Origin: Octopus bimaculoides
Taxonomy: Eukaryota
Assembly: GCF_001194135.2 (NCBI RefSeq)
Contig: NC_069004.1
Location: forward strand, 30,093,875 to 30,131,529
DNA length: 37,655 bases
Reading direction: 5' to 3'
Of this stretch, positions 1 to 37,655 are shown piece after piece (position 1 is the first letter of the stretch; every line of letters begins with the position of its first letter). The position numbers and the translations under genes are program-made. The notes under the pieces were generated by a model. It did not search any database. It worked only from the letters and a program-made list of their open reading frames with translations, and had not been told where the DNA came from.

Positions 1-77
1 GAGAAATGGATAATGCAGTACAAAGTGGATTTGGGAAAAGTGGGCAGAATGTGTGTGTGTGTGTGTGTGTGTGTGTG

Positions 78-470
78 TTCTTTTATTCTTTTACTTGTTT
101 CAGTCATTTGACTGCGGCCATGCTGGAGCACTGCCTTGAAGGGATTTAGTCAAACAAGTCAACCTGAAGACATATTTTTTAAAAGTCTAGTACTTATATT
201 CTATCAGTCTCTTTTGCCAAACTGCTAGGCTACGGGGACATAAACACACCAGCATCAATTGTCAAGTGATGATGGGTGGGGGGAGGGGCAAACAGACACA
301 CACGCACACACATAAATATATACATATATATGCAATGGGCTTCTTTCTGCTTAGGCAGTTTCTGTCTATGAAATCCACTCACATGGCTTTGGTCAGCCTG
401 AGGCTATAGTAGAAGACACTTGCCAAAGGTGCCATGCAGTGGGACTGAACCTGGAACCATGTGTGGAACC
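78..470 (-). mobile_element. tRNA-derived SINE family A (CORE-like, octopus OR-type), near full length
   Basis: Shares GGCACCTTGGGCAAGTGTCTTCTACTATAGCC and the 3' end CAGTCAAATGACTGAAACAAGTAAAAG with many other copies in the window. Confidence 0.8.
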
Positions 471-772
471 ACACAACCACACCAATAATTATTTTCAGGA
501 TCCAATAGAATTGAGGCATCTTAATAACAAAGACACCAACGTCGGATGGAGGATAACGTACCTGTGTACAAACAGTGTGTATGAACACTCAGGTACTTGC
601 GAAAGCATCTATGGATTTGTCCTTCCAGTTACGCATACATCCACAAATATAGACCAAATACACTCAATGTATATGTAAAATCACACAAGGATATACCCCA
701 GCGTGCAGTCCATGGTCCACTGTAGGCTCAAGGTTCAATGCAGTGGAGACTCCGAGTATAGTGTAGTATAAA

Positions 773-915
773 TCATCATCATTTACTGTCTGCTTTCCAT
801 GCTGGCATGGGTTGGACAGTTTGACTGGAACTGGTAAGCTAGACAGCTGTACCAGGTCCAGTCTGAATTTGGCTTCGTTTCTATGGCTAGATGCCCTTCC
901 TAATGCCAACCACTG
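773..915 (-). mobile_element. RTE 3' tail fragment
   Basis: (CAT)n..TTTCCATGCTGGCATGGGTTGGAC..GATGCCCTTCCTAATGCCAACCAC, shared with 19748-19960. Confidence 0.7.
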
Positions 916-1144
916 ACAGTTTCATATGTGCTTTTATGTGCCACATTATCATAATTTCTATTGCTATATGTTATATTTTAATAATTACTGATATTTTATA
1001 TATTATATATGTAAAGCATATGTCATATATGTATATATATATATTGATATAATTGTCCTTTTAGTAAATAAATAAATTGACATAATATAATGTCTAAAAG
1101 TTGATGAATACCACCCATTAATCCCCTCCATTTTCTTATTGCTT

Positions 1145-1185
<41 letters not shown>

Positions 1186-1434
1186 NNNNNNNNNNCTCTC
1201 TCTCTCTATATATATATATATATTCGAAGCGCCGGGGTTTTAATGGTGGCAGCTGATGAAGGAGATGTTTCTATGTGGCCTGCTTGTTTGTTGTACCTTG
1301 TTTATCATTTTGTCCATGTTCTTTTGCCACGTCATGTACCCAGATATGTATCTATAAGTACATGTGGACGAAGGTATATACATACATGTACATATATATG
1401 CATATACTCATATATTGTTTATATATATATACAT

Positions 1435-1532
1435 ACGATGGGCTTCTTTCAGTTTCCGTCTACCAAATCCACTCACAAAGCGTTGGTTGGCCCGAGGCTA
1501 TAGTAGAAGACACTTGCCCAAGGTGACATGCA
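1435..1532 (-). mobile_element. SINE family A, partial
   Basis: GGGCTTCTTTCAGTTTCCGTCTACCAAATCCACTCAC block. Confidence 0.75.
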
Positions 1533-1609
1533 ATATATATGAAAAAACAAAATGCAAAAAAAAAAACAAAAAAAAAAACAAAAGAAAGAAAACCAACCAA
1601 GCTACTTAC

Positions 1610-1826
1610 TTACAGGCGGACGCCTTGCTTCCACCGAGCATCATAGAGAAACATACGCCGCCATTGAGACAAGATGTACTTGAAATTTGCTCCTCTGTAC
1701 AGTTGAATCTGTTTGGAGGTACAGGTTTAAATGTGGTGGAGGAGGAGGAGGAGGAGGAAGAGACAGTGGCGGCGGTTGTGGATTTGCTGGGATCCAATGG
1801 TCTCGGAGATTTACGACTGCAGGCAT
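1610..1826 (-). CDS. Internal exon of the Spitz/Keren-like ligand: ACSRKSPRP motif, Ser/Thr stalk and first four Cys of the EGF domain
   Basis: Acceptor CACACAG at the end of a long pyrimidine tract. 217 nt = 2 + 71 codons + 2, reading ACSRKSPRPLDPSKSTTAATVSSSSSSSSTTFKPVPPNRFNCTEEQISSTSCLNGGVCFSMMLGGSKASAC-K. Donor AA|GTAAGT. CLNGGxC motif, and the intron falls between Cys4 and Cys5 as is typical of EGFR ligands. Confidence 0.9.
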
Positions 1827-1831
1827 CTGTG

Positions 1832-2260
1832 TGAGAGAGAGAGAGAGGAGGAAAGTGAGAGAGATATGAGGAGGAGGAGAGAGAGAGATATGAGGAGGAG
1901 AGAGAGAGAGATATGAGGAGGAGAGAGAGATATGAGGAGGAGAGAGAAAGAGATATGAGGAGGAGGAGAGAGAGATATGAGGAGGAGAGAGAGAGATATG
2001 AGGAGGAGAGAGAGAGATATGAGGAGGAGAGAGAGAGATATGAGGAGGAGAGAGAGAGATATGAGGAGGAGAGAGAGAGATACGAGGAGAGAGAGAGAGA
2101 GATATATGAGGAGGTGAGAGAGAGATATGAGGAGGAGAGAGAGAGATATGAGGAGGAGAGAGAGAGAGAGAGATATATGAGGAGAGAGAGAGAGATGAAG
2201 AGAGAGAGATGAAGAGAGAGAGATATGGGGAGAGGGAGAGATACGGGGAGAGAGATGAGA
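1832..2260 (+). repeat. Purine-rich minisatellite (GAGGAGGAGAGAGAGAGATAT)n, unit about 19-23 bp
   Basis: About 17 GATATGAGGAG-type units, directly visible. Confidence 0.9.
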
Positions 2261-3274
2261 GAGAGAAGAGCAAGAAATAAGGGAATTAAAGAAATGAGAG
2301 GGAGAGAGAAAGAAGGGAGTGATGAGAGGGAGAGAGAGAGAGAGAGAGAGGAAGTAGAGAGAAGGGGAAAAGAGAGACTGGAAAGAGAAACAGAAACAGG
2401 GTGAGATGATAAAGGAGTAAGATTGAAATGAGAGAGGGGGAGAAAGTGAAAGTAAGAGGGCAATAAGGGAAGGAGAGAAATGAGAGAGAAAAGGTAAGAG
2501 TGAAGGAAAGAGACTAGAAAGAGAGAGAGAGAGAGGATGAAGAGAAGATGAAAGGTTAAGAGAGATGAAGTGGTGAGATATAGAAAATATAGAGAATATA
2601 AAATGAGAAATAAAACACGGAAATTCTATAAAAGTAAATATATTTTTTATGGTTTTAGGAAATTTCGCCGGAAACATCTTTGCCATAAAAGATTTTGCCA
2701 TTTGGACAATAATAAAGCAATTTATACCAACACTTTTTAAAATAAAAAGGAAAAGAAATAATAAAAGGTTTTATAAACAGCGTTAAATAGGTAAGTCTTT
2801 ATTCAATGTGAAACATTAAAAAAAAATGTGAGGATGTAATTTAAAAAAGCATGAAAACTCCAAATTTACAGCAAATTTTTCCAGGGCAAAAATGTTTACG
2901 GCAAATTTTTCAGATATGATTTTTTTTAAAGGTAAGTGAGAACTAGAAACAAAATATTGAAAACAAAGCAACCTGCGGATTTATTCATTTTGATAGCATT
3001 GTAGATTTCTATCCTTTCATTTTGAAAATCCCCCTCCTGAAAACTCAAACTTTTTGAGAGCTGGTTCAATAGGATTAATGACCTGGGTGTTTTATAACAA
3101 TCATGAATGTTAAGAAGTCTCTTTTATACTGGGATTTCTTCAGAATTAAAAAAATGGTATCCTGTTATTTGACGTTTTTGTGGGCAGTTTTGTAGTAGTT
3201 GAGAATACAGAGCTCACTAGATTATTTCTCCTAGATTCTTTTAAGAGGCATACACATAACTACACTCAGACACA

Positions 3275-3390
3275 CTCTGGGTTCAGTCCCACTGCGTGGC
3301 ACCTTGGGCAAGTGTCTTCTACCATAGCCTCGGGCCGACCAAAGCGTTGTGAGTGGATTTGGTAGACGGAAACTGAAAAGAAGCCCGTCG

Positions 3391-3427
<37 letters not shown>

Positions 3428-3645
3428 ATATGTTTGTGTGTGTGTGTTTGTCACACCCAACATCGCTTGACAGCTGATGCTGGTGTGTTTACGTCCCTGT
3501 AACTTAGCGGTTTGGCAAAATAGACCGATAGAATAAGCACTAGGCTTCTAAAGAATAAGTCCTGGGGTCGATTTGCTCGACTAAAGACGGTGCCCCAGCT
3601 TGGCCGCAGTCAAATGACTGAAACAAGTAAAAGAGTAAAAGAGTA
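3275..3645 (+). mobile_element. SINE family A with internal (TA)n(TG)n
   Basis: GGTTCAGTCCC B-box-like motif, core and GTAAAAGA tail. Confidence 0.85.
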
Positions 3646-3967
3646 TAGAGGTATCGATTCGAGTCCCATGCATATGGAAAACCCACATTTTTCCGTCAAG
3701 GGCTTATATGCCCCCAATATTAGACTAGGATCTTTTTTAAAACGGGGGCCACATTTTTCATTAACGAAACACTTTGAAACTTGGAACACTGGTAGAATGT
3801 GTCATATAAAACATCTTTTTCTCTTAGTCTTCTTAAAAAAAAAAAGAAATCCATAAATTATTCCATGTTAAAGTTGTCGTATTTCTGTAATTTCAACCAA
3901 TCACTGACGTCCATTCAGCCGATATACATTAAGTGTCGACTACATAAACAAACGATTCTGAAACAAT

Positions 3968-4018
3968 TAACCCTAACCCTAACTCTAACCCTAACCGTAA
4001 GGTTAGGGTTAGGGTTAA
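3968..4018. repeat. Telomere-type (TAACCC)n joined to inverted (GGTTAG)n at the end of a dispersed-repeat-like segment
   Basis: TAACCCTAACCCTAACTCTAACCCTAACCGTAAGGTTAGGGTTAGGGTTA. Confidence 0.8.
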
Positions 4019-4062
4019 AGCAAATTTAAAATGAAAAAAGCAAATAAAATGAAGGTATGGAG

Positions 4063-5029
4063 NNNNNNNNNNNNNNNNNNNNNNNNNNNNNNNNNNNNNN
4101 NNNNNNNNNNNNNNNNNNNNNNNNNNNNNNNNNNNNNNNNNNNNNNNNNNNNNNNNNNNNNNNNNNNNNNNNNNNNNNNNNNNNNNNNNNNNNNNNNNNN
4201 NNNNNNNNNNNNNNNNNNNNNNNNNNNNNNNNNNNNNNNNNNNNNNNNNNNNNNNNNNNNNNNNNNNNNNNNNNNNNNNNNNNNNNNNNNNNNNNNNNNN
4301 NNNNNNNNNNNNNNNNNNNNNNNNNNNNNNNNNNNNNNNNNNNNNNNNNNNNNNNNNNNNNNNNNNNNNNNNNNNNNNNNNNNNNNNNNNNNNNNNNNNN
4401 NNNNNNNNNNNNNNNNNNNNNNNNNNNNNNNNNNNNNNNNNNNNNNNNNNNNNNNNNNNNNNNNNNNNNNNNNNNNNNNNNNNNNNNNNNNNNNNNNNNN
4501 NNNNNNNNNNNNNNNNNNNNNNNNNNNNNNNNNNNNNNNNNNNNNNNNNNNNNNNNNNNNNNNNNNNNNNNNNNNNNNNNNNNNNNNNNNNNNNNNNNNN
4601 NNNNNNNNNNNNNNNNNNNNNNNNNNNNNNNNNNNNNNNNNNNNNNNNNNNNNNNNNNNNNNNNNNNNNNNNNNNNNNNNNNNNNNNNNNNNNNNNNNNN
4701 NNNNNNNNNNNNNNNNNNNNNNNNNNNNNNNNNNNNNNNNNNNNNNNNNNNNNNNNNNNNNNNNNNNNNNNNNNNNNNNNNNNNNNNNNNNNNNNNNNNN
4801 NNNNNNNNNNNNNNNNNNNNNNNNNNNNNNNNNNNNNNNNNNNNNNNNNNNNNNNNNNNNNNNNNNNNNNNNNNNNNNNNNNNNNNNNNNNNNNNNNNNN
4901 NNNNNNNNNNNNNNNNNNNNNNNNNNNNNNNNNNNNNNNNNNNNNNNNNNNNNNNNNNNNNNNNNNNNNNNNNNNNNNNNNNNNNNNNNNNNNNNNNNNN
5001 NNNNNNNNNNNNNNNNNNNNNNNNNNNNN
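4063..5029. other. Assembly gap (largest)
   Basis: N run. Other gaps: 1186-1195, 5472-5899, 12326-12843, 15525-15542, 16334-16858, 18511-18520, 21754-21838, 33517-33720, 35791-35883. Confidence 1.
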
Positions 5030-5899
5030 ACTAATGTCCCCCCCCCATACCGCCCTTAAACACACACAACTACAGACCCTTACAAACACACCCCCTCTGT
5101 CTAACACCACTGATGCTACAACCAATACTGTTGTTGCCACTGTGTCTATTTGTCAGGTAAATTGACAAACAGATCTCAGTAAGTCCACAGCAAGGAACCA
5201 GGAATTTCAAATCTTTTATTTAATCCACCTAAGAGGATAGTGTTAATCTGCTGAATAATCACAACAGCACAAACACTACCACCACCACCACTACTACTAT
5301 CATTAATAACAGCAGAAGTACCACAATTACCACCACCACCACCACTGACACCAACAGTAGTCATCCCTACCATCACTGTCACCACCACCACCACCACAAC
5401 CATCACTGTCACCACCACCACCACCACCACCACAACCATCACTGTCACCACCACCACCACCACCACCACAANNNNNNNNNNNNNNNNNNNNNNNNNNNNN
5501 NNNNNNNNNNNNNNNNNNNNNNNNNNNNNNNNNNNNNNNNNNNNNNNNNNNNNNNNNNNNNNNNNNNNNNNNNNNNNNNNNNNNNNNNNNNNNNNNNNNN
5601 NNNNNNNNNNNNNNNNNNNNNNNNNNNNNNNNNNNNNNNNNNNNNNNNNNNNNNNNNNNNNNNNNNNNNNNNNNNNNNNNNNNNNNNNNNNNNNNNNNNN
5701 NNNNNNNNNNNNNNNNNNNNNNNNNNNNNNNNNNNNNNNNNNNNNNNNNNNNNNNNNNNNNNNNNNNNNNNNNNNNNNNNNNNNNNNNNNNNNNNNNNNN
5801 NNNNNNNNNNNNNNNNNNNNNNNNNNNNNNNNNNNNNNNNNNNNNNNNNNNNNNNNNNNNNNNNNNNNNNNNNNNNNNNNNNNNNNNNNNNNNNNNNNN

Positions 5900-6216
5900 C
5901 CCAGGACTTATTCTTTGGAAGCCTAGTACTTATTTTATCGGTCTCTTTTGCCGAACCGCTAATTTACGGGGACGTAAACACACCACCATCGGTTGTCAAG
6001 CAATGTTGGGGGATAAACACAGACACACAAACATACACACATACATACATACATACATATATACGACGGGCTTCTTTTCAGTTTCCGTCTACCAAATCCA
6101 CTCACAAGGCTTTGGTCGGCCCGAGGCTATAGTGGAAGACACTTGCCCAAGGTGCCACGCAGTGGGAATGAACCCGGAACCATGTGGCTGGTAAGCAAGC
6201 TACTTACCACACAGCC
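5900..6216 (-). mobile_element. SINE family A
   Basis: Reverse complement of the family A consensus, from the gap edge to the head. Confidence 0.8.
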
Positions 6217-7289
6217 AAAGCAAGATTTATTTATGATCAGAGGTGTTTTTAAACCAAGGTACAACTTTATTAGATGAATATGAGAAAGACAGGAGATAAA
6301 GCACAATATATTCGTGATCAGAGTTGTCCAAAAACCGAGGTACTACTGTATTAGGATAATCAAGGGTTCATTGTATAACAGAGTAGAGCGCATAAGAATG
6401 GCCCAAATCTGCAACCCTCAGTCTACTTGTACATTCTACTTGTACATTCACACCCCCATAGTTGGTGGTGGGGTTTAACAGTCACACAGTCTCCTTTTAT
6501 CACCCTCTAAGCCATTTCTCTTTTATTCATACAATCTCTATATATCACTCTCGCAGTCTCTTTTCCCCCCACATAGTCTCTCACTCTATCATACAAACAC
6601 CTACAGTGTATGAATGCATGCACACACACTTTCACAAAGTGTCTCATTCACACAGAGTTCCTCCTCCCCTCTCTCTTTCATACAAACACATACAGTGGGC
6701 TCACACACACATACATACACACAGTCTTTTCTCCTCTCTCTTTTTCATACAAACGCACTACAGGCACACATGCGCACACACACACACACACACATAAAAT
6801 ACTACAACGCTAACCCCAAGAATACATCTTCACAACACCACTGCCACCAGTACACTACTGCAACGCTACCACAACAACAACAGTACAATACCATCCGATT
6901 CTTATTCTGTCTTTAAACAACAACAACATCCCAAGTCTAAAAAACAAAAAAAAAACAGTAGCAAGAAGACACTATATTTCCCCTGCCCCATATACACAGT
7001 CTGAGAATTACTGGTATATTCTCCTTGGGGTGGGGGTGGGCAGTTTTAATGACTGCCCCATCCCCACTCTTGCTTGTTCCTACCAACTGGTACCTTCCTC
7101 AAACACACACACACCTGTTACCTTGGAAATATATTTGATGAGAAATGAAAAATTTGAAAGTATTTTTGTTAAGAAATGACTGTAGGTTGGGGAGGGGGAT
7201 ATAGGCTCGGTCTCTCTCCCTTTCACACAGTCACTCACTTACACACACACAGCCCCTCTCTCTCTCTTTCACATAATCCCTCTCTTGTC

Positions 7290-7496
7290 TGTGAAAGAGA
7301 GAAAGGGATTGTGTGTGAAAGAGAGAGGGAGTGTGTGAGAGAGAGGTATTGTGTGTGAAGGAGAGAGAGGTATTGTGTTTGAGAGAGAGAGAGACAGAGG
7401 ATTGTGTGTGAGAGAGAGAGAGAAGGATTGTGTGTGAGAGAGAGAGAGAAGGATTGTGTGTGAGAGAGAGAAGGATTGTGTGTGAGAGAGAGAAGG

Positions 7497-7538
<42 letters not shown>

Positions 7539-7580
7539 ATTGCGTGTGAGAGAGAGAGAGGGATTGTGTGTGAAAGAATG
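7290..7580 (+). repeat. Minisatellite (GA)n-AGGATTGTGTGT, unit about 20-26 bp
   Basis: About 10 GGATTGTGTGTGA units. Confidence 0.85.
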
Positions 7581-7825
7581 AGTATGTGAGAGTGAAAGAG
7601 AGGGAGAATGAAAGAGAATGAAACAATAAAAGTGAGGTTGAAAAAGAGAGAGAAAGACAAAGAGAGAGCGAGGAAGTAGGTGAAAAGTGATAGGGTGAAA
7701 GAGAAAAAGAGAGAATGAATGAGAGGGAGTAAAAGAGAAAAAAGAAATGAGAAAGGTTTGTCAGGTAGGGAGAAGGAGTTATTTGAAATCCTGACCACTC
7801 TGTAACCAGTAGTAGTAGTACTTAC

Positions 7826-7883
7826 CGACAAAACTTTGAAATGCTAATCCAAGAATAAATAGCACGGTAAACAGAAGTTGCAT
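7826..7883 (-). CDS. Signal-peptide coding exon of a Spitz/Keren-like EGF-family ligand (copy 1); encodes MQLLFTVLFILGLAFQSFV plus 1 nt
   Basis: Minus strand: pyrimidine tract ending TTTCCAG, exon starts 7962, ATG at 7883, 19 hydrophobic codons, then G|GTAAGT donor (phase 1). Joins in phase to the exon at 1826 (G+AT = Asp), giving a V-D-A|C cleavage site. Confidence 0.85.
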
Positions 7884-7962
7884 AATTTGGTGGTGATTTT
7901 GATATTGGGTAGATTTGCCTCCGTTTGTAATCCAGAGTTGTTGGCCTTGATCATTTGAGATC
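7884..7962 (-). other. 5' UTR part of the copy-1 signal-peptide exon, with an out-of-frame upstream ATG at 7954
   Basis: Lies between the acceptor AG (7963-7964) and the ATG at 7883. The acceptor implies a further upstream exon. Confidence 0.65.
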
Positions 7963-8174
7963 CTGGAAAGGAGAAGAAGAAGAACAAGGGTTAAGAGAGT
8001 AGAATGAGAGGGGGAGAGAGAGAGAGTGACAGACAGACAGAGGAGGGCTGGAAGAAAGTAAGAAAGATATGTAACTAGATGAAGATAGATTGAAAGAGAG
8101 AGAGAGAGAAATAAAGATAGAAAGACACATATGTATAAAGAAACAAATGATGAAGGAAAAAGGTAGAAAGACAC

Positions 8175-8332
8175 AGGCGTGGCTGTGTGGTAAGTAGCTT
8201 GTTTACCAACCACATGGTCCCCTGTGTTCAGTCCCACTGTGTGGCACCTTGGGCAAGTGTCTTCTACTATAGCCTCGGGCCGGCCAAAGCCTTGTGAGTG
8301 GATTTGGTAGACGGAAACTGAAAGAAGCTGGT
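8175..8332 (+). mobile_element. SINE family A, 5' half
   Basis: GGCTGTGTGGTAAGTAGCTTG head, ends at GAAAGAAGC..TCG. Confidence 0.8.
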
Positions 8333-8335
8333 CGA

Positions 8336-8505
8336 ATCATCATCATCATCGTTTAACGTCCACTTTCCATGCTGGCATGGGTTGGACGGATTGACTGAGC
8401 GCTGGCAAGCCAGAAGGCTGCACCAGGCTTCAATCTGATCTGGCAAAGTTTCTACAGCTGGATGCCCTTCCTAACGCCAACCACTCTGAGAGTGTAGTGG
8501 GTGCT
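8336..8505 (-). mobile_element. RTE 3' tail fragment
   Basis: Same tail family with a (CAT)n end. Confidence 0.75.
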
Positions 8506-8652
8506 GGGTAACAACAAAACCTGTGCTCAATATACGTCCTCCTAGGGTTAAAAAAATTGATAGCCATGTTGAAGTGGCAACAAACATTACCTTTCAGTAT
8601 TGTTACTACTTACAGATGTTTTCAATCTAGTTTGGATTCTTTGTCATAAAAT

Positions 8653-8692
8653 TTGAATTCTTTGCAATCAAATTTGATTGCAAAGAATTCAA
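8653..8692. repeat. Perfect 40-bp palindrome
   Basis: TTGAATTCTTTGCAATCAAA|TTTGATTGCAAAGAATTCAA, no spacer and no mismatch. Confidence 0.95.
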
Positions 8693-9072
8693 TCAGGTGA
8701 AAGTTGAGGAAATGTGTCTTAGTAAATAAAAAAAAGAAAAAGTAACTGCCTGCTGACTATTTTTCAAACTCTCTTAACTTCCATATCAATGCTGACCAAT
8801 TTTTACTCCCAAAGATGATGCAACAGAACTAAATGATGGTGTAATTCTGGCAACATAATAGTTTCAAATAGGTGGGGGGAGAATAACAATCAGAAATTAC
8901 TCATTTGGCAATGTATTTTATATCGGTTCACCCTTCTCTACCATTCTTACTGTAATCTCTTATGTAAAGCTCCACACAAATTGCAGCATGTCCTTGTAAT
9001 GTTCCCCTCACCTGATGCCCCTGTGGCAACTACAAGAAATCATCATCATCATCATTAGCATTATGATGATTA

Positions 9073-9215
9073 AGGCAGCGAGCTGGTAGTATCGTTAGCA
9101 CACTAGGCAAAATATTTAGTGGAATTTTGTCTGTCTTCATATTCTAAGTTCAAATCCTGCTGAGGTCAACTTTGCCTTTCATCCTTTGGGGCGGTTGACG
9201 AAATAAGTACCAGTT
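9073..9215 (+). mobile_element. tRNA-derived SINE family B (OK-like, MetaSINE-like core)
   Basis: GGCAGCGAGCTGG head, GAGTTCAAATTC-like B box and GCCTTTCATCCTTT..GGTCGATAAA..AAGTACCAG-like core. Confidence 0.75.
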
Positions 9216-9299
9216 ATTATTTCGACAGAAAGGAAGAAGAGAAAATAAACACAGAGAATGAAAATAAAACTTGTAGAGTTCAGCAGTCCAGCATGGCGA

Positions 9300-9344
<45 letters not shown>

Positions 9345-9430
9345 TTTATACCATTTGTCAGCATATCCGGTACAAAGCTATAGATATGTAGCGAGCATAT
9401 ATGTAGTGCGTGTGTGTCTGTCTGTCTGTA

Positions 9431-9472
<42 letters not shown>

Positions 9473-9981
9473 AATGTTTATATATGAGTGTGTATATGTA
9501 CATACATACGTATAGTACAACAATATAGAGCACATATATATAGATTTGATTATATATTATACATGCTCTCCGTCTCTCAAAAGACACATATACAAGGCCC
9601 ACAACTAAAGTGCATATATAAATAGCAGGCAGAGTGCGCATGTATGCGCCTGCACATACATACCGCACACACATACATACATTTATAGATACACAATACA
9701 CACAAACTTCATCCAAAGACACACCCATAGTGTATATATGTGTGTGTGTATACATATGTATAGGCATGTACACAGAACCATGTATCTGAAAACAGTTGCA
9801 TTAAAACCCACACATTTTCCAATAATCCTGTAAACATTGCAGCATTTCCTGTCTAAGATAATGGTCAAATAGACTTTATTTATATATCAAGAGGTGTGTG
9901 TATATATAGCGATGTGTATGTATATATAAACAAAATACATACACACACACAAACATATATATACATATACACACATACACA

Positions 9982-10032
<51 letters not shown>

Positions 10033-10230
10033 ACACATATATATACACATACACATATAGACATACATACACATATATACATACATGCATACACACACAC
10101 ATGTATACATATATACACAAATATACATATATACATATACACAAATATACATATATATACATATAGACATATATATACATACACATATATATACAAATAT
10201 TCAAATATACATATATATACATATGCACAA

Positions 10231-10298
<68 letters not shown>

Positions 10299-10514
10299 AC
10301 ATACATTTGGATACACACACACACACATACGTGTGTGTGTGTGTGTGTGTGTATGTGTGTGTAGTGTAGTGTATTTACATATATACTGTATACTTCTAGT
10401 GGTGTGTCAGTGGGTATATTCATATATACACACACGTGTGTGCGTTTATATACACACACACACACATATACATCTGTAGTGATCTATATATAGTTACACA
10501 TGTATGTGTGAGTG

Positions 10515-10785
10515 TGTGCTAGAGAAATTGAAGCCATTGTGGGCGGGCGAGAAGTGTGTACGGATGGATAATGGTGTGCTTGCACTTAATGATTCAGAAC
10601 ACAAAGAGAGAACTCAGAAATGTTACTCTGGAAAGTTGTTAAATATGGAAAAAACATGGGAAAATTAGGTTTTCCCAGTGCGGACCCAACAAAAGCACCA
10701 GCCATTTATGTAGACAGCAGAATGATAGACAAAGCAAGTATGAATATGAACCCACAGAAAGTCCCTCATCCACTGACAATCACCT
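10515..10785 (+). mobile_element. Degenerate RTE LINE ORF fragment (linker between endonuclease and RT)
   Basis: Manual translation GEKCVRMDNGVLALNDSEHKERTQKCYSGKLLNMEKTWEN*, frameshift, SADPTKAPAIYVDSRMIDKAS; resembles the RTE pre-RT region as I recall it. Confidence 0.6.
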
Positions 10786-10924
10786 AGTTTTGGGCATCCT
10801 CCCTTCTCAAGCAAACCCTCCCAATCTCCTCCTCCACCTGTCCCCTCCACATTTTCCTGGTGGAATAGGATATAGGCTAGTCAAACTGTATAGGTAATCA
10901 GGATGTACATGATGGCATACATGA

Positions 10925-11245
10925 AGGCATGTGGTCTAGTGGTTAGGGTATTTAGCTCATGGTCATAAGGTCGTGAGTTCAATTCCTGGCGGTGCAATGT
11001 GTTCTTAGCAAGACACTTTATTTCACATTACTCCAGTCCACTCAGCTGGCAAAAATGATTTGTACTTGTAATACAAAGGGGCCGGCCTTGTCACATTCTG
11101 ACATGCTGAATCTCCCTAAAAACTACGTTAAGGGTATGCGTGTCTGTGGAGTGCTCAGCCACTTGCATGTTAATTTCATGAGTAGGCTGTTCCGTTGATT
11201 GGATCAACTGGAATCCTTGTCGTCGTAACTAGCGGAGGAGTGTCA
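10925..11245 (+). mobile_element. tRNA-derived SINE family C
   Basis: tRNA-like head GTGGTCTAGTGGTTAG...GAGTTCAATTCC, then GTGTTCTTAGCAAGACACTTTATTTC; matches 26093-26410 and 37140-37312. Confidence 0.8.
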
Positions 11246-11322
11246 GTGCTACATGATGGCATAATAGTGTTATAGTCGAATATTACAAGAATAGAAAAGA
11301 TATCAGAGTTAATGACATCATC

Positions 11323-11515
11323 ATCATCATCATCAACGTCCACCTTCCATGCTGTCATCGGTTGGACAGTTGGACAGGAGCCTGCATCAGACTTCTGTGT
11401 TTGTTTCAACAGGGACTTTGTGGCTGGATGCCCTACCTAACACCAACCAGAGCCAGCTTTTGTCAAACCGTCCAACCCATGCCAGCATGGAAAACAGACA
11501 TCTGATGGTGATGTT
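11323..11515. mobile_element. Two RTE tail ends in inverted orientation
   Basis: (CAT)n..TTCCATGCTGTCATCGGTTGGAC on the left and GTCCAACCCATGCCAGCATGGAAAACAGAC..GATG on the right. Confidence 0.6.
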
Positions 11516-11686
11516 GGTGTACATACATATACACAGATGCACAGAAAACACACGCACTCACACTCAAACACAGAAATATATATGTCCATATACACACACA
11601 AAACATGTATACAGTAACTCACCCAAATATACAATATTCAAGAACTCACAAAAGCACACCCACGCATAAATGCTAATATATGCCCC

Positions 11687-11718
<32 letters not shown>

Positions 11719-12843
11719 ATACAGGCTCACATACTCAAACACACAAATATTTGCCCATACATGCATAAAACATAAGCCTAGATACACACCTCGCAAATTC
11801 ATGTCCAAACATACATAAATACACGTTCATACACATGCACACACAAATACATGCTCATAAACACACACACAAATACATGTCCATAAACACGCACACAAAT
11901 ACATGTCCATAAACACGCACACATGTGTGCGCGTGCATACACACACAAGACACGTGCCAACACGCATACACATGACCATATACATGTACACACATGCAAA
12001 ACACACGTGTTCCCAAACACAAGGAAATTCAGAAACACACACCTACACATATATACACAACACACACACACAAAATACGTACCGAAATATACGGAAACTC
12101 CCAAACACACGCCCACACACAAAACACACTCCCACACTCACCCACCCACCTTACCTTAATAATCAATTAACGAACATCAATTACTAATTACCGCAGCTCA
12201 ATGTCACATGATAGAGTGGCTGTATGTATCTACAGACAGCATGTGTGTGTGTGTGTGGTCAGTAGAGTGTGCACGTATTTGTATGCGCTAGCAGTGCGTG
12301 CAGGTGTGTTTGGTTAACAATGATGNNNNNNNNNNNNNNNNNNNNNNNNNNNNNNNNNNNNNNNNNNNNNNNNNNNNNNNNNNNNNNNNNNNNNNNNNNN
12401 NNNNNNNNNNNNNNNNNNNNNNNNNNNNNNNNNNNNNNNNNNNNNNNNNNNNNNNNNNNNNNNNNNNNNNNNNNNNNNNNNNNNNNNNNNNNNNNNNNNN
12501 NNNNNNNNNNNNNNNNNNNNNNNNNNNNNNNNNNNNNNNNNNNNNNNNNNNNNNNNNNNNNNNNNNNNNNNNNNNNNNNNNNNNNNNNNNNNNNNNNNNN
12601 NNNNNNNNNNNNNNNNNNNNNNNNNNNNNNNNNNNNNNNNNNNNNNNNNNNNNNNNNNNNNNNNNNNNNNNNNNNNNNNNNNNNNNNNNNNNNNNNNNNN
12701 NNNNNNNNNNNNNNNNNNNNNNNNNNNNNNNNNNNNNNNNNNNNNNNNNNNNNNNNNNNNNNNNNNNNNNNNNNNNNNNNNNNNNNNNNNNNNNNNNNNN
12801 NNNNNNNNNNNNNNNNNNNNNNNNNNNNNNNNNNNNNNNNNNN

Positions 12844-13140
12844 TGGTAGATGAAATAGCGCTAACCATTATCGCCTGGTGTGCTAACGTTTCTGCCAACT
12901 CGACGGGCTTCTTTATTTCTTTACTGCCCACAAGGGGCTAAACATAGAGGGGACAAACAAGGACAAACAAAGGGGTTAAGCCGATTACATCGACCCCAGT
13001 GCGTAACTGGTACTTAATTTATCGACCCCGAAAGGATGAAAGGCAAAGTCGACCTCGGCGGAATTTGAACTCAGAACGTAATGGTAGATGAAATAGCGCT
13101 AACCATTATCGCCTGGTGTGCTAACGTTTCTGCCAACTCG
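12844..13140 (-). mobile_element. SINE family B, long-tailed form
   Basis: Contains ATCGACCCCGAAAGGATGAAAGGCAAAGTCGACCTCGGCGGAATTTGAACTCAG. Confidence 0.8.
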
Positions 13141-13285
13141 ACGGGCTTCTTTAAGTTTCCGTCTACCAAATCCACTCACAAAGCTTTGGTCAGCCCAAGG
13201 CTTTAGTAGAAGACACTTGCCCAAGGTGCCATGCAGAGAGACTGAACCTGGAACCATGTGGTTGGGAAGCAAGCTTCTCACCAAA
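13140..13285 (-). mobile_element. SINE family A, 5' half, fused to a family B copy
   Basis: Family A sequence up to AAGAAGCCCGTCG, then directly the family B head. Confidence 0.75.
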
Positions 13286-13683
13286 CAGACACACAATGTA
13301 TGTATGCATGTATGTATGTATGTATGTATGTATGATGTATGTATGTATGATGTATGTATGTATGTAAGAGATCCAGTTTAAGCTAGTTTAATATGTAATT
13401 TAGCTCCAAAATGAAATAAATTTTATTAAGTCTTGCCAACTGTTTGAAGAGTTTCTTGGCAGTGTAAATAATGGTACTTATGGCGGTGGTAGCAATGAAA
13501 TATATTTCCCTTTCCTGTGATCATTTGAGGATTTCTGTGGAGCGAAAAATCTTGCTTAACAAGTTTGAAAACAATATAAAACATTAAAGATTTTTATGAA
13601 GAATATAATGGAGAAAAATGGGCAATTTTTGCGTGGGCAGGTATGTGCTTTGTGTATGCGTTGGGGGTGTAGGTATGTATATG

Positions 13684-13725
<42 letters not shown>

Positions 13726-14501
13726 GTGTATGTAAATTGGTATGTGAGTGCAAAGGTATGCCTGTAGGGGTATGTGGGAGAGGGTGCATCGGTATGTATG
13801 GGTGTATGTGTGGGGGGATCTATGTATGTGAGGAGGTATATATGTGTGTAGGGATGTGTGTGTGTGTGTGTGTGTGTGTAGAGGAGTGCTCTGATTCAGG
13901 AATCCCAGCATTTTGGAGAGAGTAGAACCGCCTCTTAGCCCCTATCGTTCCCAGATCTATTCTGACCACAGAGTAGCAGCACCTGTCAGGGTCCTGGCTG
14001 TAGGTTAATTAACATATTAGGTCCTTGCCTGTTCTGACCATCCATATGAAAGCGGGATCTGGAAAAATCTGCAGAAGAAACCTTTCGTGGTTCAACGGAG
14101 GAGCAGGCAGCTGCAGTGATGCATTGTGGGGTGCAGAGTGCAGGATGAAGTAAGAAGGACATCTTGGTCATTCACTGCATCTGTCTCCATCCTCAGTTGT
14201 CTTGACCTGGTCTTGCTGGTGAAGATGGTCATGGATGAGAGAGAGTGGGGTTGACCGTGTGCGACTCTTCTTCACTTTAAACAAAGTCATTGTGCAAGTG
14301 ACCAGTCATCCTAAAAGATGACGAGACGGTTCTTGTTGCTCTGATGGATGAACAAGATGATGATGATGATGATGTGTACGTGTGTGTGAATGGTGTGATA
14401 TGGGGGGGGGGCAGTGGGTTGTGTGTGTGTGGTATGGTTTTGATGTAAATATGTGTATGGATATTTTGTGTGAGGCATGTATGTAGTGTGAATGTGGGGG
14501 T

Positions 14502-14502
<1 letters not shown>

Positions 14503-14550
<48 letters not shown>
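14503..14550 (+). repeat. (TAG)n microsatellite
   Basis: Directly visible. Confidence 0.95.
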
Positions 14551-14552
<2 letters not shown>

Positions 14553-14559
14553 TGTGTAT

Positions 14560-14711
14560 TGTAACGAGTGTGCTTGCTGTAACGAGTGCTTGCTGTAACG
14601 TGTGCTTGCTGTAACGTGTGCTTGCTGTAACGAGTGTGCTTGCTGTAACGAGTGTGCTTGCTGTAACGAGTGTGCTTGCTGTAACGAGTGTGCTTGTTGT
14701 AACATTGTTGT

Positions 14712-14715
<4 letters not shown>
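14560..14715 (+). repeat. 16-18 bp minisatellite (GTAACGAGTGTGCTTGCT)n
   Basis: About 8 units. Confidence 0.9.
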
Positions 14716-14750
<35 letters not shown>

Positions 14751-15149
14751 AAGGGGGATTGGTATGTGTGTTTCTTTACATTTTATAGTTGTTCAGCCCC
14801 TAGGTTAACCCCAATCAAGTTGGCTATAACAAATGGTATTCCAGCCAGCAAGGACCATCCCCTTTTTTCCCCTCAAGGTCATCTAGAATGCCGTATATAT
14901 CCAACATGCCTTCTCCTTAAGACAACAGCAAGGTCCTATTTGGGGGAGCTTTAATAACTACATCAAGCAGGTTGATCAAACACACATTTAGCAGTTGTTT
15001 AGCTCTAGATCAGCTGTAATCAATTAGGCCATCAAGATCATCCTGACTTATAACTCTTTAGCATTTAAACCAGCTCAAATATTAGGGTCCAAATATTCTA
15101 CCTGTTTTGGGCTCAAACCGGACAGTTTATTATCATCATGATTATGCGA

Positions 15150-15900
15150 TTGTGTCACGTAAAAGGCACTGGTACTAAGTGGCAAAGAAAAAGCTCTGGT
15201 ATTGGTGCCACAGGAAAAAACATTGGTGATAGTTTCACATCTGGTGCCCTGTAAAAGGCACTGGTCCTGGTGCTACATAAAAAGCACTGGAGCTTGTGCC
15301 ACGTCAAATGCACTGGTGCTGAAGCCATGTTAAAAGCACTGCAGCTCTTGTCGCATAAAAAGCACTACTGTTGGCGCCACGTAAAAAAGCATTAATGATG
15401 GTTTTTCACCTCTGGTGCCAGGGCTATGTAAAAAGCACTGGTCCTGGTGCCACATAAAAAGCACTGGAGCTTGTGCCACGTCAAATGCACTGGTGCTGAA
15501 GCCATGTTAAAAGCACTGCAGCTCNNNNNNNNNNNNNNNNNNTACATAAAAAGCACTGGAGCTTGTGCCACGTCAAATGCACTGGTGCTGAAGCCATGTT
15601 AAAAGCACTGCAGCTCTTGTCACATAAAAAGCACTACTGTTGGCGCCACGTAAAAAAGCATTAATGATGGTTTTTCACCTCTGTTGCCAGGGCTATGTAA
15701 AAAGCACTGGTCCTGGTGCCACATAAAGAGCACAGGTGCTGTACAAACAGCACCCAGTACACTGTGTAAAATGGTTGGTATTAAGAAGGGCATTTAGTCA
15801 TAGAAACCAGGCCAAAACTAACTGTGAAACCTGGGGAGCAGCTCCTGTCAAGCTGTCCGACCCATGCCAGCATGGAAAACAGACATTAAATGATGATGAT
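15150..15900 (+). mobile_element. RTE 3' UTR with an expanded GCCACRTAAAAAGCAC minisatellite and (GAT)n tail
   Basis: The array runs directly into the tail consensus (AAGGGCATT..TAGAAACC..CCCATGCCAGCATGGAAAACAGAC) and ends AATGATGATGAT. Confidence 0.7.
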
Positions 15901-17414
15901 CTCTGTGTCACTGAGTTAAATATCTACCTCTTCTTTTCTAGGTCGATGGCTTGGTTCCCCCACCCCCCTGCATCTTTTGCTCTCTTGTGGATCTTGTGAC
16001 TGAAAATAAAGTAGCAGTTGACAAGTACAATGTGGTGGGAATGTAGTGGGTGTGAGAAAGGGGAGGGGGTACGCAAGTGGGCAGTGATTGATACATAATA
16101 ATTGAGTGTAGAAACACCTTTGATGATAATGATGATGATGATGATGATGATAACAGTGGGAGGCTGTGGAGATATGGCAGTGGTAGTGGTTGTGGTGCTC
16201 CAGCATGGCAATAATCCAATCACTGACTGCCAGAAACAAAAAGGGGGCGGAAAGAAAACAAGAAAATCCTGGAATAAATGAATACAGAAAGAGAATGAGA
16301 GAGAGAGAGAGAGAGAGGGGAGAGAGAGAGAGANNNNNNNNNNNNNNNNNNNNNNNNNNNNNNNNNNNNNNNNNNNNNNNNNNNNNNNNNNNNNNNNNNN
16401 NNNNNNNNNNNNNNNNNNNNNNNNNNNNNNNNNNNNNNNNNNNNNNNNNNNNNNNNNNNNNNNNNNNNNNNNNNNNNNNNNNNNNNNNNNNNNNNNNNNN
16501 NNNNNNNNNNNNNNNNNNNNNNNNNNNNNNNNNNNNNNNNNNNNNNNNNNNNNNNNNNNNNNNNNNNNNNNNNNNNNNNNNNNNNNNNNNNNNNNNNNNN
16601 NNNNNNNNNNNNNNNNNNNNNNNNNNNNNNNNNNNNNNNNNNNNNNNNNNNNNNNNNNNNNNNNNNNNNNNNNNNNNNNNNNNNNNNNNNNNNNNNNNNN
16701 NNNNNNNNNNNNNNNNNNNNNNNNNNNNNNNNNNNNNNNNNNNNNNNNNNNNNNNNNNNNNNNNNNNNNNNNNNNNNNNNNNNNNNNNNNNNNNNNNNNN
16801 NNNNNNNNNNNNNNNNNNNNNNNNNNNNNNNNNNNNNNNNNNNNNNNNNNNNNNNNNNACTAGCTGTTACCTTTACCTTGTTTGATTAAGGGGTGTAGAC
16901 AAGGAGGGTGGTTGGGTGTGTGGTGGTGGTGGTGGTAGTGGATGTTGTCAGAGGTGGCGGAAGGAAGGAGGTGGAGTTAGGGACGAGGAGGGGTGAGGTG
17001 CGAGGAGGTTCGGGTAAGGGGATGGCGTGAGGACTGGAGGGAGTTGGGGAAAAAAAAAAAAAGGTGGCGACTGAGATGGAAATAAATATGTAATAAAGTA
17101 ATATAAGATATACACAAAATAATAATAATGATAATAATAAGGGACCCACCTGCTGCTCCTAACAGCATTCTCTCTTAGACTCTACTGTTATAAACAGACT
17201 TAGGTATGGAATCAGAAAAATATTATAAAGATATATATATATACACACACACACATAAACGCACACACACATATATATATACACATATACAGATCTATAT
17301 ACACATATACACACACATATATACACACACACACACTGCTAGAGCAGTGCCTTTAGTTTAGATCTTATCATATTCTATTATTCTATGTTAATTTAGTTAA
17401 TTGTAAGAGAATAT

Positions 17415-18045
17415 AGGCGCAGGAGTGGCTGTGTGGTAAGTAGCTTGCTTACCAACCACATGGTTCCAGGTTCAGTCCCACTGCATGGCACCTTGGGCAA
17501 GTGTCTTCTACTATATAGCCTCTGGCCGACCAAAGCCTGGTGAGTGGATTTGGTAGACTGAAACTGAAAAAGAAGCCCGTTGTATATATGTATATATATA
17601 TATGTGTGTGTTTGTGTGTCTGTGTTTGTCCCCCCCCCCCCACAACATCGCTTGACAACTGATGCTGGTGTGTTTACGTCCCCGTAACTTAGTGGTTCGG
17701 CAAAAGAGACCGATAGAATAAGTACTAGGCTGGGATTGATTTGCTCGGGCCGACCAAAGCCTTGTGAGTGGATTTGGTAGATGGAAACTGAAAGAAGCCC
17801 GTCATATATATGTATATATATGTGTGTGTGTGCATTTCTGTATCTGCGTTTGTCACCCCAACATCGCTTGACAACCGATGCTGCTGTGTTTACGTCCCTG
17901 TAACTTAACGGTTCGGCAAAAGAGACCGATAGAATAAGTACTAGGCTTACAAAGAATAAGTCCTGGAGTCGATCTGCTTGACTAAAGGCGGTGCTCCAGC
18001 ATGGCCGCAGTCAAATGACTGAAACAAGTAAAAGAGTAAAAGAGA
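17415..18045 (+). mobile_element. Two tandem SINE family A copies (second is 5'-truncated)
   Basis: Full head at about 17415; sequence restarts at GGGCCGACCAAAGCC near 17745; GTAAAAGA tail near 18040. Confidence 0.85.
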
Positions 18046-18433
18046 GAGAAATTTGAATGTAATGAAATGTTTTAAAAGAAACTTAAAGTGCCTACGTGAT
18101 AACTGTAAAACTATTTTTGGGGCCACCCTGTGTATATTATACGTATTGTATTTACACCAGCACTTCTAAGTGTGTATAAATGCACACAAATTATCGTTAT
18201 CTGTTTACTTTTATTTATGTATTTACTAACTGAATGGGATAACGAGCAAACTATTTGACAAGTATGAATTATCCATGTGACATTGAAATTGTCTGATTAT
18301 TTGTTCCAGAACCATCCCAGGAAATACTGTTATCAGCAGTATACAAAGTCACAACTCCTCAATCTGTAACTAGGTCGTTAAGTGCTAACATACGAAACTA
18401 CAGGCCCTTGAGTAACTCTGTTGCTTCTGCTAA

Positions 18434-18468
<35 letters not shown>

Positions 18469-18473
18469 AATAA

Positions 18474-18510
<37 letters not shown>

Positions 18511-18719
18511 NNNNNNNNNNCTTATATATTTAATACTCTATATTTAATACTCAGTATTTCATATATTCAATAAGACATTCAATACTTCATTTCATTTTAA
18601 TATTTATATTATATACTCCATATTCTATATCCCACATTAATTTTATAAGAATATAAATAAAACATAAAAAACAGAGTTGGAACTCTTTTAAATTATATAT
18701 ATCTATATATATATATATA

Positions 18720-18838
18720 TCAGTGGATTTGGTAGATGGAAACTGAAAGAAGCAAGCTGCGAGCTGGCAGAATCGTTAGCACGCCGGGCGAAATGCTTAG
18801 CGGTATTTCGTCTGCCGTTACATTCTGAGTTCAAATAA
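18720..18838 (+). mobile_element. SINE family A fragment fused to a family B head
   Basis: GGAAACTGAAAGAAGC followed by AAGCTGCGAGCTGGCAGAATCGTTAGCACGCCGGG. Confidence 0.7.
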
Positions 18839-18849
18839 CTGTCATATTT

Positions 18850-19335
18850 GAACTGACGTTTGGAATATAAATTAAGATAAAATTTCAATGAAAAGTTTAA
18901 ATTTGAATTACTTTAAAACAGGAAGATTGTGTCATAGAACTCAGAGATGTTACTGTCAAAGGGGTTAATACCCATTATTTCTCTTCCCTTCCCATTACAC
19001 ATCCTTATCATCTCAGCTCTCTCTCTCTTACAGACATCAGCTGATATCTTTAAATAAGCAATCTCTCTCTCGAATTGCACACATACACAACCATTTTAAC
19101 GCCTTTTGTTACCATATTTCCGTTGAAATATATTGCCACTGTTTTGATTGATTTAGAAACTAATAAAGCATTTAGTCAGATAACTGTCCTTATTTGGTTA
19201 GTATTTGGAACATAAATTAAGTTTTGGTGGAAGGTTTTAATTTAGATCACTTTAACCCTTTTGTTACCATATCCCTGTTGAAATACACCGCTTTTTTTTC
19301 TGATTAATTTGGAAATTAAGATTGGAACATATACA
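18850..19335. mobile_element. piggyBac-type MITE fragments (TTAA|CCCTTT ends)
   Basis: One end AAAGGGGTTAA near 18960; TTAACCCTTTTGTTACCATAT starts at 19252. Confidence 0.6.
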
Positions 19336-19349
19336 TGTCTGGAAATTAA

Positions 19350-19715
19350 GATTCTCTGAAAGGTAGAACAGGACAGGAAGAGTTCAGAGATGTGCTATCT
19401 CTGCTGGCAACAAAAGGATTCTCTCTGAATGAAGGGTAGAACAAGGCTGAAAAACATCAGAGATATACTACCTTTGCTGGCAACAAAAGGATTCTCTTTG
19501 AGTGAATGTAGAACAGAGCGAAAAATTTCAGAGATATTCTATCTCTGCTGGCAAGAAAAAGATTCTCTTTGAGTGACGATAGAACAGAACAAAAAATTTC
19601 AGAGATACACTATCTCTGCTGGCAAGAAAATGATTCTCTCTGAATGAAAGGTAGAACAAGGCTGAAAAATATCAGGGATATACGATCACTGCTGGAAATA
19701 AATAGATTCTCTCTT
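19350..19715 (+). repeat. About 5 tandem units of about 71-73 bp
   Basis: Recurring GATTCTCT..TAGAACA..TCAGAGAT..CTGCTGGCAA. Confidence 0.85.
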
Positions 19716-19747
19716 CAGCTGAAAAATAGATTGTATGATAGTTGAAA

Positions 19748-20152
19748 ATCATCATCATCATTTAACATGGGTTAGACGGTTTGACTAAAACTAGTTAGCT
19801 GGAGAGTTGCACCAAGTTCCAGTCTGATTTTACAAAGTTTCTACGGCTGAATGCCTTTCTTAATGCCAACCACTTTACAGGTTGTAATGGATGTTTTTTA
19901 CGTGCCACCAGCATGGGTTCCAATCACATGACACCAGCATCAGCCATGACTACAATTTCACTTGGCTGGACGAGTCTTCTCAAGCACAGAAAATTACCAA
20001 AGGTTTTAATTACATGTCATCACCTCCATGAGACTCAACATCTGAAAATCGTGCTTCACCACTTTGTCCTATGTCTTCCTGGGTTAACCTCTTCCACAGG
20101 TTCCCACCACAGTTAGAGACCAGCACTTCTTTACACAGCTTTCCTCATTTAT
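19748..20152 (-). mobile_element. RTE LINE 3' end: ORF C-terminus, 3' UTR and (GAT)n tail
   Basis: Translation INEESCVKKCWSLTVVGTCGRG*PRKT*DKVVKHDFQMLSLMEVMTCN*NLW*FSVLEKTR matches the RTE-type GRGRPRKTW..VV..DL C-terminus; continues into the tail family found elsewhere in the window. Confidence 0.8.
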
Positions 20153-20263
20153 ATCCAGTAATATTGAATATTGCACATATATAAAGTGCAATATTACACG
20201 TTAGCAAGAAATGACTATTGAAAGCAATGGGTATATGAAAGCTGGAAAGAATAAGGTGAATCG

Positions 20264-20375
20264 TCATCATCATCATCGTTTAACGCCTGCTTTCCATGCT
20301 AGCATGGGTTGGATGGCTACACCAGGCTCCAATCTGATCTGGCAGAGTTTCTACAGCTGGATGCCCTTCCTAGCA
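20264..20375 (-). mobile_element. RTE 3' tail fragment
   Basis: (CAT)n CGTTTAACG..TTTCCATGCTAGCATGGG..CTACAGCTGGATGCCCTTCC. Confidence 0.75.
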
Positions 20376-20379
20376 GTTG

Positions 20380-20600
20380 AATAAAAGAAGAAACTAGCTT
20401 CAAGAAGAATCAGTTGTATTTTGCATAATATGGATGTGTTGCATTTGGAGGATAAACAGTTAAGTAGAAAAAGTACCAAAGGATTTGGATGGGAGGAAAC
20501 AGCAAGATTGGAACATTGAGGAAAATGTTGAGGGCTGATCTCAGGGCATTGAATTGTGTGAAGGAGGGGACAAAGAGCAATAACCAAGTGCTGAGATACT
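20380..20600 (+). mobile_element. Highly decayed RTE ORF C-terminus
   Basis: Weak translation ...LRKMLRADLRALNCVKEGTK..., comparable to the RTE C-terminal motif. Confidence 0.4.
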
Positions 20601-20932
20601 ATAGTGGACAAGACACACAAAACAAATCAAATATTGAAAAAACTAGAAGTAAAATGATGACATAAGCATGCACATATGTATACACACAAATACATAGATA
20701 CCTATATATATATATATATATATATATACATACACATATATATATGAATACATATATATAGACACATATATGAGAAAGATAGGCACAGAGACACGCGTTT
20801 GTGTGTATATATATATATACATGTATTTATTTTGCACAAATGGACTTGTATGTGTGTATATATATATATATACATACACATATATAAAACACAGACATAT
20901 ATACTTACATAGGTATATATAAAAATATGCAC

Positions 20933-20963
<31 letters not shown>

Positions 20964-21094
20964 CATGCATGATTGTATTCATTATGTATGTATACATAGT
21001 ACAAATAAATGGGTCACAGAATAAATGAGCTCTGTATTGGAGATATAAAGTCACAAGGAGTGGCCATGGAGGAGGGGTGGCAACAAAACTCATT

Positions 21095-21136
<42 letters not shown>

Positions 21137-22710
21137 CATCCCCCCCCACATATATATATATACACCCATATACATATTTATATGTATATATGCATACATA
21201 TATTTATAAGTATATATATATACACACATATTTATAAGTATATATACACATACATATATAAACAAATATATGTACAAATCTATATATATCTATGCATACA
21301 TACGACACACATACATACACAGGCATATACATGGACACACATACCATCACGTGTGTCAGCATATCTATATATCTATCCATGTATCAGAAACGATGCAATA
21401 GAGGGGGCGGAGAGTGGGAGGTAAGTGGTTTGATGCCAACGTCCATTTACACAATTCCTTAATATTTCATAAGATTAATGTTTAACAACAACAACAAGAA
21501 CAACAACAACAACAACAACAACAACAACTACAAATAAAAAGCCCCGATCATGTGCTCCATATTTATTCATCCCACGCACATTGGTTACCATGGAAAGAAG
21601 TGTTGTGTCCTTGAGAAGGACGCCAATAGCGTGACCTTGTTTTTTTCTTTATATTTTTTATCGCTTTATTTTTCCTGGGCAGACAATATCCGCTTCAGCC
21701 AACCGTCATAGGGGTGATGTTGGTGTTGGTGATGAATTGTGATTGGATAAAGGNNNNNNNNNNNNNNNNNNNNNNNNNNNNNNNNNNNNNNNNNNNNNNN
21801 NNNNNNNNNNNNNNNNNNNNNNNNNNNNNNNNNNNNNNGGGGTGGGGTGGGGGGTGGAGAGTGGTTCTTAAGGAGTAGGGAAATGGTGAAACCGTTGTGT
21901 TTTTTTTTTCTGTCACAATGGTGGTTGTGGATGGTTGCGAGTTTGTGACGGTGCTGCGGTGTTAATGCTTTGCTTGTTTTTTTTAAAAAGGTATATTATA
22001 AAAGTGAAAGAGGTGCACAAACACACACACGCATACATAGTTACATGTGTGCCCCATATCTCTTTCACATCCACGTATACATGCATACACACACACATAA
22101 GTACATGCATATACACGCATACATATACCCCGTCTGTCTTTTTCTCTATGTCTCTCTTGCTTACTGTTGCACCCAAACATACATGTCTCATGGATACACA
22201 CCCACCTATATGCTTTTTTCTCACACCCCCCCACACACATTGTCTTTCTCACACACGCATATTGCCTCTCCCCAACACACGTTGCTTCCTCCCCCACACA
22301 CACATTGCTTCTTTATCCTACAGACACACACACATACATACATGCACACATTTCTTCTCACTCTTCCACACCTGCCCACACAAGTACATACATGCACCCT
22401 CACACACACATGCACAAACATATACAATGCCTTAGACACACACGGACCTTTAATTTCTCACACACATACACAAAGCACTTTATCACAGACACACACATAT
22501 GCCTTACACATACACACAACTGTCCACAGTATGTTATGCATACACACACACACAACTAGATGCTCATACACAAACAGAGAGAGAGTGAGGGAGGAAGAGG
22601 AGGAAAAGGTCTGATGTCGAATAAGTCAGCAGTGAATCAATGAAGCCAAAAAGGCAGCACCAAAATGGCTGTGCCAGAACGTCTCATACTCACTGTGGAG
22701 TGTGATCAAT

Positions 22711-23290
22711 TTTGATGGTGATATAGAAAATGATGCATACACCAGAGCTGGCAAGGCAGGAGCGATATTCTAGAATATGCACCAAACAAGGGCAACAACA
22801 AGCCATCATGCAATGAAGGTGCAGCTATATGGTGCAACAGTTATGTCAACTGTTCTGTGCAATCATAGCATATAGAACATGGTAGCAAAGACAGCCAACA
22901 AACTGGACACATTCCACCAACAGTGTGTACAGAACTTCCTCAAAGTCAACTATTGAGACAGGATGGCAAATGAGAAAAACTGAAGAAAATTCTTGCCACT
23001 GCAAAATGTTACGATGCAGCAGTTCCACATGTCATATCTTGCACCTGCCATGTTATTTGACATCCAAAGACTAATGACATGGGCACCAGAAAAAAAATGG
23101 TGAAAGGGTCAGCCCAAAAGCACCTGGTGCCTGACATTATATGAAGACTTTGAAAACACAGGGGCCAGTTGGAGATAGAAGTGGAGAGAACTTAGCAGGT
23201 ATACCACATTAATAGAAGCTTGCTACCGCATGCATTTCACACAGGAGATACATGAGGCAGCAAGGACGACCCTAACTTTAAATAATTTCC
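22711..23290 (+). mobile_element. Degenerate RTE-type LINE, post-RT C-terminal region
   Basis: Translation FDGDIENDAYTRAGKAGAIF*...KVQLYGATVMSTVL...KLDTFHQQCVQNFLKVNY*DRMANE...KGQPKSTW..TLYEDF, with several stops; typical RTE pattern. Confidence 0.75.
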
Positions 23291-23329
23291 TCAATTCAGA
23301 AAAGAATGGAAGCTGAACAACTCTTTTGT

Positions 23330-24370
23330 TACACTGCTTTTGTTTCAATTAATTTTTAAAACAATTTTGATATAATATAATTTTCAATAATTTTGAAAAC
23401 AAACTTTAATGAAAAGTTTAAATTTAGATCACTTTAACCCTTTAGTTACCATATTTTGTTGAAATACACTGCCTTTGATTTAATTAAGCTTGAAAACAAT
23501 AAAGAATTTAGTAAAATAACTCATTATCAAGATGACGTTTGGAACATAAATTAACCTGAAATTTTGTTTGTAGGTTTTAATTCAGAACACATTCACACAA
23601 GAAGTTTATATCTTTTCCATTCTACATCCTTTTCGTCTCAGTCATCTCTCTGATCAGCTGATTCTTTTTAATAAATAATGGCCCTCAAATTAAACACATT
23701 ACCATTTTAACGCCTTTTGTTGCCATAGTTCTGTTGGAATGTATTGTCTATGTTGCAATTAATTTTGAAAATAATGAAGAATTATTAATTTGGCATTTGG
23801 AGGATAAATTTACATGAAATTTTGATGGAAGGTTTAAATGTAAATAAATTTTTATTTTCATATATAACATATAAACATGCACATCTTTCAGAACATTGTC
23901 ATTTTATAAGATTTTGCAGTCAAATTTTTAAATTAACAAACATTTATTTACATGAAAGAAAATTACCAGAGAACTTTCATCTAATTCTTCCAAATCTTTC
24001 TGGTAAAACTGTACTGAAACCATTTGTGGAATGAAACCATTTTTTATCACAACAACTGGTCACACACCACAAGGTTTAACGGAACCTATTGAAGCAAGCC
24101 AGCACGCTTCCCGCATTACCACAGGCGTTAGATTTTGTTTAAAAACCCATTTATAACTATTTCTCTTAAAATACATTTTCTTTCTTACAATTTATTTTGA
24201 AAATAAAGAATTTAGTAAAATAATATTAGGATGACGCTTGGAACATAAACTAACATGAAATTTTGATAGAAGGGTTTAATTTAGATCACTTTAACACTTT
24301 TATTACCATATTTCTACTTAAATACACTACCTGTGTTTCAATTAGATTTGAAATTAACAAGGAATTTAGT
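23330..24370 (+). mobile_element. Cluster of piggyBac-type MITE copies
   Basis: Repeated TTAACCCTTT.GTTACCATAT..GTTGAAATACACT..GAATTTAGTAAAATAA..TTGGAACATAAATTAAC..TTTAGATCACTTTAA blocks. Confidence 0.65.
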
Positions 24371-24814
24371 CAACCATACTACCAACACCATTACAACTAC
24401 CAATCTAAGGTCAAGTAATAATGCCCCAACAACCAACACCCCTTCCTTCAAACCACCAAATTTAAAATGTAACCAAGCCTCACAAAGGAATCACTGATGC
24501 ATAAAAAATGCCAGGAATTCCACTTGAGAGAATAGAATTTCAAACCAAGAATTTAATTGACATACATACTGCTACACATGAAGGAAAGAGCCTCTAAGTG
24601 ACCTCTGAACCAGCTAGAAATAGCAGTAACTTTTTTCCTTAAATAGATGTCATCTAAAAGCATGTAGTAATAATGGATGTACAATGATTAAAAACAAAAA
24701 TTTCTAAGGGATGGTCAAAACTGGAATGCTTTTGTTCATAGGCCTGCTCAATCAGGTCAAAGCTGCAACTAAACAATAACATGAAAATGTAAAAGAAAAA
24801 AAACAGCTTTAATA

Positions 24815-25262
24815 ATAATGATGGTTTCAAATTTTGATACAAGGCCAGCAGTTTTTGAGAGGATGGGGAAATCGATTACATCAATCCAGTTTCTCAACTG
24901 GTATTTATTTCATCAACCCCGAAAGGATGACAGGTAAAGTCGACATCAGTGGAATTTGAACTCGGAATGCAAAGACGGACAAAATGCTGCTAAGTATTTT
25001 GCCCAGCATGCTAATGATGCTGCCAGCTCACCACCTTAATAATAATAATAATCCTTTCGACTACAGACACAAAGCCTGAAATTGTTGGGAGAGGATAAGT
25101 CAATTACATTGACCCTAGTGTGTAGCTGGTACTTATTTCTTCAACAATGAAAAGATGAAAGGTAAAGTTGAACTCAGTGGAATTTGAACTCAGAATGTAA
25201 GGATGGACGAAATGCCACTAAGCATTTCACACAACATGCTAACCAATTTGCCACCTTAATAA
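24815..25262 (-). mobile_element. Two head-to-tail SINE family B copies separated by (AAT)n
   Basis: GGAATTTGAACTC and CACCTTAATAATAAT each occur twice. Confidence 0.75.
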
Positions 25263-25929
25263 TAATAAGGACTACTCTCACCTCCTGCCCAGCATATTGG
25301 ATTGGAAAATGGATGAGTTCCAAATCCTCCCAAATTTATATTTCCAATGAAATAACAAAGAACGACATTTATTAAACACCAGTTCTCTATCTAAAAGTGT
25401 AGACCTTGTAAATATGTCCAAAATTATTAGGGCATTTCTCAGCTTTGATACCACCCATTCTCTTTCCCTTTTCTACGAAAAAAAATTTCTGCAAATAATT
25501 CTTGAACTTTCAAAATATCCACAACATTTGCTTACCCCACACCACCACTGACAAAGTGTGTGTTTGAGTGTGTAGAAATAGGAGTGTAGGATAGCAGGAT
25601 GACAGTAATGATAATGACAGAGATGATGATGATGATGATGGTGGTGACAATAACTATAATAGTGACAAGGCTGGTGTTTTTCTGGTGGTTGGCTACTGTG
25701 AAACTTTGTACTTACGGGTAACTTGTACATATTCAAAGAGATAAGAGTTAGTGTAACCAATGAGCCATCTCGACCCTAAAAAATAGATTATTATATAACA
25801 TAGTAATATGATATATATATATACACACACACAAATATATATACATTATATAACATATACAATCAATAGATTCATATAAGAAGCATAAACAAAAGAAAAT
25901 TGTACTTCAGGAAGTAAAACAATTTAAAG

Positions 25930-26092
25930 AGATTAAATACATTTAAATGAAATGTTACACTTGTTTTTGTTTCTTTAATTTGTTTGAAAAGAATAATTCC
26001 CTAAGTTGTTTTACTAACTTCTTTGTCATATTTAAAATTAATTGAAAGAAACACAGAGCATCTCAACAGAAATATAGTAACAAAAGGGTTAA
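25930..26092 (-). mobile_element. piggyBac-type MITE end
   Basis: Ends AACAGAAATATAGTAACAAAAGGGTTAA, the reverse complement of the family left end. Confidence 0.6.
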
Positions 26093-26410
26093 AGGCACAT
26101 GGTATTAGTGGTTTGGACTATTCAGCTCACAATCATAAAGTTGTGAGTTTGATTCCTGGCAGTACTGTGTGTCCTTGAGCAAGACACTTTATTTCCCATT
26201 GCTCCAGTCCACTCAGCTGGTAATGAGTTGTTCCTATAACCCAAAGGACCAACCTGGTCACATTCTATGCCATGCCGAATCTCCTTGAGAACTGTGTTAA
26301 GAGTGCATGTGCCTGTGGTGTGCTCAGCCACTTGCACTTTGATTTCATGAGCAGGCTGTTCACTTGATTGGACCAATTGGAACCTTTGTCGATGTCACAG
26401 AGTGTCAGTG
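26093..26410 (+). mobile_element. SINE family C
   Basis: GTGTGTCCTTGAGCAAGACACTTTATTTC...GTGCTCAGCCACTTGCAC. Confidence 0.8.
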
Positions 26411-26559
26411 GTTAACCTCTTAAATGCCACTTTAGATTTTGATGCAAACATGTAATGAAGGAGTTATGAATATCAACAAATATATTAACTGATAATGTCT
26501 ATACACTGTTGATATCATAAGCAAACAAATTCTCAACATAATTATTTTCAGATAAGATC

Positions 26560-26722
26560 ACTGATGACAAAGCAATAAGTTACTAAGGTATTAGAAAAAG
26601 AGATTTCAAGAAAAAAAGAGTTAGGTTTGTACTGAAGAGTCTATGAATGAAGTAAATAAACACCAAAGAAGAGGCAACAATAAACAAAGTGTCATCTGGT
26701 TCAAACCCCCATGGAATCTAAA
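26560..26722 (+). mobile_element. Possible decayed Penelope-like element fragment
   Basis: RRGNNKQSVIWFKPPWN resembles the R.R.IIWFNPP(F/Y) motif of Penelope-like RT-GIY-YIG linkers; single short motif only. Confidence 0.3.
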
Positions 26723-26966
26723 AGATGGACAAGGTGGGAGAGGAAGAGGATATGGGGAGATGGGAGGAGAGGGAAGAGAGGAGAGGGGGGAAGAAAGGAG
26801 ATGGGGAGAAGGAAGAGGTAGAGATGGGGAGGGGAGATGGGTAAAGAGGGCAGATGGGAGGAGAGGGGAAAGGGGGAGAGGGGAGGAGAGGATATAGAGC
26901 AGAAGGTGAGGGGAGACAGGAGAGAAAGATGAGAGGGAAAGGAGAGAAAAGATAAGATGGAGAGGG

Positions 26967-26997
<31 letters not shown>

Positions 26998-27327
26998 GAG
27001 ACAAGATGGAGATAGGTGAGAAAGACTAGAGGTGACTGGGAGAGAGATGAGAGGAAGGAGAAGAAAAAAAGAGGGTGGGAAGGAGAGGTGGACAGGAAGG
27101 AGGAGGGCAAAGAAGAGAATGGAGGTCACCAAGTATGTTAGAAGAAAGACCAAAAGAGAAGATTTTGTTTGGGGAGAATAGTAAATCATTGAACTTGAAA
27201 CACAGCACCAACAACAACAACAACAACACTGTCATCACAAAAGTACCACCAGCAAAGCTCTCACTATCTCCTAAGTATGCAAAAGATGCGGATACAAAGC
27301 ACATGCACCATACAGCTGAAATGCATA

Positions 27328-27373
<46 letters not shown>

Positions 27374-27384
27374 TGTATATATAT

Positions 27385-27505
27385 ATATATGCAAACACAC
27401 ACACACACATATATGCAAACACACACACACATATGCAAATACACACACACACATATGCAAACACACACACACACACATATACATATAGAGAGATTTAGAA
27501 ATATA

Positions 27506-27536
<31 letters not shown>

Positions 27537-27775
27537 CATATATATGGAAACACACACATACATATATATATATATATACATACATATTTATATGCAAACA
27601 CACACACATTCAAACACACATATGCAAACACACATATACACACATATGCAAACACATACACATATGAAAACACACATATACATACATATGCAAACACATA
27701 TACACATACATATGCAAACACATATACACATACATATGCAAACACATACACACACATATGCAAACACACATGCAT
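27385..27775 (+). repeat. ATATGCAAACACAC-type minisatellite derived from (TA)/(CA) microsatellites
   Basis: More than 12 ATGCAAACAC units. Confidence 0.8.
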
Positions 27776-28273
27776 ACATACATAGATAAACACACATAGA
27801 CACACACACACACACACACACAAATGTAAGCATATAGAGGAGGCATGCATACAAAGATGTATTTCAAATACACATATTGCCAGATATACACAAACACAGG
27901 CTTATACAGATAGACAAAGGCATACACAAATATGCACACACACACACATACATGTATGCATACATACACACTCTAGCATGTACAGAGACATAAAGACACA
28001 CGCACACCTACATACATACATACACACAGACAAATATCAGTATATACAGATAGACATGATTACATATACACATGCACACACACAAGTTTCAGAAAACCAG
28101 TTGAGATGTCTCCTTTTGTTGTTGGTTTAATGAACTTTATGTTAGTATTAGCACAGCACATTCCACTGCCTGCTCCTCCTATAACACACCTCCACATACA
28201 AACATACAGAAAATGCACACACACAAAGGATATAGAGATTTATATATATATATATATAGTGATGATTATATAT

Positions 28274-28505
28274 CATCATCATCGTTTAACGTCCGCTTTC
28301 CATGCTAGCATGGGTCGGACGATTTGACTGAGGACTGGTGAACCAGGTGGTTACACCAGGCTCCAATCTGATTTGGCAGAGTTTCTACAGCTGGATGCCC
28401 TTCCTAACGCCAACCACTCCGAAAGTGTAGTGGGTGCTTTCACATGCCACCAGCACGAGGGCTAGTCAGGCGGTACTGGCAATGGCCATGCTCAAAAGGT
28501 GTTTT
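28274..28505 (-). mobile_element. RTE 3' tail fragment
   Basis: Same tail family, well preserved. Confidence 0.8.
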
Positions 28506-28523
28506 GTATGTGCTTCACCACCT

Positions 28524-28560
<37 letters not shown>

Positions 28561-28676
28561 TTGTGATGATGATGATGATATATATACATATATATAACAA
28601 AACCTATATGCACACATACTTCAAATAACAGGCATGCATATATACACACATATTCATGGATACATAAATACACATA

Positions 28677-28715
<39 letters not shown>

Positions 28716-29028
28716 TCACACACACGCAAATACAATCACACACACATACACATATATATCTAAACCTCCGCCCTACTATATACATACTGTAACAAACATA
28801 CCATAAGTAACAACTGTAAAATATGGGAGGTACCAGGTATGTTGGGTGGAGGTGTGAAGGTGAATTTATTGTTATATAATTATTATTATTATTATAATTG
28901 TATTATTAGTGGTGGTGGTGGTGGTGGTATTGGTGTGGGAAAAATGGCTATGTAAGAACGTGTGACAGTAAGTGCAGTGTTAAATAATTTGTAAATACCT
29001 AAGCACATACATACATCCGTACATGCAT

Positions 29029-29063
<35 letters not shown>

Positions 29064-29220
29064 CACCCCTACATATATACATACATAAACATATACATTC
29101 AAATGCAGATGAGCATATATTCAAACTTGCATATTGACACTCATACACACACGCATATATATATATATATATATATACACTCACTTATACACACACACAC
29201 ATATACAAACATTCATACAT

Positions 29221-29259
<39 letters not shown>

Positions 29260-29307
29260 CTCACTTATACACACACACATATATAAACATTCATAGATAC
29301 ACACTCT

Positions 29308-29339
<32 letters not shown>

Positions 29340-30179
29340 GCCAAACCACTACCCCCACACCTGCTCCACCACACAATATCAAATGCCAAAAATATCAAAA
29401 AACAAAAAAATACAATCTTCCCATGATTGGTTTACTTAGAAAAATTAATTGCACGCAACAGACAGACACCGCTACCATCAACACCACTGCTCCAAGTTCC
29501 CCCACCACCAGTATCACAACCAATCCAAAATTCTCTCGACAGCACCACCACCCCCTGAATTCCCTCACCACCACTACCCACTGAATTCCCTCAACACCAC
29601 CACTACCATCCAAATTCTCCCACCACCCTTCAAGTTCCCCCACCAACACTCACACACCACCCAACAGGCAGCTAAACACTGATGGGTCTTGGGAAGAATA
29701 AATATTTTTGTTATTGGTTAATGCAGTGGGTTAATGCGTTTGTTGTCAGGTCATCACCAAACACTTCGGCTGGTGGTGGCGGTGTTGGTGGTGTCATTTT
29801 TTTAAACCCTAGGTTCATGTCAGTCCTGGTACAGCAAACCTTGATCAGATCAAACACAATTCAGGTGGCTTCTACTGACCTGTCTATAATTTCAGACATT
29901 AAATAGCAGATGAGAGCATTTAATACTTTTATCTATTGGAACATCTGTTGACAGGTGTGGAGACAATGTATCTAGGAATACAATAAGTTTGTATACACAA
30001 GCATGTGTGTTTTCTACAATGATTTGATAAGCGGTGCTGAGTTTTACAGTTCTGTAAAGGATATTTTATAAGCGTAACCCATAAACTGTGATAGGCCACC
30101 TCAGTGGCCAACACGACAATGCGACAGGCCACGTTTATGGCCACTGACCTAATTTTGATGACGTATAATGTATGGGTTA

Positions 30180-30278
30180 ATACCATTGACCCCAATAGTT
30201 GACGGGTACTTTATTTTATTGACTCTGGAAGGATGAAAGGTAAATTTGATCTTGGCAGGGATTGAACTCAGAACAAAT
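30180..30278 (-). mobile_element. SINE family B, partial
   Basis: GGTACTTTATTTTATTGAC..GGAAGGATGAAAGG..TTGAACTCAG. Confidence 0.55.
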
Positions 30279-30651
30279 AGGAACTTCAAAAGCACCCCCT
30301 CCTCACAAGGGATATGCTCCTCGTTGTCTCAATATCAAGAAGATACAAAGGCTACCCATCCATACCATGAAAATATCATTGCATTACGCGTCAATTAACC
30401 ATGAGTAGAACTCGGCTAAAGCCATCCAAACCACTTTGATATCTGGACCTTCAGTATCATCAAAGGTCCTTTGTTACCAAAAGTACATCCTTAACCCTCT
30501 TTGGACACCCAGGTCAATTGATTGGCCCAAGTGATACAAGCTGAAAGGACCTTGAGGCCGATCCATCAGCCCAGTGAAACAAATGTTTCACAGTGTAATA
30601 GCCAAACAGAGATCGTCTTTCAATAGACACAATAGTTTTACTTGGGCACAA

Positions 30652-30970
30652 GTATGGCTGTGTGGTAAGATACTTGCTTCCCAACCACATGGTTCCGGGT
30701 TCAGTCCCACGGAATAGCACCTTGGATAAGTGTCTTCTACTATAGCCTCGGGCAGACCAAAACCTTGCATGGATTTGGTAGGCAGAAACTGGAAAAAAGC
30801 CTGTCCTGTATGTACATAAATACATATGAATATATATATATGTGTGTGTGTGTGTGTATGTATGTGTGTCCCCCTGCGATTGCTTGACAGCCAATGCTGG
30901 TGTGTTTATGTCCCTGTAACTTAGCAGCTCAGCAAAAGTGATTGATAGAATAAGTACTAGGCTTACAAGG
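30652..30970 (+). mobile_element. SINE family A
   Basis: GGCTGTGTGGTAAG head, core and AGAATAAGTACTAGGCTT. Confidence 0.8.
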
Positions 30971-30982
30971 AATGTATGTGTG

Positions 30983-31023
<41 letters not shown>

Positions 31024-31394
31024 CATACACACACGTATACATATGTGTATGTATGAAAATATGTGTGCATAAATATATATATATATGTATGTGTGCATAT
31101 ATCTGTAATACAGTTCATTTGATTGACTATTGCACACACATTTCCATGGAGGATTTATTGTTTGTTTATGAACATGTAATCAATCAATCCATTATGGAAA
31201 TCTAAGTACAATAGTCATTTAAATAAATCCTTTTAAATATTATTGTATAGAACTTCTATCATGTGAACTGATTAATTAGTAAGTAAAAATGTTTCTCCCA
31301 TAATTAAGATCTTTCCTATAATGAGGAGGTTTTCTATAATGGAGAGGTTTTCTGTTTAAAACATTTTGATACATCAAAATTTTTAAATATATAT

Positions 31395-31600
31395 CTTTTA
31401 TCTTTTACTTGTTTCAGTCATTAGACAGCAGCCATACTGGGGCACCACTTTGAAGAATTCTTCGCCAAATATATTGACTCCAGTACTTATTTTTTTTATA
31501 AGCCAGGTACTTATTCTATCGGTGTCTTTTGCCAGACCACTTAGTTATAGGGGTATAAACATTCCAACAAGTGGTGGTTGAGGACAGAGACAAAGACACA
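31395..31600 (-). mobile_element. SINE family A, diverged 3' half
   Basis: TTTTACTTGTTTCAGTCATT...TACTTATTCTATCGG. Confidence 0.65.
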
Positions 31601-31607
31601 CAAATAT

Positions 31608-32145
31608 AAACTCAGATTTTGTTGAACTGTTAGTGTCTTGCATGCATAGTGGGCCTGCTACCTGCTGCCTACAGTACCGTGCCGTCCTTTTCAACTATCT
31701 AATACTTTCCTTGTAATTCTGGCAGTGACAAGGAGGCAAGTCTTTTGTAACAATTCTACTAGGCACTCTATTACCATTTCCTTTATATTCCTCTTGATGC
31801 CATTTGATACTGTCCCCAAAGGACCCAACAACAATTGCCACTATCTTCACACTACATTATTATATTATTCTTTTTGGAACTCAGATTTTGCGGCAATCTA
31901 CAGTACCATACGATCAGTTCTTTTCAACTATCAAATACTTTCCTGATTATTCTGGCTGTGCCAAGGACACGGAACTTTTGTAACAGTTCTATTGAATATT
32001 CTGTTCCCATTTCCTTTATATATTCCCCTTGAAGCTTTCTCACACTGTCCCCAAAGGACCCAACAATAATTGGCACTATCTTCACATTCTTCATTTTCCA
32101 CAGTCGAGCTGTCTTATATTTAAGAGGGTTCTATACGTCTATTTT
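31608..32145 (-). mobile_element. Two tandem 3' ends of an R4/Dong-type (RLE) non-LTR retrotransposon
   Basis: Right copy reads LKYKTARLWKMKNVKIVPIIVGSFG..QKFRVLGTARIIRKVFDS*; left copy reads VKIVAIVVGSFG..VELLQKTCLLVTARITRKVLDS*. Stops at 31924 and 31691. Matches the RLE endonuclease C-terminal motif V.P.V.GA.G...LQK..LLGTA.I.R. Confidence 0.75.
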
Positions 32146-32153
32146 TGCTATTA

Positions 32154-32188
<35 letters not shown>

Positions 32189-32594
32189 GCTGTTGTCATT
32201 GTTATTATAGCTATACAATGCCTCAGACTATTCAATACACTAGACAACAATGTCATTATTAAATTTCATATAACTCTGGTCTCTTGTTATAGATTTGCTT
32301 CAGTGACCAATTTGGTGCAGTGCCAGACACGTTCTTTCTCAGCAAAAACTTGTACAAACACTGTTTGGGTCACGCATCACCGACCTGTATGCTGTTTACG
32401 CCAATAACGTCAAAAGCCAATAAATATATTTGTTCCATGTTTTGTCCTGCCCTGACTAGACACTACATAAACAGCTCTTAGCCAGTATCTATCATTCATT
32501 CATCCATCCATCCGTCCATCCATTCCAAGTTCGAATGAAGAGCAGTTTTATGATGAAACATTGCTGAATGGCAAGTAGAAAAAAGCCCACCACA

Positions 32595-32675
<81 letters not shown>

Positions 32676-32678
<3 letters not shown>

Positions 32679-32848
32679 CTCTTTTACTTGTTTCAGTCAT
32701 TTGATTGCGGCCATGCTGGAGCACTGCCTTTGAGTCGAGCTAATCAACCCATGGACTTATTCTTTTTAAGCCTAGTACTTATTCTATCGGTCTCTTTAGC
32801 TGAACAGCTAAGTTACAGGGACGTAAACACACCAGCATCGGTTGTCAT
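32676..32848 (-). mobile_element. SINE family A, 3' half
   Basis: CTTTTACTTGTTTCAGTCATTTGA...ACACACCAGCATCGGTTGTCA. Confidence 0.75.
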
Positions 32849-33009
32849 CACGATTTTGTTTTGAGCTGAGTGGGGGTGCTAGATTCCCTTGTTTGAAAAT
32901 ATAAGGACACAGATCATGCCGTATAGCCAGCTGGAGATGATGCCTCCCGGGACTAAATTACAGCAACATTCGTCCTAAACCAGGACTGCCATGTTATGTT
33001 GGCAAACAA

Positions 33010-33300
33010 TCTTTACTCCAAAAGCAGTATATTTTAATGGAAATATGGCAACAAAAGGCCATCTCGTTCATCTTTCTATCGTTTTAAAAAGTATCACATG
33101 ATAGAGAGATGACCAAGATGATAAAGCCATGTAATGAGAAGGGAAGATAAATGATTGGTCTTTAAACCCCTTGACACCAATATGACAAAAACACCACTCC
33201 TGACTTCTACGAGATAAACTTTGTTTTAAAATGATCTAGATTTAAACTTTCCATTAGAATTTTATATTTACCAGATACATAATAAAGTTATTTTACTCTT
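33010..33300 (-). mobile_element. Diverged piggyBac-type MITE fragments
   Basis: TTAAACCCCTTGACACC..TTTTAAAATGATCTAGATTTAAACTTTCCAT..AAAGTTATTTTACT. Confidence 0.45.
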
Positions 33301-33304
33301 ATTA

Positions 33305-33720
33305 TTTTGCTTGGTTCAGTCATCTGACTACGGCCATGCTGGAGCACCACCTTTTTCTTAAGCACATTTTTTAAGCCAAGTACTTATTCTATTGGTCTCT
33401 TATATCAAACCGCTAAGTTACAGGGATGTAAACACACCAACACCGGCTGTCAAGCAGTGACGGTAGACAAACAGACACAAAGAAACACACACACGTGTGT
33501 GTGTGTGTGTATATATNNNNNNNNNNNNNNNNNNNNNNNNNNNNNNNNNNNNNNNNNNNNNNNNNNNNNNNNNNNNNNNNNNNNNNNNNNNNNNNNNNNN
33601 NNNNNNNNNNNNNNNNNNNNNNNNNNNNNNNNNNNNNNNNNNNNNNNNNNNNNNNNNNNNNNNNNNNNNNNNNNNNNNNNNNNNNNNNNNNNNNNNNNNN
33701 NNNNNNNNNNNNNNNNNNNN

Positions 33721-33761
<41 letters not shown>

Positions 33762-33852
33762 CGCGCGTATGTGTATAGAAACTTGCCCAAAGTGCCATGC
33801 AGTGGGACTGAACCCACAATCATGTGGTTGGGAAGCAAGCTTCTTTACCACA
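33305..33852 (-). mobile_element. SINE family A spanning an N-gap in its internal microsatellite
   Basis: 3' half at 33305-33480 and 5' part at 33775-33852. Confidence 0.7.
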
Positions 33853-34362
33853 CACCATACCTTGCTAAATTCTTGGTCCCCTCACCCCACCAAAAAAAAA
33901 AAAATTACTGGAAACAAAAGCAGTGTATTTCAACAGAAATTAGGTAAGAAAAGGAGATCAGATGGTGGTGCATATTTATTGCTCCTCAATGAATATTTTC
34001 CAGTATTTAACAGGATTCTCCAGTGTTTCCAACTCTCATACAGATCACAATATCCTTGGATATACTTTCGAGAACTGCAATAAGCAGATGTGCTTCATGG
34101 GGACACACCTTGGATTATAACCCTGCCTACATGATAAATTTATACATGTTTATGTGTGTTTCCTACTGTCACAAGTGCTTTTTTTTTTTTTACATGGCAC
34201 CATCATCAGTGCTTTTTACGCTGCACCAACACTTTTTATGGCACCATCACCAAAGCACCTGTATGTGCATATATATATCATGTAATGTTTATGTAGACAA
34301 TATTTGTAGGACAGTTAAGCCATTGGAGTACTAGTTAATGTAAAACAGGTCACTAGTGAGAG

Positions 34363-34404
<42 letters not shown>

Positions 34405-34606
34405 CAAAGAATATATATACATGTATACACACATATGTACATACTTACATCTACATGTGTATATAGATGCATATCAGGGTACAGGACGTTAGAACAATGA
34501 ACTACAGACCATGGAACGAACACATAGGAAAACATAGCCACTTGGAATTAATCCTACGTCAGCTGCCTCTATTCTAACTAGACATTTTGAAATCTATGTA
34601 TATATG

Positions 34607-34645
<39 letters not shown>

Positions 34646-35089
34646 GTATATATTACCTATATATAGAAATACTTGCATGCAGACACACACACACACACAT
34701 ATATATATAGTTTGTGTGCAGTTGTGTGTGTGTGTAAATGTAAATGTATAACTTTATGTAAAATTTATTGGTTAAATTTGGAGACGCCCCAGACTTACAA
34801 TGTTTTCATTGTCATATTATAAGGTAAGAAGAATTATGATAAGCAAGAAAAGACAAAGCCCACCCACACACTATACTTCTCTGTGTGTGTGTGTATGAGA
34901 GCGCAGTTTTCTTTAGATAGAAAATACAGGTGAAAATGTGTCACAGTTGTAAAAAGGATTAAGGTAGTATCGTGACTAATGATATAAATAAAAGGAGTGA
35001 TGAATGGCTAATTGATATTATTACTTTTATTGAGCTAGCAGAAATGCTAGAATGTCATTAAAATGTCTTGCAATATTTCCTCCTGCTCT

Positions 35090-36690
<1,601 letters not shown>

Positions 36691-36704
36691 ACATTCCTTC
36701 CAGA

Positions 36705-37120
36705 TACCACCATACCCGAAACCACTCCTGTTTCTAGGGCACAAACTTCCTGTTTTAAAGCAATCTAAATTTAAATTTTCCATTAAAATATTACGTTAAT
36801 TTATGTTCTGAATACAAGCTTAATTAATGACAAAAGTTATTTTACTAAATTATTCATTATTTTAACAATTAATTGAAACAAAGGCAGTGTATTTTTAAAA
36901 GAAACACTGTCACAGAAGTGGTTAAAATGGTAGAGTGTGTGGTTAGAGAGAGATTGTTTATTAAAAGGTATCAGCTGATATGAGCAATGACTAAGATGAA
37001 AAATGTACGTACTGACACCGAAAGATATGTACTAACCCTTTCGGTATCAATTTACCTGAGGCCACCTTTAGTCTACTGATACAAACTTCCTATTTCCACC
37101 CTATAGTGTTCAAACCAGCA
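36705..37120 (-). mobile_element. piggyBac-type MITE and fragments
   Basis: CAAACTTCCTGTTTTAAAGCAATCTAAAT..GACAAAAGTTATTTTACTAAATT..GAAACAAAGGCAGTGTATTT; second start TAACCCTTTCGGTATC near 37034. Confidence 0.6.
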
Positions 37121-37139
37121 TTGTTGTTGTGTTGTTGTT

Positions 37140-37312
37140 GGCACTCCGTCACTTATGATGTCGAGGGTTCCAGTTGATCCGATCAACGGAACAGCCTGCT
37201 CGTGAAATTAACGTGCAAGTGGCTGAGCACTCCACAGACACGTGTACCCTTAACGTAGTTCTCGGGGGATATTCAGCGTGACACAGAGTGTGACAAGGCT
37301 GACCCTTTGAAT
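37140..37312 (-). mobile_element. SINE family C, 3' half, abutting the inverted-duplication boundary
   Basis: GTTCCAGTTGATCCGATCAACGGAACAGCCTGCTCGTGAAATTAACGTGCAAGTGGCTGAGCACTCC is the reverse complement of the family C 3' region. Confidence 0.8.
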
Positions 37313-37313
37313 T

Positions 37314-37655
37314 ATCTCTCTTTCAATCTATCTCCCTTTAGTTACATATCTTTCTTACTCTCTTCCAGCCTTCCTCTCCCTCTCTCTCTCTCTCTCCTCC
37401 TCCACCTCTCATTCTACTCTCTTAACCCTTGTTCTTCTTCTTCTCCTTTCCAGGATCTCAAATGATCAAGGCCAACAACTCTGGATTACAAAACGGAGGC
37501 AAATCTACCCAATATCAAAATCACCACCAAATTATGCAACTTCTGTTTACCGTGCTATTTATTCTTGGATTAGCATTTCAAAGTTTTGTCGGTAAGTACT
37601 ACTACTACTACTGGTTACAGAGTGGTCAGGGTTTCAAATAACTCCTTCTCCCTAC
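37314..37655 (+). repeat. Right arm of the inverted segmental duplication (runs to the window end)
   Basis: Same alignment; homology is still unbroken at base 37655. Confidence 0.92.
37462..37591 (+). CDS. Signal-peptide exon of a second, inverted paralogue (copy 2); exon 37454-37591, in-frame ATGs at 37462 and 37534
   Basis: Acceptor TTTCCAG|G at 37453/37454 and donor G|GTAAGT at 37591/37592. The 58 coding nt from 37534 are identical to 7826-7883 reverse-complemented. Downstream exons would lie right of the window. Confidence 0.75.

What the first reader, a model, noticed from the sequence alone, without database searches (positions are those of the whole stretch)
1610..7883. Spitz/Keren-type EGFR ligand with a predicted N-terminal Cys (lipidation site) in a probable cephalopod
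Seen: the two exons splice in phase to MQLLFTVLFILGLAFQSFVDA|CSRKSPRP-(S/T stalk)-NC-x9-CLNGGVC-x12-CK. V(-3) and A(-1) predict signal cleavage just before Cys22. Known: Drosophila Spitz starts EA|CSSRTVPKPR, has an S/T stalk and C2-x5-C3-x12-C4 spacing, and is palmitoylated on that Cys by the MBOAT Rasp (HHAT family), which restricts its diffusion. Inference: the Hedgehog-like N-palmitoylation signature extends to a lophotrochozoan EGFR ligand, which would suggest a protostome-wide mechanism.
Basis: partly seen in the sequence, partly recalled or inferred. Interest (0 to 1): 0.7.

Follow-up and report, generated by a model that had tools for sequence, protein, structure and literature searches.

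The report
Octopus Spitz-like EGF ligand, N-terminal cysteine
The window holds the first two coding exons of an octopus membrane-anchored EGF-receptor ligand whose predicted mature end is a cysteine, the same feature that lets the fly ligand Spitz be fat-modified. The same cysteine occurs in snails, clams, a chiton and a ribbon worm, so this lipid tag on EGF ligands is probably much older than insects, though it has not been tested.

Summary
On the minus strand, exon 1 (7883-7826) and exon 2 (1826-1610) have good splice sites. They join in phase to give MQLL…SFVDA|CSRKSPRP–S/T stalk–C-x9-C-x5-C-x12-C-K. Both assembly gaps lie inside intron 1, and the scaffold is collinear with Octopus vulgaris across them.

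The window comes from another Octopus species. It stops about 15 nt before exon 3. The O. vulgaris orthologue (162 aa) completes the EGF module (…CKCPAKYTGLRC) and adds a transmembrane helix.

Relatives occur in cuttlefish, chiton, bivalves, gastropods and a nemertean. They share the [DE]-[AG]-Cys-[SG]-basic motif at the end of the signal peptide. Octopus, Solemya and Tubulanus also share two intron positions.

A profile of these proteins aligns with arthropod Spitz over 125 columns (E 1.5e-21), and the cysteine columns coincide. The EGF module alone is closer to neuregulin-1.

The N-terminus meets the published sequence rules for an HHAT substrate. Signal-peptide cleavage is predicted only weakly, and palmitoylation is an inference. 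The order of residues after the Cys is not significantly Spitz-like.

Verdict: a new member of a known kind, with a moderately interesting evolutionary implication.

The parts
7826..7883 (-). Coding part of exon 1: start codon and signal peptide MQLLFTVLFILGLAFQSFV, plus the first base of Asp20. The donor is GTCG|GTAAGT.
   Evidence: It is 58/58 identical to O. vulgaris exon 1. O. vulgaris model P0002 starts at the same Met.
7884..7962 (-). Probable 5' untranslated part of exon 1, downstream of an acceptor tttccag| (AG at 7964-7963). It carries an out-of-frame upstream ATG at 7954-7952.
   Evidence: Read directly. O. vulgaris model P0001 splices into the same acceptor. The UTR status is inferred.
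1827..7825 (-). Intron 1 (phase 1). It contains both assembly gaps (4063-5029, 5472-5899), SINE-like repeats, and a CT-rich 21-nt tandem array at 1833-2377 next to the acceptor.
   Evidence: It is collinear with the O. vulgaris intron of about 6.4 kb.
1610..1826 (-). Exon 2. It encodes (D)A-Cys22-SRKSPRP, the Ser/Thr/Pro stalk, and EGF cysteines C1-C4, and ends AA|GTAAGT (phase 2).
   Evidence: It is 207/220 identical to O. vulgaris.
1819..1821 (-). Codon TGC of Cys22, the predicted mature N-terminus and candidate acyl acceptor.
   Evidence: The column aligns with the Cys of arthropod Spitz and is conserved in 11 lophotrochozoan sequences.
1702..1818 (-). Basic/Pro motif SRKSPRP followed by the low-complexity Ser/Thr/Pro stalk (residues 23-61).
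   Evidence: This region is hypervariable in length and sequence among relatives.
1610..1701 (-). First half of the EGF module: C62-x9-C72-LNGGV-C78-x12-C91-K.
   Evidence: The second half, CPAKYTGLRC, is seen in the O. vulgaris orthologue.
1..1609 (-). Intron 2, nearly complete. By homology, exon 3 (C5-C6) begins about 15 nt beyond window position 1. The TM and tail exons lie further outside the window.
   Evidence: Searches show no exon here. Window position 1 corresponds to L001 45807, and O. vulgaris exon 3 follows …TTTCTGTCTTTACAG|ATGCCC.
37534..37591 (+). Second, inverted copy of the exon-1 coding sequence, 100% identical and with a GTAAGT donor. It sits inside a 341-nt duplicate (37315-37655, 94%) that runs off the right end of the window.
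   Evidence: Whether it is a real paralogue or an assembly artefact is not resolved.

Best explanation
The two exons are the 5' coding part of the octopus orthologue of a lophotrochozoan family of small type-I membrane EGF-receptor ligands. This family is the counterpart of arthropod Spitz.

Shown:
- The exons, their splice sites and purifying selection on them.
- A full-length orthologue in O. vulgaris with the layout signal peptide, Cys motif, S/T stalk, one six-Cys EGF module, short juxtamembrane segment, TM helix and short tail.
- Orthologues in four mollusc classes and a nemertean that share both intron positions, where the gene structure could be checked.
- Full-length profile homology to arthropod Spitz, with the Cys columns superposed.

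Inferred mechanism:
1. Signal peptidase cuts after Ala21 and exposes Cys22.
2. The octopus HHAT/Rasp orthologue N-palmitoylates Cys22 in the secretory pathway. The N-terminus C-S-R-K-S-P-R fits the published HHAT rules.
3. A rhomboid protease cuts at the top of the TM. The sequence R-L-R-I-A|G-I-A-A-G has P4 Leu, P1 Ala and P2' Ile, as in Spitz L-E-K-A|S-I-A-S-G.
4. The released ectodomain stays tethered to membranes by the lipid, which restricts its range and raises its local concentration at the EGFR, as in Drosophila.
For: Gene structure and conservation:
- Exons and splice sites.
- Selection on the exons.

Orthologues and architecture:
- O. vulgaris P0002 is 97% identical and has the full architecture.
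- The O. vulgaris exon map and the fact that the window ends just before exon 3.
- Cys motifs in relatives:
  - Acanthosepion DA|CGRKPARP
  - Solemya EA|CGRTPATP
  - Liolophura DA|CGKRPVRP
  - Tubulanus DC|CSRRS
  - Arion DG|CGRTPAR
  - Littorina DA|CGRTPAR
- Wherever the TM could be located, the ectodomain has 7 Cys (6 in the EGF module plus 1), which leaves one Cys unpaired.
- Octopus, Solemya and Tubulanus share a phase-1 intron in the −2 acidic codon and a phase-2 intron between C4 and C5.

Ligand class:
- A splice site between C4 and C5, plus an EGF module next to the TM, are the published criteria for ErbB ligands (PMC1618406).
- In the PDB profile search, ErbB ligands fill the top ranks, ahead of non-ligand EGF modules.

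Homology to Spitz:
- hhalign against an arthropod Spitz profile gives probability 99.4% and E 1.5e-21 over 125 columns, with DAC aligned to EAC.
- Against a single Drosophila Spitz the E-value is 1.3e-12, against 2.9e-7 for human proTGFα.

Lipidation and processing:
- Spitz Cys29 is the mature N-terminus and is palmitoylated by Rasp (PMC5875562; PMC8061759).
- The HHAT rules are an N-terminal Cys, residue 2 from G/S/A/P/Q, and a basic residue within the first 7. All are met.
- The rhomboid motif rules and the Spitz P1/P4 residues come from PMC2941825. The motif is conserved in the TM tops.
- A21|C22 is the top-ranked cleavage site.
Against: - No experiment or transcript from the source species supports the junction or the processing.
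- The cleavage prediction is weak. A21|C22 scores 7.4 against 7.2 (Q16|S17) and 6.6 (A14|F15).
- The order of residues after the Cys is not significantly similar to arthropod Spitz once composition is controlled (p≈0.09; p 0.03-0.7).
- The EGF module alone is closer to NRG1 than to Spitz.
- There are exceptions among relatives. Ostrea P0008 has no Cys at the aligned position. The cuttlefish-like transcript P0005 and Mya isoform X2 carry other first exons that would leave the Cys internal.
- The homologue searches included the N-terminal region, so they lean slightly towards sequences with the motif.
- No octopus HHAT or rhomboid was looked for here.
- The TM and the second EGF half are outside the window.
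Confidence: 0.6

Rival explanations
1. The gene is the same EGF ligand, but the signal peptide is cut elsewhere (after Gln16 or Ala14, or after Ser23). Cys22 would then be internal or removed. The conserved Cys would serve another role, such as an intermolecular disulfide for dimerisation or pairing with a partner protein, and would not be an N-acyl acceptor.
For: - Alternative cleavage sites score almost as well (7.2 and 6.6 against 7.4).
- In Solemya, Arion and Drosophila the matrix prefers a site 3-4 residues upstream of the Cys.
- An odd number of ectodomain cysteines fits a disulfide role just as well.
Against: - In Drosophila Spitz the same matrix also misranks the site, yet the mature protein starts at Cys29 and is palmitoylated there (PMC5875562).
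- The −1 small, −2 acidic and +2 Ser/Gly pattern is conserved around the Cys in about 20 sequences from three phyla. That fits a conserved cleavage and recognition site.
Confidence: 0.2
2. Cys22 is the mature N-terminus but is not lipidated in lophotrochozoans. The resemblance to Spitz would be an inherited signal-peptidase site plus a basic/Pro-rich linker, and use of the site by Rasp would have arisen only in arthropods.
For: - Residues after the Cys differ systematically: C-G-R-x-P in most molluscs against C-S-S-R-x-x-P-K-P-R in arthropods.
- Their order is not significantly alike.
- HHAT and Rasp differ in substrate tolerance (PMC8061759).
Against: - All published HHAT sequence rules are met.
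- The Cys is invariant across classes whose adjacent stalk is hypervariable. This implies selection on the Cys itself.
Confidence: 0.15
3. The gene is a neuregulin-type ligand rather than a Spitz-type one. It would be shed by ADAM or BACE-like proteases and signal as NRG1 does. The N-terminal Cys would be incidental.
For: - The best solved-structure matches are NRG1 EGF domains (E 9.7e-10 against 8e-6 for Spitz).
- NCBI names the chiton orthologue 'pro-neuregulin-1-like'.
Against: - There is no Ig domain and no neuregulin cytoplasmic domain in any member (Pfam).
- Full-length homology, including the juxtamembrane segment and the TM top, is to Spitz.
- The TM top keeps the Spitz rhomboid recognition pattern.
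Confidence: 0.05

Closest known systems
Drosophila/arthropod Spitz (with Keren and Gurken): TGFα-like EGFR ligands cleaved by Rhomboid and N-palmitoylated by Rasp
   Same: - The architecture is the same: signal peptide, Cys, stalk, single EGF, TM and a short tail.
- The Cys lies at the same aligned column, preceded by [DE]-[AGS] and followed by S/G and a basic residue.
- The C2-x5-C3-x12-C4-x-C5-x8-C6 spacing is the same.
- The TM-top pattern A-x-I-A-x-G with P4 hydrophobic and P1 Ala is shared.
- Profile homology is E 1.5e-21.
   Different: - C1-C2 is x9 rather than x8.
- The EGF sequence is nearer to NRG1.
- The post-Cys motif is C-[SG]-R-K/T-x-P… rather than the invariant arthropod C-S-S-R-x-x-P-K-P-R.
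- The arthropod block RPNITF before C1 is absent.
- The gene has introns before the Cys and between C4 and C5, whereas the fly, mite and thrips coding regions examined have none.
- Lipidation and rhomboid cleavage are untested.
Vertebrate neuregulin-1 EGF domain
   Same: It is the highest-scoring solved relative of the EGF module. The pattern C-x-C-[LV]-NGG-x-CF…C-x-CP-x-x-[FY]-TG-x-RC is shared. The C4/C5 splice site is also shared.
   Different: - There is no Ig domain and no neuregulin cytoplasmic domain.
- The protein is far smaller.
- NRG1 has no N-terminal Cys. No vertebrate EGFR ligand has one, according to PMC8061759.
Vertebrate pro-TGFα
   Same: It is also a small type-I precursor with one EGF module next to the TM and a C4/C5 splice site. 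Several lophotrochozoan orthologues end in [ST]-x-V, as TGFα ends in TVV (the TGFα sequence is from memory).
   Different: Homology is weaker and limited to the EGF module (E 2.9e-7). TGFα has no N-terminal Cys and is shed by ADAM17 rather than by rhomboid.
Hedgehog N-terminus (CGPGRG…) as HHAT substrate
   Same: It shares an N-terminal Cys exposed by signal peptidase, a small second residue, and a basic residue within the first seven.
   Different: The protein is unrelated. There is no Hint domain or cholesterol modification. Whether the mollusc enzyme accepts C-S-R-K is unknown.

Membership tests
ErbB/EGFR ligand (criteria of Stein & Staros 2006) | Splice site between the 4th and 5th cysteine of the EGF module | tested here: met
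   The window has the donor TGT AA|GTAAGT right after C4-K. O. vulgaris exon 3 starts A TGC (C5). Solemya and Tubulanus have the same phase-2 intron. The criterion is from PMC1618406.
ErbB/EGFR ligand (criteria of Stein & Staros 2006) | Six-Cys EGF module close to a TM domain, with Arg before C6 | tested here: met
   This is met in the O. vulgaris orthologue, 97% identical: …CKCPAKYTGLRCEALAFHPVKDYTRLRIAGIAAG…. The TM starts about 17 residues after C6. Only C1-C4 lie inside the window.
ErbB/EGFR ligand | Binds and activates an EGFR/ErbB receptor | not testable with these tools
   Only sequence ranking is available. ErbB ligands are the top PDB matches, ahead of Notch, uPA and factor IX EGF modules.
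Spitz-type ligand (Spitz/Keren/Gurken) | Full-length sequence homology to Spitz | tested here: met
   hhalign of the lophotrochozoan profile against the arthropod Spitz profile gives probability 99.4% and E 1.5e-21 over 125 columns. Against a single Drosophila Spitz the E-value is 1.3e-12. Caveat: the hydrophobic signal peptide and TM segments inflate such scores.
Spitz-type ligand (Spitz/Keren/Gurken) | EGF module most similar to Spitz among known ligands | tested here: not met
   NRG1 EGF scores higher than Spitz EGF: 41.6 against 28.9 bits with the profile and 29.3 against 18.9 bits with the single sequence.
Spitz-type ligand (Spitz/Keren/Gurken) | Cys as first residue of the mature protein after signal-peptide cleavage | tested here: inconclusive
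The Cys column aligns with Spitz Cys29. SignalP was not available.
Spitz-type ligand (Spitz/Keren/Gurken) | Rhomboid recognition motif at the top of the TM (P1 small, P4 large hydrophobic, P2' hydrophobic) | tested here: met
   O. vulgaris has L-R-I-A|G-I, and the relatives follow the same pattern. The rules and the Spitz residues A138 and L135 are from PMC2941825. Cleavage itself was not tested, and the TM exon is outside the window.
HHAT/Rasp substrate | N-terminal Cys, residue 2 from G/S/A/P/Q (not K), and a basic residue within the first 7 | tested here: met
   C-S-R-K-S-P-R has Ser at position 2 and Arg3, Lys4 and Arg7. The rules are from PMC8061759. This depends on cleavage occurring before Cys22.
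HHAT/Rasp substrate | Cys-dependent N-palmitoylation by the enzyme | not testable with these tools
   This needs metabolic labelling or mass spectrometry.
Neuregulin / Vein type | Ig-like domain N-terminal to the EGF module and/or a neuregulin cytoplasmic domain | tested here: not met
   Pfam scans of seven family members found neither domain. The proteins are 160-270 aa long and have only an S/T stalk before the EGF module.

The most novel reading that the evidence does not exclude
N-terminal palmitoylation of a Spitz-like EGFR ligand by HHAT would date back at least to the protostome ancestor and so would not be a fly peculiarity. The phase-1 intron placed exactly before the Ala-Cys codons would make the lipid tag switchable. 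Alternative first exons occur in a cuttlefish-like transcript and in Mya isoform X2. They would yield isoforms whose Cys is buried and cannot be acylated, giving long-range and short-range forms of one ligand from one gene.
Probability: 0.3. Interest if true: 0.65.

Novelty: new member of a known kind. Interest (0 to 1): 0.45.

Why it matters
Palmitoylation of an EGFR ligand is known only from Drosophila Spitz, and is presumed for Keren and Gurken. The 2021 HHAT review treats it as a fly-specific second job of Rasp. It notes that no vertebrate EGFR ligand has an N-terminal Cys.

The acceptor Cys, its cleavage context, an HHAT-compatible N-terminus and the rhomboid-type TM top are all retained here in cephalopods, gastropods, bivalves, a chiton and a nemertean. 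This suggests that the module of a lipid-tethered, rhomboid-released EGF ligand is ancestral to protostomes, and that HHAT has had at least two substrate families for more than 500 million years.

The finding gives a concrete, testable candidate in octopus, and it gives a consistent identity to proteins that databases now call 'hypothetical', 'pro-neuregulin-1-like', 'probetacellulin-like' or 'gurken-like'. The papers I could search do not mention this conservation. The Miura et al. 2006 paper itself could not be read.

Tried and rejected
- Looked for exon 3 inside the window (1-1609, minus strand, all three frames). None is there; by homology the window ends about 15 nt short of it.
- Ran Pfam on the 92-aa window product. 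There was no EGF hit, only a sub-threshold Trefoil match that I regard as noise. Even the full-length members stay just below the EGF gathering score.
- The word-indexed protein search was insensitive for this family. The first search missed a 97%-identical protein, and the second was swamped by low-complexity candidates. Cutting out the S/T linker helped.
- Tried to use intron positions to link arthropod Spitz with the mollusc genes. The fly, mite and thrips coding regions are single-exon, so they are uninformative. The beetle loci were unavailable.
- Looked up contigs for P0001, P0009, P0010, P0019 and P0024; none is on record.
- Tested whether the residues after the Cys resemble arthropod Spitz beyond composition. 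A fixed-register permutation gave p≈0.09. Gapped shuffles gave p 0.03 for Octopus and Littorina and were non-significant for seven others. I therefore dropped the claim of a specific 'CSRKSPRP = CSSRTVPKPR' match.
It is not decisive, because it ranks the known Drosophila site second.
- Rejected the pseudogene or chance-ORF reading, because the exons are 94-100% identical and the introns about 74%.
- Treated O. vulgaris P0001 (129 aa, ending ACK*) as an annotation artefact or intron-retention form. Its first exon lies in a TG/TA microsatellite, and its stop codon is the TAA inside the intron-2 donor.
- Miura et al. 2006 is not held in the library.

Full report
**What is in the sequence.** On the minus strand the window reads ATGCAACTT…TTTGTCG|GTAAGT at 7883-7826, and …ctctcacacag|ATGCCTGCAGTCGT… from 1826 downwards. 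Joining the two gives a phase-1 junction (G|AT = Asp20). The product is MQLLFTVLFILGLAFQSFVDACSRKSPRPLDPSKSTTAATVSSSSSSSSTTFKPVPPNRFNCTEEQISSTSCLNGGVCFSMMLGGSKASACK. Exon 2 ends TGT AA|GTAAGT, which is a phase-2 donor. If left unspliced, the frame stops at once (AAG TAA).

**The gaps.** The window has ten runs of N. The two flagged ones, 4063-5029 and 5472-5899, lie inside intron 1 (1827-7825), so no reading frame crosses them. Order and orientation across them hold up against Octopus vulgaris:
- window 2896-3105 = L001 39006-38797
- window 5030-5457 = L001 37302-36858
- window 6296-7714 = L001 35790-34346

The distances are similar in the two species. The O. vulgaris gene model has no coding exon between exons 1 and 2.

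**Source and completeness.** The best protein hits are two products of one O. vulgaris gene on chromosome OX597837.1.
- P0002 (162 aa, 97% identical) starts at the same Met, has the same SFVDACSRK junction, and continues …SACKCPAKYTGLRCEALAFHPVKDYTRLRIAGIAAGITSCILVLILVMCVIFVYIKYRDHTPLMPTNSQNVHD.
- P0001 (129 aa) stops at ACK*, that is, it reads into intron 2. Its first exon lies in a TG/TA microsatellite. I regard it as an artefact or an intron-retention form.

The whole left two-thirds of the window is collinear, in reverse orientation, with this locus at 70-95% nucleotide identity. The window therefore comes from a different Octopus species.

O. vulgaris has five coding exons spread over about 51 kb. 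Window position 1 corresponds to L001 45807, and exon 3 begins after …TTTCTGTCTTTACAG| at about L001 45822. The window thus stops about 15 nt short of exon 3. It contains only the signal peptide, the Cys motif, the stalk and EGF cysteines C1-C4. No exon 3 is hidden in 1-1609.

Exon 1 is 58/58 and exon 2 is 207/220 identical to O. vulgaris, against about 74% in the flanking introns. The substitutions in the Cys motif and in the EGF part are all synonymous. The exons are therefore under purifying selection.

**The family.** An exhaustive HMMER search with the 92-aa product, and a profile search with the low-complexity linker removed, found small proteins of the same build. Sources and names are; sequences are.
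- Acanthosepion pharaonis
- Solemya velum
- Mya arenaria
- Ostrea edulis
- Liolophura sinensis
- Arion vulgaris
- Littorina saxatilis
- the nemertean Tubulanus polymorphus
- several transcript-like Logan contigs

Database names for these proteins are inconsistent: hypothetical, 'pro-neuregulin-1-like', 'probetacellulin-like' and 'gurken-like'.

Aligned on the cysteine, the sequences read:
- Octopus: FVDA|CSRKSPRP
- Acanthosepion: FVDA|CGRKPARP
- Solemya: VSEA|CGRTPATP
- Liolophura: TTDA|CGKRPVRP
- Tubulanus: FVDC|CSRRSS
- Arion: TSDG|CGRTPART
- Littorina: FVDA|CGRTPART
- arthropod Spitz, from Drosophila ironensis, beetles, a thrips and a mite: [DE]-[AGS]|CSSR-x-x-PKPR

Wherever the TM could be located, the ectodomain has seven cysteines, six in the EGF module plus this one.

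**Gene structure.** Octopus (the window and O. vulgaris), the bivalve Solemya and the nemertean Tubulanus share two introns.
- A phase-1 intron splits the codon of the acidic residue at −2 (G|AT, G|AG, G|AC), so the Ala/Cys-Cys codons open exon 2.
- A phase-2 intron lies in the single codon between C4 and C5.

This is strong evidence of orthology within Lophotrochozoa. A splice site between C4 and C5, together with an EGF module next to the TM, is the published criterion that separates ErbB ligands from other EGF modules (PMC1618406). The window itself shows that donor. The arthropod genes I could fetch (fly, mite, thrips) are single-exon from signal peptide to TM, so introns cannot link the two phyla.

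**Spitz, neuregulin or TGFα?**
- The EGF module is closest to NRG1 among solved structures. The single sequence gives NRG1 7.8e-6 and Spitz 0.012. The lophotrochozoan profile gives NRG1 9.7e-10, heregulin-α 1.5e-7, Spitz 8e-6 and EGF 1.4e-4, with non-ligand EGF modules at 4e-3 or weaker. By contrast, an arthropod Spitz profile ranks EGF and TGFα ahead of heregulin.
- No family member has an Ig domain or a neuregulin cytoplasmic domain.
- Over the full length, the lophotrochozoan profile aligns with the arthropod Spitz profile at probability 99.4% and E 1.5e-21 over 125 columns. The alignment runs from the end of the signal peptide, with DAC on EAC, through the EGF and juxtamembrane segments into the TM.
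- In like-for-like controls, a single Drosophila Spitz gives E 1.3e-12 and covers EGF, juxtamembrane and TM. Hydrophobic segments inflate such scores, so I read this as clear homology to Spitz, not as a precise phylogeny.
- The top of the TM is specifically Spitz-like. Compare L-R-I-A|G-I-A-A-G (Octopus), L-R-T-A|G-I-A-A-G, L-R-T-A|H-I-A-A-G and M-K-T-A|N-V-A-A-G with L-E-[KT]-A|S-I-A-[SG]-G in arthropods. This fits the rhomboid recognition motif of P1 small, P4 large hydrophobic and P2' hydrophobic, with Spitz P1 Ala138 and P4 Leu135 (PMC2941825).

**The cysteine as a lipidation site.** Spitz Cys29 is the first residue of the mature protein and is N-palmitoylated by Rasp. The C29S mutant begins at Ser29 (PMC5875562; PMC8061759). 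The published HHAT rules are a free N-terminal Cys, residue 2 from G/S/A/P/Q but not K, and a basic residue within the first seven. C-S-R-K-S-P-R satisfies them all.

Whether Cys22 really is the N-terminus depends on signal peptidase.
- A21|C22 is the best site (7.4), but Q16|S17 (7.2) and A14|F15 (6.6) are close.
- The same matrix ranks the experimentally known Drosophila site second, so it cannot decide the matter.
- The x|Cys site is top-ranked in nine of the 24 sequences scored (23 proteins plus the window product) and second in several others.

The stronger argument is comparative. The Cys, the small −1 residue, the acidic −2 residue and the S/G at +2 are kept across three phyla, next to a stalk that is hypervariable in length and sequence.

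**What is not supported.** The eye-catching likeness of CSRKSPRP to CSSRTVPKPR is largely compositional. With the Cys fixed, permuting columns gives p≈0.09. Gapped alignments against shuffles give p=0.03 for Octopus and Littorina, and 0.14-0.73 for the other seven taxa.

There are also exceptions among the relatives.
- Ostrea P0008 has His where the Cys should be, and it lacks a TM.
- A cuttlefish-like transcript (P0005) joins a different first exon to the same acceptor (…KGSK|NACGRK). Its predicted cleavage is 16 residues upstream of the Cys.
- Mya isoform X2 carries a Cys-rich extension before NG-CGRV.

These may be mispredictions. They may also be real isoforms in which the Cys is not N-terminal.

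**Mechanism proposed.** The shown parts are the gene structure, its conservation, the family and its homology to Spitz. The inferred steps are these:
1. Cleavage after Ala21.
2. N-palmitoylation of Cys22 by the octopus HHAT orthologue.
3. Rhomboid cleavage at the top of the TM.
4. A lipid-tethered EGF ligand with short range.

No step of the processing was or could be tested here, and I did not search for octopus HHAT or rhomboid.

**Novelty.** Barberán et al. 2016 surveyed EGF ligands across Metazoa. That paper does not mention palmitoylation or octopus. The HHAT review treats Spitz, Keren and Gurken as the only such ligands. My literature searches found nothing on conservation of this Cys outside flies. 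Miura et al. 2006 could not be read.

I rate the finding as a new member of a known kind. The gene fragment itself is ordinary. The implication, that lipid-tagged Spitz-type ligands are ancestral to protostomes, is moderately interesting and directly testable.

Noticed in passing
window 37315-37655 (+), exon copy at 37534-37591: There is an inverted second copy of the exon-1 region, 94% identical over 341 nt. Its coding part and GTAAGT donor are 100% identical. It runs off the right end of the window, about 29.6 kb from the first copy. It could be the first exon of a head-to-head paralogue or an assembly artefact. In Acanthosepion two adjacent accessions (CAE1282271 and CAE1282272) are both family members, which hints at neighbouring paralogues in cephalopods.
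   Followed up: partly
window 1-120 (-): By homology with O. vulgaris, the window ends about 15 nt before the acceptor of exon 3 (…CCATTTCTC | TTTCTGTCTTTACAG|ATGCCCTGC…). Intron 2 is about 1.6 kb here against about 5.5 kb in O. vulgaris.
   Followed up: yes
window 1833-2377: A long tandem array with a 21-nt unit (GAGAGAGAGAGATATGAGGAG on the + strand, CT-rich on the gene strand) abuts the exon-2 acceptor and forms a polypyrimidine tract of about 500 nt. The region is also alignable to O. vulgaris.
   Followed up: partly
window 7952-7954 (-): There is an out-of-frame upstream ATG in the presumed 5' UTR part of exon 1. Its short reading frame overlaps the main start codon at 7883. This may dampen translation, but it was not examined further.
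   Followed up: no
L001 10001-10030 and 40305-40310 (O. vulgaris): The O. vulgaris model P0001 (129 aa) begins in a TG/TA microsatellite and ends at the TAA inside the intron-2 donor. It is probably an annotation artefact or an intron-retention isoform lacking C5, C6 and the TM.
   Followed up: partly
relatives P0005 (cuttlefish-like Logan transcript) and P0026 (Mya arenaria isoform X2): These carry alternative first exons spliced to the same acceptor just before the Ala/Gly-Cys codons. They would leave the conserved Cys internal. This may be a switch between forms that can and cannot be lipidated.
   Followed up: no
C-termini of P0006, P0009, P0010/P0013, P0023, P0024 and of the beetle Spitz proteins: Many family members end in [ST]-x-V (TKV, ESV, TTV, TDV, TNV, SRV, REV), which looks like a class-I PDZ-binding tail of the kind in pro-TGFα. 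The O. vulgaris model ends …NVHD instead, so its last exon may be incomplete or divergent.
   Followed up: no
window 64-463, 3276-3647, 5900-6217, 8174-8337, 17411-18046, 30655-30973, 32677-32847 and others: There are many copies of a SINE-like element of about 300-370 nt (…GGCAAGTGTCTTCTACTATAGCCTCGGGCC…). They match dozens of places in the O. vulgaris locus at 75-92%. The rest of the window (8.4-37.3 kb) is repeat-rich and microsatellite-rich DNA with no convincing coding ORF.
   Followed up: partly
L002, L003, L005 (Drosophila ironensis, Panonychus citri, Megalurothrips usitatus): In these three arthropods the Spitz coding region from signal peptide to TM is a single exon. The literature, in contrast, reports the C4/C5 splice site in some non-Drosophila Spitz genes, so intron loss appears to be patchy in arthropods.
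   Followed up: partly
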